Source: an uncultured Clostridia bacterium (GTDB lineage: Bacteria; Bacillota; Clostridia; Oscillospirales; CAG-272). Taken from it: a stretch of DNA of 64,000 nucleotides. Below are positions 1 through 64,000 of the stretch, piece by piece (position 1 is the stretch's first letter; every line of letters begins with the position of its first letter). The translations under genes were made by a program, and so were the position numbers. The stretch spans positions 3,278 through 67,277 of the forward strand of contig CALYAD010000055.1 in assembly GCA_944393415.1 (NCBI GenBank), given 5' to 3'. The notes below the pieces were generated by a model. The model searched no databases. It saw nothing but the letters and a program-made list of their open reading frames with translations, and was not told the origin of the DNA.

Positions 1-3000
1 AAAACGTGTGTTGCGGTTCCGGCTTCCGCAGGGGAGTGAGCGGAATATGAGGATAAAAACGCGGGGGTTTTTAAAAGTGAGGAATTGTCGTTTTCTTGAT
101 AAGTGATGTCATAGGGAAGAGCGATACCGCTTTGCTTTGCCATTTCATTTATCGAGGCAAAATTATCGGCTTCCTCCGAAGAGTCAAGTATCTGAGGATA
201 AAGCCTTGAAACGGAAAGCTTTGCGGGAATCCGGGCTGATCGGCTGTGAGGATAAACAAACGACAGGCGTTTATCAAGAAGTTCGTACAGATTGCCGTAT
301 TCGTAAGCGTCGGTCAAAGCATCCGTATCAGCAATTTGTTTGGTACTTGAAGCGGTATTATCATTATCATTGCTTAATATATCTTTAGCGGCATAAACGG
401 TTACCGTATATCTGGGAGAAAGTTCAGTAGGACGGCTGAGAGCGGTAAGTATCCACTCAAGGTAGGAATTTTTAGTGATGTAATTCATCGGATGACCGGA
501 TGACGCGTATAAGCTGCAGGAACGCTGAAGCTTTTCAAAATCCCTATGGCTCGCGCAGATATAAAGTGCGCTTTTGGCGCGGGTAAGCGCTACGTATAGA
601 ACTCTCATTTCCTCGTCTGTCTGTTGCAGCTCTTTTTCGGCTGCAAGCGCGAGACGGTACGGGGAATCGCTTGAGGTTAGCCGCAGCTCATCCTTTATAC
701 GCATTGCGGCTCCCATGCGCGGATCTGTTATAACTGCTTTTTTCAGGTCGTCGCGGTTGAATTTATGCGAGGTGCCGCAGACAAAACAATGCTCAAATTC
801 CAGTCCCTTTGACTGGTGTATACTCATTATTCTTACACCGGAAGCCTCAGACGATGCGCCGGACGGCGAATTTCCGCTTTCTGTAATATGACGAACTCTT
901 TCAAGAAAGGAATAAATATCGGTCTTGCCTGATAAGGTAAAATCACGCGCAAGGTCATACAGCGTCAGAAGATTGGCACGCCGAAGAGCAGCGACGGCTT
1001 CAGAGGTGTCAATTTTGTCGTAAATCAGCGAAAAGAAGGATGTCTCGGTATAGATCTGCCAAAGCACGCGGTCAACAGTATTTTCAGCGGCAAACGCTCG
1101 CGCGGCAGTAAAAAAGGAAAGAAATCGCTTTCCCTTTTCAAATTCTTTGCTTTCGGTATACCTTGTCAGAGATTCAAAAAGCGGAATATCCGGATATTCT
1201 GTTCGTATGGATATAAGCTCGTTCATAGTAATACCGAAAACCGGGCTTTTCAGAGCTCCGGCAAGAAAAATATCGCGGTAAGGATTATCTATACAATTCA
1301 GCAGGCAAAGGGCAAGCTGTATTTCGGGAGCGCCAAAAAGCTCTGAGCCTTTATCGGTGCTTACCGGAACCGAGTGTTTTCGAAGCGCCTCCTCAAATAC
1401 CGGGGCCGCCGAGCGTGTACTGCGCAGCAGTATTGCGATATCGGAAGGGTTCGCCCCGTCGTTTATAAGAGCGACTATTCTTTTCGCGGTCATTTCCGCT
1501 TCGAGATGATAGCTGCCGGAGCTTTCGGAAATATTTTCCTCATCACCGTCCGCTTCCTTATCAGGTATTTCGGCTATCAGAATTTTTACCTCCGGAGCGG
1601 AAGCGGATAGGACTTTCCCGCATATGAGGCGGTCGCTTTTTGAGTAGGGAATACGGTATGAAAGCGGAGCAGAGTCCGCCGGAGTGAAAAAAAGCGCGTC
1701 TGAGACCGCGTTTACAAACTCGGCCACCGGCTTTTCGGATCGAAAATTCTCCGAAAGAAATACCGTAGCGTTTTCTTTAGCGGTTTCATTATTATTAAGC
1801 TCGCTTTCGGGAGAATACTCGGTAAATATTCTGCGGTAATGAGAGAAAATAGAGGGCATAGCGCCTCTGAAGGCATAGATGCTTTGCTTTATATCTCCAA
1901 CCATGAAGAGTGGAGTATTTACCGACAGCGCTTCAAAAATATTATTCTGAAGCGGGTTGACGTCCTGGTATTCATCGACAAATATCTCGTCATAAGCTTC
2001 GGAAATACGGAAGGCAAGGGGAGAGATACTGTAGTCAGGTAAGTATAAAAGCCGGAGGGTATAGTGTTCAAGATCGTTGTAGTCGAGCACGGCTCTTGCC
2101 TGCTTGTGATCCGAGAAACGCCGGTCAAATTCTTTTAACAGCTCGATAAGCGAACGCGATACGGAGACGGTGGCATCTCTTAAATAAATAATATCGTCGT
2201 CTGAAAAGCAAAAATATTTTTCGCTCAGCTCTGTCAGCTTTTTATTTGCGTAGCCTCTGACATTTTCCTTGTAAAACTCGCCTTCGTCCGTTTTGAACTC
2301 AGCCCTGACTATACCTATCCTTGTGCTTTGACGCTCCGAAAGCGTTTCGCGCACATTTCGGTAATCGTGAGTTTGGGCGCTATTTTTCAGTTTTATTATA
2401 AAATTAAGCTCTGATCTGAAAACCGGTGTACAGGCACCCGAGTACTTTTCGTCAGTTTCAAAATAATCTATGGCGGTAGTGTACAGACCGATAAGGTAAT
2501 CGCACAGCAAGGCTACTCTGTTGCAGAGGATCATAGCGTAAGGGTCTCCGAGATTCAGTGACCCGCTCGACATGACATCGGCGCTTTTTTCCCAATCTTC
2601 AAACCCGTGAGGCTGGTTTTTTATGCTGTCGTACATTGAAAGAAGCAGGTCTGACAGCCGGTCGTCTCTGTCGGATATAAAATTCTCGGCAAACGTCGCA
2701 AAGTCCGGTATAGGAGGAAATAGCCCGGCGTATGCGGTTTCCAGCAGATCCTCCATGACCTCAGAGCGCATTGCCCTTGTTTCCGTTTCGTCAGCTACCC
2801 TCATTGAGGCGCTCAGCCCGAGAGCGTGAAAATTGTTTTTTATGAGCGAAAGACAAAGCCCGTGTATAGTGCTTATCTGAGCGGAAGGGAGCTTTATAAG
2901 CTGATCGTGCAGGCGTTTATTATTCGGTTCTTTTTCTGATGCTTCACGTATCGCGCGCTCAATCTTTGCTCTGAGCTCCTCGGCAGCTGAACGGGTGAAG

Positions 3001-3176
3001 GTTACGACAAGAAGCCTGGAAATATCAAGTGGAGACTCGGCATTTGTTATGCCTGATATTATTCTTTCGGTCAAAACAGTGGATTTACCGGATCCGGCAG
3101 CGGCGGAGATAAGAACCTTTTTGGCTTTAACGCCTATTGCCGCCAGCTGTGCTTCTGTCCATTTTATATCCGACAT
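1..3176 (-). CDS. addA: AddA, ATP-dependent helicase/nuclease subunit A (C-terminus lies beyond the left edge)
   Basis: Absent from the ORF track because it has no stop inside the window. Reverse translation from ATG 3176-3174 reads MSDIKWTEAQLAAIGVKAKKVLISAAAGSGKSTVLTERII (UvrD-type Walker A). Around 590-650 the same frame reads EEMRVLYVALTRAKSALYI (helicase motif VI). It lies 27 nt after addB, matching the Bacillus addB-addA order. Confidence 0.85.
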   Translation of the reverse strand, partial: MSDIKWTEAQLAAIGVKAKKVLISAAAGSGKSTVLTERIISGITNAESPLDISRLLVVTFTRSAAEELRAKIERAIREASEKEPNNKRLHDQLIKLPSAQISTIHGLCLSLIKNNFHALGLSASMRVADETETRAMRSEVMEDLLETAYAGLFPPIPDFATFAENFISDRDDRLSDLLLSMYDSIKNQPHGFEDWEKSADVMSSGSLNLGDPYAMILCNRVALLCDYLIGLYTTAIDYFETDEKYSGACTPVFRSELNFIIKLKNSAQTHDYRNVRETLSERQSTRIGIVRAEFKTDEGEFYKENVRGYANKKLTELSEKYFCFSDDDIIYLRDATVSVSRSLIELLKEFDRRFSDHKQARAVLDYNDLEHYTLRLLYLPDYSISPLAFRISEAYDEIFVDEYQDVNPLQNNIFEALSVNTPLFMVGDIKQSIYAFRGAMPSIFSHYRRIFTEYSPESELNNNETAKENATVFLSENFRSEKPVAEFVNAVSDALFFTPADSAPLSYRIPYSKSDRLICGKVLSASAPEVKILIAEIPDKEADGDEENISESSGSYHLEAEMTAKRIVALINDGANPSDIAILLRSTRSAAPVFEEALRKHSVPVSTDKGSELFGAPEIQLALCLLNCIDNPYRDIFLAGALKSPVFGITMNELISIRTEYPDIPLFESLTRYTESKEFEKGKRFLSFFTAARAFAAENTVDRVLWQIYTETSFFSLIYDKIDTSEAVAALRRANLLTLYDLARDFTLSGKTDIYSFLERVRHITESGNSPSGASSEASGVRIMSIHQSKGLEFEHCFVCGTSHKFNRDDLKKAVITDPRMGAAMRIKDELRLTSSDSPYRLALAAEKELQQTDEEMRVLYVALTRAKSALYICASHRDFEKLQRSCSLYASSGHPMNYITKNSYLEWILTALSRPTELSPRYTVTVYAAKDILSNDNDNTASSTKQIADTDALTDAYEYGNLYELLDKRLSFVYPHSRSARIPAKLSVSRLYPQILDSSEEADNFASINEMAKQSGIALPYDITYQENDNSSLLKTPAFLSSYSAHSPAEAGTATHV

Positions 3177-3203
3177 TTAAGTATTAGATCCTCTCTATGC
3201 TTC

Positions 3204-6200
3204 TTATTTGCGCGCGTTTCTGCAGACTACGGACATTGCGCAGTATCCGCAGGGTGAAAGCTGCGGATTTTTTATTGGTCTTGCGGAAGCGTCGCCCGAT
3301 AAGATCGATGAGCCTATCCTGACAAGCACGTCCGATACCTCGCTTAAAAGCTCTCCGAATTCCTCGAGCGTCTTCAGCTCGCCGTGAGTCATTTTCAGCT
3401 GATCTTTTTTCATTGTTACCGGAATAAATCTGCCGGAAAGTCCGTTTTCCATTGCTGAAAGTACGTTTTCATCTTTAAGAAGAATGCCGGAGCGGATCAG
3501 CTTACTTTCGGCGTAGGTCAGGGCCTCCTCAGAGGTGACGGGTCTTTCGGTGGTTTTTGTTTCGATGCGGGAGGTGTGATAGAGTACGCCGGCAGGCAGG
3601 ATATGTCCGTTTTCACTTATACCGAGCTTTTTTTTGAGCGTCGGATTGTCGGTACGCCAAAAAGCGAACAGGTATAAAAGCATTTGCATGTCGATGCCGA
3701 GCGCTATATTTTTAAGCGAATGTTTACGGGAACCGGTTTTATAATCAACGACCCGGATATATACATCGTCGTTTTCCTTATATGTATCAACGCGGTCTAT
3801 GGTTCCGTATACCGAAATCGTCCTTCCGTCCGGAAGAACAGCCTGAAGCGGCTTTACGCCGGATTCGGCGCTCCCGATTTTTAATTCAAAAAAGCTGGGT
3901 CTGAAGCTGCTGTTTTCAAATTCCGAGAGCAGGTTTTTTATTATAAGCTTTACGGTACGGCGAAGCCTTAAGAGCAGGGCGCCGAAGCGTCCGGAGCTAA
4001 CGAAGCTCTCTCCGAGCGCGCTGTTCAGTATCTCGTTTACGGCGCGGTCTATGATCTTATCAAGCTCATCTTCGGTAGGGGACAGCATGTCCGAACCCGG
4101 AGGGAAAATAGTCGAAATTACCTTTTCAAGTATCCGGTGGATATAAGTTCCTACGTCCGCGGTACGGAAAGCCGAATGCCTTTTTTCGTTAAGCCTCAGG
4201 ATATACCTGCAATAATATGAAAACGGACATTTTGCGTAATCCTCCAGCCGGTATTGCGTCAGATTCAGATGCTTGCCAAAAAGCTTTTTAGAGATGCTTT
4301 CGGATATTTTAACTTCTGTTTCTGACAGCGGTATACGGTGAGACGGAAGTGTTTTTCCGTGTTTTTCATATAATTCCCGCATAACGGCGTACAGTGTTGT
4401 ACCATAGGCAGAGTAGGTGATCGGAAGAGCGGTATCCAGCGTCTGGATCCTGTCCGTAAGTGTAAATTCATCAGGGTAGTGGGAAATCCGGTTTCCGGGG
4501 AAAAGAGCGCAAAGTCTCGTAAAGCCCGAGGACGGAGGGTTTTTTCCGTTTTTCACATAGGTAGCGGTTATAGTTTCAGACGCAGAACAGGCAGCTCTCA
4601 AAAAGAAAAACATTTCTTCATCGGTTTTTACCGCGGTATTGGGGGAAAGCTCTATTCCGTTATCGTAGAGAAGTGATTTTTCCGTATCCGAAAAAACGCT
4701 GTCATCGGTTACCGCGCGGGGGAAATTCCCGCTTTCACAGGCAATAAGGAATATATGGGACCTGCCGTTGGCGCGGAGAATGGAAGCGTCTCCGGATACG
4801 ACGCAGTCAAAGGATTGAGGAATTTTTCCGAAGTCCGTATATTTTGCCGCCATTTGTAAAAGCGAGGAGAGTACCTTGGCGTTTACCGGGATATCGTATC
4901 CTACCGCTACCGCGGTATCGAGTAATGAAACAAAAATATTATACACTGTTATATCGCTGCTGTCACTTGAGGTACGGATATAGTCATAGGCGCCGCTTTC
5001 GTTTATAAGTAAATAAAGCGATGCGCACGCCTCTTTAAGCGTAACGCCGTTTTTCAGGGAATCCTTAAGCTTAATAAGAGGTCCGCATATCTGTCGGCGA
5101 AGCCTATTGATATGCTTAAGCTTAATAAAAGAGCTTTCCGATATAGCGTCGTTCAAGCCGTCTGGATTCATATTCCAATCATATTCGTCTGTCCATCGGC
5201 TGCCGCTGATATTCCAAAGCGTGGTATAGCTTTCAAGTATGTCTATATCGGAAATATCAAGACCGCATAGTCCGGTTTTAACATAAGACAGAATGTCTTC
5301 TCTCTTGAAACCACCGTAGATAACCTCCAGCGCTCCGTTAACACAGCGGTACAGCGCACTTGAAGATAGGGAAGAACGAGTTGAAGAAAACAACGGTATA
5401 CCGTATCGGGCGAAAACTACCTCAAGGACGCCCTCATACTCCTCCGTGCCTCGTCCGATTATCGCGATATCGCGGTATCTTGAGCCTTGTCGTACCAGCC
5501 CGCAAATGCGGCATGCTATATATTCCGCCTCGGAAAAGCGGTCACGGCAGGAGGTAAGAGTTACGCGATCGGAAAAAAAGTTTTTCTCAGATTTGAATGA
5601 GAGCTCCCATAGCTTATCCTCGATAAGCTTAAATTCCTCGGGTATATGGCTGCTTTTACTGTAAAGCTCAGTTATTTTTTCTATTTTTACACCATGCTTT
5701 TCGGCTATACCGATAATATCGCGTTCGGTTTTTTCAACAGTCATAAAGCCGGTCTTTCCGTTTTCCTGAGGACGGCAGAGCGTAAGCGTGAGATCGCATG
5801 AAAGCAGACAGTACTCAAGAACCTTCAGCTCAGAGGCGGTAAATCCGTTGAAGGAATCCGCGTAGAGGAGGGAATCCGAAAGAAAACTGTGTTCCTTCAG
5901 AATCCGGGCAAGGCGTTCAACGTCGTCCTGAGGATCGGAATATTCCTCTTTCAGCACCGCATAGTACGCGGTATAGATAAGTGAGATATCGCAAAGCTTG
6001 TCCCTTAGAGGGGATGGCGGCAAAACATCTGATTTTGAGGAAAGAACGGACGGAGCTATCCTGTAGCGTTTCAGCTCCGTACATACGGAAAGCAGCATCT
6101 CGCACAGCGCTCTGTCACGGCTTTTTCCGAACGCCTTCAGTACAGGAGCCAGCTCCTCGACAATGCGCCAGATGATAAGCAGCTTTCCTCCGTCGTCGAT

Positions 6201-6461
6201 ATACTGATATTCAATTCCTCCGTATTTACGAAAGGCAAGGTTTGCAAGTCTCCTGAACGAGACGACTGTCAGGTTTTCACAGTATATCCCTTCCGCGTCC
6301 GCGCGGTCAGCTATACGGCGTTCCGCTTCCATTACCTCCTGCTCGGGCACAAGCAGCGTTACGTGTTTGCCTTCCGAAAGAGCTTTAAGTATTTCCCCGT
6401 ATAACCGATAAGTCTTGCCGGCTCCGGGCATACCGTATATGATCCTGAGCATCTTTACCAC
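3204..6461 (-). CDS. addB: AddB, helicase/nuclease subunit B
   Basis: 1085-aa ORF with P-loop GMPGAGKT at the N-terminus. The C-terminal nuclease domain carries Fe-S cysteines (CPFSYYC ... CGYCAMSVVC). addA follows immediately. ATG at 6452 (MLRIIYG, SD GGTGG) is a likelier start than the GTG at 6461. Confidence 0.85.
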   Translation of the reverse strand: MVKMLRIIYGMPGAGKTYRLYGEILKALSEGKHVTLLVPEQEVMEAERRIADRADAEGIYCENLTVVSFRRLANLAFRKYGGIEYQYIDDGGKLLIIWRIVEELAPVLKAFGKSRDRALCEMLLSVCTELKRYRIAPSVLSSKSDVLPPSPLRDKLCDISLIYTAYYAVLKEEYSDPQDDVERLARILKEHSFLSDSLLYADSFNGFTASELKVLEYCLLSCDLTLTLCRPQENGKTGFMTVEKTERDIIGIAEKHGVKIEKITELYSKSSHIPEEFKLIEDKLWELSFKSEKNFFSDRVTLTSCRDRFSEAEYIACRICGLVRQGSRYRDIAIIGRGTEEYEGVLEVVFARYGIPLFSSTRSSLSSSALYRCVNGALEVIYGGFKREDILSYVKTGLCGLDISDIDILESYTTLWNISGSRWTDEYDWNMNPDGLNDAISESSFIKLKHINRLRRQICGPLIKLKDSLKNGVTLKEACASLYLLINESGAYDYIRTSSDSSDITVYNIFVSLLDTAVAVGYDIPVNAKVLSSLLQMAAKYTDFGKIPQSFDCVVSGDASILRANGRSHIFLIACESGNFPRAVTDDSVFSDTEKSLLYDNGIELSPNTAVKTDEEMFFFLRAACSASETITATYVKNGKNPPSSGFTRLCALFPGNRISHYPDEFTLTDRIQTLDTALPITYSAYGTTLYAVMRELYEKHGKTLPSHRIPLSETEVKISESISKKLFGKHLNLTQYRLEDYAKCPFSYYCRYILRLNEKRHSAFRTADVGTYIHRILEKVISTIFPPGSDMLSPTEDELDKIIDRAVNEILNSALGESFVSSGRFGALLLRLRRTVKLIIKNLLSEFENSSFRPSFFELKIGSAESGVKPLQAVLPDGRTISVYGTIDRVDTYKENDDVYIRVVDYKTGSRKHSLKNIALGIDMQMLLYLFAFWRTDNPTLKKKLGISENGHILPAGVLYHTSRIETKTTERPVTSEEALTYAESKLIRSGILLKDENVLSAMENGLSGRFIPVTMKKDQLKMTHGELKTLEEFGELLSEVSDVLVRIGSSILSGDASARPIKNPQLSPCGYCAMSVVCRNARK

Positions 6462-6500
6462 CAGTGTTAAAGTCGAATTTTATTGATAATACACAATTAT

Positions 6501-8687
6501 TTATGATAATTTTCTGCTTAAAGAATAAGGAAGCTGCGTATCGGTATATTTTTGTTCAGAGGGGACTCCGCTCATATTGAACAGCAGCGTTCCGCCGTTC
6601 TTTATATCGTTGTGATTTATAAAAGTGTTTTCCAGGCGTTTACCGTTTACCGTGATCTCTGAGGCATATAGCTTATCCTCTGAAAATTCCGCACCGATAA
6701 TGATAAAATCATTTCCGCTCTCTAAATGTATAACGGCTTTGCTTACTGAGGGGGAAGCAACCACATATTCGTCAGAACCGGGGCATACAGGGTAGAATCC
6801 AAGGCAGGAAAAAACATACCATGCGCCCATAGAGCCGGTATCCTCGTCTCCGGGGAAGCCGTCCGTGGTCGCTCCGAAAAGCTCGTTTACGGCTTTTCTT
6901 ACCCAATATGCGGAAAGATCGCGGTTTCCCATGCAGGAAAAAAGATATGGAATATGAAAAGACGGCTGATTGGACAGCGCGCACTGTCCGAATTGCGGAT
7001 AGGCGGCCATTTCGGTCATTTCGTGTATCTCGCAATTATAACCGAAGGTGCGGTAGTCAGGCGGAGTTGAGAAAAGCTTATTGACTTTATCAAGGAACTT
7101 ATCACGGCCGCCGAGTAATCCCGCGTAGCCCAGAAGGTCATGATAAACCGCAAATGTATTCTGCCATGCGCTTCCTTCCGTATAATCGCCTCCCCAGTCT
7201 ATGTCGCTGAAGTCGGATCGCATACAGCCGTTTTCATCCTTTGCTCTGAAAAAACCGGTGTCATTGTCGAAAAGGTTACGGTAATTCAGCGCGGAGCCGT
7301 AATATTTTTCCGCTTTATCCGGTTTTCCCGCCGCTTCCGCTACCTTTGCTATGCAATAGTTGCCGTAGGCGTAATCGAGAGTTTTGTTAACGCTTTCAAC
7401 GTATTTGTTTGAGACATACCCAAGGGAATTGAAATCCGCAATGCCGTCCCGGCCCATAGCGGGATCCGGAGCGACGTTTTCAGCGTGCTTTTCAAGGGCT
7501 TTCAGCATGATATCGAGCATATCCGAATCTGTCACTATCTTCTTGACCGCCGCGTCGGCGAATACCGCGTCTATCGCTGTGCCGGGCATACAGTTCACGG
7601 CGGCGGGAGATACACATCTCGGAAGCCAGCCGCTTTCCTTATAAAAGTTTACAAAACCTTCGCACATTTCGCGGTAAAGCGCGCTGTCAATGACAGAAAA
7701 AAGAGGGAAGGAGGTTTTATATGTATCCCAGAAGCAATTGTCGGTGTAGAACGGTCCGTCGCATACCTGACCGTTTAGCGGACTGAAATGCCTTATCCTT
7801 CCGTCGGGACATTTTTCGTGAAAAGCGCGCGGGAAGAGGAAGCAGCGGTAAAAACAGCTGTAAAAGGTTCTCAGTCTTTCCTGTGGCGCCGTTATCTCTA
7901 TCTTTGAAAGATAATTTTCCCATACTTTTTCGGCGCTTTCCCTGATATCCTCAAGAGACGCCCCTCCGATCTCGCTATCCAGATTAAACATTGCCTGTTC
8001 GGGGCTGATAAACGATGTGGCAAAGCTTACGTTTAAAGTACACGGCTTGCCGGTAAAAGCTATCGCCGCTTTTGTATCGGTTATGACGGTTTTCTCCGGA
8101 TCAATTGGGAGATCAAAGCGGAAAACAAAATACAGCCGGAAATCTCCCGGAATATTATCCCTGTTAGGCAAGGTTTTTGAGCTGCCTGTAAGTATGCCGT
8201 TTTCATAATCTATTTTATATTCCGCTTTACCGGGACCGGGAGAAAGAGTGAAGAAGTTGGTTTTATTTTCAAAATTCCAGATGGCGCGGAAAATCCCGCC
8301 GTGCGGTGTTGGCGAAAGCATAATATCCGTGTTAAAAAAATTCAGGTGCATATTTATCGATGCCGGAGTAAATACGGCTTTGTCGCGGTTGTAGGTGCTC
8401 TCCGGTTCTTTGTCCGCGCTCACCCTGAGTATTCTTCCGTCGTCGATAACGGCGTTCATAGTCAGGTAATTATAGTCTCCAAGCCACGGACTCATTGTAT
8501 GCGTGAGACGTATGCCTTTTGTACGATAATCTCTGCTGTTGAAGTAAAAGGAAGTGCCTCCTCTTGTATCGGGAGAGTAGTGGTTTGCGCCGAACGGGAA
8601 GGCGGCGAGCGGAAGCGTATTTCCATTTGAAAACTCATGCACCGAATCTGTTCCCATAAGCGGATTGACATACTGGATATAGCTCAT
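6501..8687 (-). CDS. GH92-family alpha-mannosidase-like glycoside hydrolase, no signal peptide
   Basis: 728 aa. N-terminus is YVNPLMGTD...FPFG. The C-terminal motif GFPGDEDTGSMGAWYVFSCLGFYPVCPGSDEYVVASP is typical of GH92. Confidence 0.75.
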   Translation of the reverse strand: MSYIQYVNPLMGTDSVHEFSNGNTLPLAAFPFGANHYSPDTRGGTSFYFNSRDYRTKGIRLTHTMSPWLGDYNYLTMNAVIDDGRILRVSADKEPESTYNRDKAVFTPASINMHLNFFNTDIMLSPTPHGGIFRAIWNFENKTNFFTLSPGPGKAEYKIDYENGILTGSSKTLPNRDNIPGDFRLYFVFRFDLPIDPEKTVITDTKAAIAFTGKPCTLNVSFATSFISPEQAMFNLDSEIGGASLEDIRESAEKVWENYLSKIEITAPQERLRTFYSCFYRCFLFPRAFHEKCPDGRIRHFSPLNGQVCDGPFYTDNCFWDTYKTSFPLFSVIDSALYREMCEGFVNFYKESGWLPRCVSPAAVNCMPGTAIDAVFADAAVKKIVTDSDMLDIMLKALEKHAENVAPDPAMGRDGIADFNSLGYVSNKYVESVNKTLDYAYGNYCIAKVAEAAGKPDKAEKYYGSALNYRNLFDNDTGFFRAKDENGCMRSDFSDIDWGGDYTEGSAWQNTFAVYHDLLGYAGLLGGRDKFLDKVNKLFSTPPDYRTFGYNCEIHEMTEMAAYPQFGQCALSNQPSFHIPYLFSCMGNRDLSAYWVRKAVNELFGATTDGFPGDEDTGSMGAWYVFSCLGFYPVCPGSDEYVVASPSVSKAVIHLESGNDFIIIGAEFSEDKLYASEITVNGKRLENTFINHNDIKNGGTLLFNMSGVPSEQKYTDTQLPYSLSRKLS

Positions 8688-8737
8688 ATCTGTATTTTTT
8701 CCTTTCCTTGATATTCTTAGCTTGAAAAATCAAATCG

Positions 8738-9856
8738 TTATTTACCTTCGACAAAGACCCTTTTTATCGCGTCAAGGTAACCGTAGCCGTACAGGTCGTC
8801 AGGTTCAAGATAGCTGGTTTCGGTCCACTCGTTCCAGGAATTTATTGTAATGAGTGGAACGTTATTTTGATGCCTGTCGGCATACTCCTTTGCTGCGCGT
8901 AATGCTTTTTCGAAATTTTCAGGGGTGTTGTTTTTTATTATACCGGGTCTGAATTTTTTAAATCTCGGATTATTGTCCCAGCCGCATGATATATGGGGAA
9001 AATAGGGAACCGGGCAGCGTAGGTCGATTTTTTTCCATTCCCTTTTGACATCCTCCATTACCTCGTTATAATCACGATCGATATCGACAAAATGAACGAA
9101 CTGGTAATGAGTAAAGCTGTCCGCGCCGAGATATTCCATAGCTTTATATACCGATATCGTGCTGTCCGTATCTACTCCGCTGAGATGCATGGGAATATCC
9201 CCGCGTCCGGTGAATTGAAGATGGAGGCCCGGGAAACCGGCTTTTTTAACTTCGTCCCTGAACCAATCAAGCGCGGATTTTGTATGCTCAAGACCACCCA
9301 GACCCTCAATAAGCGTGGTTATCTCATATATCATAAATACCGGGCAGCCGTTAATGCGGTAATAGTTTTCAATGCCAAAGTATTTTCTTATTATACGTCG
9401 GCACATTTCCTCAAATCCGGTCCGGTCAAGGCCGCCCTGCCATATGACCGTGCTTCCGCACTCGGTGTCGGAGAGGTCTTTATTCCACAGGTGGTTTGCG
9501 TTGTGGTTAGCCCACATCAGGTAGAATTGCATGCGGTTATTGTTTTTTGCTCCGAGAAATCCGTTATTCAGACAAGCCTCAAGGAATGGTCTGCGGTCAA
9601 ACCAGTACCAATCATATATAAAAACATTAACCCCGTGGTCAGCGGCTTCGTTTATCTCCATTTCCATAATATTCGGATCCGCCTCGTTCACGTATCCCCA
9701 CAGAGGCTTTCTCGGCCAGCTGTGTCCCGGAAATTTGGCTTCCGCGGTTCTGACAGTCTGCCATTCACCGTACCCTTCATTCCAGAACATCCGGGCTCTA
9801 AGCTCATCTCCGGTATATGACGGCCATACATATGCGGCAATATCGTATTTATTCAT
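8738..9856 (-). CDS. GH99-like / WbsX-family domain protein, no signal peptide
   Basis: 372 aa. The pattern IAAYVWPSY...GYGEW...PRKPLWGYVNEADP...HGVNVFIYDWYWF recalls the WbsX/GH99-like family. This is a family-level call from memory only. Confidence 0.55.
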   Translation of the reverse strand: MNKYDIAAYVWPSYTGDELRARMFWNEGYGEWQTVRTAEAKFPGHSWPRKPLWGYVNEADPNIMEMEINEAADHGVNVFIYDWYWFDRRPFLEACLNNGFLGAKNNNRMQFYLMWANHNANHLWNKDLSDTECGSTVIWQGGLDRTGFEEMCRRIIRKYFGIENYYRINGCPVFMIYEITTLIEGLGGLEHTKSALDWFRDEVKKAGFPGLHLQFTGRGDIPMHLSGVDTDSTISVYKAMEYLGADSFTHYQFVHFVDIDRDYNEVMEDVKREWKKIDLRCPVPYFPHISCGWDNNPRFKKFRPGIIKNNTPENFEKALRAAKEYADRHQNNVPLITINSWNEWTETSYLEPDDLYGYGYLDAIKRVFVEGK

Positions 9857-9893
9857 TTTATGTCATTCCCCCTTACGATCAAACAGCGTCATG
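9857..9893 (-). promoter_or_regulatory. Partial type-1 leader module (hairpin, SD, decoy AUG, start)
   Basis: RNA sense reads ACGCUGUUUGAUCGUAAGGGGGAAUGACAUAAAAUGAAU. This matches ACGCUGAUUUAGCGUAAGAAAGGAAUGGUCAUAAAAAUGAAU at 34839-34880. Confidence 0.55.
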
Positions 9894-10000
9894 TGAGTTT
9901 CTTTATTTATTGAATCCTAACCGTTTTCATGGAACGGAAATATAATTGTATTAGGTCAAATCCTAATTAAATATTCCGGATAAATCATGGGATAAAATGT

Positions 10001-11821
10001 TCAGGTATCGATGTCGGAATTCATTTGCCCTGCGGCGGAAAGCTTGGCGTAAAAACCGTTTTTAGCTAAAAGCTCTTCGTGCGTTCCCATTTCAATAACA
10101 TTTCCGTCTTTCATAACAAGAATGGTATCGGATTCTCGTATAGTGGAAAGACGATGAGCGACGATAAATGATGTTCTGCCGCGCATAAGCTCGGCAAATG
10201 CCGACTGTATCTTTTGCTCTGTGCGGGTGTCTATAGACGAGGTAGCTTCGTCAAGAATAAGCATCGGCGGCAGGCAGAGCATTACGCGGGTAATGCTTAA
10301 GAGCTGCTTCTGTCCCTGTGAGAGGCTGCCGCCATCCTCTCCTATGACTGTGTCGTATCCGTTGGGAAGACGCCTTATAAAGCTGTGGGAATGCGCAGCC
10401 TTTGCTGCCGCTATCATTTCCTCGTCGGTTGCGTCCGGCTTTCCAATCAAAATATTTTCTCTGATTGTCCCGTATTTAAGCCAGGTATCCTGAAGCACCA
10501 TACCGTAAGCCGCGCGCATGCTTTTTCGTGTTATATTGCGTATATCCTCGTTAACTTTGTATCCGCTTTTGTCGGTAAAGCTCATTTTTATAGAGCCGTC
10601 ACACACATCATAAAATCTCATTATCAGGTTGATCAGTGTGGTTTTACCGCAGCCGGTGGGGCCGACTATGGCTATTTTTTTGCCGCTTTGGACATCAAGA
10701 GACAAGTGCTGTATAAGTGGTCTGGCGGGATCGTAGGAAAATGAAACGTCGCTCAGAGTAACGTCTCCCGAAGGGGTTTCCATAACAAAAGCGTTCTCGG
10801 GATCAGGTATTTCCGGTTTTTCCTCTATAAGCGCGAATATTCTTTCGGCGCAGGCGAGAGAGTTCTGAAGCTCGGTTACAACTCCGCTGATCTCGTTGAA
10901 GGGCTTCGTATATTGGTTGGCGTAGCTGAGCAGTGTTGTGAGATTTCCGACGGTTATACCGGAGAAAACCACTCCAAGACCGCCGTCAAAGCCAATAACG
11001 GACAGCGCTCCGATAAGAGCTACCGTCGCATAAACAAGACTGTTCACAAACCTCGTGCTCGGGTTTATAAGAGCGGAAAAAAAGATCGCTTTCAGGGAAC
11101 AGTCCGCCAATTGAACGTTTATTTCTTCAAATTCATCCTGTTTTTTATCCTGAGCGCTGAAAGCGGCTATTACCTTTTGGCCTGTTATCGCTTCGTCGAT
11201 AAACGCGGTCTGTTCGGCGTTCGTTTTTGCCCTGAGCATAAACATAGCGTGAGTGTTCTTGGCTATGAAAGCGGCAACAAAAAGGGAGATGGGAGTCAGT
11301 ACAACGACGGCGACAGTTATAGAGGGGCTGATTGTCAGCATAAATACGAGAGTACCGAGAATTGTAAGAACGCCGGTAAAAAACTGTGAAAATCCCATAA
11401 GCAGACCGTCCGCGAACTGATCGACGTCTGATATGACCCGGCTTACCGTCTCTCCTGTTGGGTGAGTATCGACATAGCTTAAAGGAAGTATCTCGATTTT
11501 CTCAAAGGCATCGCGGCGTATATCTCGGATCACATTATAGGTGATCTTGTTGTTAATAATATTCATCACCCATTGGGAAAGCGCGGCAATTGCCACTGAT
11601 ATCACTCCGATTATCAGTATTCTGACTATTTTATCAATATCCACGTTCCCGGGAGTGGTTATACAGTCGATTGCGTTTCCTATGAGTAAAGGGATAAACA
11701 GCGAGAGCGCGACGCTTAAAGCGCCCATAAGCAGGGAAGCGGCAAGAAGCATGCGGTAGCCCTTGATATAACGGAAAATCTTTTTTACGGTACCCTTTGA
11801 TACCTTGCTTTTCTTTTTCAT
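10001..11821 (-). CDS. ABC exporter, fused permease/ATPase (consensus-site half of a heterodimer)
   Basis: 606 aa with an N-terminal 6-TM region. Motifs: Walker A GPTGCGKTT, signature LSQGQKQ, Walker B LILDEATS, H-loop VAHRLS. Confidence 0.9.
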   Translation of the reverse strand: MKKKSKVSKGTVKKIFRYIKGYRMLLAASLLMGALSVALSLFIPLLIGNAIDCITTPGNVDIDKIVRILIIGVISVAIAALSQWVMNIINNKITYNVIRDIRRDAFEKIEILPLSYVDTHPTGETVSRVISDVDQFADGLLMGFSQFFTGVLTILGTLVFMLTISPSITVAVVVLTPISLFVAAFIAKNTHAMFMLRAKTNAEQTAFIDEAITGQKVIAAFSAQDKKQDEFEEINVQLADCSLKAIFFSALINPSTRFVNSLVYATVALIGALSVIGFDGGLGVVFSGITVGNLTTLLSYANQYTKPFNEISGVVTELQNSLACAERIFALIEEKPEIPDPENAFVMETPSGDVTLSDVSFSYDPARPLIQHLSLDVQSGKKIAIVGPTGCGKTTLINLIMRFYDVCDGSIKMSFTDKSGYKVNEDIRNITRKSMRAAYGMVLQDTWLKYGTIRENILIGKPDATDEEMIAAAKAAHSHSFIRRLPNGYDTVIGEDGGSLSQGQKQLLSITRVMLCLPPMLILDEATSSIDTRTEQKIQSAFAELMRGRTSFIVAHRLSTIRESDTILVMKDGNVIEMGTHEELLAKNGFYAKLSAAGQMNSDIDT

Positions 11822-13566
11822 ATTCCGCTTACCTCCTCCTTCTTTTCGTCAGGAAACTGACAGTAATATATCTCCCGGTATACCTCGCAGCTTTCGAGAA
11901 GCTTTGCCGGTGTGTCAAATCCAACAGACTCTCCGTCCTCGAGTACAAGTACCCTGTCTGCCCCAAGTACGGACGAGGCGCGCTGTGATACGATAAATGT
12001 AGTCGGACGATATTCCAGCCTTGAAATAGAGCGACGCAGAGCGGCGTCGGTGGCGTAATCAAGAGCGGAGGCGCTGTCGTCAAGGATCAGTATCTTTGGC
12101 CGACGGACAAGCGCCCGCGCGATAGTAAGCCGCTGCTTTTGTCCTCCGGACAGATTCCGACCCGCCTGTTCTATCTCGTAATCGAGTATACCGGGTTTAG
12201 CCGAAATGAAGTCCCATGCCTGAGCGTCTTTGAGCGCGGTGACAAGCTCTTCATCCGTGGCGTTTTCATTGCCCATTTTCAGATTGTCGCGCACAGTTCC
12301 TTTAAACAGTCTCGCATACTGAGGAACGATACCTATCATTTTCCTGAGTGTTTCCACCGGGTATTCCTTTACGTTTTTTCCTCCTATAATTACCGCGCCT
12401 TCCGTGGCTTCGTAAAATCTGGGAATAAGATTTACCACGGAGGATTTTCCGGAGCCGGTTCCCCCTATTATTCCTATAGTTTCACCGTCTGAGGCGTGCA
12501 GATTTATCGCAAAAAGAGAAGGGGAGCCGGCGTTTTTATAGGTTAAAGTTACGTTATCGAATACGACGTCAGCTCCGCCCGTCGGTACGGAGGTGCCGTT
12601 GTCGTCAAGGGAGGAGGAAAGCTCCATTACCCCGCTTATCCGCTTACCGCTGGCGAGCCCTTTTGTAACTGTTACTATCAGATTAGCGAGCTTTATCAGC
12701 TCAACGAGTATTTGGGACATATAGTTGTACAGGGCAATCACTTCTCCCTGTGTCAGATCGCCCGCCTGAACGTTTATAGCGCCTATATAGATCAGAACTA
12801 TGATAGCCGCGTTTATCAGCAGAAAGGTAAGCGGATTGGTAAGGGCTGAAATACGGCCCACGACTCTCTGCATGACAGACAGTCGATCATTTGCCCCGTT
12901 GAAACGCTCGGTCTCACTGTCTTCACGACCGAAAGCGCGTATAACGCGAGCTCCGCTAAGATTTTCACGGGTGATTCCGAGCAAACGGTCAAGATGCTCC
13001 TGAACCTTTTTATAAAGCGGAACGGTAAGATACATTATTCCGAAAACAACAAATGAAAGCAGCGGGATAATTATTACAAATGTTACCGCCGCCTTGGCGT
13101 CTACTGTAAACGCCATTATCATAGCTCCGAACACTATGACCGGAGCACGGAGAAAAAGCCTAAGTGTCAGATTAACGGCATTCTGAAGCTGATTTACATC
13201 GCTTGTCATACGGGTTATCATCGTAGAGTTTCCAAGGGTATCAAACTCCGTAAAAGACAGAGACTGTATTTTTCTGAAAAGCGAGCTTTTCAGCTCCTTT
13301 GAAAAGCCTACGGCGGCTTTGGCGGCAAAATATTGAGCTATTACAGCGCACATGAGCCCGACTATGCCGAGAAGAGCAAGGCAAAGACACATTCTGTAAA
13401 TAAACGGCTTGTCCGGCGAAAGAGCCTCCGGAGTTATGCCGTAATCTATTATAGCGGCTATAATAAGAGGGACGATAAGCTCAAACGAGGCCTCGAGAAG
13501 CTTGAAAAGAGGCGCGAGGATACATTCTTTTTTATATCCCTTTAAATAGGTTAAGAGCTTTATCAT
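11818..13566 (-). CDS. ABC exporter, fused permease/ATPase (degenerate-site half of a heterodimer)
   Basis: Motifs: Walker A GGTGSGKSS, signature LSGGQKQR, Walker B ILILDDSAS (D replaces the catalytic E), H-loop replaced by SQRAS. It overlaps the downstream partner by 4 nt. The start was moved from 13602 to ATG 13566 (MIKLLTYLKGY) behind SD GGAGG; the ORF-track extension translates a leader hairpin. Confidence 0.9.
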   Translation of the reverse strand: MIKLLTYLKGYKKECILAPLFKLLEASFELIVPLIIAAIIDYGITPEALSPDKPFIYRMCLCLALLGIVGLMCAVIAQYFAAKAAVGFSKELKSSLFRKIQSLSFTEFDTLGNSTMITRMTSDVNQLQNAVNLTLRLFLRAPVIVFGAMIMAFTVDAKAAVTFVIIIPLLSFVVFGIMYLTVPLYKKVQEHLDRLLGITRENLSGARVIRAFGREDSETERFNGANDRLSVMQRVVGRISALTNPLTFLLINAAIIVLIYIGAINVQAGDLTQGEVIALYNYMSQILVELIKLANLIVTVTKGLASGKRISGVMELSSSLDDNGTSVPTGGADVVFDNVTLTYKNAGSPSLFAINLHASDGETIGIIGGTGSGKSSVVNLIPRFYEATEGAVIIGGKNVKEYPVETLRKMIGIVPQYARLFKGTVRDNLKMGNENATDEELVTALKDAQAWDFISAKPGILDYEIEQAGRNLSGGQKQRLTIARALVRRPKILILDDSASALDYATDAALRRSISRLEYRPTTFIVSQRASSVLGADRVLVLEDGESVGFDTPAKLLESCEVYREIYYCQFPDEKKEEVSGI

Positions 13567-13744
13567 TAATAAATAACCTCCAATGCCGCTTTCTGCGGCC
13601 AAAATTTACTTTTGGTGACTCAAAATCCACATTTAGTGGTTTAACCGTTTTTTATGGTTTTGATATAGACATGGAAACGTGAAAGCGCTGTTTTACCGAT
13701 TTAAGCGCCGAATAAATCACGATGTAAACACATGCCATTAAATT
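13567..13744 (-). promoter_or_regulatory. Type-2 leader module with an embedded diverged REP-like element
   Basis: RNA sense reads ...UUACAUCGUG...UUUCACGUUUCCAUGUCUAUAUC...AAAAAACGGUUAAACC...GCCGC-AGAAA-GCGGC-AUUGGAGGUUAUUUAUUA-AUG. It shares blocks with 60169-60288 and 63748-63863. Confidence 0.6.
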
Positions 13745-13773
13745 ATTATATTATACATAGGTAAAAAAGTCAA
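13745..13773 (-). promoter_or_regulatory. Sigma-A-type promoter for the ABC exporter operon
   Basis: Minus-strand TTGACT (13773-13768), a 17-nt spacer, then TATAAT (13750-13745). Confidence 0.6.
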
Positions 13774-13787
13774 TACTTTTTGGCTAT

Positions 13788-14060
13788 TTATCTATAGTTT
13801 ACCTCAAAGGCTTTTATATTTCCCTTTATGCCTTTTTTATCCAGCATTGACGCAGCCCCGTCAAGTATTTTGCCTTTGTGCTCTGAAAGAAAAGAAGCTA
13901 CATAAGCGTCTCTTTCCTGTTGATTCATATTTTTTATTTTTGTCATAATGGCGAGCTGAGCGGCTTTAGCGGCTATTTTGTTTTTAATAAGCATTGGTAT
14001 CAGCGAGGGAATAAGAATATCATAATCAAGATCGGATACGGTAATTTTAAATTCAAGCAT
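13788..14060 (-). CDS. Hypothetical 90-aa protein
   Basis: ATG 14060 (MLEFKITVSDLDY) lies 8 nt after AAAGGAG. The longer ORF-track start at 14162 has no SD. I recognise no family. Confidence 0.5.
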   Translation of the reverse strand: MLEFKITVSDLDYDILIPSLIPMLIKNKIAAKAAQLAIMTKIKNMNQQERDAYVASFLSEHKGKILDGAASMLDKKGIKGNIKAFEVNYR

Positions 14061-14337
14061 AATTGATCTCCTTTTTTTAAAGTGAAAGCTTAAGTTTTTA
14101 CATTTTAATAACTGGGTATAAAGCCTTTGATTCGCATGCGCGATTGAGGTTTGGTATTTCAAGATATGTAATTATATGCGCGGGAATACAAAGTTGTGAA
14201 AAAATTTTTGAAAAAAAGTTCTATCTTCGCTCGCAACTGAATAAAATATATCAAACCAATAAAAAACGGGGGATAAGACCATGATAGGAGAAAAGCTGAA
14301 AAACAGCGCTGAAAACTTTGCAGGAGGTATTAAAAAA

Positions 14338-14850
14338 ATGGGTAAAAGAAATTTAGTGATCTGTGCCTCGGTACTGATAATCGCGGTGGCTATTTGTGTG
14401 AACTGGGCATTATATGCCAACAGTAACACTAAGCCAACGGATAATTTGCCAACCGGAGGAGATCAGACGACAAACAACGATAATGAAGACGAAAGCGTCG
14501 CAAGCTACTTTGCTTCGGTTCAGATTAGCCGTCAGCAGGCTCGCGATGAGGCTCTCGAGGTTCTTCAGCTCGTTATTGACAGCGACAGCGCCGTTGAGAG
14601 CGCGAAGGCAGACGCTATCGCTGAGGTTTCAAGAATAGCCGACGAGATCGCTGCGGAGGCAAATATTGAGGCTCTTATAAAAGGAAAAGGATTTGAGGAC
14701 TGCGTAGCGGTAATAAGCGAAGGAAAGGCAAACATAGTCGTCAAAACCGGAAGCGCTCTTATGCAGAACGAAGTGGCTCAGATAATGGAAATAGTATACG
14801 AGCAGGCGAATATTCTTCCCGAGTCAGTAACCATAACCGAAAAAGGCTGA
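14338..14850 (+). CDS. SpoIIIAH-like sporulation protein (single N-terminal TM)
   Basis: AGGAGG lies 10 nt before ATG 14338 (MGKRNLVICASVLIIAVAI). The C-terminal part SYFASVQISRQQARDEALEVL...IEALIKGKGFEDCVAVISEGKANIVVK parallels B. subtilis SpoIIIAH. Confidence 0.7.
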   Translation: MGKRNLVICASVLIIAVAICVNWALYANSNTKPTDNLPTGGDQTTNNDNEDESVASYFASVQISRQQARDEALEVLQLVIDSDSAVESAKADAIAEVSRIADEIAAEANIEALIKGKGFEDCVAVISEGKANIVVKTGSALMQNEVAQIMEIVYEQANILPESVTITEKG

Positions 14851-14853
14851 CTC

Positions 14854-16059
14854 TCACCTGCCGCCGAGCTTCTCAATGCCCTCACCGAGCGTTTTGCAGA
14901 AAAACACGGCCTCTTCCTCGGAATTTGAAGAATCGAGGCTTACCCTGACGGTACGGTCAGCCTCGTTATTTGAAAGGCCGAACGCGGTAAGAGTATGACT
15001 GACAGTGTTTTTACGTGATGAGCAGGCGGAGCCTGACGATATATATATTCCGTTTGATGAAAGATAATTCAGCATCGGCTGACTCTTCGGGATCGGAAGC
15101 GTTAGGCTTAGGATGTTCGGTACATATTTGCCGGCTGGAGTATTGACATGTACTCCGGCCGGTAAATTTTTTATTATTTTTTCTCGGATGAGCAAGGTTT
15201 TTTTATTAAATTCGATATGAGCGTTTTCTGTACCTGCGGCCTTTACTGCCGCCGCAAAGCCGCATATACCGGGAAGATTTTCAGTTCCGGAGCGAAATCC
15301 GTTTTCCTGACCTCCTCCGTAAATAATCGCCATCGGAAGCTTTTTTCTTATTAGGGAATCGCTTATCCATAAAGCTCCCACTCCCTTCGGACCGTGTATT
15401 TTATGCCCGCTTATAGTTATCATATCAGCGTTCAGATCTTTTGGAGTAAACGGCAGCTTCAGAAAGGACTGCACGCAATCCGTATGGCATATTATTCCCG
15501 GAACTGCTTTTTTCGCGATCTCGAATATTTTCGGGATATCGTAGACAGCTCCGGTTTCGTTATTTACGTGCATAACGGTAATAAGCGAGGTTTCCGGCGT
15601 CAGAGCCTCCTTAAGCTCCGATAAGTCAATAACACCGGATACTGTTGACAGTCTGTATATTTCCGCGCCATCCGCTTCGGCTGCGGAAAGTGTCTCAAGA
15701 ATAGCCGGATGCTCGCTGTCGGTTGTTATTATCCGCTTTTTTTTGTTTTTTAACGCTTTAAGCGTACCGGATAACGCCAGGTTGTCGCTTTCCGTTCCGC
15801 TTCCCGTAAATATAAGTGTTCCGGTTCCGCCGCTCCCGGTAAATCCCGCGCGTTTCGGTAATGCCGAGGCGGCCTTGCTGCCGATAATAGCGGTGATTAT
15901 TTCATTTCGGGCGGAAAGTAAAAGCTCTGCTGCCGCGGTCCCGCGGCGGTGCAGCGATGAGGGATTTCCCCAGAAAATATCCATTGCCTTAACGGTCGCC
16001 TCGATCGATTCACGACAGGGTCTGGTCGTAGCGGAGTTATCAAAGTAAATTTCCTGCAT
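14854..16059 (-). CDS. Cysteine desulfurase (NifS/IscS class V aminotransferase)
   Basis: 401 aa with PLP lysine motif SGHKIHGPKG and catalytic SSGSACS. Confidence 0.9.
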   Translation of the reverse strand: MQEIYFDNSATTRPCRESIEATVKAMDIFWGNPSSLHRRGTAAAELLLSARNEIITAIIGSKAASALPKRAGFTGSGGTGTLIFTGSGTESDNLALSGTLKALKNKKKRIITTDSEHPAILETLSAAEADGAEIYRLSTVSGVIDLSELKEALTPETSLITVMHVNNETGAVYDIPKIFEIAKKAVPGIICHTDCVQSFLKLPFTPKDLNADMITISGHKIHGPKGVGALWISDSLIRKKLPMAIIYGGGQENGFRSGTENLPGICGFAAAVKAAGTENAHIEFNKKTLLIREKIIKNLPAGVHVNTPAGKYVPNILSLTLPIPKSQPMLNYLSSNGIYISSGSACSSRKNTVSHTLTAFGLSNNEADRTVRVSLDSSNSEEEAVFFCKTLGEGIEKLGGR

Positions 16060-16218
16060 TTTCTTGACCTTTCATAAAATATTGCAGATTAAGTGTAACA
16101 TATTTTATATTATTTGTCAATCGGCTTTTTTAATGGTTATATTAAATAAAAATAACAGGTGTTTTTTGTATGATTTTAACATAAATATTTCTTTAGTGCG
16201 CAAAAAACCGACTTTCTC

Positions 16219-16247
16219 TTGACATTTTGCCTTTTGTAAGTTAAAAT
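16219..16247 (+). promoter_or_regulatory. Sigma-A-type promoter
   Basis: TTGACA (16219-16224), a 17-nt spacer, then TAAAAT (16242-16247). Confidence 0.6.
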
Positions 16248-16404
16248 ATCTTCGTAAATTATGCGGTAATCCTTTTATCGCGTAAGCAAAAGAATAAATT
16301 TTTAAAGCTGCCTTTTGTGACTTATGCGTCGAAAATTCGGTGCGGATATGACACAGGCAAAAAACAAAACGCATATAAAGCGTAAGAAAGGAATGGCCAT
16401 AACT
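16248..16404 (+). promoter_or_regulatory. Full-length type-1 leader module (copy F)
   Basis: Blocks: AUCGCGUAAGC, then GUGACUUAUGCGUCGAAAAUUCGGUGCGG, then AAAACGCAUAUAAAGCGUAAGAAAGGAAUGGCCAUAACUAUG. These align block by block with 34839-34967 and 63346-63470. Confidence 0.65.
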
Positions 16405-18153
16405 ATGACTGATATGGTAAACACGGCATATGTAAACTATGAAATGTTCGGCGCCAAGGGCGACGGCGTTACCGACGATATCGAAGCTATCAAGGCTGCG
16501 CATGATTATGCAAATCTGCACAAAATAGACGTGAAGACCAACCCGAAGGCAACATACTATATAGGACCGCGTCCGATAACCGTAACTGTCGCCACAAACG
16601 TTGACTTCAATTCATCGAAATTCATCATCGACGACAGCAAGGTCAAGGTAGAGGAGCGGGGAGCGAGCCTTTTCAGGATAGTATCCGAAAAGGAGCCTAT
16701 AAAACTGGATATTCCGTATGTAAAGAAAAATCAGATGAGGCTTGACGTTCAGCTGCCCTGTAACTGTTATGTCAAAATAGACAACTCAGAGAAAAAACAG
16801 TTTATACGCTTTGGACTAAATCAGAACAACGGCTCCGCCCAGACGGACTGCTTTGTAGTTGACGGTACCGGATATATACTGAATAAAGTGATATGGGATT
16901 TTGAAAAGGTAACAAACGCGGTGGCATATCCTATAGACGAGACCATACTCACGGTAAAAGGCGGAATATTCAATATCATAGCAAACCAAGCCGAATCAAA
17001 GTATACATATTTCGGACGTAATATTTCCGTTACCCGTTCCAATACGGTCATAGACGGTCTTACTCATATTGTTACGGGAGAGCTTGACCACGGCGCGCCG
17101 TATTCCGGCTTTATAACCGTTGACAGATGCGCATATGTGACGGTCAAAAACTGCCATCTGTCACCGAGAAAAATATATGAGACGATAGGCTCTGCCGGCA
17201 AGCCGGTTTCCATGGGCTCGTACGCTCTTACAGGCGGCTCCGCGGTTAATCTGAAGCTTATAAATATAAAACAGAATAATATAATGGACAGAACGCATTG
17301 GGGGCTTATGGCGACCAATCACTGCAAGGACTTGTACGTAGAGGACTGTGTTATGTCCAGATTCGACGCCCACGAAAACGTCGCTAATCTTACCATCAGA
17401 AATACGGTTCTCGGGCATCAGTGCTTTAACGCAATCGGTCACGGAATAATGCTTGTAGAAAACGTGACTGCGTACGGAAACTCCTTTCTGAATCTTCGTG
17501 GGGATTACGGAAGCACCTGGGACGGAGACATTATTTTCAGAAACAATACCTGGTACCCTAACGCCGCGGCAAAAGCCCCATCCTTTATCGGAGGCTCAAA
17601 CGCCGGAGACCATGACTTCGGATTTCCGTGTTATATACCCCATAAGATTACCATCGACGGTCTGCTTATTTGCGACGGATGCGCAAATGAAGGATATGTC
17701 GGAGCCTCGCTCTTCAACTGCAGTCCCTCGGTAATGAACGGATCCGGGGCGCCGGATTATAACGATAAGTCGATAGCGTATCCGTATTTCTTTGCGGAGG
17801 AAGTAACGCTTCGCAACATCAGAACAGAGAGCGGAAAGGGATTTGCCGTCTTTTCAGCAGATACCAAAAACTGTTACTGTACGCAAAAGCATAAAAAAGA
17901 CAAATATTCGTTTGTCCCGAATTTCCGCTGTAAGATTGAGGATACTGAAATGCCGGAAAAAAGTCTTGTTCCGGAAACCTCGCTTTCTTTAGAGGATTTC
18001 GGTGAAAATTACCACCTGCTTCCGAGCTTTGAGCTGAAAAATTGCAGAAAGGTAACGGTAAATACCAATGCTCCCGCCATAATTAAATATACCGATTGCA
18101 CACTGAGCGGAGAAATGACCGGAGATAATCTGAAGATAGTATCCCTGCAATGA
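16405..18153 (+). CDS. Right-handed beta-helix protein (pectate-lyase superfamily / GH28-related)
   Basis: FGAKGDGVTDDIEAIKAAHDYA near the N-terminus is the Pectate_lyase_3 hallmark. The start was set at the second ATG of the conserved leader; ORF-track residues 1-27 translate the leader. Confidence 0.65.
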   Translation: MTDMVNTAYVNYEMFGAKGDGVTDDIEAIKAAHDYANLHKIDVKTNPKATYYIGPRPITVTVATNVDFNSSKFIIDDSKVKVEERGASLFRIVSEKEPIKLDIPYVKKNQMRLDVQLPCNCYVKIDNSEKKQFIRFGLNQNNGSAQTDCFVVDGTGYILNKVIWDFEKVTNAVAYPIDETILTVKGGIFNIIANQAESKYTYFGRNISVTRSNTVIDGLTHIVTGELDHGAPYSGFITVDRCAYVTVKNCHLSPRKIYETIGSAGKPVSMGSYALTGGSAVNLKLINIKQNNIMDRTHWGLMATNHCKDLYVEDCVMSRFDAHENVANLTIRNTVLGHQCFNAIGHGIMLVENVTAYGNSFLNLRGDYGSTWDGDIIFRNNTWYPNAAAKAPSFIGGSNAGDHDFGFPCYIPHKITIDGLLICDGCANEGYVGASLFNCSPSVMNGSGAPDYNDKSIAYPYFFAEEVTLRNIRTESGKGFAVFSADTKNCYCTQKHKKDKYSFVPNFRCKIEDTEMPEKSLVPETSLSLEDFGENYHLLPSFELKNCRKVTVNTNAPAIIKYTDCTLSGEMTGDNLKIVSLQ

Positions 18154-18881
18154 AGAAAAAACTCAGTATTTTTCTCTGTATTATGATTATCTGCTGTGCT
18201 TTTTACGCGTGCGAAAAAAAATCGCAGATACATACTTATCCGAAAGATGAAGCGGACAACGAAGAGGTCTCTGTATCTACGGAGATAAGGTCGATTGTCA
18301 GGGGAGAAATGACATTAATAGTGGAAACAGATAATATAGTCATTGAAAACGATGATAAAATAACAAATGATCTGTTCAGTCTCAGAATAAAATGGTTATC
18401 CGACGCGATAACCGCGGCGGAAGCCACTGTTAACGATTTCCGTCGGGAGTATTTTGAGGGCAATCCGAAGACCTTCAGGATAAGTACAAAAATAACGTAT
18501 AATAAAGGCGGCTTGATTTCCGAGCTTTGCACGCTTTCGTATTCTTATTACGGAAACGATGTTTACTTTTTCATCGGCGCTGAAACTGTCAGGCTTGAGG
18601 ACGGATATAAGCCTGTTCTGCGGGACGTTATCACATGTGACTCGGCGCTCACGGAAAACCTTCTGACAGTAGGAATTACTCCATTGCTTAATGACAGCTA
18701 TCCTGATGAGATTCAAAGCGCCGGAGGACACTTCAGCGAGATCTGCGATTTTTATATCAACGGAGAAGGTCTGAATGTTTTTGTATGTTATCCTTACCTT
18801 GCGCATGAAAGATGCGATCTTATTACATTAATTCCGTATTACGGAAACGAAGAGCTATTCGCCTTCGAAATATTTGAATAA
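18150..18881 (+). CDS. Hypothetical lipoprotein
   Basis: MKKKLSIFLCIMIICCAFYAC is a signal peptide with a lipobox-like Cys. An ATGA overlap links it to the upstream gene. Confidence 0.6.
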   Translation: MKKKLSIFLCIMIICCAFYACEKKSQIHTYPKDEADNEEVSVSTEIRSIVRGEMTLIVETDNIVIENDDKITNDLFSLRIKWLSDAITAAEATVNDFRREYFEGNPKTFRISTKITYNKGGLISELCTLSYSYYGNDVYFFIGAETVRLEDGYKPVLRDVITCDSALTENLLTVGITPLLNDSYPDEIQSAGGHFSEICDFYINGEGLNVFVCYPYLAHERCDLITLIPYYGNEELFAFEIFE

Positions 18882-18920
18882 AAAACGGGACTGTCAGCAG
18901 AGCGGCAGTCCCGTTTTTTA
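18881..18920. terminator. Bidirectional intrinsic terminator
   Basis: AAAAA-CGGGACTG-(loop)-CAGTCCCG-TTTTTT lies between convergent genes. Confidence 0.7.
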
Positions 18921-18941
18921 AAATCTACTTTATTCAGCTTT

Positions 18942-20306
18942 TCACGATTGTTCGGTTACCTGCTTTGTAAGATTTTTCATCCAGTTGTATTTTCTGATTT
19001 TGAAAAACGCTACAACGCATTTCAGTATTTGGTCGCATTTAAGACATAAATACACCACCCAGGGAGACGCTCCGCATAAATACGCGACGATAGCCGAGGG
19101 AATTACTACGCAGAAAACAAATATCGCGTCGTTTTTAAAAACAAAGCTGACGTCGCCGCCTGATTTTACAAGTCCGAGCAGGCATCCGCACTGATAACAC
19201 GTTCCGATGCAGGTAAAGCAAAGCACGGTAATGAACTGCTTTGAATAATATACCGCGTCGGCGGAAATATCGTACAGACTTATAAACGGATCGCGTATCA
19301 GTATAAATGCGGCGGAGGTAAGCAGACCAAGCACGATAAACAATATCTGGACGGTTCTTGAGTATTCCTTGATTTTTGAGGTGTCGCCGGCTCCGACAGT
19401 TTTGCCTATAATTATGCCGACCGCGCCGGCAAGCCCGTTCATGCATACGTACATCATGCTGTTTACAGTATTGGCAAGGCTCGCGGCGGTAATGACGCTT
19501 TCGCTGAAGCGACCGAGAATAATGCTGTTTGCCGCGAGATTGGTTCCCCAGACGAGCTGTCCGGCGACAAGCGGCAGACCGTATTTGACCAGGTCTTTGA
19601 AGATGGATCTGTCGGGATGAAGTATCAGCGAAAAACGGAACCTGAGCTTACGGTCATAGAACCGCACATATATAAAGATTATGGCGGTTTCAAGTATACG
19701 GGCTATCAGAGTAGCTATAGCCGCCCCGCGTACGCCGAGAGCGGGAAAGCCGAGCTTTCCGAATATCAGCACATAGTTTAGCGCGACGTCAGTGACCAGA
19801 GATGCCAAAGAGACGAGAAGTCCTATCCTTGCCGATTCAACGCTTCGCATTGAGGCGATAAGCGCCTGCGTTATGCAAAAGAATATATATGAATAACATA
19901 TGACAGATATGTATTCGACTCCGTTGTCTATCACGGCGGCTTCGTTTGTAAATATACCTATAACCTGACGCGGTACCAGTGCGCAGACTGTTGTGAAAAT
20001 GATACCAAGAGAAACAGAGAATATCATACCGATCGAAATAATTTTTCTTATGCTTTCGGTATCCTTTTTTCCCCAGTACTGCGAGGAAAGCAGAAGTATC
20101 CCCGCCTCAATGCCTACGCTGATTACCTGAAGTACTGTCTGTATCTGGTTTCCCATGTAAACTCCGGACACCGCGCTGTCTCCGAGCGAGCCTATCATAA
20201 GGTTGTCGGCAAAGCCTACGGAGAATGAGATCAGATTCTGGAGTACCATGGGGATTGCGAGGGTAATGAGGGTTTTATAGAATTTTTTATCTTTAGTTAT
20301 AAACAT
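18942..20306 (-). CDS. MATE-family efflux transporter
   Basis: 454 aa, 12-TM pattern, N-terminus KTLITLAIPMVLQNLISFSVGFADNLMIG. Confidence 0.85.
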   Translation of the reverse strand: MFITKDKKFYKTLITLAIPMVLQNLISFSVGFADNLMIGSLGDSAVSGVYMGNQIQTVLQVISVGIEAGILLLSSQYWGKKDTESIRKIISIGMIFSVSLGIIFTTVCALVPRQVIGIFTNEAAVIDNGVEYISVICYSYIFFCITQALIASMRSVESARIGLLVSLASLVTDVALNYVLIFGKLGFPALGVRGAAIATLIARILETAIIFIYVRFYDRKLRFRFSLILHPDRSIFKDLVKYGLPLVAGQLVWGTNLAANSIILGRFSESVITAASLANTVNSMMYVCMNGLAGAVGIIIGKTVGAGDTSKIKEYSRTVQILFIVLGLLTSAAFILIRDPFISLYDISADAVYYSKQFITVLCFTCIGTCYQCGCLLGLVKSGGDVSFVFKNDAIFVFCVVIPSAIVAYLCGASPWVVYLCLKCDQILKCVVAFFKIRKYNWMKNLTKQVTEQS

Positions 20307-20346
20307 AATAGCGTGCCGCCGTATGAATTTATAGTATTATATTACG

Positions 20347-23322
20347 TCAGTTTTCCGTGTCTATTCCGAAGCGAACGAAGCTGTAGCCGTATTCAAAGCC
20401 CGGGCAGCTGTCGTTTTTCCATTGACCTTCAAATGAAAACGTTGTCGGACCGACGGACAGAGGTTCGGCTGTTTTGCAGTGGTGAGGACCAAGAAAATTA
20501 CGGTGTGAGTTATATAATGTAAAAGTCAGGGTATTTGTTCCTTCAATTAAATAGGAAGAGAGATCAAGGTATTTTGTGAACAGCAGATTGCCCGCATGCT
20601 TTCCGTTTACATTGACGGAGCATACACAGTATCTCCCGTCAAGCTTCAGCAGCGTCGGGTCTCCGGATCTGTAATTCAGTACGGTTTTTACCTCCAGCTT
20701 CCCGCCAAAGAAAGGATATCCGTCCCTTACCACGTCGCGGACATCGATTTCATTTTTCTGAGGAACGAGAATAAAGCTTTTCGATGCCGGATAACGCATT
20801 GCGTTGTTCGGCTCACTGCTCAGCGCCGAGTTATCGAGAGCTGCCGCAAAGCCGCCTTTGATGTATACCGCTTCTATCTCTGTATCAAATACCAGGCTGT
20901 TGCGAAGGCTTTCCATCACATTTCCGTACAGAACCTGGTATACGTAATCCCGCTGAAAGTAATCAATACAGAGCGTAAGCGTATTTTTCCCGGTATTTAC
21001 ATATTTTGCGATATCAATTTCAGCAAAAGCTCTGTCAAACCACCATTTGTCTCCTATAGAGAGCTCGCTTCCATTGATATATACCGCTTTAACTCCCGGC
21101 TTTTCTATTACGGCGGACAGCGTTTCGGGAATAAACGCGGTTTCAAAGCTGTAGCTGAGCCATAGCTCTCCTTTATAGCGGTCATAGAGCAGATTATCGC
21201 GTATGCGCTCGATAGGCCGCTCCTCGGTATAGCTCTTGCCGTCATAAGATACCGAGGCACGGTCGAGCGTCAAAAGATTTTCGGGCAGCTTATCAAAAGT
21301 AAAATTATTGCCAAGGCGTATTGTTTCCGTTTTTTCGGACAGGCGGTATTCAAGAAACTCGGGAGCGTCATAATCCGTAAGTATATACGCTTCGCTGCCG
21401 TCAAAATCAAGCAGTATTTCACAGCTGTTACCGGAATTGCGTCCCCGTACCGGCTTTAATTCAAGCGATGAAATATCTATTCTGCCGAGTTTATTAATAC
21501 CCTTGATTTTAAGAGAGAGGTTTTTGAACTCACTGCCGCTCAGGTTTGTAAGGTATATAAGCTTTCCGTATTCGGTTTCTCTGACCATGGAGGCTATTTG
21601 GGGAATATTTTTGCCATCGGAGTTTCTGAGAGAGAAGAGAGCGGCATCGCAGAGGCTGTCAAATACTCCGTCGTCAGTCAAGTCCTCGCAGTTCTGAAGG
21701 AAATCAAATTCAGCGCTGTCCGCCGGCTTTCCGTCCCTGTATTTCGGAAGATGGTGCATGTATGTATATATCTTTCCGCCTCCTGCGGCAAATTCTCTGA
21801 GCATATCGGCGGTAGTGCCGTCAAGGGTATCGAGCGCCGGAAGTATCACGACAGAATACGAGCAGTTTCCGACCCTGAGTGTATTTCCTTCTACTGAAGC
21901 ATGCCGGCTCATCATGCCTTCCTCTCCGAAATGATAGGATATCTGATGTTCGGAAAGCATGGTAAACAGCGAGCGGAAATTCCTTTCAAGCTCTGCGACC
22001 GATTTGTCGCCGTTTATACGCTGATATGTAAGCCACGCGCTGTGGATCGGATGGATAACGAGCGTGCGGCAGTCGTCGTTTCCGAGGGAAAGCATGTACC
22101 CGAGATTATTGAAATAGGCATCAAAATCCTTTAAAAATATCTGCCATGGGTTGTGGTCTGAATAATGCGCGGGATAGTCGCGCTTTCTCTGCCCCCGCTC
22201 GGAGTAAGGATAGAGATGCTGACACATTATGTTTACTCCGTTTGCATATTGCAGCTCCGCTATATGCTTCAGCTCGGAAGGAGTTACGTCCCATCCGCAG
22301 CACGCAAACATTTCCGAGAGCGCTTTTTTCTTTCCGAGCTACTCGCACGCGGATCCGAGCTGCTTAGAGGAGAGCGGAGTCTGCAGTCCGCGCCCGAGAT
22401 AGTCTATTCCCGGAATATGCTCGTACTCGTAAAACGGCATAACTGAGCCGCAGCAGAGCATTTGACCGGAAATAGAGGATTCCTCAATACCATGCCCGGT
22501 AATACGCACGTTGTTTTCAGATGCCCAATCGTATATTTTCTTAGCGAAATTTTCCATGAATTTGGTGTGCGTCATACGGTGATAATCGTAACGATAGCTT
22601 TCCGCTCCGTCAAAATCACAGAACAATGCCGGTATTGCGTCAAATACAGAATAACCGTATTCTTCATTAAACCATTTTTCCATAAAGGCCGAATACGGAG
22701 TTTTCCACCTGTAGTACTGCGGCTCGTCGGTAAAGAAGCCCGGCATGGCTTTTCCGAAATCGCTTCCGAGACGTTTTTTGTACTGCTCATGGGTCTCTGC
22801 GATAAACTTTTCGGTTATATCCGCGCGCATTGTGTCAACATATGAACTGTCTGTACGGTAACGAATTATCAGATATTTTTCGGCGCCGCTGACCGGAACG
22901 CCTGTTTTTATCGGCTTAGTCCTTCCGGATAGAGCGTAAAGCGCATATATATCGTCGTCGTTTTCCGGAAAAAAGTCTGTCAGCTCATGAATAAGGTAAA
23001 CGGAATGATTATTCGGATTCTCAAGCAGCTTTCCGCCGGCAAAACCGCTCGGCCAGCCGTTCTCATCGTACGCCCACGCCTCCATTCCGAGCTTTTTTGC
23101 CTCGTCTATACAGATTTTTATGCAGTTATACCATTCATCTGAAAGATATTCCGTTTCAAGCCCGCCTCTGGCGTGCATGAAAAAACCGTTTATCTTCATA
23201 TCGTGCATATTGCGTATTTGTCTGCGGAGCTCAGCTTCCTCAAGCCTGTCGTTCCAGCTCCAAAAGGGTAGACTTCCGTATTCAAGAGAATTTCTCTTTA
23301 TCTGCTCTGTAAGTTTATTCAT
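20347..23322 (-). pseudogene. Large glycoside-hydrolase-like gene (about 990 codons) interrupted by one in-frame TAG at 22339-22341
   Basis: ORFs 22339-23322 and 20347-22311 are in the same frame. The junction reads ...SSKQLGSACE-TAG-LGKKKALSE-MFACCGWDVT. The N-terminus EYGSLPFWSWNDRLEEAELRRQIRNMHDMKINGFFMHARGGLETEY is typical of a large GH family with a C-terminal jelly-roll domain; the exact family is not resolved. Confidence 0.7.
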
Positions 23323-23371
23323 TACTTTTTCGTCCTTTCGCGATACTAATGTTGTTGCGCCGGGATTGAAC

Positions 23372-24976
23372 TTAATTGCCGGAAGCTTCTTTTGCCGTTT
23401 TCATTTCAACAAACTGCTCATATGTGCCGAGATAGTCCGTCATTCCTTCGGGGGTGATCTCAATAATCCGGTTTGCGACGGTATTGACTATTTCATAGTC
23501 GTGAGAAGAGAACAGTACGACGCTTTTATAATCAGTCAAAGCGTTATTTACCGCTGTTATGGATTCAAGGTCGAGGTGATCGGTAGGCTGGTCGAGCATC
23601 AGGACGTTAGCGCCCTTCAGCATCATTCTTGAAAACATACACCTTACCTTTTCACCTCCGGACAGGACATTCACAGGCTTGTAAACGCTGTCTCCGGAAA
23701 ACAGCATTCTTCCGAGAAACCCTCTGAGATATGCTTCTGTCTGGTCAGAGGAGTACGCGCGCATCCAATCGATGATAGTCTCGTTATGACCGTTGAAAAA
23801 CGCGGAGTTGTCATGTGGGAAATAGGAGCGCGAGGTGCTTATCCCCCATTTGAAGGAGCCGCCGTCCGGCGTAAGCTCCTCGTTGAGCACCTTGAAAAGC
23901 GCGCTGATCGACATTTCGTTGCCCACAAATGCGATCTTATCGTCTTTACTCACGTTAAACGAGATCTTATCAAGAAGCTTTATGCCGTCGAGAGTAAGAG
24001 AAAGGTCGCTTACCGTCAGGATATCCTTGCCGAGCTGACGGTCAATATCAAAATTAATATACGGATACCGGCGGCTGGATGCCGGAAGCTCCTCGATCGT
24101 TATCTTTTCAAGCAGCTTTCGGCGGGAGGTAGCCTGACGGGATTTGGATTTATTGGCGGAAAAGCGTGCGATGAATGACTGCAGCTCCTTGATTTTATCC
24201 TCGTTTTTCTTATTCTGCTGCTTAATCATTTTCTGTATCAGCTGACTTGATTCATACCAGAACTCATAGTTTCCGACGTACATTTTTATATTGCCATAGT
24301 CTATGTCCACTATATTGGTACAAACATCGTTAAGGAAATGACGGTCGTGAGAGATTACAAGCACGGTTCCGAAATAATCGGCGAGAAAATCCTCAAGCCA
24401 GGTAACCGCCGGAAGGTCGAGACCGTTAGTAGGCTCGTCAAGCAGGATTATATCCGGGTTTCCGAAAAGAGCCTGAGCGAGCAGTACCTTGACCTTTTCG
24501 CTTTCCTTAATCGCCGACATCTCGCTGTAGATAATATCCGCCTCAAGTCCGAGTCCGGTGATAAGCTTAGATACCTCGGACTCCGCCTCCCAACCGTTAA
24601 GCTCCGCGAACTCAGCCTCAAGCTCAGAGGCTTTTATACCGTCCTCCTCCGAGAAATCATCTTTGGCATACAGAGCGTCCTTTTCCTTCATTATCTCATA
24701 TAGGCGCACGTTTCCCATTATAACCGTGTCAAGTACCGTAAATTCCTCAAACGCGAAATGGTCCTGCTTAAGCACCGACATCCGCACTGAGTCAGGAACT
24801 GATATTTCGCCGGTAGAGGGCTCCAGCTCTCCGCACAAAAGCCTGAAAAATGTGGATTTCCCGGCACCGTTAGCTCCGATTATGCCGTAGCAGTTTCCCG
24901 GTGTAAATTTCAGATCGACGTTTTTAAATAGTGTCTGACCTCCGAAATGAAAGCTCAAATTAGTTACAGTGATCAA
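23372..24976 (-). CDS. ABC-F ATPase, YbiT-like (two tandem NBDs, no TM segments)
   Basis: 534 aa, TTG start behind AAAGGA. Long stretches resemble E. coli YbiT (QDHFAFEEFTVLDTVIMG, LQSFIARFSANKSKSRQATSR). NBD1 has GANGAGKST and LLDEPTN. NBD2 has GNEMSISA and LMLDQPTD. Confidence 0.9.
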   Translation of the reverse strand: MITVTNLSFHFGGQTLFKNVDLKFTPGNCYGIIGANGAGKSTFFRLLCGELEPSTGEISVPDSVRMSVLKQDHFAFEEFTVLDTVIMGNVRLYEIMKEKDALYAKDDFSEEDGIKASELEAEFAELNGWEAESEVSKLITGLGLEADIIYSEMSAIKESEKVKVLLAQALFGNPDIILLDEPTNGLDLPAVTWLEDFLADYFGTVLVISHDRHFLNDVCTNIVDIDYGNIKMYVGNYEFWYESSQLIQKMIKQQNKKNEDKIKELQSFIARFSANKSKSRQATSRRKLLEKITIEELPASSRRYPYINFDIDRQLGKDILTVSDLSLTLDGIKLLDKISFNVSKDDKIAFVGNEMSISALFKVLNEELTPDGGSFKWGISTSRSYFPHDNSAFFNGHNETIIDWMRAYSSDQTEAYLRGFLGRMLFSGDSVYKPVNVLSGGEKVRCMFSRMMLKGANVLMLDQPTDHLDLESITAVNNALTDYKSVVLFSSHDYEIVNTVANRIIEITPEGMTDYLGTYEQFVEMKTAKEASGN

Positions 24977-25029
24977 TTTATATTTCCTTTCTGATAAACC
25001 GTTATTTATGTATTTGAAAATGAAAAAGT

Positions 25030-25560
25030 TTATTTAAAAAGTGAATTTCCCTTAATGTCTATACCTACCACAAGCGGGAAATCGCGGAACTCCATTTTTT
25101 TAACCGATTCACAACCGAGTTCTTCAAAGGCTATGACCTCGCAGCTCGTTATGCATCTGGCGGCGATAGCTCCCGCGCCGCCCATTGCGCAAAGGTAAAT
25201 GCTCCCGTGCCTGATCATTTCTTGGCGGACCTCCTCGCTTCGGTTTCCCTTGCCGATAGTCGCCGCCAGTCCCAGGCTAAGGAGCTTTGGCATAAAGGAA
25301 TCCATTCTTGAAGATGTGGTGGGACCGCAGGAGCCTATCGGCATCCCGGGCCTTGCCGGAGTCGGACCGCAATAGTAAATAACAGCGTCTTTTAAATCAA
25401 ACGGAAGCGGAGCGCCAAGCTCTATAAGCATGAGCATGCGTTTATGCGCGGCATCACGGGCGCTGTAGACCGTACCGGACAGGAAAAGCTCGTCGCCTGC
25501 GCGCAGATATTGTGTAGCCTCTCTTATATTTGAAGAGTTAATATGCTTAACTGAATCCAT
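25030..25560 (-). CDS. Fe-S hydro-lyase beta-type subunit (class I fumarate hydratase / tartrate dehydratase beta)
   Basis: Motifs: GTVYSARDAAHKRM, IYYCGPTPARPG, GSCGPTTSSRMD, IGKGNRS. The start was set at ATG 25560 (MDSVKHI). Confidence 0.75.
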   Translation of the reverse strand: MDSVKHINSSNIREATQYLRAGDELFLSGTVYSARDAAHKRMLMLIELGAPLPFDLKDAVIYYCGPTPARPGMPIGSCGPTTSSRMDSFMPKLLSLGLAATIGKGNRSEEVRQEMIRHGSIYLCAMGGAGAIAARCITSCEVIAFEELGCESVKKMEFRDFPLVVGIDIKGNSLFK

Positions 25561-25891
25561 GTTAATTTTGTTTTTCCTTTCCGAAAAATGAAGGGCGGAT
25601 AGATTATCCGATATTAAGCGCGGTAATACGACAATCGGGTTATATGCGCATATCCGCATTTATATTATTATAACATAATATAATAAAATTTGCAACCGTT
25701 TTCCCGATTTTGAGTTAAAAATTTGTGGAAATTTTCATGATCGCGTTAAATAAAATTATCGGTGTTACCGTTTGTGACATTTTTTTCTTTTTGACAGTGC
25801 TATAATTGTGTCGTCGGGCGTGAAAGCTTACACGCAAAATATTTTACGGTTCGAAAGGAGACCTTTGCGCGGCAAAGGCATACTATGCGAG

Positions 25892-26743
25892 ATGCAGCAG
25901 GTAATATATGCAGATATTCTGTTTGTTATCAATTTCAGTATGGACTTCCTTGCTTTTTACATACTTTCTTTTATACTTAAGCTTCCGGTGCGGAAGATAA
26001 GAATGTTTATATCCGCCGCGGTAGGAGCTTTATATTCCGTTTCCGAGGTTATAGTTCATCACGATAATATACCGATAGCGCTTCTGGTAGCGGCTGTGAT
26101 GTGTCTGATATGCTTTGGCAGAAGCGGTATAGGGGCCTTTTTACGTCAGATAATAGGCTTTGTGTCCGTGAATTTTCTGCTCGGCGGCGGGATGACCGCA
26201 ATATTCAGTATTTTCAACGCCATGGGACATGAGCAGAAGCTGCTTATTTACGGAGAGCTTAATACCGTGGGAGAAAAGCTTCCGTTTTCTTATTTTGTAC
26301 TTGGATTTGCGCTTATTGCGATACTTTCACTGCTGTTTGCGGGCGTATATTCGTCTCGTTCGGATAGGAAAAAGGTAAGCGGACAGATAACCTATAACGG
26401 TAAAACCATGGAATTTTCACTTCTTTGCGACAGCGGAAACCTGCTTACCGAGCCTCTTAGCGGAGAACCGGTTATTTTTCTCAGCGAATCGGCTTTTTCA
26501 AAGCTTTGCGGCTCTAAAACGCTGGCTGCGGTAAAAAGTGCCGACGCCTCTTTTATGAAAAGCGATACGAAAAACATCAGGCTTGTGGTATATGAGACTG
26601 TCGGCGGCAGCGATATGGGAGTTTGTATCAGACCGGAGAGGATCACACTCGGCGGTAAGAACGTAAGAGCATGGATAACCATGGGCAAAAGCGGCGCCTA
26701 CGGTGAAAGCGAGGGGCTTGTGCCGTCGTCTCTTATAAAATAA
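25892..26743 (+). CDS. spoIIGA: Sigma-E processing peptidase SpoIIGA
   Basis: [23 protein letters not shown] is followed by multiple TM segments. The aspartic motif is [18 protein letters not shown]. sigE follows immediately. Confidence 0.85.
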
Positions 26744-26778
26744 AAAATAATGGTATTCAGAAAGGTATGGTCAAAATA

Positions 26779-27489
26779 ATGAATTTAAAGATCTTCGCGG
26801 AGCTTTTCAGAAAATTCAGAGACGGTTTACTCGGAAGCAAGGAAGTATTTTATATTAACGGCGCGGATACGCTGCCACCTCCGCTGAGCGCCGAGGAGGA
26901 AGCAAAAGTCATAGAAAGACTCCCGGACGATCAGAGCGCCAAGGCTACGCTCGTAGAGCACAATCTGCGACTCGTTGTCTACATAGCCAAAAAGTTCGAG
27001 AATATAGGAACGGATATCGAGGACATAATATCAATCGGAACCATTGGGCTGATGAAGGCCGTTAACACGTATAATCCCGATAAGAATATAAAGCTGGCTA
27101 CATATGCTTCACGATGTATTGAAAACGAAATACTGATGTATATAAGGAAAAACAGCGGTCAGAGGTCGGAAGTATCGATAGAGGAGCCGCTTAATACTGA
27201 CTGGGACGGCAACGAGCTTTTGCTTTCCGATATACTCGGAGGCGATGACGACGCGGTATACAAAGAGCTTGAGGACGAGGAGGATAAAAAGACTATTCGT
27301 CAGGCGCTGCAGGGACTGGACGAACGGGAACGTGAGATCATAGTACTTCGTTTCGGGCTCGACGGAAGCGACAGGGAGCTGACACAGAAGGAGGTCGCCG
27401 ACATGCTCGGTATCTCGCAGTCGTACATCTCGCGTCTGGAAAAAAGGATAATGACTCGCCTCAGACACGAAATGGAAAATAAAATATAG
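26779..27489 (+). CDS. sigE: Pro-sigma-E, sporulation sigma factor
   Basis: [17 protein letters not shown]...[64 protein letters not shown] is near-identical in pattern to B. subtilis SigE. The gene ends in TAG. Confidence 0.9.
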
Positions 27490-27519
27490 CATAAAATATA
27501 TAAAATTTTCCGAAAACCC

Positions 27520-27548
27520 TTGACAAATACAATCGTCTGTGATATAAT
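27520..27548 (+). promoter_or_regulatory. Consensus sigma-A promoter in front of tRNA-Ala
   Basis: TTGACA (27520-27525), a 17-nt spacer, then TATAAT (27543-27548), ending 15 nt before the tRNA. Confidence 0.65.
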
Positions 27549-27563
27549 AACAACGTTAATTAC

Positions 27564-27639
27564 GGGGTTGTAGCTCAGTTGGGAGAGCGGTGCGTTCGCA
27601 ACGCACAGGTCAAGGGTTCAAGTCCCTCCAGCTCCACCA
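27564..27639 (+). tRNA. tRNA-Ala (anticodon CGC), CCA encoded
   Basis: A 76-nt cloverleaf folded by hand. Acceptor is GGGGTTG/CAGCTCC with the G3:U70 alanine identity pair. The anticodon loop is TTCGCAA and the T-loop is TTCAAGT. Confidence 0.9.
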
Positions 27640-27913
27640 GTCTGCGGCGTCGGTAACCATGATCATAAGACACTAACCAGGGAAGCGTAAATTTTAGTTT
27701 TCGAGTTGGCTTAGATCCGGTTGAGGTCGCTGCGAAAGATTTTTCAGGTAAGAAAAAACTGCTTTATATGAAGTCTTTTCTACTGCTGGCACAAATTAAG
27801 CGGCGGACAGTCGTCTCTTTAGCGTTTGCTTCGTCACTTGAGCGTCGGTGACCGTACCGTAGCGTGCTGATTTAAGAATGTCCGTACACCGTGCGGAATG
27901 TTCCACAATATTG

Positions 27914-27947
27914 AGCGCGGCAGTTCGTTGCCGCGCTTTTCCTTTTT
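27914..27947 (+). terminator. Intrinsic terminator / attenuator immediately upstream of cysK
   Basis: AGCGCGGCA-GTTCGT-TGCCGCGCT is followed by TTTTCCTTTTT. It ends 26 nt before the cysK start. Confidence 0.65.
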
Positions 27948-27972
27948 AACTGTCATAAAGGAGTTGATTTCT

Positions 27973-28902
27973 TTGAATATTTACAGCGGAATAGAATCAC
28001 TGGTAGGAAACACAAAGCTGTTCTATCTCGGAAACTACTGTAAAAGCCGCGGCGTGAAGGCGAAGCTTTGCGTTAAGCTGGAAAGCGGTAATCCGGCGGG
28101 AAGCGTAAAGGATCGTGCGGCTCTCTATATGATAAAAGACGCTGAGAGACGCGGAATTCTTAAAAAAGGCTCCGTTATAATAGAGCCTACAAGCGGAAAT
28201 ACGGGTATAGGGCTTGCCGCTATTGGGCGCGCCAGAGGATACAGAGTGATTCTTACCATGCCGGACACTATGAGCATAGAAAGAAGAAATCTGCTTTCCG
28301 CGTACGGAGCGGAGATTATTCTGACCGAAGGCAGGTTAGGGATGAAGGGAGCGATAGACAAAGCGGACGAGCTGTCAAGAACCTTTCCAGACAGCTTTAT
28401 TCCGGGACAGTTTGACAATCCCGCCAACACAATGGCTCATACAGAAACCACCGGACCGGAGATCTGGCGGGATACGGACGGCACGATAGCTGCTTTTGTC
28501 GCGGGAATCGGGACGGGCGCTACGCTTTCGGGAACTGCAAAATATCTGAAATCCCGGAATCCGGGAATTCATACTGTCGGAGTAGAACCGCTTGAATCGC
28601 CGATGATAACCGAGGGGATCGCCGGACCGCACAAGATACAGGGAATAGGCGCGAATTTCGTTCCGGGGAATTACGATACCGGATACTGTGACGAGATTAT
28701 CAAAATCAGCGGAGAAGAGGCTTATAGCTGCGGACGGGAAGTGGCGCGAACCGAAGGTATACTGATAGGAATATCCTCGGGCGCGGCCGTATGCGCTGCG
28801 GAAAAGCTTGCCGAAAAAGGCATTTACAACGAAAAAATAATAGTCGCGGTCGCGGCGGACAGCGGAGAGCATTATCTTTCCGTAAAGGATTATTTGCTGT
28901 AA
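27973..28902 (+). CDS. cysK: Cysteine synthase A (O-acetylserine sulfhydrylase)
   Basis: TTG start 9 nt after AAAGGAG. PLP-lysine motif NPAGSVKDRAA and TSGNTGIGLA are present. ORF-track residues 1-25 translate the leader and terminator. Confidence 0.9.
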   Translation: MNIYSGIESLVGNTKLFYLGNYCKSRGVKAKLCVKLESGNPAGSVKDRAALYMIKDAERRGILKKGSVIIEPTSGNTGIGLAAIGRARGYRVILTMPDTMSIERRNLLSAYGAEIILTEGRLGMKGAIDKADELSRTFPDSFIPGQFDNPANTMAHTETTGPEIWRDTDGTIAAFVAGIGTGATLSGTAKYLKSRNPGIHTVGVEPLESPMITEGIAGPHKIQGIGANFVPGNYDTGYCDEIIKISGEEAYSCGREVARTEGILIGISSGAAVCAAEKLAEKGIYNEKIIVAVAADSGEHYLSVKDYLL

Positions 28903-28965
28903 TATATTGATAATATATGCGCGTATCTGATAAAAACCGACAAATTAAAAGAAAGGATCAGAATA

Positions 28966-30402
28966 ATGCAGAACGACAGGGAAAAATATATTTCTCCTTT
29001 TTCGACAAGATATGCCTCAAGGGAAATGCAGTTTATTTTTTCGGAGACTTTTAAATTCAGGACCTGGAGACGTTTATGGATATCGCTTGCCAAAGCGGAA
29101 AAGGCTCTCGGGCTTGATATAACCGACGAACAGATAGCGGAGCTTGAGGCAAACGCCGAAAATATAAATTTTGATGTGGCCGAGGCTCGTGAAAAGGAAG
29201 TGCGCCACGATGTAATGAGTCATGTTTACGCGTACGGTAAACAATGTCCGAAAGCGGAGGCTATCATTCATCTCGGAGCGACATCCTGCTATGTCGGTGA
29301 CAATACCGATGTTGTAATATTGCGTGAGGCGTCTAATATCATACTGAAAAAATCAGCTCAGGTACTGAAAAATCTGTCTGAATTTGCTCTTAAATACAAG
29401 GATATGCCCTGTCTCGGTTATACTCATCTTCAGCCCGCGCAGCTTACGACGATAGGAAAACGCGCCACACTCTGGGCGTATGAGCTGGCGCAGGATATAG
29501 AGGAGCTTGAGTTCCGGCTGTCAAAGCTGAAGCTTCTCGGCTCAAAGGGAACGACCGGTACACAGGCAAGCTTTATGGAGCTTTTTAACGGCGATGAGGA
29601 AAAAATAAAAAAGATGGAGGAGCTCATCGCAGGCGATATGGGATTTGAAGGAGTGGTTCCCGTGTCAGGTCAGACATATTCAAGAAAGGTTGACGCCTAT
29701 TTTCTATCCGTAATGAGCGGTATCGCACAAAGCGCGCATAAGTTTGCCACTGATCTCAGATTGCTTCAGTCTTTTGAGGAAATGGAGGAGCCGTTTGAAA
29801 AAAATCAGATCGGATCTTCCGCCATGCCGTATAAACGAAATCCCATGCGTTCCGAACGTATCTGCGCGCTTGCAAGATATGTAATAGCGGACAGCCTCAA
29901 TCCTGCGTTCACATCGGCTACGCAGTGGATGGAAAGAACTCTGGACGACAGTGCCAACAAAAGAATATCTGTCGCTGAGGCGTTTCTTGCGGTTGACGCT
30001 ATTTTAAACATATATATCAATATCACGTCTGGAATGGTAGTATACCCAAAGGTAGTTGAAAAGAGAGTAATGGAAAAGCTGCCGTTCATGGCGACGGAGA
30101 ACATTATGATGCTTTCGGTAAAAAAAGGCGGAAACCGTCAGGAGCTTCACGAAAAGCTCAGAGTACATTCTCACGCGGCGGCATACAAGGTTAAAATGGA
30201 GGGAGGAAAAAATGATCTGATCGAACGCATTTGCTCAGATCCATCCTTCCCGTTGACGTATGAGGAAATACAGGAGGAGCTGAGCCCTCGGCGTTTTATC
30301 GGAAGATGTCCGTCTCAGGTCACGGAATTTGTTCAGAATGTAATAAATCCTCTCCTTGAAAAATATTACGTAGGAGATGTGTCGGAGGAAATCCGGGTAT
30401 AA
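28966..30402 (+). CDS. purB: Adenylosuccinate lyase
   Basis: 478 aa. YISPFSTRYASREMQFIFSE, GSSAMPYKRNP (signature) and a long-form C-terminus. Confidence 0.95.
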   Translation: MQNDREKYISPFSTRYASREMQFIFSETFKFRTWRRLWISLAKAEKALGLDITDEQIAELEANAENINFDVAEAREKEVRHDVMSHVYAYGKQCPKAEAIIHLGATSCYVGDNTDVVILREASNIILKKSAQVLKNLSEFALKYKDMPCLGYTHLQPAQLTTIGKRATLWAYELAQDIEELEFRLSKLKLLGSKGTTGTQASFMELFNGDEEKIKKMEELIAGDMGFEGVVPVSGQTYSRKVDAYFLSVMSGIAQSAHKFATDLRLLQSFEEMEEPFEKNQIGSSAMPYKRNPMRSERICALARYVIADSLNPAFTSATQWMERTLDDSANKRISVAEAFLAVDAILNIYINITSGMVVYPKVVEKRVMEKLPFMATENIMMLSVKKGGNRQELHEKLRVHSHAAAYKVKMEGGKNDLIERICSDPSFPLTYEEIQEELSPRRFIGRCPSQVTEFVQNVINPLLEKYYVGDVSEEIRV

Positions 30403-30494
30403 AAGTCAACGCTAATAGCTTATAAAAATAACTGTCTCTTCCGCGCCGCGGATAATAATGCTTGCTTTGGCATGAGAGAAAGGAACGGTCAATT

Positions 30495-32159
30495 ATGCTT
30501 ACAGATATTGAAATAGCTCAGTCCGTTAAACTTAAAAAGATAACCGATATCGCGGAAACCGCTGGGATTCCCGAGGAAGCGCTTGAGCTTTATGGAAATT
30601 ATAAGGCAAAGATAGACGTTAATAAGATCGGAAGCTCAGGTAAAAAAGGGAAGCTTGTACTTGTAACCGCCATAACTCCGACTCCGGCCGGAGAAGGTAA
30701 GACTACGACTACCATAGGACTTGCCGACGGACTCAGGAGGATAGGTAAAAACACGGTTGTTGCCCTTCGGGAGCCGTCGCTGGGACCGGTATTCGGGATC
30801 AAAGGCGGAGCAGCGGGCGGCGGATATGCCCAGGTAGTACCGATGGAGGATATAAACCTTCATTTTACCGGTGATTTTCACGCGATAGGAGCGGCGAACA
30901 ATCTGCTGGCGGCCATGCTGGATAATCATATATATCAGGGCAATGCCCTTAATATTGATCCTCGGAGGATAGTATGGAAGCGCTGTGTCGATATGAACGA
31001 CAGACAACTCCGTTTTATCACCGACGGGCTTGGGGGAAGAGTAAACGGTGTACCGCGTGAGGACGGATATGATATTACGGTCGCTTCCGAAATAATGGCG
31101 GTACTGTGTCTTTCGGGCTCTGTTTCCGATCTTAAGGAGCGGCTCGGCCGCGTGATCGTAGCGTATACCTTTGATGAGAAGCCTGTCACGGCTAAGGACC
31201 TGAGGGCAAACGGCGCCATGGCGGCGCTGCTTAAGGACGCGATAAAGCCTAATCTTGTTCAGACGCTTGAGGGTACGCCAGCAATAATACATGGAGGTCC
31301 CTTCGCAAATATAGCTCACGGATGTAATTCGGTTATAGCTACCCGCACTGCTATGGCGCTCAGTGACTATGCCGTAACGGAAGCCGGCTTCGGCGCCGAT
31401 CTCGGGGCAGAAAAATTTTTTGATATAAAATGCCGGGTTTCGGGTCTTAAGCCGGACGCCGTGGTGATTGTCGCAACCGTCAGGGCTCTGAAAATGCACG
31501 GAGGTCTGTCTAAAAACGAGCTTTCACACGAAAATCTTGAGGCGCTTGAAAAGGGTATTCCCAATCTGCTTCGGCATGTTTCAAATATAAAGAACGTATT
31601 TGGTCTTCCGTCTGTCGTAGCGGTCAACCGTTTTCCGACCGATACCGATAAGGAGCTTGAAATGATAATCGAAAAATGCCGCGCGCTCGGAGTCAACGTA
31701 TGTCTGTCCGAGGTCTGGAGCAAGGGCGGAGAAGGCGGTACGGAGCTTGCGCGTGAGGTTGTGCGTCTGTGCGATACGGAAAACGATTTTAAATTATGCT
31801 ATCCGGATAGCGCGTCTATTGAAGAGAAGATCGAAGCGGTTGTAAAAAGGGTCTACGGCGGAGACGGTGTCGTATATCTTCCCTCAGCAAAAAAGCAGCT
31901 TGAGCAATTGAAGGAGCTTGGCTTCGGCTATATGCCTGTCTGCATGGCTAAAACACAGTACAGCTTTTCCGATGATCCCGCAAAGCTATGCGCTCCCAAA
32001 GGTTTCACGGTAACCGTAAAGAATATAAGGGTAAGTGCCGGAGCCGGTTTTGTGGTTGCGCTTACCGGAGATATCATGACTATGCCGGGACTTCCGAAGG
32101 TACCTGCCGCGGAGCGGATCGACGTCGATGAAAACGGTAAAATAAGCGGACTTTTCTGA
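30495..32159 (+). CDS. fhs: Formate-tetrahydrofolate ligase
   Basis: [47 protein letters not shown] pattern. The start was set at ATG 30495 behind GAAAGGA. Confidence 0.95.
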
Positions 32160-32220
32160 GATAATGATATTGCTTCGTTTTTTCATCATATATCAGTATC
32201 ATAAAAATTTTTGAAGGGTT

Positions 32221-32253
32221 CAAGGGAAACTTTTTTAAAAAAGGTTTCCCTTG
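32221..32253. terminator. 33-nt near-perfect palindrome downstream of fhs (terminator-like)
   Basis: The sequence is CAAGGGAAACTTTTTT/AAAAAAGGTTTCCCTTG. The downstream T-run is weak. Confidence 0.45.
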
Positions 32254-32645
32254 AGTCTTTTCCGGAGTAAAATAAAGCTTTTGACTCAGCGCATTTTCTC
32301 TTAAGTCCGTCAATATTCCTAATTTTAAGTTCTGTATTGCAGGCATAAACTATTAAAACGACAAAAGTTGTTTTGTTCATAATTTATCTCTTTCTTTTTT
32401 TTACAAAGAGGATATAATGTTCATTACGTTTCTTTATTAATATATACGGACGGTACATATTCTATAAAATGAATCGCAGCCCCACCGTATGATATAAATA
32501 GAACGAATCTGTTGATAGGCGCTTCAGCCGGAAAGGAGTATTTCAGTTAAGCGTATTAAACGACTGTATAAGGACCAAAGGACTGAAACGTCTAAAAATC
32601 TATTTATATCTGTTTTAGCCGCCAAAGGCGGCGTGAGGTATTACT

Positions 32646-34025
32646 ATGGTTCGTGATATGACGAGCGGAAATCCGCTCAGACTTATAACCACTTTTTCCA
32701 TTCCTCTCATTATCGGCAACGTTTTTCAGCAGATGTACAACATGGTTGACACGATAATAGTCGGTCATTATCTCGGAAACGCAGCGCTTGCGGCGGTAGG
32801 CGCTACCGGGTCTATAACATTTCTTATAATAGGTTTTATCAACGGAGTGGCCGAAGGCTCGTGTATACTTGTGGCACAGTATTTCGGCAGCGGGGACAAA
32901 AAAAATCTGAAACGGTGCGTGGGTAATATTATATACGTATCATTATTTCTGGTCGCCGTAATGACGGTGTTGGCGCTTTGTATCAACGAGCCTCTCTTAA
33001 AGCTTATGCAGACACCGGATGACATAATCGAAGGGTCAATAGAATACCTTGAGGTCATATATGCTGGAATGTTCGCAACGATGCTTTATAACGTTCTTGC
33101 CGGACTGCTGCGCGCACTCGGCGACAGCCGTTCACCGTTATATTTCCTGCTGATTGCCTCAGTGCTCAATGTTGTGCTTGATATCTTTTTCATCGTTGAA
33201 CTGAATTCGGGGATCGCAGGCGCGGCGTATGCGACTGTTATATCACAGCTCGTTTCCGCGATTTGCTGCTTTGTGTACATAATGAAAAAGTGCGAGCTGC
33301 TTCGCATAGGTCGCGATGATATACGTTTTAGGCCGTATCTGATAGGCAGGATATGTTTGATGGGAATACCAATGGCTCTGCAGTATTCAGTGACCGCGGT
33401 TGGAAGCGTTATACTGCAGAGCGCGGTCAATCCTCTCGGAAGCGACGCGGTCGCGGCCATGTCCGTGGGCTCTAAGATTCTTAATGTATCGTGGGCGATA
33501 ATAAATTCTATCGGTCTTGCCATTGCGAATTTCTGTGGTCAGAATATCGGCGCCGGGAGGCTTGACAGGGTACGTAACGGAATACGTTCCGGAAGTGTGA
33601 TAGTCGGAATCGTTACCGTTATATTTATGTTCGTTCTGTTCTTTTTCGGCGTCAACATATCGATACTGTTTCTTGAGGAAGGGAGCTCGGACGAGGTGCC
33701 GCAGCTTATAGATCGCTTCATGAAGATTCAGGCTCCTCTTTTGCCCGCTCTTTCTCTTATCGGGATCTTCCGCAACACCATTCAGGGAATGGGATATAGC
33801 CTGCAGGCAATGGCGGCGGGACTGTTTGAGCTTGTGGGACGCTCGGTGATCGCGCTGCTGCTCGTTGGTAAATTCGGGTATGACGCTGTGTGCGTAGCGA
33901 GTCCGGTAGCATGGATACTGGCGGATGTACTGCTTGTTCCGCTGTATTTCTGGGTAATACACAGGATAAAAAAGCTACACCCGCAGTGGCTGCTTCCGCC
34001 GGAAAAAAGAACGGCCGCAGGCTGA
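32646..34025 (+). CDS. MATE-family efflux transporter
   Basis: 459 aa. LRLITTFSIPLIIGNVFQQMYNMVDTIIVGHYLG and a 12-TM pattern. Confidence 0.85.
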   Translation: MVRDMTSGNPLRLITTFSIPLIIGNVFQQMYNMVDTIIVGHYLGNAALAAVGATGSITFLIIGFINGVAEGSCILVAQYFGSGDKKNLKRCVGNIIYVSLFLVAVMTVLALCINEPLLKLMQTPDDIIEGSIEYLEVIYAGMFATMLYNVLAGLLRALGDSRSPLYFLLIASVLNVVLDIFFIVELNSGIAGAAYATVISQLVSAICCFVYIMKKCELLRIGRDDIRFRPYLIGRICLMGIPMALQYSVTAVGSVILQSAVNPLGSDAVAAMSVGSKILNVSWAIINSIGLAIANFCGQNIGAGRLDRVRNGIRSGSVIVGIVTVIFMFVLFFFGVNISILFLEEGSSDEVPQLIDRFMKIQAPLLPALSLIGIFRNTIQGMGYSLQAMAAGLFELVGRSVIALLLVGKFGYDAVCVASPVAWILADVLLVPLYFWVIHRIKKLHPQWLLPPEKRTAAG

Positions 34026-34160
34026 ATATTGTATATTACTTTTTCCCGGCAAAACAGGGCTGAGACAACAGTACTTCAGATAAGGAAAACCTTTTAAACC
34101 CTTCAAAAGAAGAATATTTTGAAAGATTAAAAAAGTTCTTCCCATAGTAAAAAACAACAA

Positions 34161-34201
34161 AAACCAAGATCAATCAAATGATTTGATCTTGGTTTTGTTT
34201 T
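34161..34201. terminator. Bidirectional intrinsic terminator
   Basis: AAACCAAGATCAA-(loop)-TTGATCTTGGTTT has A-runs on its 5' side and T-runs on its 3' side. It lies between convergent genes. Confidence 0.7.
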
Positions 34202-34253
34202 GCTTATACAAGCCGCTTCATAGTCTGTAAGAAGGCAGGACAGACGTATAATC

Positions 34254-34838
34254 CTATATATCCGTTTCTATAAAATGAATATCAGAATTATTCCAGTATT
34301 TATTATAAACCCTATCTTCTTGACCGTCAAGGTTTAATTGATACATACGGAAAGTAACCGGTATGTTTTTTGGCTGCCATTGCTCTTCGTATGAATATCT
34401 GTATTTCATACCTAATTTTTTCATTACATTACCGCTTCTTGGATTATTTATATCATGTGTAGCAGTAATATATGGAAATCCATCTTTTTTCAGCTGCTCA
34501 ATAACCGCCCTGCCGGCTTCTGTAATAATCCCCTGATGCCAAAACTCTTTGCGTAATCCGTAACCAAAATCATAACCATCCTCTGTACTTACATTGACAT
34601 ATCCTATAGGGAGATTATCTTTTAAGCAAACTGCGTAAATATACGCGTTTCCTTGGTCGTATTTACTTACAAATTGGTTTTCATAAAAAAGTATTGCTTC
34701 TTTCATTGTTTTTATGGGAAACCACGGTAAGAAAGTATTGACTTCTTTATCGCTAAAAATTTCATAGACCGCTTTCATATCGTCTATAGTAAATTTTCTT
34801 AAAATAAGTCTTTCGGTCTCAAGGCTCGGGATATTCAT
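34254..34838 (-). CDS. GNAT-family N-acetyltransferase (RimJ/RimL-like)
   Basis: MNIPSLETERLILRKFTIDDMKAVYEIFSD. The start is the second ATG of the conserved leader. Confidence 0.85.
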   Translation of the reverse strand: MNIPSLETERLILRKFTIDDMKAVYEIFSDKEVNTFLPWFPIKTMKEAILFYENQFVSKYDQGNAYIYAVCLKDNLPIGYVNVSTEDGYDFGYGLRKEFWHQGIITEAGRAVIEQLKKDGFPYITATHDINNPRSGNVMKKLGMKYRYSYEEQWQPKNIPVTFRMYQLNLDGQEDRVYNKYWNNSDIHFIETDI

Positions 34839-34967
34839 TTTTATGACCATTCCTTTCTTACGCTAAATCAGCGTTTTGTGCGGTCATCCCTTGGCAAATC
34901 GACACCGTTCTTTTGGTGCCGATGAAGTCACGCTTTGACGCCGCAGACTTACGCGATTAAATAACCA
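34839..34967 (-). promoter_or_regulatory. Full-length type-1 leader module (copy A), filling the whole GH116-GNAT spacer
   Basis: RNA sense reads AAUCGCGUAAGUCUGCGGCGUCAAAGCGUGACUUCAUCGGCACCAAAAGAACGGUGUCGAUUUGCCAAGGGAUGACCGCACAAAACGCUGAUUUAGCGUAAGAAAGGAAUGGUCAUAAAAAUG. Confidence 0.65.
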
Positions 34968-37505
34968 TTATATTATTATCTCTATACCGTCGCGTATACT
35001 TTTTTCGGCAAATATGATATCTCCGTTAAATAACTTGAAATCATATCTTTTTCCATCGATACGCAACTCTTTTATATCGGAAATGAACGGAAGCTTCAGC
35101 GTATGCAGATTCAAGGTACCGCATAGAATGTTTATTTTCACGCTTTTATCTGTTATTATAACATTTCCCCAGCCGGTACCGATACTCCATATACACCGGT
35201 ATTCCCCGGCTTTTGTCAATGGAGAAAAACCAATGGTCTTACGCGGAAGATCAAAATAAAAACCGCTGAAAATCGGTATAAGCGCAAAGCTGGCCATTGA
35301 ACGGGCATAGTTACTTCCGCATTCTATTTCATTGTAGGGATTGCGGTTTTGTCCGTTATATCTGTTTCTCACGGCACGTACAATATCAACGCCCTCATTT
35401 ATTTTTCCTTCGCTTATAAGAAGTCCGGCGAGCTGATATTCAAAGCCGTTCATGCTTTCCTCACAGTATGGAATAGGGATGGATGGTTTGCGCACGCCTT
35501 CGGGATAATCACAGATTATAGCGGCGGACTCGTCGTTCAGAGCGAATATACGCCATGGATTTGAAAATTCGCGCACCGAGGACTTGAAATTATTTTTGTA
35601 CAGGCAGTCGAGTGCAATTTCGGTCTGTTTTTTATCAAATATTCTTCCCAGTCCGCATATATTCGCATGCCACTGACCGCATAGCTGGTCAATTTCACAG
35701 CCCTCTCCTATCTGATATTTTATTTCCCCGCTTTCGCTGTTCCAGTAAACGTCAGAGCAATCGAAGCGGTCAGTCAGAGCCTTGTCTGTAAGATTTATCT
35801 TCTGTATAAAATATTTGCCGTTGAAAAGGTTGTCACGGCACCATGCGTAGCCTTTTTCATATATCGACTCGTATTCTTCGCGGGCTTCGGTGTCGCCGAG
35901 ATATTCCGCCATTAACGCCGCCGCTCTTAAAGCGGCGAAATAGAAGCCCTGAAGCCATGAGGAGGGTCCGAAAAGCTCCATGTCGAGCGTATGATGCTGT
36001 CTGCCTTCAAGTACTCCGTCGCGGTCGCGATCCCAAGCGTCCTTGTTATCATCGCTCCAGGCGAAGGCGAGCATCCTTTTAACCTTATCCCAGATTTCCG
36101 AAAGCCAGACATCGTCTCCTGAGAGCTTCCATTCTCGATAAATTTTAATTATAGTACCCATATGTCCGTCGACACAGGAACGGTAAAAGCCTTTTGGTCT
36201 GCCGAGCGGAAGCTTTACACGGAAATCCGTACCGCCATACTCGTCAAGGGCGTAATTTAACTCAACGTTTCGCATCGAGCGTTCAAGCTCCGGAAACAGA
36301 AAGCATAGCGCATAAGCGTAATTCCAGACATGCTGACAGCTTCCTTCGCACGAGCCTTCCAGCTCATGCACGCCCTCCCAGCCGTAAAACTCACCGTTTT
36401 CCAGTCTCCATACGGTAGGGGATTTAAGAACGGACAGGGTAGAGGAGACAGCGTCCAAAACCGCACTGTCAAGAGTTGACGCAAAAAGCTCGTTTTTGAA
36501 CAGCAGCGTCCGATTATATAAATCATCCCAATGCCTAAGGGAGTATTCGGCACTGTCAAAAGAGCTTGCGAAGCGTTTGACGTAATAGTTTTTCCAGATG
36601 ACATCCTTACCGTTTTCATCCTTTAATGGCGACCAGTAATTATAATTATTCGGATAGTTCCATGAGATTACTAAACGGACATTTTCTTTTGAGCCGCTTT
36701 CGGCCCTGAGCCTTTTATAAACCGAGCAGGTATCGTTTTTGCCGGGAGAGTCGTAATGTCGGTCTGTAAATCCGGCGTCTGACGATAATTCGTTCCGAAA
36801 CATTACAACAGTATCCTGCCAGCCTCCTCGATACCAGTACTCCTGAGTGCCCGCATTGTCCCCGAGGGTTGCGATCGTGAGGTCACCGTATCCGATTTCG
36901 TCAGCGTCGGTTACCGCCGCGTTTATCAGCTTTACCGCTTTAATATCGCCTGAGCTGACGTCACAGTTTTCAGAGCTTTCAAAAGGATTGCATACGGATA
37001 GCACGGCGGTATAAGCAATATCGTTATCGGTGTCATTTATAAACTCAATATTAAAAAACGCCGCAGGAATACCGGAATTTTCGGCGTCAAGCGGGATGAA
37101 AGGGTTGAATGCCGTAAGCACTATCTTTCCGGGGAAATTATCGTCTGAAAAAGTGAGTTTTGCGATAGGAAATTCACCTTCAAAAATGACATTTTTGAAG
37201 TGCGGAAATCCGCACATCGTCATTGAGGAGGGACCAAAACCGTATCCGGTAAAATTTCTTTTAGAGTACTGACCCACAAAATCCTTGGTAAGATCGCCGT
37301 TCAGAACTTTTATGTATTTCTTTCCCTTTGTTTCAGCTTTCACCGAAATATGCGAATAACCGTTTATACTGCCCTTGTTAGGGCGATTGAAGATTTCCCA
37401 GTCGCATAAGCGTCCGTTGCCGGCAATACCGATACATCCGGTGCCTATCCCTCCGAGCGGAAAGGAAATTTCCCTTAAGCTTTCACCTGTGTATATCACT
37501 TGCAT
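34968..37505 (-). CDS. GH116-family beta-glucosidase (GBA2 type), no signal peptide
   Basis: MQVIYTGESLREISFPLGGIGTGCIGIAGNGRLCDWEIFNRPNKGS is the GH116 N-domain pattern. The start was set at ATG 37505 behind GGGAGG; the ORF-track extension covers the promoter. Confidence 0.85.
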   Translation of the reverse strand: MQVIYTGESLREISFPLGGIGTGCIGIAGNGRLCDWEIFNRPNKGSINGYSHISVKAETKGKKYIKVLNGDLTKDFVGQYSKRNFTGYGFGPSSMTMCGFPHFKNVIFEGEFPIAKLTFSDDNFPGKIVLTAFNPFIPLDAENSGIPAAFFNIEFINDTDNDIAYTAVLSVCNPFESSENCDVSSGDIKAVKLINAAVTDADEIGYGDLTIATLGDNAGTQEYWYRGGWQDTVVMFRNELSSDAGFTDRHYDSPGKNDTCSVYKRLRAESGSKENVRLVISWNYPNNYNYWSPLKDENGKDVIWKNYYVKRFASSFDSAEYSLRHWDDLYNRTLLFKNELFASTLDSAVLDAVSSTLSVLKSPTVWRLENGEFYGWEGVHELEGSCEGSCQHVWNYAYALCFLFPELERSMRNVELNYALDEYGGTDFRVKLPLGRPKGFYRSCVDGHMGTIIKIYREWKLSGDDVWLSEIWDKVKRMLAFAWSDDNKDAWDRDRDGVLEGRQHHTLDMELFGPSSWLQGFYFAALRAAALMAEYLGDTEAREEYESIYEKGYAWCRDNLFNGKYFIQKINLTDKALTDRFDCSDVYWNSESGEIKYQIGEGCEIDQLCGQWHANICGLGRIFDKKQTEIALDCLYKNNFKSSVREFSNPWRIFALNDESAAIICDYPEGVRKPSIPIPYCEESMNGFEYQLAGLLISEGKINEGVDIVRAVRNRYNGQNRNPYNEIECGSNYARSMASFALIPIFSGFYFDLPRKTIGFSPLTKAGEYRCIWSIGTGWGNVIITDKSVKINILCGTLNLHTLKLPFISDIKELRIDGKRYDFKLFNGDIIFAEKSIRDGIEIII

Positions 37506-37527
37506 ATCCTCCCTTGTTTTTATCTGG

Positions 37528-37556
37528 ATTATATCATACGTTTTTATTTTTGTCAA
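37528..37556 (-). promoter_or_regulatory. Consensus sigma-A promoter for the GH116 gene
   Basis: Minus-strand TTGACA (37556-37551), a 17-nt spacer, then TATAAT (37533-37528). Confidence 0.7.
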
Positions 37557-37640
37557 TATAAACAGATATAATTTTCGGCGGGCAGAAATAGGCAGTTATA
37601 TAAGAATAAACAGCATGGTTTAATATCTAAGAAAAGCATA

Positions 37641-37670
37641 AGAAAAGCGCCTGCGTTCGCAAGCGCTTTT
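37641..37670 (-). terminator. Terminator following tRNA-Val
   Basis: The hairpin GCGCCTGCG-TT-CGCAAGCGC has a run of T on the minus strand. Confidence 0.55.
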
Positions 37671-37747
37671 TGGTGGGGACAACTGGGATCGAACCAGTGA
37701 CCTCATGCATGTCAAGCATGCACTCTAACCAGCTGAGCTATGCCCCC
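37671..37747 (-). tRNA. tRNA-Val (anticodon GAC), CCA encoded
   Basis: The reverse complement is GGGGGCATAGCTCAGCTGGTTAGAGTGCATGCTTGACATGCATGAGGTCACTGGTTCGATCCCAGTTGTCCCCACCA. This 77-nt cloverleaf was folded by hand; the anticodon loop is TTGACAT. Confidence 0.9.
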
Positions 37748-37793
37748 ATAGCTGTAATATTATATCATACTTTGAATTAAAAATCAATATGTA

Positions 37794-37830
37794 ATATTGT
37801 ACAAATTATTTTTTATTTTTTGTACAATAT
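37794..37830. promoter_or_regulatory. Twin TTGTACAA palindromes (operator-like)
   Basis: ATATTGTACAAA (37794-37805) and TTTGTACAATAT (37819-37830) form a perfect 12-bp inverted repeat. The palindrome centres are 23 bp apart. The repeat ends 6 bp upstream of a -35 box. Confidence 0.5.
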
Positions 37831-37835
37831 GCAAA

Positions 37836-37864
37836 TTGATTTAACAAAAAAGACTCTGTATAAT
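37836..37864 (+). promoter_or_regulatory. Sigma-A-type promoter of the heparinase-like gene
   Basis: TTGATT (37836-37841), a 17-nt spacer, then TATAAT (37859-37864). Confidence 0.6.
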
Positions 37865-37960
37865 GTAGTAAACCTAAATTGTCATAAATAAACGGTTATG
37901 GTAAATTCGGGTGAAAAACGCACAAACTATATTTGGCGTAAGAAAGGGATGGTCATAAAA

Positions 37961-39811
37961 ATGAACCGCAGAATTTTCGCAGAAAAGAATTACAATATCA
38001 CCGGCAAAGTAGTCCCGTATGACAAATTCAGGCTTTTTATTGATAAGCCGCAGGGATTTACTATAAATCCAGAGCATTTCCCGAAGATCATTGAGCGCGC
38101 CGAGGCATTGCTGAATAAGGAGTATCCTCAGCTCATCGCGTCCGACTATATGATGTTCAAGCGCGACGGAAACCGCTCTATCTATGAGGGAAAATATTTT
38201 CCGAGAAGAGGCGATATTCTGACGCTTGCCTTAGCGGAATATGTTGAGAAGAAAGGCAGATTCACGGATAAGATAATTGATGTTCTCTGGCTTATTCTTG
38301 AAGAGACCTCATGGGTCATACCGGCTCACAACCCAAGCAAGCCGGGCGTAAACTGCTGTCTGCCGTACGCTTATACGGGAAAGGTGGACTACATAGACCT
38401 GTTCGCCGCAACCACCGGAGCAACGCTTGCCTGGATCTATTATCTCTGCAAGGATGAATTTGACAATGTCACCGGACTAATAAATGAAAGACTTCTGTTT
38501 GAGCTGAATCGTCGTATAGTTCAGCCTTATCTTGACCCGGTAGCCTGCGGGGATAAAATGTGGTGGACCGGAGTAAGAGGGAACACTGTCAATAACTGGT
38601 GTCCATGGATTGTCTCCAATATACTTACGGTATGCGCTCTTACAGTCAAGGATCTGCCCACAAGAGAGGCCATAGTCCGAAACGCTCTGCCGATGCTCGA
38701 TAACTTTACCTCTGTTTACCATGACGACGGAGGCTGCGACGAAGGTCCAAGCTACTGGAACGCCGCGGGAGGCGCACTCTTCAATGCCTGTGAGGTGCTT
38801 TATGACCTTACAAACGGATATGTCAACGTCTTTGAGGATGATCTGATGCGTAAGATGGGCGAGTATGAGGTCAAGGTAGTGGTCAACGGTAACCGTCTGC
38901 TCAATTTCGCGGACTCTCCGGCAAAGGTAAACCCATCTCCCATTATGCTTTACCAGTGGGGCGTTTTGTCCAAGTCAGAGATGATGAGAACGTACGGACA
39001 GAACAAACTCAACGGAGGACTTACAGGCGTCGGAATAGATTCAAGCATGCCATACCGCAGCTTTAAGTTTTTGGTCGAGCCGAGACTTCCGAAGTGCGAT
39101 TTTGTGGCTCCTACAAAATTCTGGCTTGACGGTATCATCATCGCCGGTACACGCGAGACAAGCGCGACGGATAAAGGTCTTTATCTTGCGTTCAAGGGAG
39201 GAAATAACGCGGAGAGCCACAATCACAACGATATCGGAACGCTGGTCGTGTTTGCCGACGGCAAGCCTATATTCCTCGACGCCGGCTCAGGAAGATATAC
39301 CAGACGTACCTTCAGCGGAGAGAGATACACAATCTGGGCAATGCGCTCTGATTACCATAATGTAGCGACGATCAACGGAGTCGTTCAGAAGGGCGGACGT
39401 CAGGAATATTCCTGTGATCATGTTTATGACGAGACCACCGGTAAGCTGACGATGAATCTGAAAAACGCTTATCCCAAGGAAGCGGGTATTGAGGCTTACT
39501 CAAGGAGCGCTGTACTTGAAAACTCTGTAATTACCATAACTGACAATATTACTCTCGAAAAAGACGGAGACATAATGTTCAGCTACATATGCGATGAAAA
39601 GCCCACAGAGGTAAATAATGACAGCTTTGTTCTTCACGGAAGGACTGTAACTTTTGATCCGGAGCTTGAATACGCTGTAGAGGAGCTTGACAAGACATGG
39701 CCTGAAGTAGCGGGTATTCCAGGAAACTGGGATGTTGATGTACTTTACAGGGTAACGCTTAAAAACAAATCTCCGATTAAGAGTAAGACTTATGTTATGA
39801 CTGTCAGATAA
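37961..39811 (+). CDS. Heparinase II/III-like (polysaccharide-lyase-like) protein, no signal peptide
   Basis: NNAESHNHNDIGTLVVFADGKPIFLDAGSGRYT...RSDYHNVATING is the heparinase II/III C-domain pattern. The start is ATG 37961, behind the conserved type-1 translation-initiation block. Confidence 0.75.
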   Translation: MNRRIFAEKNYNITGKVVPYDKFRLFIDKPQGFTINPEHFPKIIERAEALLNKEYPQLIASDYMMFKRDGNRSIYEGKYFPRRGDILTLALAEYVEKKGRFTDKIIDVLWLILEETSWVIPAHNPSKPGVNCCLPYAYTGKVDYIDLFAATTGATLAWIYYLCKDEFDNVTGLINERLLFELNRRIVQPYLDPVACGDKMWWTGVRGNTVNNWCPWIVSNILTVCALTVKDLPTREAIVRNALPMLDNFTSVYHDDGGCDEGPSYWNAAGGALFNACEVLYDLTNGYVNVFEDDLMRKMGEYEVKVVVNGNRLLNFADSPAKVNPSPIMLYQWGVLSKSEMMRTYGQNKLNGGLTGVGIDSSMPYRSFKFLVEPRLPKCDFVAPTKFWLDGIIIAGTRETSATDKGLYLAFKGGNNAESHNHNDIGTLVVFADGKPIFLDAGSGRYTRRTFSGERYTIWAMRSDYHNVATINGVVQKGGRQEYSCDHVYDETTGKLTMNLKNAYPKEAGIEAYSRSAVLENSVITITDNITLEKDGDIMFSYICDEKPTEVNNDSFVLHGRTVTFDPELEYAVEELDKTWPEVAGIPGNWDVDVLYRVTLKNKSPIKSKTYVMTVR

Positions 39812-39960
39812 ATTCTGATAAATACAAAAAATATAAGCTGTCACACCGGTTTTTTGATACAAAGAATCATATGTATTTTCCGTGAGTTCCATAATGGAAG
39901 CCGTATGTATAAATACTTATGATATTGTATCGGAACGGTGCGACAGCTTTTTGCTGTTAT

Positions 39961-40776
39961 TTAACTCTGCTTTCTTTCATCCTCACGCATCCTGTATTTT
40001 TCCGGAGATATACCGGTAAATCTTTTAAAGGTGTGTGAAAAGTGGTAGCTGTCCGCGAAATGATAGGTCATCGCTATTTCTTTGATCTGCAGGGAGGTAT
40101 CAAGCAGCAGAAGCTTTGAAGCGTTGATTTTGGTCTTTAAAATATATTGCTTCGGTGTTATTCCGTATTTCTCACGGAAAATACGTATCACATGGGTTTC
40201 GCTCAGGTAGAACTGCTTTGCGATAGATGTGACAGAAATATCTGAGTCGATATTCGTTTCAATATATTGCTTGATCTTCTGGGCAATAACCGCCGGTTTT
40301 GTTTCCACTACATGCGACTGAGCGAAGACCAGCTCAATAAAAAGCTGATAAAAAGCAACGGCTATACGGTTTGTTGTTTCAAGCTTATTATCGGAATTAT
40401 CAATCAGATCGCAGATATTGTTAAAAGAATCTACGGCAGTTGGGCGAAGTGTGATGTGTATAGGAAACGCGTTGCAGGAGGAGGAAAATGCGTCGGCAAG
40501 ATACCCGTAGCAGGCAACCCCGGAAATGAATTTTACAGAATCCTCGGTAGTTATTTTATACCCGATTCCCGGCGCAATATAGCATATAGCACCCTCTGAG
40601 GGGTTTCTCTCGGAACCGTCGTCAAATTTGATTACACATGTGTCTGATCTGAAGTACAGAAAATGGTGATATCTGTTGTCGGTGTTTTCATTTAACAGAT
40701 CCTCATGCTGAAGTGCTTTACAATAAAACAAACGACCCTTACTGAATTCTTGTAAAAACTCGAAATTATTATTCAT
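39961..40776 (-). CDS. AraC-family transcriptional regulator
   Basis: The C-terminal double HTH reads ITSIAKQFYLSETHVIRIFREKYGITPKQYILKTKINASKLLLLDTSLQIKEIAMTYHFADSYHFSHTFKRFTGISP. Confidence 0.85.
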   Translation of the reverse strand: MNNNFEFLQEFSKGRLFYCKALQHEDLLNENTDNRYHHFLYFRSDTCVIKFDDGSERNPSEGAICYIAPGIGYKITTEDSVKFISGVACYGYLADAFSSSCNAFPIHITLRPTAVDSFNNICDLIDNSDNKLETTNRIAVAFYQLFIELVFAQSHVVETKPAVIAQKIKQYIETNIDSDISVTSIAKQFYLSETHVIRIFREKYGITPKQYILKTKINASKLLLLDTSLQIKEIAMTYHFADSYHFSHTFKRFTGISPEKYRMREDERKQS

Positions 40777-40941
40777 TTGTCATCCTTTCTGCTCTGTGTC
40801 AAATATATCCCTTTAAGGTAGATTTTACTTTTATTTAAAATGTTTTCATCATTTTTTAAAACGAATCTTATATAATCAACATCAAGATGTTTGTTATTAT
40901 CATTTTAACATAATTTCATGAAGATAAATATCATATATTTT

Positions 40942-40995
40942 AAAAAAATAGTGAATACACGTGTATTTAAAGACGCGGTATTCACTATTTTTATT
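40942..40995 (-). terminator. Terminator after the ECF S-component gene
   Basis: ATAGTGAATAC-(19 nt)-GTATTCACTAT is flanked by A/T runs. Confidence 0.55.
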
Positions 40996-41056
40996 AAAGA
41001 ACAAATTTGCTTTTTAAGCAATGGAAGATAAAGAGTCGACAAATGTAATCGATCAG

Positions 41057-41692
41057 TTACACTTTCAGATTTTTCTTAACCAAATCTACGACACGCACCA
41101 CCGCAGGAGAAAGAACGAGATTTACGATAAACTCACCGATAAAATTAAATCCTGCGAGACCGATAAATACAAGCTGAAATGCATTTTCAAAACCGCCAAA
41201 TGTGTCGGGATACATAGAAGGCAATGAATTCATCGTATCAAAGAAGAATAAAAACATACCTATTACGAAAATACCTGTATTGATTATCGGAGCGGATATT
41301 GAAGCAAGCACTGTTTGAAGAGTTATGTGTTTACCCTTGAACAGCTTTCCGAGTCCTTTATAGATTAGTCCCGAACCCAATCCCGCCATTGCCGCTTTCA
41401 ATAAGCAAATGATAACAAACCAAACCGGATTGGCTCCCCATAAAATAAAGGAGAATCCATCAACACCGGCTATTCCCATTATCATAGTAATTACACCAAA
41501 TACTGAACCCAAAAATAATCCTGCCTTTGGACCCAATAAGGTTGCGCCTATTACAATAGGCACTAAAACAAGCGATAACGGAAGAGGACCTATTTTGATA
41601 AATGACCCGACAAGCTGAAGTACAACAACCAATGCCGTCAGCATTGCCAGCTGAACCATTTGCAAAACGGATTTTCTTTTCTGATTAACCAT
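41057..41692 (-). CDS. ECF-transporter substrate-specific (S) component; possibly pantothenate-specific given linkage to coaX
   Basis: 211 aa with 5-6 TM segments. LQMVQLAMLTALVVVLQLVGSFIKIGPLPLSLVLVPIVIGATLLGPKAG is typical of S components. SD is GGAGGTG. Substrate specificity is inference only. Confidence 0.7.
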   Translation of the reverse strand: MVNQKRKSVLQMVQLAMLTALVVVLQLVGSFIKIGPLPLSLVLVPIVIGATLLGPKAGLFLGSVFGVITMIMGIAGVDGFSFILWGANPVWFVIICLLKAAMAGLGSGLIYKGLGKLFKGKHITLQTVLASISAPIINTGIFVIGMFLFFFDTMNSLPSMYPDTFGGFENAFQLVFIGLAGFNFIGEFIVNLVLSPAVVRVVDLVKKNLKV

Positions 41693-41847
41693 TTTGCACC
41701 TCCCAAAGTACAGCCGTCTGTGCTGTCTTTACGTTTTTGTTTTTCATAAAAAAACCTCTCTCCGAGACTTTCACTCGGTGCTACCATCTTGGCATCTGCC
41801 AAGTACAGTGCATAAAAATTTATAATAAACGCATTTTGCGCTATTAT

Positions 41848-42639
41848 TTATTTTGAATTACTTTGATACAATACAAACAGTCCCTTTAATGTAAGGTAAG
41901 GCTCGTAAATTACCTTGTGCCTTAGCAAAGGTAATACAATTTCCGCAAAACCTCCTGTTATATATATCAGTGTATTTGAATCATCGATACAGAGTTCCTT
42001 TTCATACTCGTCGATAAATGCATCGATCATAAGCGAATTTCCGACGACTATTCCCGAGCGTACTGAATCGGCAGAATTCCTGCCTATGATTTTCTTCGTT
42101 GATAAAGGGGTTATTATCGGTATCAGTTCGGCTTGGTTATGCAAAGAAGCCAGCGAAAGCTTAATACCCGGCATTATTGAATTGCCGACATATTCACGAT
42201 TTTGTGTGATTGCGGATATTGTTGTAGCCGTTCCCATATCTATTATGAGAATATTGACCTTTTTACCCTTGGTTAAATTCAGAACAGCGGCGGTATTTGC
42301 AACGAGGTCTGAACCAAGCTCTGAAGGATTGTCAATTCGGATAGAAAATCCGGTTTTCTGTCCGGGTCTTACAACTTTTACATCTGAATTTGTAATTTTC
42401 TTTACAGCCTCTGCAACTGTATGAGTTATGCTCGGTACAACTGAGGAAATAATAGCCGAATCAAGCTGCTCCGTGGTGACGTCATAAAATTTCAACATTG
42501 CGCAGATTTGAACAACATACTCATCCGTGCTTCTGTTTTTATCTGTTGTTAATTTGAATGTGCTATTCAGCTTACCGTCCTGAATGGAAAAGACGCCAAA
42601 TGATATACTTGAATTACCTATATCCAGCGCAAGCAGCAT
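41848..42639 (-). CDS. coaX: Type III pantothenate kinase
   Basis: MLLALDIGNSSISFGVF, 263 aa, ASKHA-fold pattern. Confidence 0.9.
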   Translation of the reverse strand: MLLALDIGNSSISFGVFSIQDGKLNSTFKLTTDKNRSTDEYVVQICAMLKFYDVTTEQLDSAIISSVVPSITHTVAEAVKKITNSDVKVVRPGQKTGFSIRIDNPSELGSDLVANTAAVLNLTKGKKVNILIIDMGTATTISAITQNREYVGNSIMPGIKLSLASLHNQAELIPIITPLSTKKIIGRNSADSVRSGIVVGNSLMIDAFIDEYEKELCIDDSNTLIYITGGFAEIVLPLLRHKVIYEPYLTLKGLFVLYQSNSK

Positions 42640-42963
42640 ATTTTTCCCTCTCCATATGTTTTCTTTTCTTTTTAACTATAGCATATATAAGCCTTTTGGC
42701 AACAATAATGAATATAATAACCGGATGTCCCGCAATTAATTCAAAATGATGCCGAGCTTGACCGTATTTATGCCGTCTGAACGCGACTTCCGACAGAAGA
42801 CAGATCTCGGTACGCTATATTACCGGATCGGTACTGTTTTGTAAACTATGCAACCTGCTATAACAAGTAATAATTTATTATAGCATATTTTTTTTGGTTT
42901 TTCAATGGTTTTAGAAAATAACACGCGATACAAATATTTAATAATAGCTATTATAAAAATTTA

Positions 42964-44256
<1,293 letters not shown>

Positions 44257-44359
44257 TTAGGCGGCGAAAATCCGTTTTACGTATCAGACATATAAATTTT
44301 TAGTTTAGCGCTGCAAAATATTACCGTATTCCGATATATTAAAGTAATATCTATCATTA

Positions 44360-46342
<1,983 letters not shown>

Positions 46343-46423
46343 TTACTCCCGACATCTCCGTAATTTTTATATAATTCCATAATAATTATAACATATATTT
46401 ATAAATAAATCAATAGAAATGAT

Positions 46424-46465
46424 AAAAAACTCGGGTGATAACTAAGGATTCGCCCGAGTTTTTTT
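46424..46465 (-). terminator. Terminator of the PTS operon
   Basis: CTCGGGTG-(13 nt)-CGCCCGAG is flanked by A6 and T7. Confidence 0.6.
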
Positions 46466-46467
46466 AT

Positions 46468-48120
46468 TTAGTTGCCGCTGTTTCCGATAAATTCCTCAAG
46501 CTCGCTTTTTATTACAGTGACTCTCGGACCGTAAATTATCTGTACCCCGTTCCCTTTATGGATAACGCCGGAGGCTCCCGTGCTTCTGAGTATACTGTCT
46601 GTGACGAGGCTGCCGTCCTTAACCGTTATCCTCAGTCTTGTGGCGCAGCTGTCAACTGTCAGTATATTATCGGTGCCGCCGAGCCCTGAAACAATGCTTT
46701 CGGAAATACCGGAGGCATTCGTCTTTTCGGTTTTTTCGGCGGTAAGCTCGGCGCTTCTCTCGTCGTAATCCTTTCGGGTGTAAAGTTTTGTGTTTTCCTC
46801 GTCTGCCTCTCTTCCGGGGGTTATATAGTTGCGTTTTTTAATAAGCAATGAAAATATCAGATAGTACGCCAGGAAGTAAGCCGCTCCGACCGGAAGCACC
46901 ATTATCCAGTTGCTTTTGGCGTTCCCCTGAAGGATACCAAAAAGCGTGTAGTCTATAAGACCTCCCGAGAAGGTCATTCCGATACCTACGTTCAGTATAT
47001 GCATCAGCATATAAGCAAGTCCCGCTAAAACGCAGTGTATGACATAGAGCAGGGGAGCGACAAACAGGAATGTGAATTCAAGAGGCTCGGTGATACCGCA
47101 TATCATCGAGGTCAGCGCGGCGGAGAGGAGAAGGCTTCCGGCTACCTTCCGCTTGGCTGGCTTTGCGCAGGTATACATTGCGAGAGCGGCTCCCGGAAGA
47201 CCGAATATCATCAGAGGAAATTTTCCGCTCATAAAACGTGTTGCGGATACGCTGAAGCGTGTTACATCCGGAGAGGCAAGCTCTGCGAAAAAGATATTCT
47301 GTGCTCCGCTTACGAGTACACCGTCGATCATCGCGGTGCCTCCGACTCCGGTCTGCCAGAAGGGAAGATAAAAGACGTGGTGAAGACCGAACGGTATGAG
47401 CGCCCGCTCTATCACGCCGTATATAAATGTTCCCGCATAACCTGAGCTGAGAACAAGGTCGCCGAGTCCATAAATGCTTTTCTGAATGAAAGGCCATATG
47501 AAGAACATCAGCGCTCCGATCAAAACAAATGTCAAAGTGCATATGATCGGTACGAATCTGACGCCTCCGAAAAATGATATTACGTTTGGAAGCTTTATTT
47601 TATAAAATCTGTTATGCAGGGCGGCAACTATCAAGCCGACTAATATACCGCCGAAAACCCCCATTTCAAGAGACTGTATTCCTACGATGTCCGCGACGGA
47701 TCCGTCCGGTAAGGTCGGACTTGTAAGCTCTCCCGAAATAGACAGGCACGCCGAAATTGTGGAGTGCATTACAAAAAATGAGATCGCCGCCGACAGCACG
47801 GCAGTTGCTTTCTCATTTTCCGCCATTCCGAGGGCAATACCCATAGCAAATAATATCGGCAGGTTTCGGAAAATTATATTGCCGGTATCTGAAAGCACAA
47901 GCATAATATTGTATAGCGGTTTTCCGGTTCCCAGAACAGAAGAAAGACCGAAAGAATCGACCATGGTCTGATTGGTAAGCGACGAGCCTATACCGAGCAG
48001 GAGTCCCGCTATCGGAAGCAGGGCAATGGGAAGCATGAAGGAACGTCCTACCCGCTGCAGAACAGAAAAAAATCGTCCGCTTTTTTTGTTTTTTGTTTCG
48101 GCAGCTATTTCGTTAGCCAT
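46468..48120 (-). CDS. PTS glucose-family EIICB component
   Basis: The EIIC membrane domain is followed by an EIIB domain with DSCATRLRITV. Sugar specificity is not resolvable. Confidence 0.9.
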   Translation of the reverse strand: MANEIAAETKNKKSGRFFSVLQRVGRSFMLPIALLPIAGLLLGIGSSLTNQTMVDSFGLSSVLGTGKPLYNIMLVLSDTGNIIFRNLPILFAMGIALGMAENEKATAVLSAAISFFVMHSTISACLSISGELTSPTLPDGSVADIVGIQSLEMGVFGGILVGLIVAALHNRFYKIKLPNVISFFGGVRFVPIICTLTFVLIGALMFFIWPFIQKSIYGLGDLVLSSGYAGTFIYGVIERALIPFGLHHVFYLPFWQTGVGGTAMIDGVLVSGAQNIFFAELASPDVTRFSVSATRFMSGKFPLMIFGLPGAALAMYTCAKPAKRKVAGSLLLSAALTSMICGITEPLEFTFLFVAPLLYVIHCVLAGLAYMLMHILNVGIGMTFSGGLIDYTLFGILQGNAKSNWIMVLPVGAAYFLAYYLIFSLLIKKRNYITPGREADEENTKLYTRKDYDERSAELTAEKTEKTNASGISESIVSGLGGTDNILTVDSCATRLRITVKDGSLVTDSILRSTGASGVIHKGNGVQIIYGPRVTVIKSELEEFIGNSGN

Positions 48121-48142
48121 TTTATAATTAAGCCTTTCTTAC

Positions 48143-48658
48143 TTATTGTTTTATTTTTGTCTTTCCGGTTTGCATAACAAAGCTCATGATCTTGCTTTCA
48201 CATGCCTTGCATTCGCCTTCAAAGACCGTTATTTGTGATAATTCATCGTGATTGATGATAATCAGTGCGCATATTTCCGATAGATTGTTTCTTTTTATAA
48301 CGTTAAGATCGACATCCACCAGAGGGGTTCCTATATCAACATTATCGCCGTTTTTTACCTTTACGCCAAAGCCTTCTCCCTTTAAAGTTACAGTGTCGAT
48401 GCCGATGTGGAGAAGCAGCTCAACGCCGTCCGCGCTTTTAAGACTTATTGCGTGCCCGGAAGATGTCACATCGATCACTTTACCCTTAACCGGAGAAACA
48501 AAATGGCCGTTATCAGGGATTATTCCGAGCCCCTCTCCTATCATACCTGAGGAAAAAGCGACGTCCGGGATCTCGGTCTCAGGTATCACCTTACCGTTTA
48601 CCGGCGCGAAAATTGATACAAGCTTATTGTTTTTTTTTAGTGAAAATAAACCGTTCAT
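48143..48658 (-). CDS. crr: PTS glucose-family EIIA component
   Basis: GHAISLKSADGVELLLHIGIDTVTLKGEGF contains the two conserved His residues. Confidence 0.9.
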   Translation of the reverse strand: MNGLFSLKKNNKLVSIFAPVNGKVIPETEIPDVAFSSGMIGEGLGIIPDNGHFVSPVKGKVIDVTSSGHAISLKSADGVELLLHIGIDTVTLKGEGFGVKVKNGDNVDIGTPLVDVDLNVIKRNNLSEICALIIINHDELSQITVFEGECKACESKIMSFVMQTGKTKIKQ

Positions 48659-48691
48659 TGATTTGTAAATACCTTTCCGGAGATAATTTTT

Positions 48692-50335
48692 TCAGAGGTT
48701 TCTTATTTTTTCGCGGATAGGCAGAACCATTGGAGGGGATACCGACAGCTCGTCTACACCTAAAGAGATAAGTTTTCTTACCATGCTCATATCCGAGGCT
48801 ATTTCACCGCAGACACCTACCCAGATGCCGGCCTTATGGGCATTATCACACGTGGTTTTTATAAGCGAGAGAACAGCCTCGTGATCTTGTCTATAATATC
48901 TGGAAACGGCCGGATTCTGACGGTCAGCGGCGAGAGTGTATTGTGTAAGATCGTTAGTCCCGATACTGAAAAAATCGACCTCGCTTGAAAGTATATCCGA
49001 AATAAGAGCCGCGGCCGGAGTTTCAATCATTATTCCGATCTCAAGCGAGTGGTCATATTTGATCTTATCCCCATCGAGCTGGCGGCATATCTCCTTGATC
49101 AGCTTCTTAATTTCCCGTATTTCCCACACAGACGCTATCATCGGAAACATAATGGCAAGCTTTCCGTAGGCGGAGGCACGTATCAGCGCGCGGAGCTGTC
49201 CCGTAAACATATCTGTTTTTGAAAGACACATTCGTATACCGCGAAGTCCGAGAGCGGGATTTTCCTCTATCGGAAGCTTCAGATATTCGGCGTGCTTATC
49301 GGCGCCTATATCAAGCGTGCGTATGACGGTTTTTTTACCGTCCATACGTTTAACTACCTCCTGATATATCCTGAATTGCTCATCTTCGCTGGGAAGCTCG
49401 GTTCGTTCCATGAAAATAAATTCTGTTCTGAAAAGCCCTATACCCTCGGCATCGTTTTCAATTACGGCGTCTACATCTCCGGGATTTCCGATATTCGCGT
49501 AAAGCTGTATAGTTTTACCCTCAGATGTTCTTGTAGGTAACCCTTTTAGGGCGTTAAGCCTTTCTCGGCGGCTGTGTTCCTCATCCATTAGTTTTTTATA
49601 ACGTTCTATCGTCGCCTCAGAGGGGTTTATTTCATATACTCCCGTTCCTCCGTCAATGGCGATATACTGACCGTTGAAGATCTCGGGAATAGTTCCGCAT
49701 CCGACTATACAGGGTATGCCGTTGGTTCTTGCAAGTATTGCGGTGTGGGAATTTGACGAGCCGTAAGCCGTTACGATACCGAGTATCTTACTTTTGTCGA
49801 GCTGTATAGCCTCGCTCGGAGTCAGATCATCGGTATAGAGAATACTTTCCTCGCTGAATACGGCCGCGTCGGTGTTTTTACCAAGCAGGATCTTAATTAA
49901 GCGTTCCGATATATCGCGTACGTCTGTCGTTCGCGCCTTCAAATACGCGTCGTTTGTATTTTCGAGCATACGTATGAACGTATCCGCCGCGCGGCTAACC
50001 GCGCTTTCGGCGTTTATACGGCGCTCTCTGATATTTTTTTCTATTTCGTCACAAAGATCCGGATCATCCAGCATTATACGGTGAATGGAAAAGATTTCGG
50101 CATTTTCCCCGCCGCTTACCTCCAGAGCACGTCGATATAATGCCTCAAGCTCGTTATCCGCTATTTTTTTAGCGTTTTCATATCGCATTATCTCGCTTTC
50201 GACATGATATATCATATATGAAGGAATCTGGGAAATCCCGCTTTTAAAAAAACTGAGCTTCCCGACCGCGATCCCGGGACTTGCCGCCGTCCCCTTATAG
50301 TTCAGCTCTTTCAATTTCAGCTTCCTTTCGTTCAT
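48692..50335 (-). CDS. ptsI: Phosphoenolpyruvate-protein phosphotransferase (Enzyme I)
   Basis: GSSNSHTAILAR is the active-site His motif. 547 aa with a C-terminal PEP-utiliser barrel. Confidence 0.95.
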   Translation of the reverse strand: MNERKLKLKELNYKGTAASPGIAVGKLSFFKSGISQIPSYMIYHVESEIMRYENAKKIADNELEALYRRALEVSGGENAEIFSIHRIMLDDPDLCDEIEKNIRERRINAESAVSRAADTFIRMLENTNDAYLKARTTDVRDISERLIKILLGKNTDAAVFSEESILYTDDLTPSEAIQLDKSKILGIVTAYGSSNSHTAILARTNGIPCIVGCGTIPEIFNGQYIAIDGGTGVYEINPSEATIERYKKLMDEEHSRRERLNALKGLPTRTSEGKTIQLYANIGNPGDVDAVIENDAEGIGLFRTEFIFMERTELPSEDEQFRIYQEVVKRMDGKKTVIRTLDIGADKHAEYLKLPIEENPALGLRGIRMCLSKTDMFTGQLRALIRASAYGKLAIMFPMIASVWEIREIKKLIKEICRQLDGDKIKYDHSLEIGIMIETPAAALISDILSSEVDFFSIGTNDLTQYTLAADRQNPAVSRYYRQDHEAVLSLIKTTCDNAHKAGIWVGVCGEIASDMSMVRKLISLGVDELSVSPPMVLPIREKIRNL

Positions 50336-50338
50336 AAA

Positions 50339-50596
50339 TTAAAGCGTTTTAATACAGAATTCACGCAGTCTTGCCGTCGTTTCCTCGGAATTTTCGCCGT
50401 TTATCGTAAATTCGAGCATATCGCCTTTTTTCGCGCCGAGACCCATGATTGCGAAAAGCCTTGTGGCGTCAGCGCTCTTATCCTTGTTTTTTACAGTTAT
50501 TCTGTCGGGAGTGCTCTGAGCGAATTTTACCAGCATTCCCGCAGGTCTTGCGTGTATACCGTTTTCATCAGTTATTATATAAGTAAATGTATTCAT
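50339..50596 (-). CDS. ptsH: HPr phosphocarrier protein
   Basis: The start was set at ATG 50596 (MNTFTYIITDENGIHARPAGMLV, His15 motif). ORF-track residues 1-22 translate a leader hairpin. Confidence 0.85.
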   Translation of the reverse strand: MNTFTYIITDENGIHARPAGMLVKFAQSTPDRITVKNKDKSADATRLFAIMGLGAKKGDMLEFTINGENSEETTARLREFCIKTL

Positions 50597-50873
50597 AAAA
50601 TTGACCTTTTTCCCGCCGCCTGTAATATTTATAGCAGGCGGAGTTTGAAAATTAAATTTCAAACCGTTCCTTTCTTACTTGATTTTCTCAATGCATTTAC
50701 AAGTATTTTTTACAGACCGGGACTTATTATTCACGTTTACTGAAATTTACTGAGTCGAAAACAAAAAATTCCTTATCAAAAAAATTGAAAAGGAACTTTT
50801 TGAGATATTATAAAGCGAGTTTCGTATTATATAAACATTACTGATATTATATTTTACGAAACGGTCGTTATCA

Positions 50874-51434
50874 TCACAGCCCTAAAATCAGCTTTGCTTT
50901 TAGAATCGCGGTCTGGGTCTTTCCGTCCGGTATTTCATTATCCGCTATCATCTTAACAGCTTCGGAAAAAGGTATTTTCACCACGTCCAGAAATTCGTCC
51001 TCGTCCAGCTTTTGCTCTCCTTCTTTGAGTCCTGTGGCGAGATACATATATATTTTTTCTCTGAGAATTGCGGGGGAGCCGTAATATTCGCCGATAAACC
51101 TGTAATTTTTTGCGGTATAACCGGTTTCCTCTTTCAGCTCGCGTTTTGCGGCGTCCAGGGGATCGGATTCGTTTTTATCAAGCTTACCGGCAGGTATTTC
51201 CCATATAACATCATCAAAAGGATATCTGTACTGCCGTTCCATTATTATCTCGTTATCATCGGTCAGCGCGACTATGCAGACCGCGCCGTTATGAAGCGCA
51301 ACCTCTCGTTTGGATATAGATCCGTTCGGTAATTTTACGGTGTCCTTGACAAAATGGATGATAACTCCATCGTATATCTCCTCGCGGCTTATCTGCGTTT
51401 CCTTCAATTTTTCATATATATTGTTTTTTGGCAT
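50874..51434 (-). CDS. NUDIX hydrolase (ADP-ribose pyrophosphatase-like)
   Basis: Nudix box GKLDKNESDPLDAAKRELKEETGY. Confidence 0.85.
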   Translation of the reverse strand: MPKNNIYEKLKETQISREEIYDGVIIHFVKDTVKLPNGSISKREVALHNGAVCIVALTDDNEIIMERQYRYPFDDVIWEIPAGKLDKNESDPLDAAKRELKEETGYTAKNYRFIGEYYGSPAILREKIYMYLATGLKEGEQKLDEDEFLDVVKIPFSEAVKMIADNEIPDGKTQTAILKAKLILGL

Positions 51435-51519
51435 GATCTTATCCTTTCTGCTGCTGTATTTTTATAAGTTAATTATAACAAAAATTTTACTTATGTCAAT
51501 AACTTTTGTGAAAAAGCTA

Positions 51520-51548
51520 TTGAATTTATTAATCATATATGTTATAAT
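51520..51548 (+). promoter_or_regulatory. Sigma-A-type promoter
   Basis: TTGAAT (51520-51525), a 17-nt spacer, then TATAAT (51543-51548). Confidence 0.5.
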
Positions 51549-51665
51549 TTAGGCGTAAGGTATTTATTAATATTTTACCCATAATAAAAATAAATTGAAT
51601 CTATATTGCAATTTTGTCATATTTTTGTAATAACTAATATACCGATAAATGGAGGATAAGCCGAA

Positions 51666-52718
51666 ATGAAATATTATTCAAAGCTTGAATTCAGTAAGCT
51701 GGATGATGATGCAAAACAGGAATATTATGAAGCGCTGCGCGCGGAAAAAAACGAAGCGATAACGCCGGATAAAATGGAAGAAATAGCGTCAGCGTACGAG
51801 GCTATAGCAGGGTATTATAATGCCTCGGAATTTGCGCGCGATCTGAAAAATGACGCGGTGAAGCAAAGGGCCGCCAATGAAAAGATGCGAAAAGAAAAGA
51901 GACGTAAGGGAATACTGATTATTGTAGGAGTGCTGGCGGCGGCGGTCCTTATCGCCTCAATAACGATTATTGCTTCTATTCTGAATACTAAGGACGAACG
52001 TTACAGGGAGGCTGTAGAACTATACGAAAACGAAAGATACGACGAGGCAAAGCAGATTTTTGAGACTCTCGGAGATTACGAAAAATCCAAGCTATATCTG
52101 ATGGCGATCGAGGGATTTCTGAACTCCGTAACCTTTAACGGCGAGGTGGTCAAAGAAGGAGACGAGATAACAATAGGTTCATATGATCAGGACGGTATAG
52201 AGGGAACAGAAAAGCTTAAATGGTACATTCTGAGTCTTGACGCGGATGCCGGTCGCGCGCTGGTAATTTCAAAGGACATTATCGAATATTCCTCATACGG
52301 CGCAGCTGAATGGGAGAACTCCGAAATAAGACAATGGCTCAACGCTGAATTTTTTGAAACGGCCTTTTCTCCGGCGGAGCGAGCTAAAATAATTAAAAAT
52401 CTTTATTCGGAGCACAGAGGGGAAAACGAAGACGATATAATATACGAGGTCGCCGACAATGTTTCTCTCCTAAGTCTCGAGGAATATGAAAAATATATGG
52501 GAACCGGAAGCGCGATGGGCTCCGCTGTGTGGTCGGAAAAACTGGAAACCGAATTCGCTCTGAGCGGAAGGGGCGTATGGCTTATGCGTACGGTCAATGA
52601 GGACGGAAGCATAGCAAGCGTGAATAGCTCCGGAGGTATAAGCGAAAGCGGTGTTTCCGCCGAGGAAAACTGCGGAGTGCGTCCGATAATGTGGATAACC
52701 TTGGACGATAAATCCTGA
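51666..52718 (+). CDS. Membrane-anchored hypothetical protein with a DUF6273-like C-terminal domain
   Basis: There is a central TM segment (GILIIVGVLAAAVLIASITIIASIL). The C-terminal pattern is KLKWYILS...EIRQWLNAEFFETAFSPAERAKI...GVWLMRT...CGVRPIMWITLD. Confidence 0.6.
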   Translation: MKYYSKLEFSKLDDDAKQEYYEALRAEKNEAITPDKMEEIASAYEAIAGYYNASEFARDLKNDAVKQRAANEKMRKEKRRKGILIIVGVLAAAVLIASITIIASILNTKDERYREAVELYENERYDEAKQIFETLGDYEKSKLYLMAIEGFLNSVTFNGEVVKEGDEITIGSYDQDGIEGTEKLKWYILSLDADAGRALVISKDIIEYSSYGAAEWENSEIRQWLNAEFFETAFSPAERAKIIKNLYSEHRGENEDDIIYEVADNVSLLSLEEYEKYMGTGSAMGSAVWSEKLETEFALSGRGVWLMRTVNEDGSIASVNSSGGISESGVSAEENCGVRPIMWITLDDKS

Positions 52719-52745
52719 TTGAATGAGGGAAACGGAAGATACAAA

Positions 52746-53630
52746 ATGAATAGTTCTAAAATAGTAAGAGCGATAACAAAAGACGGAAGCGCGAGGCTGT
52801 TCTTCGAGGACAGCACCGCTATTGTGCAGAAAGCTCATGAAATACATGGAACCTCTAAGACAATTACGGCGGTGCTCGGAAGAGCGCTTACCGCGGCATC
52901 GCTTATGGGGTGCATGCTCAAGGACAAGGGCGACACGCTTACTCTGCAGATCCGCGGAGACGGACCGGCGGGCGTGATCCTATGTATAAGCGATTATATG
53001 GGAAATGTCAAGGGATATGCGCAGCATCCTGAAATAGAATTGCCGCCGAACGCTCAGGGAAAGCTTAATGTAGGGGGCGCGGTCGGAAGGGGAACTCTGT
53101 GCGTGGCAAAGGACATGGGTGAAGGAGAGCCTTATACGGGTAGCTGCGACCTGGTTTCCGGTGAGATCGCGGAGGATATCACGAGTTATTTTGCGATAAG
53201 CGAACAGATACCTACAGTGTGCGCGCTCGGAGTCAGATGCGATACTGATTGCAACTGTACTTCGGCGGGAGGATATATCCTTCAGCTTATGCCAGGCGCT
53301 TCCGAGGAGACAGTCAGCGCACTCGAAAAAAACATTACATTGATACCTTCAATTTCAAAAGCTATTACCGAGCCGGAAGCGGACATATATGTTATAGACA
53401 GAATATTTTCCGGACTTGAATATGAAATATTTGATGAGTTTGATACAGAGTATCGCTGTACCTGTAACAGAAGCGCCTTTGAGAGAGCTTTGATATCGGT
53501 AGGAAGCGAAGAGCTTTCTGAAATGATATCGGAAGGAAAGGAAATTGAAATGACCTGCCAATTCTGTGATAACAGACAGACGTTTAACACGGATGAGCTC
53601 AAAGCGCTTCTGCGGTCGGCAAAAAACTGA
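52746..53630 (+). CDS. hslO: Hsp33-family redox-regulated chaperone
   Basis: The C-terminal zinc centre is CTCNRS...CQFCDNRQTF. The N-terminus is IVRAITKDGSARLFFEDST. Confidence 0.9.
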   Translation: MNSSKIVRAITKDGSARLFFEDSTAIVQKAHEIHGTSKTITAVLGRALTAASLMGCMLKDKGDTLTLQIRGDGPAGVILCISDYMGNVKGYAQHPEIELPPNAQGKLNVGGAVGRGTLCVAKDMGEGEPYTGSCDLVSGEIAEDITSYFAISEQIPTVCALGVRCDTDCNCTSAGGYILQLMPGASEETVSALEKNITLIPSISKAITEPEADIYVIDRIFSGLEYEIFDEFDTEYRCTCNRSAFERALISVGSEELSEMISEGKEIEMTCQFCDNRQTFNTDELKALLRSAKN

Positions 53631-53742
53631 ATCTGACCGAATAAAGTCAATCAAAATAAAAACTATCTTAATCTTATGGTCTAAGCTGAACTCCTACGGC
53701 ATAAGTTAATAACTGTATAAGTTATTAAGGGGATGAGCTTGA

Positions 53743-54522
53743 ATGAATAGGGGACCTGTAGGTGTAATAGATTCCGGGATAGGCGGGCTGACTGTCCTTA
53801 CCGAAATGATAAAAAAACTTCCGAGCGAGGATTTCATTTATCATGCGGATACCGAGAACGCGCCTTACGGCAATAAAAGGCATGCCGAGATCATGGGGTA
53901 TACGGATAACAATATCGCGAAGCTGCTTTCTCTTGGCTGTAAAGCAATAGTGTTAGCCTGCAATACAGCGACCGCGGCTGCAGTAGAGGACATGCGGATA
54001 AAATATTCTTCCGTAAATATAATAGGACTTGAACCGGCTTTGAGACCGCCGTTATACGATTTTCCGGATATGCCGGTGCTTGTATTGGCGACACCGCTTA
54101 CGCTGGCGGAAAAAAGATTTACACGACTTCGCTCGGAGCTTGAGGCTGACAGCGGGAAAAAATTTTACTGCGTGCCGGCTCAGGAGATAGTGGAATACAC
54201 AGAAAGTCCTTCAAGACAGAGGCAGAAGCTGATAAATAGCCTCAAGAAGCTCCTGCATCCATATGAAAGTATCAGATTTCCCGCGTGCGTTCTCGGGTGT
54301 ACGCACTTTCCGTTAGCCAAGCCGGAGATTTCCGAGGCTCTCGGATACATGCCCAGATATTACGACGGCGGTAACGGAGCGGCAAAACGGTTAGCTTTTT
54401 TGCTTGCCCGCGACGGACTTGAAAATGATATCTCGCGGCGCGGCAAAGTTATATTTACAAGTCAGGAATTCTCGTACAGAGCAGGACAGATAATGCTTGA
54501 TTATTATAATAAAGAGCGGTAA
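53743..54522 (+). CDS. murI: Glutamate racemase
   Basis: VGVIDSGIGGLTVL, LACNTATAAA, GCTHFPL. Confidence 0.9.
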   Translation: MNRGPVGVIDSGIGGLTVLTEMIKKLPSEDFIYHADTENAPYGNKRHAEIMGYTDNNIAKLLSLGCKAIVLACNTATAAAVEDMRIKYSSVNIIGLEPALRPPLYDFPDMPVLVLATPLTLAEKRFTRLRSELEADSGKKFYCVPAQEIVEYTESPSRQRQKLINSLKKLLHPYESIRFPACVLGCTHFPLAKPEISEALGYMPRYYDGGNGAAKRLAFLLARDGLENDISRRGKVIFTSQEFSYRAGQIMLDYYNKER

Positions 54523-54702
54523 ATATAGTCTTGCTGATAATACCGGGAACCTGACAGATAGTGTAAACAGGATTAAAAAGTTGATCCATACCCGTTATTT
54601 AAGCTTGCCTTGATTTCTCACTATATAAAAATAAAAGGGCTTACGCCCTCAAATCAGCGAAATTTATCCGTTCGTCAGAAAAACAGATGTAGCTTTGGGC
54701 GT

Positions 54703-54756
54703 TCCCGCGGTCATATTTTGAGGTAAAGTAAATACCGGTTTTAAATGACCGCGGGA
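54703..54756. repeat. Perfect 12-bp inverted repeat with a 30-nt spacer
   Basis: The arms are TCCCGCGGTCAT (54703-54714) and ATGACCGCGGGA (54745-54756). No flanking T-run is present on either strand. Confidence 0.6.
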
Positions 54757-54813
54757 TCGCTGTTAATTATGTTGATTTCGCTTTAAATTTAAGGTTGTAG
54801 CCCTGTTATTCAA

Positions 54814-55377
54814 TCAGAAGGGTCTGCGGCAGCTGCTTCTGTAGTCCTGTCTGCGGCGATCGCTTACCGACTCGCCTCGCGTTTCCTGGGGTGTATCGCA
54901 CGGAGGCGTACAGCCCTTGTCAAACGTCAGATTGGTAAGATAGTAATTAGTTTTGCAGTCAGCGCGCTCAAGTGTGATACCGAGAGCCTCGGCAAAACGC
55001 TGATAGTGAATTATCTCACGAGCACGAAGGAACTTTATAGGGTCCCTTACGTCTGGATCATCTGTCAAACGAAGGATATTGTCGTATGTCAGACGGGCTT
55101 TCTGTTCCGCAGCAAGGTCCTCGTTAAGATCCGCAATAACGTCTCCGGTGCTTTGTAAGGTAGCGGCAGAGAACGGCATGCCTGACGCGGCCTGGGGATA
55201 AACCCCGGCGGTATGATCAACAAAGTAAGTGTCGAATCCGCTTTCCTTGATCTGATCGATTGTCATATTGCGTGTTAACTGATAGAGAATAGTGGAGACT
55301 ATCTCTATATGAGCAAGCTCTTCTGTTCCTATAGAAGCATCGGAAATGCTCCGCTTGGTAAAATCACGGACAAGCAT
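54814..55377 (-). pseudogene. Mn-catalase / CotJC-family gene lacking its 5' end
   Basis: DASIGTEELAHIEIVSTILYQL ... DLAAEQKARLTYDNILRLTDDPDVRDPIKFLRAREIIHYQRF matches CotJC from about residue 45 onward. The GGxxGE helix region is missing. Similarity stops where the GC content collapses, near 55385. Confidence 0.6.
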
Positions 55378-55438
55378 TGTTTGTCTGTTTGACTTTGAAA
55401 TTAAATAAAAAAGTATGAGGGGAGAATAAAATTTTGAA

Positions 55439-55792
55439 ATGATAATTAGTGTAATTTTTCTGTGTGGTTCCATAATACTTTTTTATTATTCGTGCGTAAC
55501 ATGGAAAAGAAAATTCGCATTATCTTCTTTATTAGCTATCTTTGGTATGACATTATTTCTTTGGGGTATGCAAGTAATATTATATGATTATGCGCATTTG
55601 CGAGGATTACTTAACTTATTATTATTGCCAGTGTTTTTATTATTGATTTATTTTATAGCACGTAGAATGTCGTTAAAATACAAGAAGATAGCAATTATTC
55701 TATATAGTTTTATAGGCATTTATTTATGTGTATTTATACATGATGTTGTCTGGTTATGTTTAAATTGGAACTCATTTTTCAGTTTTACTTAA
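55439..55792 (+). CDS. Hypothetical 4-TM membrane protein (AT-rich islet)
   Basis: 117 aa, almost entirely hydrophobic helices. SD GAGGGGAG lies 14 nt upstream. I recognise no family. Confidence 0.45.
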   Translation: MIISVIFLCGSIILFYYSCVTWKRKFALSSLLAIFGMTLFLWGMQVILYDYAHLRGLLNLLLLPVFLLLIYFIARRMSLKYKKIAIILYSFIGIYLCVFIHDVVWLCLNWNSFFSFT

Positions 55793-56132
55793 ACATCAAG
55801 CAGATCAACAACATTTTTATTCATAACTGAGGCAAAGCCGTACCCAACATGCTTTTCGTTAGGGTTTATGTCTTTCTCGACGGTATATACATACTGTTAT
55901 ACTGCTGACGGAATACGTATAGGCACGGCATAAAAGTAATGCATCAGACACACGTAATTATTTCACAGCTGGAATTACTGCCGCGTTAATCGGAAAGTAG
56001 CAGATATTGCAAATCAAACGGATGGGTTGAAACTGATATAGACCTGCTTAAGGCGGGAAGGGAGGCTTTTATCAGAGGATAGTCATCCGTGATAGGGTCT
56101 ACAATTTCTCTATGGAGTATTGCGAGGTAAAC

Positions 56133-56597
56133 ATGGAAAAAAATAAAAAAACAATAAAAAAGTTCAGAATATATCCTTCTTGCTTGTATTTTTTATTGGA
56201 AAAATGGTTGAAGGAAATGAGTAAGAAAGGATGGCATGTTTTTGATTGTAAAGTATGTGTTTATTATTTTGAAAAGGGCATGCCGCAGGAAAAAGAGTAT
56301 TTTGTATATGATGCAGGGTGGATAGGCGAAGGAAGATACAGTATTCCATTAAGATACCCATTTCTAACTCAAACATATGGAGTTAAAAAGGAAAAATCGA
56401 AATTAAATAAAAACAGCATTAAAAAACATAATACTATTATGGAGGTAGATACAAAAAGGATTGATATAAAAAATGATACGTGATATAAAGAGTTGAAACG
56501 AGACAGAAATAGATTATATGCATTGATGACTATAAGGATTACCTGTTTTATTTTGGTTTTAGTTATAATATATATATTTATTAGAATTAACCTATAA
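56133..56597 (+). pseudogene. DUF2812-like protein with an in-frame TGA at 56481-56483
   Basis: MEKNKKTIKKFRIY...EKWLKEMSKKGWHVFDCKVCVYYFEKGMPQEKEYFVYD fits DUF2812. After the TGA the same frame continues as YKELKRDRNRLYALMTIRITCFILVLVIIYIFI (a TM helix) to the TAA at 56595-56597. Confidence 0.5.
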
Positions 56598-56798
56598 TGG
56601 TATATAGTAAAAAATATTTTCCTATAACGAGATAGTCAATCAGTTTATCTGTTAAAGAAAAGCAGAACGGACGGGAGCTTGCAGCCATGACGGCAAATAT
56701 ACATACAGTTTACGGATGCAATTGCGGGGGGTACAGCTAAAGTAAAAAGCAGCAACATGGTGAATGAATTATTAGAGCTTACTTGGGGAAGGAGATAA

Positions 56799-57380
56799 AT
56801 GAAAGAATACGAGATTACAAAACAAAGTGATGAGATACTTATTACACGAAAGAAATATAACATTTTAATGGCAGCATTAATAGGTGTGTGGATAATTGTC
56901 ATGTTTCTTCTTTTGGCCAATTTCGCTAAGCTGTGTCTTAAAGAGAATATTATTTTGGCAAGAATTATATTTATTGCTGATATTATATTCTGTGTATGGG
57001 GTATATATAGAGCCATTATGTATTGGCGGCATAGAAAGAAAGAAATCATCAAAATAACCAAAGAAGGCATTTATACGCTTGATCATGTCGAGAAAAATAA
57101 ATATCATGAAAAGATATTATTGTGGAAGGATATAGCTGATATCAAGATATTTATTTGTATTGGATCAGTCAAAGGTTGGGATGATGATGTTATGGTGGTT
57201 TCCCAAAATAACATAGATGAAGATGAGACAAGAAAGTTTATACGTAAAGAGTTGTTAGTATGGGGTGATTTGCTTAAAACTTGTATTTATGACGATACAA
57301 GAATATATTTGTTCGGTGATTATTTTGAGCTGAAGAATATTCAAGATATTGTTCAGACATTCATTACTAAAAAGAAATAA
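56799..57380 (+). CDS. Hypothetical membrane protein (2 TM plus a soluble C-terminal domain)
   Basis: 193 aa behind a strong SD (GGGGAAGGAGATAA-ATG). I recognise no family. Confidence 0.5.
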   Translation: MKEYEITKQSDEILITRKKYNILMAALIGVWIIVMFLLLANFAKLCLKENIILARIIFIADIIFCVWGIYRAIMYWRHRKKEIIKITKEGIYTLDHVEKNKYHEKILLWKDIADIKIFICIGSVKGWDDDVMVVSQNNIDEDETRKFIRKELLVWGDLLKTCIYDDTRIYLFGDYFELKNIQDIVQTFITKKK

Positions 57381-57420
57381 TATATACCGAACAATGTATG
57401 AAAAGAAAAGATAAAAATGT

Positions 57421-57454
57421 GCAAAGCCGTACCCATGCCTGGTGCGGCTTTGCC
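57421..57454 (-). terminator. Intrinsic terminator of rfbB
   Basis: Minus strand reads GCAAAGCCG-CACCAGGCATGGGTA-CGGCTTTGC followed by ACATTTTTATCTTTTCTTTTC. Confidence 0.65.
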
Positions 57455-57515
57455 GCAAAAGGAAAGGAGGGAAGAAAAATGCCGAGGACGGAGAGATACC
57501 GTGCGCTTCGCTTTA

Positions 57516-58544
57516 TTATTTTATTTTGTGACCGTCGTATACTTTTTGGTAATAATTTTTGTATTCTCCGGTTAAAATCCTCTCAAGCCAGTCGGTATTA
57601 TCGAGATACCATTTTATAGTCATTTGAATTCCGTCTGCAAACCTTGTTTCGGGAGACCAACCGAGTTCACGGTTTATTTTTGTCGGATCTATGGCGTAGC
57701 GGCGATCATGACCTTTGCGGTCGGCTACATGTGTTATCAGCGACTCCGGCTTACCCATTGCTTTGCAGATAGTTTTGACTATATCTATATTTTTCATTTC
57801 GTTGTGACCGCCGACATTGTATATTTCTCCGACGGTTCCTTTGTGTATTATTAAATCGATAGCAATGCAGTGATCCCTGACATAAAGCCAGTCTCGGACA
57901 TTAATACCCTCGCCGTAAACGGGTAAAGGCTTATTTTGCCGGGCGTTGGCTATCATCAAGGGAATGAGCTTTTCGGGAAACTGATATGGACCATAGTTAT
58001 TCGAGCAGCGTGAGATGGTCACCGGAAGTCCGAAGGTCCTGTGGTATGCCAAAACAAGCAGGTCTGCGCTCGCCTTGGATGCCGAATAGGGGCTGGAGGC
58101 GTGTAGAGGCGTGTCCTCGGTAAAGAAAAGGTCCGGGCGGTCAAGCGGAAGATCCCCGTAGACCTCGTCGGTCGATACCTGATGATAGCGTTTAACGCCG
58201 TACTTTCGGCAAGCGTCCATCATAACGGCAGTTCCCATAATATTGGCGTTAAGGAATACTCCCGGGTCTTCAATTGAGCGGTCAACGTGGCTCTCCGCCG
58301 CAAAGTTAACGACAATGTCAGGCTGCTCCTCCTCAAATATTTTATATACCGCCGCTCTGTCAGTGATATCCGTTTTATAAAAACGGAAATTTTTATTTTC
58401 CAAAACGGCAGTAAGAGTCTCAAGATTTCCGGCGTATGTGAGGCAGTCGAGGCAGATTAATCTGTAATCCGGGTGCTTTTCCGTCATATAGTAGATAAAA
58501 TTAGCGCCGATAAAGCCTGCACCGCCTGTTACTATTATTTTCAT
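57516..58544 (-). CDS. rfbB: dTDP-glucose 4,6-dehydratase
   Basis: MKIIVTGGAGFIGANFIYY, LTYAGNLETL, YSASKASADLL; 342 aa. Confidence 0.9.
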   Translation of the reverse strand: MKIIVTGGAGFIGANFIYYMTEKHPDYRLICLDCLTYAGNLETLTAVLENKNFRFYKTDITDRAAVYKIFEEEQPDIVVNFAAESHVDRSIEDPGVFLNANIMGTAVMMDACRKYGVKRYHQVSTDEVYGDLPLDRPDLFFTEDTPLHASSPYSASKASADLLVLAYHRTFGLPVTISRCSNNYGPYQFPEKLIPLMIANARQNKPLPVYGEGINVRDWLYVRDHCIAIDLIIHKGTVGEIYNVGGHNEMKNIDIVKTICKAMGKPESLITHVADRKGHDRRYAIDPTKINRELGWSPETRFADGIQMTIKWYLDNTDWLERILTGEYKNYYQKVYDGHKIK

Positions 58545-58564
58545 TGTTTTAGTCCTTTCCTTTT

Positions 58565-59964
58565 CTAAATTAAATTAAAGAAATATATAGAGCCCTGTAT
58601 AAATTGCACCGAAAAGATAATAAACGTCAAAACTTCGGGTATTCCGATATTTTTTATGGAAAATTTCTTTGAAAATACGTTTGAAAGCAGCTCGGAGGTG
58701 ACGAATACATACATAATTGAAAGTGAAGTACAATATCCCCAGCTGAAATTACCGTAATATTTTCTGTATCCTGTTTCCATAATGAATCCGAATTCGAGAA
58801 TCCCGACCAGCCAGCACAGTAAAATGATACCTATATCAAGCTTGTGACTTATGTGAATGTTTTTTAGGATGATATAAAGCAGACAAAAGCCTGCCGCCAA
58901 CATTATCGATACAGGTATAAACGGAGAGTGGGCGCTCCAAACCTCAAAAAATCCAAAGGCTATACCGCCGCTGTCTTCGGATGCCGGAAGAAAGAACTCA
59001 CCAAGCATAACTCTGACCATATTGAGCAGCGACGGAAGAAATACGACTACAAGCTTTAAACAAAAGCTGAAATCCTTAAATTTATAACGTATAAGACGCA
59101 CCAAGAGGAAAATGAATATAGCGGGAATAAAAACCTGCAGAAAAGCAGGCTTTGCCATTGTGCTGAGAAACGAAAACAGCGAAAGCCTCAGGAAGTCTTT
59201 GAGCAGCTTTGGATTCTTCGAATAAAGCTGCTTTTTCAGTATCCGCAGAAACAAAAATGTACAAATAAGGGCGAAAGGCTGCACCGCAAGGTTAGTCGGG
59301 TTATGCAGCATAAACGGAGAGCCCTGACCGATTATATGTTGTGGATTGAACTGCTTAATATACAGCGGTTGCATAAACATCAGCAGAGCGGCGGTTATAT
59401 CGCATACGAAGTCATATTTCGGCTCATCTACGTAATGCATCAGAATTTTTCTGGTAAAACAGAAGGTAAGCGAACAGAAAAAAGCGGTCGATAACGCGCA
59501 CGCGCAGTTTGGCGGAAGATAGAAAACCTTTACAAACAGATTTGTGACTATATGCCATAGGGGATGCGAAAGCTTATGAAGACTTTTTCCAAGCTCTGAC
59601 CAGTCAAACGCGAGCGCGAATTCCGTATGCGGCTGATAGTCGTCAACAGGACCGTCGTATGCCAAAAAGAAGTACAAAACGGTAACCGTGGCGCCAAGTA
59701 TAAGCGCAATCAGGTCAATCCTGCCGTTTTTTTAAATATATTGAAAAAGTCGATAATTTTTTTCCCGAGAGATGTAAATATAAGAAAGGCGGATAGGGTG
59801 ACGGATAGTGCTGTAAGAATGGAGAATATAATATAAAAATCCGGCGGTCTTGACGCGAAGCTGAAATAAACCACCGTGTTGGTTGATAAAAGCGAAGCAA
59901 ATATATAAGAGAAGATAAAGGAAAATGGAAGCAGCAGCGCTCCGCCGAGTATCTTTTTTTTCAT
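58565..59964 (-). pseudogene. Polytopic membrane protein (GT-C-like or polymerase-like) split by a frameshift at a T7/A7 run
   Basis: ORFs 59710-59973 and 58565-59677 overlap in different frames across 59710-59731. Adding one A to the A7 run (plus-strand T7 at 59727-59733) gives ...FFNIFKKNGRIDLIALILGATVTVLYFFLAYDGPVDDYQPH..., a single protein of about 465 aa and more than 10 TM segments. Confidence 0.6.
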
Positions 59965-60157
59965 AATAATCACCCATACTGCCTTCAGGCAGCTAAACCG
60001 TTTTTATCGGTCCTAAACACGAAAATTTTTATATCTATTAAAAACCGATTAAAGCGTTTTTTAGCCGCCAAAAGCGTTAAGAAAAGTTTTTGGGAAGCTT
60101 CAGAAACACTTTTTTCAAAAAGGGTTTCTGATTAATTATTATAGCCGCCATTGGCGG

Positions 60158-60288
60158 AATGGAGATTAGCGTGAAAATATATTACATCGCATCAGAATGC
60201 GGCTGGTTTCACGCATAAATTTTCTAAAAAGCCGGACGCTTTTTGTTTTGCTTTGCAAAACAAGAAAATTTTTCATGTCTATTAAAAA
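60158..60288 (+). repeat. REP-like palindromic element, copy X
   Basis: AATGGAGATTAGCGTGAAA...ATCGCATCAGAATGCGG...GTTTCACGCATAAATTTTCT...GAAAATTTTTCATGTCTATTAAAAA aligns with 63736-63828. The outer palindrome is GCGTGAAA/TTTCACGC (60169-60214). Confidence 0.7.
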
Positions 60289-60291
60289 TTT

Positions 60292-61473
60292 TTATTCCAT
60301 CTCTACCAAAATATCATGGTTAAAATCCGCGGCCGCACGGTTCATTTCCTCAAGACTGCCGTACTCATAGAAAATGTAAGCGATGCGCTGACTGAGATAA
60401 TTGGTTATTTCATGTCCGGGAGGGCAGGTCTCCACTTTCTTGTAAATATGCCCGGAAATACTCTCGGGAATATAATAACTTTTAACCACGCCGTTTCTCG
60501 GCGCCATAATACCATGATGACCGCAGAAATTTCTTTTTTTGGGTATTCTCTTAAGCGTACCGCAATCAAGACCAAGCTGCGCCATAAGCTGAGCTTTGTG
60601 CCAAGGGAAGTCGGTGTTATCCTCGACAAGCTGAAGAAACTGATTACCGAACGGTCTGCGCATCATTTCTATGATATTGAAGCTTTTGCCGTTTCTGATA
60701 AGCTGAAAAGCAAATATGCCGTCACTGAGATCAAGCTGTGAAGCCATTTTCTCGATTATACCGCAAAGCTCACCGCTTATCTCCTCAATATTTTCGGCGG
60801 GAAGCGTCTCTGTCTGAATGAGGTAAGGATTGATGGGTGAGTAAGAGTTGCAGCTCGTGAAAGAGGCTATCTTCTTTTTTATCAGAAAAGCGACGAAGGT
60901 CTGCTGAACGCCTGTCAGGAATGGCTCGATAACGATATGCTTACAGCGTGAGGCTTTAAACGCGTTATCTATAGCCGCGTATGCCTGCGTTTCGTTTTCC
61001 GCTTTCATTATACCCTTGCCGCCGGTAAGATCCGTAGCTTTAACTATTATGGGATATTCAGCGGTAATAACATAACTCTTCGCCTTATTGATATCGCTGA
61101 ACGCGACGGAAACAGGGGAGGGGATATCGTTTTTGTAAAGATATTCCTTGAAAAGATCCTTTAAATGGAGCGTTTTCGCGTTTTCGTAAGTATCGTGACC
61201 TTTCCACCCCATTTTTTCCGCTACATATGCGGCGGTGAGAACCCCGAAATCGTTTGCGCAGCTTATAATATGATCTATTTTGTTATCCTTAACGAGCTTA
61301 AGAACAGCGTCTTTATCGGAATAGTCCGCGGGAATATATTCGTCCGAGTATTTATGACCGATAAGGTCCGGCATATTTCCCGTAGTTATAACGTAATATC
61401 CCATTCTTTTGGCTTCCTCGATCAGCGGTATTTCGCAGAAGCTTCCGTTTAAGATCAAAACCTTTTCTTTCAT
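60292..61473 (-). CDS. ATP-grasp domain protein
   Basis: 393 aa. It has a pre-ATP-grasp N-domain; YPIIVKATDLTGGKGIMKAENETQ and HIVIEPFLTG are ATP-grasp patterns. Its start overlaps the upstream stop by 1 nt. Confidence 0.8.
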   Translation of the reverse strand: MKEKVLILNGSFCEIPLIEEAKRMGYYVITTGNMPDLIGHKYSDEYIPADYSDKDAVLKLVKDNKIDHIISCANDFGVLTAAYVAEKMGWKGHDTYENAKTLHLKDLFKEYLYKNDIPSPVSVAFSDINKAKSYVITAEYPIIVKATDLTGGKGIMKAENETQAYAAIDNAFKASRCKHIVIEPFLTGVQQTFVAFLIKKKIASFTSCNSYSPINPYLIQTETLPAENIEEISGELCGIIEKMASQLDLSDGIFAFQLIRNGKSFNIIEMMRRPFGNQFLQLVEDNTDFPWHKAQLMAQLGLDCGTLKRIPKKRNFCGHHGIMAPRNGVVKSYYIPESISGHIYKKVETCPPGHEITNYLSQRIAYIFYEYGSLEEMNRAAADFNHDILVEME

Positions 61474-62426
61474 CAGAGCTGTTCCTCGTCCTCTTCCTCC
61501 GGTAAATTGACAGTTTCTTTTATGGCAAACTGCGGCGCGTTGTTGATACTGATATAAATACGGCCGATATATTCTCCGATCAGACCGAGAAAAAGCATGA
61601 TGATACCCGACAGTACAAGAATCGCTGTCATGATAGAGCTGTATCCGACAGGGACATTGGGATTGATAATTTTGTTAATGACGGTAATGATGCCATAAAT
61701 AAATCCCGCGGCAGAGCAGAGACAGCCGAGTAAGGAAGCAATGCGCAGAGGTTTTTCGGAAAAGGCGGTGAAGCCGTTGAGCCATAGTGAAAACAGCTTT
61801 CTGAAGCTATATCCTGAGGAGCCGTATTCACGCTGTCGATGCTCAATTTCAACGTTAGCCATATTTCTCGTTATGCGGAGGATAAGTCCGTGAACGAAGG
61901 GGTAGGCGTTTTTATATTTAACTATTTCGTCAACTATATAACGCTTGAAAACGTAATAGCTGTTGAGATCAATGTCTTTGGGTTTGCCGATCAGGTGAGT
62001 TGACATCCAGAAGCTGACCTTCGTTCCAAGCCTCCTGAGAATCGAGCGCTTTTTTTCCGTGTACTTTGCCGAAACGAGATCATATCCCTCTTCAAGTTTA
62101 TCTATAAGCTTGAACATTTCAGAGGGCGGATTCTGTCCGTCGTCGTCAAGACAGACGACGATATCTCCTTTTACATAGTTAAATCCCGCCATAAGCGCGG
62201 AATGCTGACCGAAGTTTCTCGATAAACTGATCACCTTGATACGCTTGTTTTCCTGAGCGCACCGCTTAAGCACATCAAGCGTATTGTCCGGTGAAAAGTC
62301 GTTTACGCAAATGATCTCATAGTCAAATCTGCCGTCGTCGGTTACTGTCTTAACTATCTCGCTTATGACATTCCCAACGGAGTTTTCCGAGCGATAGCAA
62401 GGAATAACGAAGGATAACTTTTTCAT
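61473..62426 (-). CDS. GT2 polyprenyl-phosphate glycosyltransferase (GtrB/ArnC-like) with 2 C-terminal TM helices
   Basis: MKKLSFVIPCYRSE, VNDFSPDNT, SRNFGQHSALMAG, CLDDDGQNPP. The start was set at ATG 62426 behind GAAAGGA. Confidence 0.85.
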   Translation of the reverse strand: MKKLSFVIPCYRSENSVGNVISEIVKTVTDDGRFDYEIICVNDFSPDNTLDVLKRCAQENKRIKVISLSRNFGQHSALMAGFNYVKGDIVVCLDDDGQNPPSEMFKLIDKLEEGYDLVSAKYTEKKRSILRRLGTKVSFWMSTHLIGKPKDIDLNSYYVFKRYIVDEIVKYKNAYPFVHGLILRITRNMANVEIEHRQREYGSSGYSFRKLFSLWLNGFTAFSEKPLRIASLLGCLCSAAGFIYGIITVINKIINPNVPVGYSSIMTAILVLSGIIMLFLGLIGEYIGRIYISINNAPQFAIKETVNLPEEEDEEQL

Positions 62427-62430
62427 TTTA

Positions 62431-63345
62431 TTAAGTCCTTTCAAGGTCGCTTTTAGAATAATAGAGCTTTAACTCAGTTATCATTTCCTCGATACCTACG
62501 GCGCTTTCATAGCCTGTATCCCTTTTGAGCTTATCGAGAGATACCTCCCAGTTGTAGTCGTCCGCGGGATCCGGCTGACCCGAATATACTATCCTTGAGG
62601 AGGAGCCGGTAAGCTCTACGCAAAGCTCCGCCAATCTTTTGTTAGATATGAGATTATGGCTTGCGAGGTTATAGACACCCTGAGCGTTAGGTGATATGAC
62701 GGCTTTATATATAGCCTGCGCAATATCGGTAACGTGAACGTAGGTCTGACGCCTTGTTCCTTTGCCCAGAAGAACGATATCTTCGCCTGCCAGAGCTTTT
62801 TGGACAAAAACGGGAAGTATGGTTTTAGGATTCATTCTTGGTCCGACTGGAGCGGTTATTCTGTAGCTGACGGTGCGTACGCCGTAAGTGTAGAACGCAT
62901 AATTTGCCAGAAGCTCCTGCATTACTTTGGTGCAATGATAAACCGTCGGAGGCTTAAGCGGATGGCTCTCCGTAATGGGAAGCTCTGACGGACTGCCTAT
63001 TACGGGAAGACTTGAAAGCTGTACGAAAACGCCTATATTTTTATCTCTGCAGAGCTCAAGCAATCTTTGAGCTCCGACGCAGTTATTTTTGATTACTTCA
63101 ATGGTATGCGGTTCTTTCCGCATATCCGCCGCAAGATGAACTATGGCGTCTAATTTGCCGACGGAGATTTTTTCAAATATATGTCCGGTGTCCTCGGTGT
63201 ACAGATCACAGAAAACATATTCGTCCGTATCCGATGTGGAATTTGCCGTTCTGTCAAGTCCGATAACAAAGCATCCCTTGTTTTTCAGCCATTTTACAAC
63301 ATGACTTCCGATAAAGCCGTTAGATCCTGTTACTAATATATTCAT
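62431..63345 (-). CDS. NAD-dependent epimerase/dehydratase (extended SDR)
   Basis: MNILVTGSNGFIGSHVV Rossmann motif and the catalytic YHCTK. Confidence 0.85.
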   Translation of the reverse strand: MNILVTGSNGFIGSHVVKWLKNKGCFVIGLDRTANSTSDTDEYVFCDLYTEDTGHIFEKISVGKLDAIVHLAADMRKEPHTIEVIKNNCVGAQRLLELCRDKNIGVFVQLSSLPVIGSPSELPITESHPLKPPTVYHCTKVMQELLANYAFYTYGVRTVSYRITAPVGPRMNPKTILPVFVQKALAGEDIVLLGKGTRRQTYVHVTDIAQAIYKAVISPNAQGVYNLASHNLISNKRLAELCVELTGSSSRIVYSGQPDPADDYNWEVSLDKLKRDTGYESAVGIEEMITELKLYYSKSDLERT

Positions 63346-63470
63346 GTTTATGACCGTTCCTTCCTTACGCTAAATCAGCGTTTCGTGCGGTTAAATCGGT
63401 GCCATGCTTTTGGCGCCGAAGTCACAATAAAGCCGGCGTGAAGCCACGCTTTGAAAATTTATTTTCAAAC
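63346..63470 (-). promoter_or_regulatory. Full-length type-1 leader module (copy B)
   Basis: RNA sense reads UUUGAAAAUAAAUUUUCAAAGCGUGGCUUCACGCCGGCUUUAUUGUGACUUCGGCGCCAAAAGCAUGGCACCGAUUUAACCGCACGAAACGCUGAUUUAGCGUAAGGAAGGAACGGUCAUAAACAUG. Confidence 0.65.
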
Positions 63471-63560
63471 TTTACCTCATGCCGTTTTTGAGTGGTTTCC
63501 CTATTTTTGTTATGAAAGATGTATACATAAAAAAATTTAAAATGTATAATTATTTTATTC

Positions 63561-63589
63561 ATTATACTATATTCTTACAGTAATGTCAA
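63561..63589 (-). promoter_or_regulatory. Consensus sigma-A promoter of the glycan cluster
   Basis: Minus-strand TTGACA (63589-63584), a 17-nt spacer, then TATAAT (63566-63561). Confidence 0.7.
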
Positions 63590-63678
63590 GTATTTATTAA
63601 CCCGTTAATCCTTTAAAAAATATAAAAGCTTGTCAGATAAGCGCTTTGTGATAGAAAAGAATATGCCAAACGGAAGGT

Positions 63679-63720
63679 AAAAAAGCCCCGGTATGGTAAA
63701 TAAAGCATCATACCGGGGGC
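63679..63720 (-). terminator. Intrinsic terminator (minus strand)
   Basis: GCCCCGGTATG-(loop)-CATACCGGGGGC has a T6 run on the minus strand. Confidence 0.6.
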
Positions 63721-63735
63721 TTTGATCTATGAAAT

Positions 63736-63828
63736 AATAGGAGAATAGCGTGAAAGATCAGTCTGATCGCATCAAAATGCAGATAGTTTCACGCTCAAAT
63801 TTTCTTGCGAAAATTTTTCATGTCTATT
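63736..63828 (+). repeat. REP-like palindromic element, copy Y
   Basis: AATAGGAGAATAGCGTGAAAGATCAGTCTGATCGCATCAAAATGCAGATAGTTTCACGCTCAAATTTTCTTGCGAAAATTTTTCATGTCTATT. The outer palindrome spans 63748-63794. Confidence 0.7.
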
Positions 63829-63858
63829 TTGTGCTGCCTTGGGCAGCATGGGGGATTA

Positions 63859-64000
63859 TTATGATAAGTTGCCGTAAGCATCACAGGTTACACTGATATC
63901 AATATTATATGTTTTTAAGGTAATAAATAAAACTTTCTTTTTGAAAGTGCCTAACCCGTGAGCGACATTATTTTCAGCGTATGCGTTTCCGTCAGAAAAA
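63859..64000 (-). CDS. 3' end of an unidentified gene entering from the right edge
   Basis: An open minus-strand frame reads ...FSDGNAYAENNVAHGLGTFKKKVLFITLKTYNIDISVTCDAYGNLS then TAA (63861-63859). Only 46 codons are visible, so no family call is possible. Confidence 0.35.
   Translation of the reverse strand, partial: FSDGNAYAENNVAHGLGTFKKKVLFITLKTYNIDISVTCDAYGNLS

What the first reader, a model, noticed from the sequence alone, without database searches (positions are those of the whole stretch)
34839..34967. Type-1 leader: a conserved, structured 110-150-nt 5' region shared by unrelated genes; candidate novel cis-regulatory RNA or portable expression cassette
Three full copies occur: A at 34839-34967 (GNAT), F at 16248-16404 (beta-helix protein) and B at 63346-63470 (the epimerase heading the glycan cluster). 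Four or more 3' fragments occur at 9857-9893 (GH99-like), 37921-37960 (heparinase-like), 26757-26781 (sigE), 54636-54659 (no gene) and, more weakly, 30478-30497 (fhs). The blocks are collinear in RNA sense.
- (1) CGCGUAAG, present in A and F.
- (2) GUGACUU.
- (3) A hairpin with an A-rich loop whose stem changes while pairing is kept: A has AUCGGCACC/GGUGUCGAU, B has UCGGCGCC/GGCACCGA and F has GCGUCG/CGGUGC.
- (4) CCGCAC(A/G)AAACGC.
- (5) A 4-5 bp hairpin, ACGCU-GAUUU-AGCGU, whose 3' arm touches the SD.
- (6) AAG(A/G)AAGGA-AUGGUCAUAAA(A/C)-AUGAAU.
The coding sequences downstream are unrelated, so this is not gene duplication. Identity of 24-26 nt runs is far beyond chance in 64 kb. Most host genes are carbohydrate-active. 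I do not recognise the motif as any Rfam riboswitch. Possible interpretations are a ligand- or protein-responsive leader defining a regulon, or a mobile promoter-leader-RBS cassette.
Basis: seen in the sequence. Interest (0 to 1): 0.75.

Follow-up and report, generated by a model that had tools for sequence, protein, structure and literature searches.

The report
Inserted repeat carrying a replacement ribosome-binding site
The shared "leader" is a small non-coding repeat element of some human-gut Oscillospiraceae that sits just upstream of start codons, pushes the gene's own ribosome-binding site about 100 nt upstream and supplies a new one, so it is an inserted element and not a riboswitch.

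Summary
Copies A (34836-34967, -), B (63343-63470, -), F (16277-16404, +) and H (37915-37960, +) share far more sequence than chance allows, always in sense and ending 2 nt before the ATG. No Rfam family matches.

The riboswitch or regulon reading is not supported. The sequence is a modular, hairpin-rich element of 48-133 nt. Its 5' end is TTTGAAAAT-N4-ATTTTCAAA. Its 3' end is GCGTAAG-AAAGGA(SD)-AYGGTCATAA. Copies carry different subsets of the internal modules.

Evidence that it is an insertion:
- One operon junction in MAG SIG673 holds a clean 114-nt copy with no target-site duplication. Four orthologous junctions are empty.
- Three orthologues of B's epimerase lack it.
- One copy lies downstream of a complete ZTP riboswitch, terminator-like hairpin and native SD.
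- 9 of 12 copies with the 5' palindrome have an unrelated native SD just outside the left end (P = 6e-9).

Host genes are heterogeneous (gltX, pflB, Clp ATPase, oppD, GNAT and others).

I infer that genes are translated from the element's own unpaired SD. How the element spreads is unknown. It has neither terminal inverted repeats nor a target duplication, so it is not a classical MITE.

The parts
34839..34967 (-). Copy A. It fills the whole gap between the GH116 gene (stop at 34968-34970) and the GNAT gene (ATG at 34836-34838). It lacks the 5' palindrome and starts with the TCGCGTAAG block (34948-34956).
34898..34923 (-). Copy A, internal hairpin M3: AUCGGCACC / GGUGUCGAU with an A-rich loop.
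34841..34863 (-). Copy A, 3' module M6: GCGTAAG-AAAGGA(SD)-ATGGTCATAA. The SD is at 34851-34856, 12 nt before the ATG.
63348..63469 (-). Copy B, a full-length element from TTTGAAAAT to GGTCATAA, in the 5' UTR of the epimerase gene (ATG at 63343-63345).
63449..63470 (-). Copy B, 5' palindrome M1: GTTTGAAAATAAATTTTCAAAG, with 9-nt arms and a 4-nt loop.
63396..63419 (-). Copy B, hairpin M3: UCGGCGCC / GGCACCGA.
63475..63478 (-). Displaced native SD (GAGG) just outside the left end of copy B. Without the element it would lie 7 nt from the ATG.
   Evidence: empty orthologous sites
63561..63589 (-). Consensus promoter-like site (TTGACA-17-TATAAT, 12 of 12) upstream of copy B. It places B inside a 5' UTR of about 210 nt.
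16277..16404 (+). Copy F. It has the ATCGCGTAAG block (16277-16286), a degenerate palindrome (16288-16307), a hairpin (16325-16344) and M6 (16380-16402). The ATG is at 16405.
37915..37960 (+). Copy H, only the 3' part (M4 remnant, M5 and M6), upstream of the heparinase-like gene (ATG at 37961).
9857..9893 (-). Degenerate 3' copy (GACGCTGTTTGATCGTAAGGGGGAATGACATAAA) before the WbsX-family gene.
30464..30494 (+). Weak M6-like initiation region of fhs (AGAAAGGAACGGTCAATT-ATG).
   Evidence: E = 0.1
26759..26778 (+). Weak M6-like initiation region of the sigma-factor gene (AGAAAGGTATGGTCAAAATA-ATG).
   Evidence: E = 0.77
50599..50680 (-). HPr leader. An M6-like 5' half (GTAAGAAAGGAACGG) is interrupted by an M1-like palindrome (50643-50664) plus a GC-rich hairpin, then GTCAATTTT-ATG. 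It is a related composite and possibly a nested insertion.
   Evidence: (I5)

Best explanation
The sequence is a small, non-coding, orientation-specific insertion element. It is found in a few lineages of human-gut Oscillospiraceae.

Anatomy. A full copy is about 90-133 nt and runs from 5'-TTTGAAAAT-N4-ATTTTCAAA (a 9-bp hairpin) to GGTCATAA-3'. Between the ends lie optional hairpin modules (GCGTGACTTCACGC; TCGGCGCC-loop-GGCACCGA; TTTGCC-AAG-GGCAAA). These are followed by a short hairpin (ACGC-loop-GCGT) and the module GCGTAAG-AAAGGA-AYGGTCATAA.

Position. The element lies 1-2 nt upstream of an ATG. In most copies this ATG is the start codon of a gene, and the left end lies 3-7 nt downstream of that gene's own Shine-Dalgarno sequence. 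No target-site duplication is made.

Consequence. The native SD ends up roughly 50-130 nt away from the start codon, depending on the size of the copy. I infer that the gene is then translated from the element's own SD. That SD (AAGAAAGGA) is the normal SD type of this genome, sits 12 nt from the ATG, and is predicted to stay single-stranded between local hairpins. The element would thus act as a portable leader-plus-RBS that is co-transcribed with its host gene.

Shown here: the insertion itself, its boundaries, the absence of a duplication, the fixed orientation, the displaced native SDs and the conserved pairing of a hairpin.

Inferred, not shown: translation from the element's SD, and any effect on expression or mRNA stability. 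The way it spreads is unknown.
For: 1. Filled versus empty site. In SIG673 the oppC-like/oppD junction carries 114 nt (TTTGAAAATG...GGAATGGTCATAA). The orthologous locus L041 has about 90% identical flanks over 1.9 kb and reads ..GGGAGGTAATTAG|ATATGCC.. with nothing inserted and nothing duplicated. L037, L038/L040 and L042 are also empty, with 6-12 nt junctions.
2. Orthologues of B's epimerase in three related species lack the element. They read cggaggtaaactATG, ggcatgggggatttatATG and gaggagattcttcttATG. B's flanks read ggcatgaggtaaa|element|acATG.
3. In L007 a ZTP riboswitch (RF01750, 41.8 bits against a gathering score of 39), a terminator-like hairpin that I read in the sequence, and a native AAGGAGG all precede the element. 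The gene downstream is pflB.
4. 9 of 12 copies that carry the palindrome have a GGAG, GAGG or AGGA at -13 to -3 from the left junction. The background frequency is 6.9%, giving a binomial P of 6e-9. These SDs differ in sequence, so they belong to the host site. Removing the element restores spacings of 5-9 nt.
5. In all 17 independent copies an ATG follows CATAA by 1-2 nt, although the search pattern held no ATG. 15 of these are real gene starts.
6. Copies in different genomes are 82-97% identical over alignments of 43-141 nt. About 139 kb from related genomes that gave no pattern hit holds no copy at E <= 1.
7. Hairpin M3 keeps its pairing through compensatory changes. The palindrome shows a U-A to C-G switch.
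8. The SD region is unpaired in the predicted folds and in the alignment consensus structure. AGAAAGGA is the usual SD of this genome.
Against: - No mobilising enzyme or autonomous partner was found, and no transposition event was observed. Only one filled/empty pair has alignable flanks on both sides.
- Copy numbers per genome look low: 3-4 exact-pattern hits in each of the two MAGs that carry it.
- Copies A and F have no clear displaced SD, and H is truncated.
- The position next to start codons could come from selection after insertion and not from targeting. AAGWWATG-like sites are mostly not at gene starts (1 of 13 in this window).
- A conserved, covarying hairpin and strict sense orientation would also fit a functional RNA.
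- Translation from the element's SD is untested, and the 12-nt spacing is longer than the 6-9 nt typical of this genome.
Confidence: 0.7

Rival explanations
1. It is a cis-regulatory leader RNA, either a riboswitch or a binding site for a regulatory protein, that defines a regulon. Its presence upstream of unrelated genes would reflect common control.
For: - It is always in sense orientation in a 5' UTR or an intercistronic region.
- Its hairpins keep their pairing, with compensatory changes.
- Loop and junction sequences are conserved.
- Full-length copies fold better than shuffled sequence, with z = -4.4 and -4.7 for L004 and L016.
- No known Rfam family claims it.
Against: - Modules are lost in many combinations. 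L002 keeps only the palindrome and the RBS module. L005 and L007 lack the main hairpin. L010 lacks the palindrome.
- Host genes are unrelated: GNAT, epimerase, gltX, pflB, Clp ATPase, ddh, oppD, HAD, SDR and rhamnulokinase.
- Orthologues in sister species lack it.
- It sits downstream of an independent riboswitch and native SD in L007.
- The SD is never sequestered in predicted folds.
- Copies in different genomes are far more alike than ancient regulatory leaders usually are (the comparison is from my own knowledge).
Confidence: 0.1
2. It is not a transposing element. It is a favoured initiation-region cassette that spreads between genes by homologous or microhomology-mediated recombination and gene conversion, using the generic SD and the A-rich ATG context as anchors.
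For: - The 3' module is found alone, with unrelated upstream sequence, in L003 and L013. More degenerate 3' matches occur at the fhs and sigma-factor genes and at 9857-9893.
- Graded degenerate versions occur at other gene starts in SIG673 and in L018.
- The same heparinase-like gene (99.9% identical) has two different upstream contexts, with the breakpoint inside the element (L012 against the window).
- There are no terminal inverted repeats and no target duplication.
Against: - The left junction shows no homology between the element and the host site.
- The 114-nt insertion in L008 has sharp ends with no shared microhomology beyond a single base.
- The left flank ends in G in all 12 copies listed and the right flank reads two bases, mostly A or T, then ATG. 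This looks like site preference.
- L012 could be a chimeric metagenome contig.
Confidence: 0.17
3. It is a chance resemblance among strong ribosome-binding sites of an AT-rich genome.
For: AGAAAGGA is the general SD of this genome. The weakest claimed fragments (the sigma-factor gene, fhs and 54636-54659) are close to this level.
Against: - Probes of 31 nt and 24 nt gave matches with zero expected in shuffles.
- Similarity extends 90-130 nt upstream of the SD.
- The same sequence recurs in independent MAGs and metagenomes.
Confidence: 0.01

Closest known systems
BOX elements of Streptococcus pneumoniae (also RUP and SPRITE)
   Same: They are small (under 200 bp), non-coding, dispersed and co-transcribed with neighbouring genes. 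They are predicted to fold into stem-loops. They are modular, with internal modules (boxB) absent or repeated without disturbing the rest. They are restricted to a narrow clade (PMC3049150).
   Different: BOX and RUP have terminal inverted repeats and make target-site duplications. They are over-represented between convergent genes and show no fixed distance to start codons (PMC3049150). The element here has no inverted termini and made no duplication in the one filled/empty pair. It is always in sense, ends 1-2 nt before an ATG and carries an SD. Sequence similarity to BOX was not tested.
bcr1-bcr3 and other interspersed repeats of the Bacillus cereus group
   Same: They are repeats in Firmicutes that are often transcribed as parts of 5' UTRs or operon intergenic regions. 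Some have conserved secondary structure, and bcr3 has a possible effect on mRNA half-life (PMC3446304).
   Different: bcr1 is described as MITE-like. From my own knowledge it is flanked by a duplicated TTTAT. No bcr family is reported in that paper to sit between the SD and the start codon or to supply the SD.
IS200/IS605-derived palindrome-associated elements (PATEs) and REP sequences
   Same: From my own knowledge, these have no terminal inverted repeats and no target duplication. Insertion is strand-specific and occurs 3' of a short sequence, and there are hairpins near the ends. Here no duplication was seen, no inverted termini are present, a hairpin sits at the 5' end, and the left flank ends in G in all 12 copies listed.
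   Different: The two end hairpins here are unrelated in sequence. The 5' hairpin starts at the first base, leaving no room for a guide sequence. The 3' hairpin lies 28 nt from the end. No TnpA or RAYT partner was seen.
Correia elements (CREE) of Neisseria
   Same: From my own knowledge, these are small repeats that land close to genes, are co-transcribed and can change the expression of the neighbouring gene.
   Different: From my own knowledge, Correia elements have inverted termini, duplicate a TA target and occur in both orientations. They contribute promoters or RNase III sites and not a ribosome-binding site abutting the start codon.
Engineered RBS insulators (bicistronic designs, RiboJ-type leaders)
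   Same: This is a functional analogy only. A standard leader with local structure presents an unpaired SD at a fixed distance from any start codon, independent of upstream sequence (from my own knowledge).
   Different: Those are synthetic. The element here is natural, dispersed and polymorphic between genomes.

Membership tests
Any described RNA family (Rfam 15: riboswitches, leaders, sRNAs) | Covariance-model match at or near the family's gathering score | tested here: not met
   The window at gathering threshold gave only 2 tRNAs. Permissive scans of copies A and B and of seven loci with full copies gave no hit on the element. The best on-element score was 20.5 bits to CRISPR-DR47 against a gathering score of 39.
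Riboswitch or regulon leader (generic) | A conserved core present in all members, with host genes sharing a pathway or ligand | tested here: not met
   Only the RBS module is universal, and internal modules are lost in many combinations. Host genes are unrelated.
Riboswitch or regulon leader (generic) | An expression platform that can sequester the SD or form a terminator | tested here: not met
   The SD is unpaired in all six minimum-free-energy folds and in the alignment consensus. The terminator scans found no terminator-like site around copies A or F. The only site inside copy B is a weak 5-pair hairpin, the M2 module.
Classical MITE | Terminal inverted repeats | tested here: not met
   The 5' end is TTTGAAAATAAATTTTC. 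[quoted passage not shown] I compared them by eye and saw no similarity.
Classical MITE | Target-site duplication flanking the insertion | tested here: not met
   L008 against L041: the empty site reads TTAG|ATATG and the filled site TTAG[114 nt]ATATG, with no duplicated bases.
Classical MITE | Small, non-coding, multi-copy, with presence/absence differences between related genomes | tested here: met
   Copies are 48-133 nt. There are 4 clear copies in this window and 3-4 exact-pattern hits in each of two MAGs. Orthologous sites are empty.
Classical MITE | A related autonomous IS with the same ends | not testable with these tools
   No complete genome of a carrier was available. No copy in about 355 kb of fetched loci has an ORF between the end modules.
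IS200/IS605-type PATE or REP | No inverted termini, no target duplication, strand-specific insertion next to a short conserved sequence | tested here: inconclusive
   No duplication and no inverted termini were seen. The left flank ends in G in all 12 copies listed, usually as WAAG. There is only one true empty site.
IS200/IS605-type PATE or REP | Similar imperfect hairpins near both ends, recognised by one TnpA | tested here: not met
   The 5' hairpin (TTTGAAAAT/ATTTTCAAA) and the 3' hairpin (ACGC/GCGT) are unrelated.
Pneumococcal BOX | Sequence homology to boxA, boxB or boxC | not tested
   No BOX model was on hand. Only the modular layout is alike (PMC3049150).

The most novel reading that the evidence does not exclude
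The element homes specifically to translation-initiation regions. On this reading its mobilisation machinery recognises the stretch between an SD and an ATG (junction consensus WAAG|WW-ATG). It carries a replacement SD so that the host gene stays translated. That would make it a selfish element adapted to live inside the ribosome-binding site, where it is always transcribed and its insertion costs the host little. I found no description of such a strategy for bacterial repeats in the searches I ran.
Probability: 0.35. Interest if true: 0.8.

Novelty: new variant of a known kind. Interest (0 to 1): 0.6.

Why it matters
- If the reading is right, natural genomes contain a portable, self-insulating RBS cassette. 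It can be dropped in front of unrelated genes, including gltX, pflB, a Clp ATPase gene and an operon-internal oppD, without abolishing them.
- It would be a new way for a small repeat to persist. It would also be a new source of expression differences between strains of gut Clostridia.
- It would cause start-codon mis-annotation. Several callers extended genes to the ATG inside AAGGAATGG.
- It may promote rearrangements, as the L012 variant suggests.
- It is a caution for motif hunters. A structured, covarying 5' UTR motif shared by unrelated genes need not be a riboswitch.

Tried and rejected
- **Known RNA family.** Four cmscan runs found nothing on the element.
- **Leader peptide.** An SD followed by TTG at the palindrome would encode MKINFQ... 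I rejected this. The reading frame and length after six codons are not conserved. TTG becomes CTG in L005, L011 and L016. In L005 and L016 a compensating change keeps the palindrome, which points to pairing and not coding. The SDs in front are non-homologous host sequence.
- **Extended pairing of the RBS module with the 16S rRNA 3' end.** Only AGAAAGGA fits the generic Firmicutes tail (from my own knowledge). The window holds no rRNA gene to test the rest.
- **CodY, cre or other operator in the palindrome.** I found no convincing match from memory and did not pursue it.
- **Integron-like cassettes.** Copies are scattered, lie on both strands and have no partner site downstream of the genes.
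- **Phage or plasmid origin.** There was no match in viral contigs, phage records or plasmid records.
- **Literature search for the literal sequences.** No paper holds them.
- **Strain-level polymorphism at copy A.** All 11 same-species contigs carry it.
- **Look-ups that gave nothing.** An exact-protein look-up for the heparinase-like gene found nothing. P0252, a longer OppD homologue, is not a filled site.
- **L014 against L015.** This allele comparison had too few differences to compare the element with its flanks.

Full report

Yes. A 31-nt probe taken from copy A (GCGTAAGAAAGGAATGGTCATAAAAATGAAT) matches at 34833-34863 (-), 37936-37966 (+) and 63340-63370 (-) with 0-3 mismatches. No match occurred in 100 shuffles. 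A 16-mer probe adds 16388-16403 (+), with 6 hits against 0.77 expected. A 24-mer from the upstream part links A and B. The repeat finder reports A and B as 93% identical over 54 nt, A and F as 84% over 45 nt, and A and H as 94% over 35 nt.

All copies are in sense with the gene downstream. The similarity stops at the ATG. The downstream proteins are unrelated: a GNAT acetyltransferase, an NAD-dependent epimerase, a protein with no Pfam match, a heparinase II/III-like protein and a WbsX-family protein.

Of the weaker fragments:
- 9857-9893 is a recognisable degenerate 3' copy (read; it did not reach E <= 10 in the profile search).
- The fhs and sigma-factor sites are marginal, with nhmmer E = 0.1 and 0.77.
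- 54636-54659 is an intrinsic-terminator-like hairpin on the minus strand and not a member.

**2. Anatomy**

I scanned the species-representative genome collection and the metagenome collection with GCGTAAGRAAGGRAYGGYCATAA. The pattern contains no ATG. The scans gave 8 and 9 loci. All but one come from two Oscillospiraceae/Eubacteriales MAGs (SIG673 and CO.O35 bin 337) and from metagenome contigs, several of them labelled human gut. The viral scan gave none.

Aligned together, the copies show a modular mosaic:
- **M1:** a palindrome, TTTGAAAAT-N4-ATTTTCAAA. It is present in B at 63449-63470.
- **M2:** a small hairpin GCGTGACTTCACGC, or instead CACGCCTTTTGTGA.
- **M3:** the hairpin TCGGCGCC-AAAAGCAY-GGCRYCGA.
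- **M4:** TTTGCC-AAG-GGCAAA followed by CCGCAC.
- **M5:** AAAACGC-TGATTT-GGCGT.
- **M6:** AAG-AAAGGA-AYGGTCATAA, then 1-2 variable bases, then ATG.

Only M6 is present in every copy, which partly follows from the search pattern. L002 has M1 joined almost directly to M6 (48 nt). L005 and L007 lack M3. L010 lacks M1 and M4. L012 has half of M3. A lacks M1. H keeps only M4'-M6.

AGAAAGGA is the ordinary SD of this genome and normally sits 6-9 nt from the start codon. In the element it sits 12 nt away.

**3. It is an insertion**

(a) *A filled and an empty site.* In SIG673 (L008) the element lies between an oppC-like permease gene and oppD. The permease stop codon sits inside GGGAGGTAA. The orthologous locus L041 (OppD 95% identical in protein) has flanks about 90% identical over 1.9 kb. 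It differs by one clean 114-nt gap, which is exactly TTTGAAAATG...GGAATGGTCATAA. The empty site reads GGTAATTAG|ATATGCC and no base is duplicated. Three further orthologous loci have junctions of 6-12 nt. Parsimony therefore favours gain in the SIG673 lineage.

(b) *Orthologues of B's epimerase.* Orthologues at 73-83% protein identity in three related species have no element. They read cggaggtaaactATG, ggcatgggggatttatATG and gaggagattcttcttATG. B reads ggcatgaggtaaa|element|acATG.

(c) *A copy downstream of a riboswitch.* In L007 a ZTP riboswitch (RF01750, 41.8 bits against a gathering score of 39) lies upstream of the element. I also read a terminator-like hairpin and a native AAGGAGG there. 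The gene downstream is pyruvate formate-lyase. The native leader was already complete before the element arrived.

(d) *Displaced native SDs.* 9 of 12 copies with the palindrome have GGAG, GAGG or AGGA at -13 to -3 from the left junction. The background frequency is 6.9%, which gives P = 6e-9. These SDs differ in sequence and so are host DNA. Deleting the element restores SD-to-ATG spacings of 5-9 nt.

(e) *Restricted distribution.* About 139 kb from related genomes that gave no pattern hit holds no copy at E <= 1. One heavily degenerate copy is visible in L018 near 870-930.

**4. Position relative to the ATG**

In all 17 independent copies an ATG follows CATAA by 1-2 nt. In 15 of them it opens the real gene. 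In L009 and L013 it opens a 12- or 9-codon mini-ORF. That mini-ORF overlaps the real start 20-24 nt further on, and the real start has its own SD.

The L008/L041 pair shows that the ATG is host sequence. There is therefore either a site preference (junction consensus WAAG|WW-ATG) or strong selection. Sites matching AAGWWATG are mostly not gene starts: 1 of 13 in this window. The sequence motif alone cannot explain the placement. Loss of insertions inside coding regions would account for part of it. I cannot separate targeting from selection with these data.

**5. Structure**

M3 is a real conserved hairpin. 96% of cells are paired and 3 of 8 pairs change on both sides. Sliding the partner strand drops pairing to 21-45%.

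RNAalifold recovers M1 and M3 and finds a U-A to C-G switch in M1. Full-length copies fold better than shuffles, with z = -4.4 for L004 and -4.7 for L016. Shorter copies do not. In L016 a long-range helix (GCGUUUUGUG with UACAAAACGC) encloses M3 and M4.

In every fold the SD is single-stranded. Conserved pairing fits an RNA role such as stability, insulation of the SD or processing. It equally fits a DNA or RNA structure needed for spread. The data do not distinguish these.

**6. Why not a riboswitch or regulon leader**

- No Rfam match.
- No universal core apart from the RBS module.
- Heterogeneous host genes: an SDR oxidoreductase, diaminopimelate dehydrogenase, a HAD phosphatase, glutamate-tRNA ligase, a Clp ATPase, pyruvate formate-lyase, rhamnulokinase and a carboxymuconolactone-decarboxylase-family protein. 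OppD is an ABC transporter ATP-binding protein. The window genes are listed.
- Orthologues lack it.
- Copies in different genomes are 82-97% identical.
- The SD is never sequestered in predicted folds.

I keep this rival at about 0.1, because strict sense orientation and covariation are what a functional RNA would also show.

**7. How it most likely works**

Shown: the element is inserted DNA with defined ends. It has no terminal inverted repeats and made no target duplication. Its orientation is fixed and it ends 1-2 nt before an ATG. It displaces the native SD.

Inferred: it is transcribed from host promoters. Promoter-like sites lie upstream of B (12 of 12), F (11 of 12) and H, while A and L008 sit inside operons. 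The host gene is then translated from the element's SD.

Unknown: the agent of spread. A recombination or gene-conversion route remains possible (rival at about 0.17). Three observations bear on it:
- The RBS module occurs alone in L003 and L013.
- Degenerate versions occur at other gene starts.
- The heparinase-like gene, 99.9% identical over 828 bp, has a different upstream context in contig L012, with the breakpoint inside the element. Three longer same-species contigs that span this gene (L028-L030) look like the window. L012 may be a real rearrangement at the repeat or an assembly chimera.

**8. Comparison with known elements**

The nearest kinds are the small interspersed repeats of Firmicutes.
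- Pneumococcal BOX, RUP and SPRITE are modular, folded and co-transcribed. They have inverted termini and target duplications and are enriched between convergent genes (PMC3049150).
- The B. cereus bcr families are often part of UTRs (PMC3446304).

The element fails the two structural criteria of a classical MITE: it has no inverted termini and made no duplication. It shares the lack of inverted termini and of a duplication with IS200/IS605-type derivatives, but its two end hairpins are unrelated to each other.

Sitting between the SD and the start codon and bringing a replacement SD is not described in the papers I could search. This absence is weak evidence, because the library is incomplete.

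**9. Verdict**

The feature is real. The riboswitch reading is not supported. The "portable leader-RBS cassette" reading is largely right, apart from the promoter. I rate it a new variant of a known kind (small non-autonomous dispersed repeats) and give it an interest of 0.6. The most novel reading still open is true homing to translation-initiation regions, at a probability of about 0.35.

Noticed in passing
L007 2271-2366 (+), element at 2440-2532: A ZTP (pfl-motif) riboswitch lies upstream of a pyruvate formate-lyase gene. The repeat element is inserted between the riboswitch's native SD and the start codon. This is a natural case of an element placed between a riboswitch and the gene it controls.
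   Followed up: partly
window 50599-50680 (-), HPr (ptsH-like) leader: The sequence GTAAGAAAGGAACGG, which matches the 5' half of the RBS module, is followed by an M1-like palindrome (50643-50664), a GC-rich hairpin (CCGCCTG...CAGGCGG) and then GTCAATTTT-ATG. It looks like a shorter palindrome-led element nested inside an older RBS module, or a second related family.
   Followed up: partly
L012 1-1714 against window 37931 onward: The heparinase-like gene, 99.9% identical over 828 bp, follows GNAT and DUF1989-like genes and a fuller element in contig L012. In the window and in three longer same-species contigs it follows a divergent tRNA-Val and promoter region. The breakpoint lies inside the element. 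This is either a rearrangement at the repeat or an assembly chimera.
   Followed up: partly
L006 6741-6763 (+), Oscillospiraceae bacterium PP1C4: An exact match to the 23-nt pattern forms the last codons of a permease gene (...SRVRKGWS*). Its stop codon overlaps the start of the next gene, an ABC ATPase by its N-terminal sequence (TAATG). About 0.5 chance hits are expected in a collection of this size (my estimate), so it may be coincidence, or a hint at where the RBS module came from.
   Followed up: no
window 34860-34874 (-) and 63367-63381 (-): CTGATTTAGCGTAAG in copies A and B holds TGA, TAG and TAA, one in each reading frame, just upstream of the element's SD. Any ribosome arriving from upstream would stop there. 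In other copies only the TAA is kept.
   Followed up: partly
window 37797-37830 (+): Two copies of the palindrome TTGTACAA lie 17 nt apart in the AT-rich region between tRNA-Val and the heparinase-like gene, next to divergent promoter-like sites. This is a possible operator.
   Followed up: no
window 63561-63589 (-): A perfect consensus sigma-70-type promoter (TTGACA-17-TATAAT, 12 of 12) heads the glycan-synthesis cluster.
   Followed up: no
L004 5398-5668 (+): A T-box leader match at 91.6 bits lies just under the gathering score of 93, about 4 kb downstream of the element-bearing gltX gene and unrelated to the element.
   Followed up: no
L018 about 870-930 (+): A heavily reduced copy (GTCAAAGCG...CCGCACAAGCAAAGGAAACGGTCATAGAA-ATG) lies between an AMP-binding enzyme gene and the next gene in a related species that otherwise lacks the element. 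This suggests the family is older than the well-preserved copies.
   Followed up: partly
window 34839-34850, 37949-37960 and 16393-16404: The ATG inside AAGGAATGGTCATAAAA-ATG is in frame with the real start. ORF listings and some public gene calls therefore add four residues (MVIK or MAIT). One example is the 308-aa P0001 against the 304-aa product in the window.
   Followed up: partly

Follow-up and report, generated by a model that had tools for sequence, protein, structure and literature searches.

The window analyzed here, a stretch of 64,000 nucleotides from an uncultured Clostridia bacterium, contains a spacer of 318 nt between an ATP-grasp gene and a membrane gene that belong to a surface-glycan cluster. 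The spacer is filled with palindromes and direct repeats (Table 1). Every palindrome and box that a first-pass annotation had listed in it is present, none displaced by more than 1 nt, and a repeat search recovered the two boxes as a direct repeat (D1) and the palindromes as inverted repeats I2, I3, and I6. The spacer RNA folds at -95.3 kcal/mol, compared with -68.4 +/- 5 kcal/mol in shuffles (z = -5.4). This fold, together with 209 genome-wide nhmmer matches of the central repeat, places the spacer repeats far beyond chance.

Table 1. Features of the spacer and related copies elsewhere in the window (SD, Shine-Dalgarno sequence; positions are those of the window).
Feature	Position	Strand	Composition or remark
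Spacer, 318 nt	59974-60291		Between the ATP-grasp gene and the membrane gene
CTGCC-TTCA-GGCAG	59979-59992		
GAAAATTTTT box	60021-60043		
GCCGCC	60064-60069		
AGAAAC...GTTTCT	60102-60129		
CCGCC-ATT-GGCGG	60145-60157		Followed by GGAG, then GTG at 60171-60173
GCGTGAAA...TTTCACGC palindrome	60169-60214		Inner CGCAT-CAGA-ATGCG
TTGTTTTGC-TTT-GCAAAACAA hairpin	60243-60263		
Second box copy	60264-60288		
3' module of a B-type element	59965-60012	-	Operon sense; linker hairpin ACCGATAAAAACGGT, GC hairpin GCTGCC-TGAA-GGCAG, ATGGGTGATTATT with SD (GGGTGA)
5'-truncated B tail (AAACACGAAAATTTTTATATCTATT)	60015-60039	+	Opposite to operon sense; B profile positions ~95-121
Decayed 3' module of the truncated B element	60040-60076	+	AAAAACCGATTAAAGCG linker, TTTTTTAGCCGCC, broken second hairpin arm
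One family A copy	60077-60131	+	Palindromic, ~52 nt, REP/SPRITE-like
GC hairpin GCCGCC-ATT-GGCGG plus AATGGAG	60142-60164	+	3' end (hairpin and SD) of an upstream B-type element, joined to the next element
Full-length B core	60165-60288	+	Opposite to operon sense; in order, left-end hairpin GCGTGAAA...TTTCACGC with inner hairpin, AAAAAGC-CGGAC-GCTTTTT, GTTTTGC-TTT-GCAAAAC, box AAGAAAATTTTTCATGTCTATT, AAAAA
Element Y, short (85-nt) B variant with complete 3' module	63744-63860	+	GCTGCC-TTGG-GGCAGC-ATGGGGGATTATT; nhmmer match C55:67021-67105
Decayed 3' part of a B-related element	13585-13700	-	Read by eye; ends GCCGC-AGAAA-GCGGC-ATTGGAGG ahead of the ABC-exporter start (ATG 13566-13564)

A decayed gene, an outcome that the first-pass annotation had named as refuting its view, does not explain the spacer. 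No ORF of at least 60 aa lies inside it, and the sole listed ORF (57 aa; 60197-60370, plus strand) exits into the antisense of the ATP-grasp gene. A conserved small ORF beginning at the GTG at 60171 was considered and rejected, since copies of the repeat differ in length by single nucleotides and no reading frame is kept. A promoter consensus scan found one weak sigma-70-like site, no more than in shuffles. No Rfam family matched the window at the gathering score, nor the spacer locus and five relatives' loci at E <= 1. Four other metagenome contigs with the same ATP-grasp protein carry a spacer that is identical base for base over the length that each covers. Because the other assemblies of the species share the spacer and no ATP-grasp orthologue was found in 12 congeners (best identity, 27%), this locus offers no empty site for comparison.

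We consider it highly likely that the spacer is a mosaic of two small, noncoding, transposase-less repeat families, here called B and A, and that it holds no dedicated regulatory region. The other copies suggest, by analogy, ATG 59964-59962 as the most probable start of the membrane gene; this codon shares its frame with the GTG at 59973, and repeat-derived sequence would therefore extend to about 59965. The operon-sense 3' module of a B-type element lies directly upstream of this probable start. The same kind of module, GCTGCC-loop-GGCAGC-ATGGGGGATTATT-ATG, terminates dozens of B elements ahead of ORFs, and a single-sequence nhmmer search found 12 copies of 59956-59997. Facing the other way is the truncated B tail, which forms D1 with 60266-60288 and runs into a decayed module whose canonical counterpart is CTATT-AAAAACCGATTAAAACGGTTTTTTAGCCGCC-loop-GGCGGCATGGAGG; the stretch 60015-60072 has 23 nhmmer matches. 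Past the family A copy, the junction at 60142-60164, where ...GGCGGCATGGAG meets ATTAGCGTGAAA, is of the type that links units in many head-to-tail arrays.

The full-length B copy that follows this junction matches profile positions 2-121 at 112 bits (nhmmer match C55:63442-63560, window 60165-60283). It has no hairpin-plus-SD module of its own and ends 3 nt from the ATP-grasp stop (60292-60294). With copies on two other contigs (C12:2806-2934 and C61:17255-17374) it shares 96-98% identity, from which B appears to have been recently active. Reversed relative to the operon and serving no gene, this copy is atypical, and the first-pass annotation took it as typical behavior.

The genome-wide census that the annotation had proposed confirmed a repeat family, with at least 209 copies of B and about 120 of A in place of three. 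In the genome from which the window comes (G000), nhmmer matched B 161 times with a single-sequence query and 209 times with a profile, in 61 of 76 contigs; the copies amount to 19.4 kb, or 0.83% of the assembly. B copies are 85-140 nt long and have no terminal inverted repeats: the left end begins TAGCGTGAAA..., the right end closes with ...GGCGGCATGGAGGATTA, and the sequences next to the flanking TA on either side (GCGTGAAAG after the left TA, CATGGAGGAT before the right TA) are not inverted repeats of each other. The typical anatomy runs from a native SD (e.g., AAGGAG or GGAGGGG) through (N)TAGCGTGAAA... to ...GCYGCC-loop-GGCRGC, then ATGGAGG or ATGAGGTG, and then ATTA-nn-ATG. Optional internal units consist of two hairpins and 0-3 copies of AAAAACCGATnAAAACGGTT.

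Position and orientation set family B apart from what had been claimed for it. By a strict criterion, 79 of 122 evaluable clusters have an ORF of 50 aa or more that begins 5-20 nt after the B hairpin (mode, 13), and many of the clusters that fail it have imperfect hairpins in the same layout. B sits between a displaced native SD and the start codon. An element-borne SD lies some 6-8 nt ahead of the start codon, and the native SD, intact upstream of single copies, lies about 100-180 nt further up. TA precedes GCGTG in 98 of 144 B left ends, and 44 of the 144 come after the hairpin-plus-SD module of another element. Orientation had been described as free relative to transcription, which is not so for B: in co-directional gene pairs of G000, by crude longest-ORF gene calls, 86 clusters are co-oriented with the flanking genes and 13 are opposite (87%). 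Arrays run head-to-tail with up to four units, and orientation is mixed in 1 of the 46 multi-copy clusters.

The genes behind B are unrelated to one another, encoding ProRS (Pfam) and, as judged by eye, an esterase, an oxidoreductase, an AraC regulator, and an LRR surface protein. Other copies are 5'- or 3'-truncated, opposite in sense, or without a gene behind them, among them those of the spacer and element Y. Some arrays are joined by a 19-nt linker, CTGAACGTTATATGCAAGAC, that has neither hairpin nor SD; repeated insertion behind a restored SD does not account for these arrays.

Base pairing in B was counted on a stated structure, since RNAalifold gave no structure for 158 B copies. The 3' hairpin covaries and occurs as three perfectly paired alleles, GCCGCC/GGCGGC (34 copies), GCTGCC/GGCAGC (26), and GTCGCC/GGCGAC (21). 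The inner left-end stem shows swaps of C-G to T-A and A-T, and G-T pairs, seen in 58 copies at one position and in 20 at another, are confined to the sense strand.

Family A is palindromic and about 52 nt long, with the consensus AAGAAAAGTTTTTGGGAAGTTTCAGAAACCCTTTTTTCAAAAAGGGTTTCTG and some 120 non-overlapping copies in G000. Its stem variants are compensatory (CAGAAACCC/GGGTTTCTG, CAGGAACCC/GGGTTCCTG, and CAGGGAAC/GTTCCCTG). Copies occur in both orientations downstream of genes: 53 lie in tandem and 34 in convergent intervals, but divergent intervals contain only about 2. Target duplication is not systematic, and flanking direct repeats are not above control level. A target duplication around the spacer's own copy was considered and rejected: the flanking TAGCCGCCA repeat is unique to that copy and reflects two neighboring B 3' modules. 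Family A is a REP-like hairpin sited after genes, a location that it shares with SPRITE as well as REP. The 3' positions first proposed for these elements hold for A and not for B, which lies between SD and start codon.

Two further copies in the window had been aligned with the spacer. The alignment to element Y is real, and Y is a short variant of the same repeat that lacks the two-hairpin middle (~36 nt) of the spacer B copy. A native SD (AATAGGAG) lies upstream of Y and only an 11-codon ORF downstream, so that Y serves no gene. The copy at 13.6 kb reads by eye as the decayed 3' part of such an element, but it does not reach the nhmmer threshold for B, and the profile search lists only two copies on C55, the contig of the window; its membership in the family is therefore weak.

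Comparison of congeners at the start of proS bears on how B arrives. In G004 and G012 the empty start reads aaaaggaacggttt-TA-aaaaATG, and in G000 the filled start reads aaaaggcgtggtttt-TA-GCGTGAAA...(139 nt)...GGTGAT-TA-aaATG, with TA on both sides of B. A diverged element sits independently at proS in G006, and the remaining congeners are empty. Filled and empty proS sites show insertion of B at a TA, without inverted ends. Strain-level presence/absence polymorphism was not found, the single other proS contig recovered being also filled and the spacer being identical in the other assemblies recovered. A radical-SAM gene chosen as a second empty-site test is absent from the congeners. A T-box upstream of proS, suspected by eye, had no Rfam support. 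A MITE (IS630/Tc1-type or other) was also rejected: although the TA on either side could be a TA duplication, the B ends are not inverted repeats.

We propose, with good confidence, that B is an element of the gap between SD and start codon that brings a replacement SD with it, and that the spacer accumulated between two genes of the surface-glycan cluster. Normally B occupies, in a single orientation, a TA that lies between SD and start codon. The native SD is thereby shifted about 100-180 nt upstream, and the GC hairpin and new SD at the B 3' end would take over, so that the gene would stay translatable. The replacement SD is presumably the one in use. The restored SD-TA-ATG site would be open to renewed insertion, which would explain the head-to-tail arrays, and arrays probably grew in this manner. 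Within the spacer, the sole module in a working position would be the 3' module beside the membrane gene, supplying a hairpin and a predicted SD. The full opposite-sense B copy and the B tail most likely remain from a rearrangement, or from replacement of a cassette, whose breakpoint lies just past the ATP-grasp stop.

Relatives of B extend well beyond this genome. BLAST found B in 5 of 12 congeners, and the signature AGCGTGAAA-N26-42-TTTCACGC was found in 58 of the 401 genomes sampled from the bacterial family, representing 30 of 97 genera, against 1 control match. In about 8 of 12 inspected copies from other genera, the layout is again SD, element, and GC hairpin with GGAATGGAGAT and ATG. 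Exact 20-mers returned chance matches only in 185,579 species genomes (the genome's own records left out), and plasmid and phage collections held no match to the repeat. In viral contigs, 41 signature matches were at chance level, and none had the element layout. None of the literature searched describes elements of this type from such an organism, in line with the first-pass annotation.

Our best guess at the mover of B, drawn from its behavior, is an IS110-type, bridge-RNA-guided recombinase acting in trans, a tentative attribution to which we give somewhat less than an even chance. IS110 members have neither inverted repeats nor target duplications (PMC8141618); their targets are chosen via a noncoding RNA, and mini-elements are mobile with transposase and RNA supplied in trans (PMC11187229, PMC11208160). 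B behaves in a comparable way: its ends are not inverted repeats, nothing longer than the TA on both sides is duplicated, and it occupies a sequence-specific target in a single orientation. It would then be a miniature, transposase-less IS110 derivative, moved by a DEDD recombinase that a bridge or seek RNA guides to the gap between SD and start codon, as for the IS900 group. IS900 itself inserts between RBS and start codon. The one IS110-family fragment in G000 (Transposase_20, 85 bits) has a right end that adjoins CTCCTTCC, the reverse complement of an SD, and so looks like an IS900-style insertion. However, this fragment is C-terminal, lies at a contig end, and has ends unlike those of B.

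Searches for a partner enzyme also weigh against an IS110 origin, which we rate as possible and not as probable. No DEDD_Tnp_IS110 domain was found in G000, in the five repeat-bearing congeners, or in the five signature-richest genomes of the family (96-98% complete, 30-70 contigs). All genomes searched for a partner are draft MAGs, from whose assemblies insertion sequences are often missing. Among 151 family genomes scanned for both, IS110 was no commoner with the signature (4 of 23 signature-bearing genomes versus 22 of 151 overall), and the thirty IS110-candidate loci from these genomes (22 above the Pfam cutoff) showed no B-like end and no hairpin plus SD. The B consensus contains no CTCC or GGAG stretch as a possible SD guide; B relatives in other genera have a AAATTCTCC stretch that could pair with the element's own GGAGAT. 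Neither RVT_1 nor a TnpB domain was found in G000 and four of the five signature-richest genomes, and G000 has no transposase-like multi-copy ORF. Nor does G000 hold a B copy with an ORF between left and right ends; two candidates enclose a Rnf-like membrane protein and a glutamate kinase.

Set beside the IS900/IS901/IS902 group and the mini-elements of seekRNA/bridge-RNA recombinases, B is alike in lacking both inverted ends and a long target duplication (PMC11187229, PMC11208160, PMC8141618). Unlike that group, B has no transposase gene inside it, no cognate IS110 with matching ends in the genomes examined, and no co-occurrence with DEDD transposases. It reaches hundreds of copies as against tens for known IS900-group elements. 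Single orientation and the gap between RBS and start codon as a target are common to both, yet B runs in the direction of its target gene and brings a replacement SD.

A bolder proposal, which we think rather unlikely, is that B constitutes, together with relatives from 30 or more genera, a distinct mobile class that targets gene starts, recognizes the SD/TA/ATG context, is moved by none of the usual enzymes, and has possibly also been co-opted as a genome-wide layer of translational control. The left-end hairpin, whose stem is conserved across genera around a variable interior of ~30 nt, could be a recognition or guide module. Co-option may be considered because about 100 genes (~5% of the genome) lie behind a common structured leader with an element-borne RBS. 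A mobile origin and a co-opted function are compatible with each other.

It is improbable, in our estimation, that B is instead a functional RNA reused at many genes, whether as a cis-regulatory leader (for example, a riboswitch or a protein-binding translational operator) or as an sRNA gene. Its location in 5' UTRs directly ahead of start codons and the conservation of the left-end stem across 30 genera would suit such a role. The sense-strand G-T pairs would fit RNA or a single-stranded top strand, and the potential pairing of AAATTCTCC with GGAGAT points the same way. However, a leader of this kind is at odds with arrays of up to four units; with truncated, gene-less, and opposite-sense copies; and with the displaced but intact native SD above single copies. 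Presence or absence at proS varies among congeners, the downstream genes are unrelated, and there is no match to an Rfam family.

The REP/BIME reading favored by the first-pass annotation, in which RAYT-spread extragenic palindromes occupy operon junctions and 3' ends irrespective of orientation and affect mRNA stability or termination, survives in part. The spacer is indeed a BIME-like mosaic of palindromic modules with a highly structured RNA (z = -5.4), comparable to the palindrome clusters in intergenic DNA of Enterobacteria and Pseudomonas, and family A, with its compensatory stems in both orientations after genes, is REP-like. For B, orientation, position, and arrays argue against it. 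The copies are 87% co-oriented and lie at start codons, on the 5' side of genes and not at 3' ends. Their arrays are head-to-tail, whereas BIMEs alternate in orientation. B spans 85-140 nt with several different hairpins, compared with a palindrome of 20-40 nt. The search for a RAYT gene, suggested at the outset, found no Y1_Tnp (PF01797) in G000, which is 96.7% complete, against a control of 6 of 14 reference genomes. As an account of B, REP/BIME is thus very unlikely. Finally, a local duplication confined to the three copies first noticed (those of the spacer, Y, and 13.6 kb), or a pseudogene remnant, has next to no chance of being right, since the census found B and A copies over most contigs, repeat lengths differ by single nucleotides without a frame, and the spacer lacks an ORF of at least 60 aa.

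Returning to B as an element that carries its own SD, two known systems offer parallels. First, Neisseria REP2 (and the Borrelia IR sequences) resemble B in having no inverted ends, at least two internal stem-loops, and a place immediately upstream of ORFs (PMC3184786). Both REP2 and B carry an RBS for the downstream gene (PMC3184786), its use being predicted for B, and the layout of 79 of 122 clusters would place B in a REP2-like class of RBS-carrying upstream repeats. REP2 also carries a promoter and an ATG (PMC3184786); no promoter is evident in B by the spacer scan. REP2 has about 26 copies (PMC3184786) versus more than 200 for B, the sequences are unrelated, and the displaced native SD and tandem arrays are features of B alone. 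Second, BOX of Streptococcus pneumoniae, with RUP and SPRITE, is like B a Firmicute intergenic repeat with ~100-200 copies in a genome of ~2 Mb (PMC3049150, PMC3184786). BOX and B are both modular with variable internal units, and neither has a transposase of its own. In contrast to B, BOX has no fixed position relative to SD and start codon, no strict orientation rule, and no supplied SD, and there is no sequence similarity between them.

Recognizing these repeats has practical consequences. The elements can be mistaken for riboswitch-like leaders, for terminators, or, through the SD and GTG at the left end, for small ORFs, and their recognition prevents false calls of RNAs and small proteins in gut Clostridia MAGs. 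Both families also disrupt assemblies, with a B copy within 300 nt of 13 contig ends and an A copy within 300 nt of 17. The repeats flank and interrupt the surface-glycan gene block and may have been portable homology for cassette exchange. Widespread as B is (58 of 401 genomes), apparently recently active, and with no transposase found, it offers either a large and still untapped collection of donor/target pairs of the IS110 type or a clue to some other site-specific mechanism. For the host, a mobile element that replaces the RBS of about 100 genes in a 2.3-Mb genome would be an unusual route to tolerance of a parasite, one in which initiation by the host would depend on parasite sequence.

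When the spacer (59974-60291) was compared by BLAST with the whole genome, it returned hundreds of matches, which fall into separable modules. These include modules of two dispersed repeats: family B, of 85-140 nt, which lies at gene starts, and family A, a palindrome of about 52 nt that follows genes. As a single sequence, the central module (60158-60291) gave 161 nhmmer matches, rising to 209 after two profile rounds; these occupy 61 of the 76 contigs (110 on one strand, 99 on the other) and include 145 of nearly full length, and their lengths cluster at about 84, 95, 119-120, and 139 nt. Copies truncated at the 5' or the 3' side are common. The B core amounts to 19.4 kb, or 0.83% of the assembly (2.33 Mb, 46% G+C, 76 contigs, a 96.7% complete draft; every genome used here is a draft MAG). 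The copy counts are lower bounds, since B copies are found no more than 300 nt from 13 of the contig ends. The first-pass annotation had proposed a genome-wide family, and this holds; the outcomes that it set against such a family, a total of just three copies or an origin as a decayed gene, were both checked, and neither was found.

Family B has one recurring layout, as seen in copies printed with their flanks. A native Shine-Dalgarno sequence (SD; AAGGAG, GGAGGGG, AAGGAA, etc.) is followed after 0-6 nt by TA and then by a left-end hairpin, GCGTGAAA-(about 30 nt, including an inner hairpin)-TTTCACGC, and TAAATTTTCT. The middle consists of two optional hairpins, AAAAAGC-N5-GCTTTTT and GTTTTGC-N3-GCAAAAC, after which come ACGAAAATTTTTCATGTCTATT and zero to three copies of AAAAACCGATnAAAACGGTT. 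A 3' module, made of the GC hairpin GCYGCC-N3-4-GGCRGC and either ATGGAGG or ATGAGGTG, leads through ATTA and a further 2-3 nt to the ATG of a genuine open reading frame (ORF). The SD in this module would replace the native one, which B displaces. A strict test asked for the hairpin, an SD, and, 5-20 nt past the hairpin (mode 13), the start of an ORF of at least 50 aa; 79 of 122 evaluable clusters qualified. Most of the listed failures keep this layout, with imperfections in the hairpin. In a minority of clusters, including those in the spacer and at element Y (a short B copy at 63744-63828), no gene follows.

Paired alleles and compensatory swaps show that both hairpins are maintained, either in RNA or in the top strand of the DNA. 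The outer left-end stem, GCGTGAAA/TTTCACGC, is almost invariant, while the inner stem changes from C-G to T-A in 18 copies and to A-T in 17. The inner stem also contains many G-T pairs, which are C-A mismatches on the opposite strand. The 3' GC hairpin occurs as three perfectly paired alleles: GCCGCC/GGCGGC (34 copies), GCTGCC/GGCAGC (26), and GTCGCC/GGCGAC (21).

That B is inserted DNA is evidenced by the Pfam-identified prolyl-tRNA synthetase gene, which has a B copy at its start in the source genome. Its orthologues in 12 congeners, whose starts were located with the N-terminal 75 residues, are 80-92% identical over those residues and 81-86% over the whole protein. Two congeners (G004 and G012) have an empty start, aaaaggaacggttt-TA-aaaa(a)ATG, and the source genome has a filled one, aaaaggcgtggtttt-TA-GCGTGAAA...139 nt...GGTGAT-TA-aaATG; B is thus bounded by TA on both sides. 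In a third congener (G006), a diverged element sits independently at this gene and reads cagagga-TA-GCGTGAAAG...GGAGAT-TA-aaATG; the nearest relatives of G006 read cagaggaaatttagaATG and tagaggataacttaaaATG. Across 144 left ends, the dinucleotide before GCGTG is TA in 98 and CA in 27. The two ends of B are not inverted repeats. B has also been inserted right behind the SD of a second repeat family at two loci, indicating that several families share the same target. This second family, unrelated in sequence, likewise ends in an SD (…GCGTAAGAAAGGAATGGYCA) ahead of start codons.

The comparison with REP/BIME elements made in the first-pass annotation captured a genuine dispersed family with mosaic structure, but the rules of behavior were wrong for B, which sits at gene starts. 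When genes were called crudely as longest ORFs (1958 in all, 86% coding), B clusters in codirectional gene pairs were co-oriented in 86 cases and opposite in 13. No RAYT-like gene (Y1_Tnp) was found in the source genome. Placement in intergenic or 3' positions in either orientation, claimed for the spacer repeats generally, is true of family A but not of B.

The 55-nt palindrome at 60077-60131 represents family A, of which the genome has about 120 nonoverlapping copies, with the consensus AAGAAAAGTTTTTGGGAAGTTTCAGAAACCCTTTTTTCAAAAAGGGTTTCTG and compensatory stem variants. Its copies lie in tandem (53), convergent (34), and divergent (about 2) intervals, in both orientations, and no systematic duplication flanks them; this is the component of the spacer that truly behaves like a REP or SPRITE element. 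Since no U-tract follows the stem in either sense, family A is not a canonical intrinsic terminator, and a terminator scan made no call there. One subfamily shares the left-end hairpin of B (ATAGCGTGAAAGTTAAGTCAGATCAAATCAGCGTTCAG…), has a conserved …TGAAATCAGACATACACCTTT…GGCGGG flank upstream, and often lies beside family A copies, which suggests a larger composite element joining A-like and B-like modules.

Features of the spacer, the neighboring surface-glycan cluster, and related repeats (window coordinates unless a contig of the source genome is named)
Feature	Position	Remark
B 3' module, reverse complement	59965-60012 (plus coordinates)	linker hairpin + GCTGCC-TGAA-GGCAG + ATGGGTGATTATT
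B tail, plus sense	60015-60039	
Decayed 3' module	60040-60076	belongs to the B tail at 60015-60039
Family A copy	60077-60131	one copy
GC hairpin + AATGGAG, plus sense	60142-60164	
Complete B core, plus sense	60165-60288	
ATP-grasp enzyme	60292-61473	surface-glycan cluster
GT2 glycosyltransferase	61473-62444	surface-glycan cluster
SDR epimerase	62431-63345	surface-glycan cluster (the spacer lies on the minus-strand side of the cluster)
Small membrane ORF, 370-aa ORF, and GDP-mannose-dehydratase-like gene		surface-glycan cluster
Second SD-ending repeat family	16248-16404; 34839-34967; C38:7053-7075; C11:15859-15880	
ATAGCGTGAAAGTTAAGTCAGATCAAATCAGCGTTCAG subfamily	C1:13897-13955; C5:12583-12637; C51:186-233; C41:22263-22313	examples

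The spacer itself is an ordinary outcome of this unusual repeat family. All of the palindromes and boxes previously listed in it were found, each placed to within 1 nt, and its RNA in operon sense has a folding energy of -95.3 kcal/mol, compared with -68.4 +/- 5 for shuffled sequences (z = -5.4). The reverse-complement 3' module lies directly before the ATG at 59964-59962, with a GTG at 59973 in frame; by analogy with all other copies, this ATG is probably the start of the membrane gene. This module would do the usual job of B for the membrane gene, and the remainder is a plus-sense array that serves nothing. Behind the spacer, the membrane gene is in two pieces, ORFs of about 84 and 370 codons (59710-59736). 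The complete B core lacks its own 3' module and ends 3 nt short of the ATP-grasp stop codon; it belongs to one of the 13 oppositely oriented clusters. The 96-98% identity of this core to canonical copies elsewhere shows that it is no ancient remnant.

Element Y, which had been aligned with the spacer, is indeed the same repeat without the roughly 36-nt two-hairpin middle, whereas the other proposed copy, before the ABC-exporter gene near 13.6 kb, is just a decayed 3' part. Y, likewise in plus sense, sits across the three-gene block from the spacer, with an 11-codon stub behind it; the gene that Y once served has apparently been lost. The stub (ATGATAAGTTGCCGTAAGCATCACAGGTTACACTGA, 63861-63896) is the only ORF behind Y's replacement SD, and the next ORF is on the opposite strand. 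We infer that the three-gene block may have been placed or replaced via recombination at B-type repeats. No orthologous locus for the spacer was found in the congeners, and four other assemblies of the same species carry an identical spacer.

BLAST matches to B, at about 75% identity, came from 5 of the 12 congeners and from virtually no other genome. Its left-end signature, AGCGTGAAA-N26-42-TTTCACGC, is broader: it was seen in 58 of the 401 genomes sampled from the bacterial family, in 30 of 97 genera and at up to about 20 per genome (the reversed pattern gave 1 match, and about 2 are expected by chance). Copies from other genera differ in their interior and keep the architecture: native SD, left-end hairpin, TAAATTCTCC with two hairpins, GTCGAATTTCAT, GC hairpin, GGAATGGAGAT, 3 nt, and ATG. 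Searches for matches in Rfam and among plasmids and phages returned none, and viral contigs have the signature at chance level only. In function, the nearest published counterparts are the Neisseria REP2 and Borrelia IR repeats, both of which contain a ribosome-binding site ahead of ORFs (PMC3184786); in genomic style, they are the pneumococcal BOX, RUP, and SPRITE elements (PMC3049150). Our literature searches turned up no account of such elements in gut Clostridia. Family B is a novel variant of the known kinds of non-autonomous bacterial repeats.

IS900 prefers to insert into the gap between SD and start codon. B resembles the IS110 family, the IS900 group in particular, in its lack of inverted repeats, shared core dinucleotide, single orientation, and SD-gap target. 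The traits general to the IS110 family are documented (PMC8141618, PMC11187229, PMC11208160). Nevertheless, the one test run of membership, a search for a partner with B-like ends, went against it: such ends are absent from 30 IS110-candidate loci in a scan of 151 genomes of the bacterial family. IS110 exceeds the Pfam cutoff in 22 of those 151 genomes and in 4 of the 23 that also have the left-end signature, which is no enrichment. The IS110 DEDD domain was not found in the source genome, in five repeat-bearing congeners, or in the five signature-richest genomes (96-98% complete, 30-70 contigs); neither reverse transcriptase nor TnpB was found in the source genome or in four of those five. 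The source genome also yielded no multicopy transposase-like ORF and no copy with an ORF between left and right ends. IS110-type mobilization is therefore the leading guess and not a finding, and we hold it to be somewhat doubtful. 

Outside the window, the source genome has a C-terminal Transposase_20 fragment of the IS110 family (85 bits; C15:49700-50561, locus L011), which the contig end truncates. At its right end (…CCTATTGACTTTTTGATAGTTGG), the fragment has the TTGACTTTT motif that other IS110 copies in the bacterial family share, and CTCCTTCC, a reverse-complement SD, follows directly; the fragment looks like an IS900-style insertion into the gap between SD and start codon, running antisense to the targeted gene. 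It does not resemble B and was rejected as its partner.

Sorted along contigs, the B copies form 148 clusters, 46 of which have 2-4 units, head to tail with one exception. In 44 of 144 left ends, the unit directly follows the SD of the previous one (...CATGGAGG|ATTAGCGTG...), and another 15 come after a 19-nt linker, CTGAACGTTATATGCAAGAC, without an SD. The linker arrays are left unexplained by a simple reinsertion model; the B dimer may itself move as a unit, or some other mechanism may drive array growth. The linker, which contains neither hairpin nor SD, recurs at at least nine loci and joins arrays of two or three units (e.g., C13:21671-22018, C6:24167-24534, and C27:10271-10581).

Finally, each B copy offers an upstream ORF of 15-21 codons in an unconserved frame, as seen at 60171-60218 and at all left ends. 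The GTG within AGCGTGAAA lies 6-8 nt past the displaced native SD or the SD of the previous unit. The short ORF may act as a ribosome trap or be a source of spurious small-protein calls. At one locus in another genus (L084, G099:C13, about 1500-1690), the left-end GTG frame, read by eye, appears to continue across the entire element and to match the frame of the downstream ATG; if this frame is real, the displaced native SD could yield an N-terminally extended protein.
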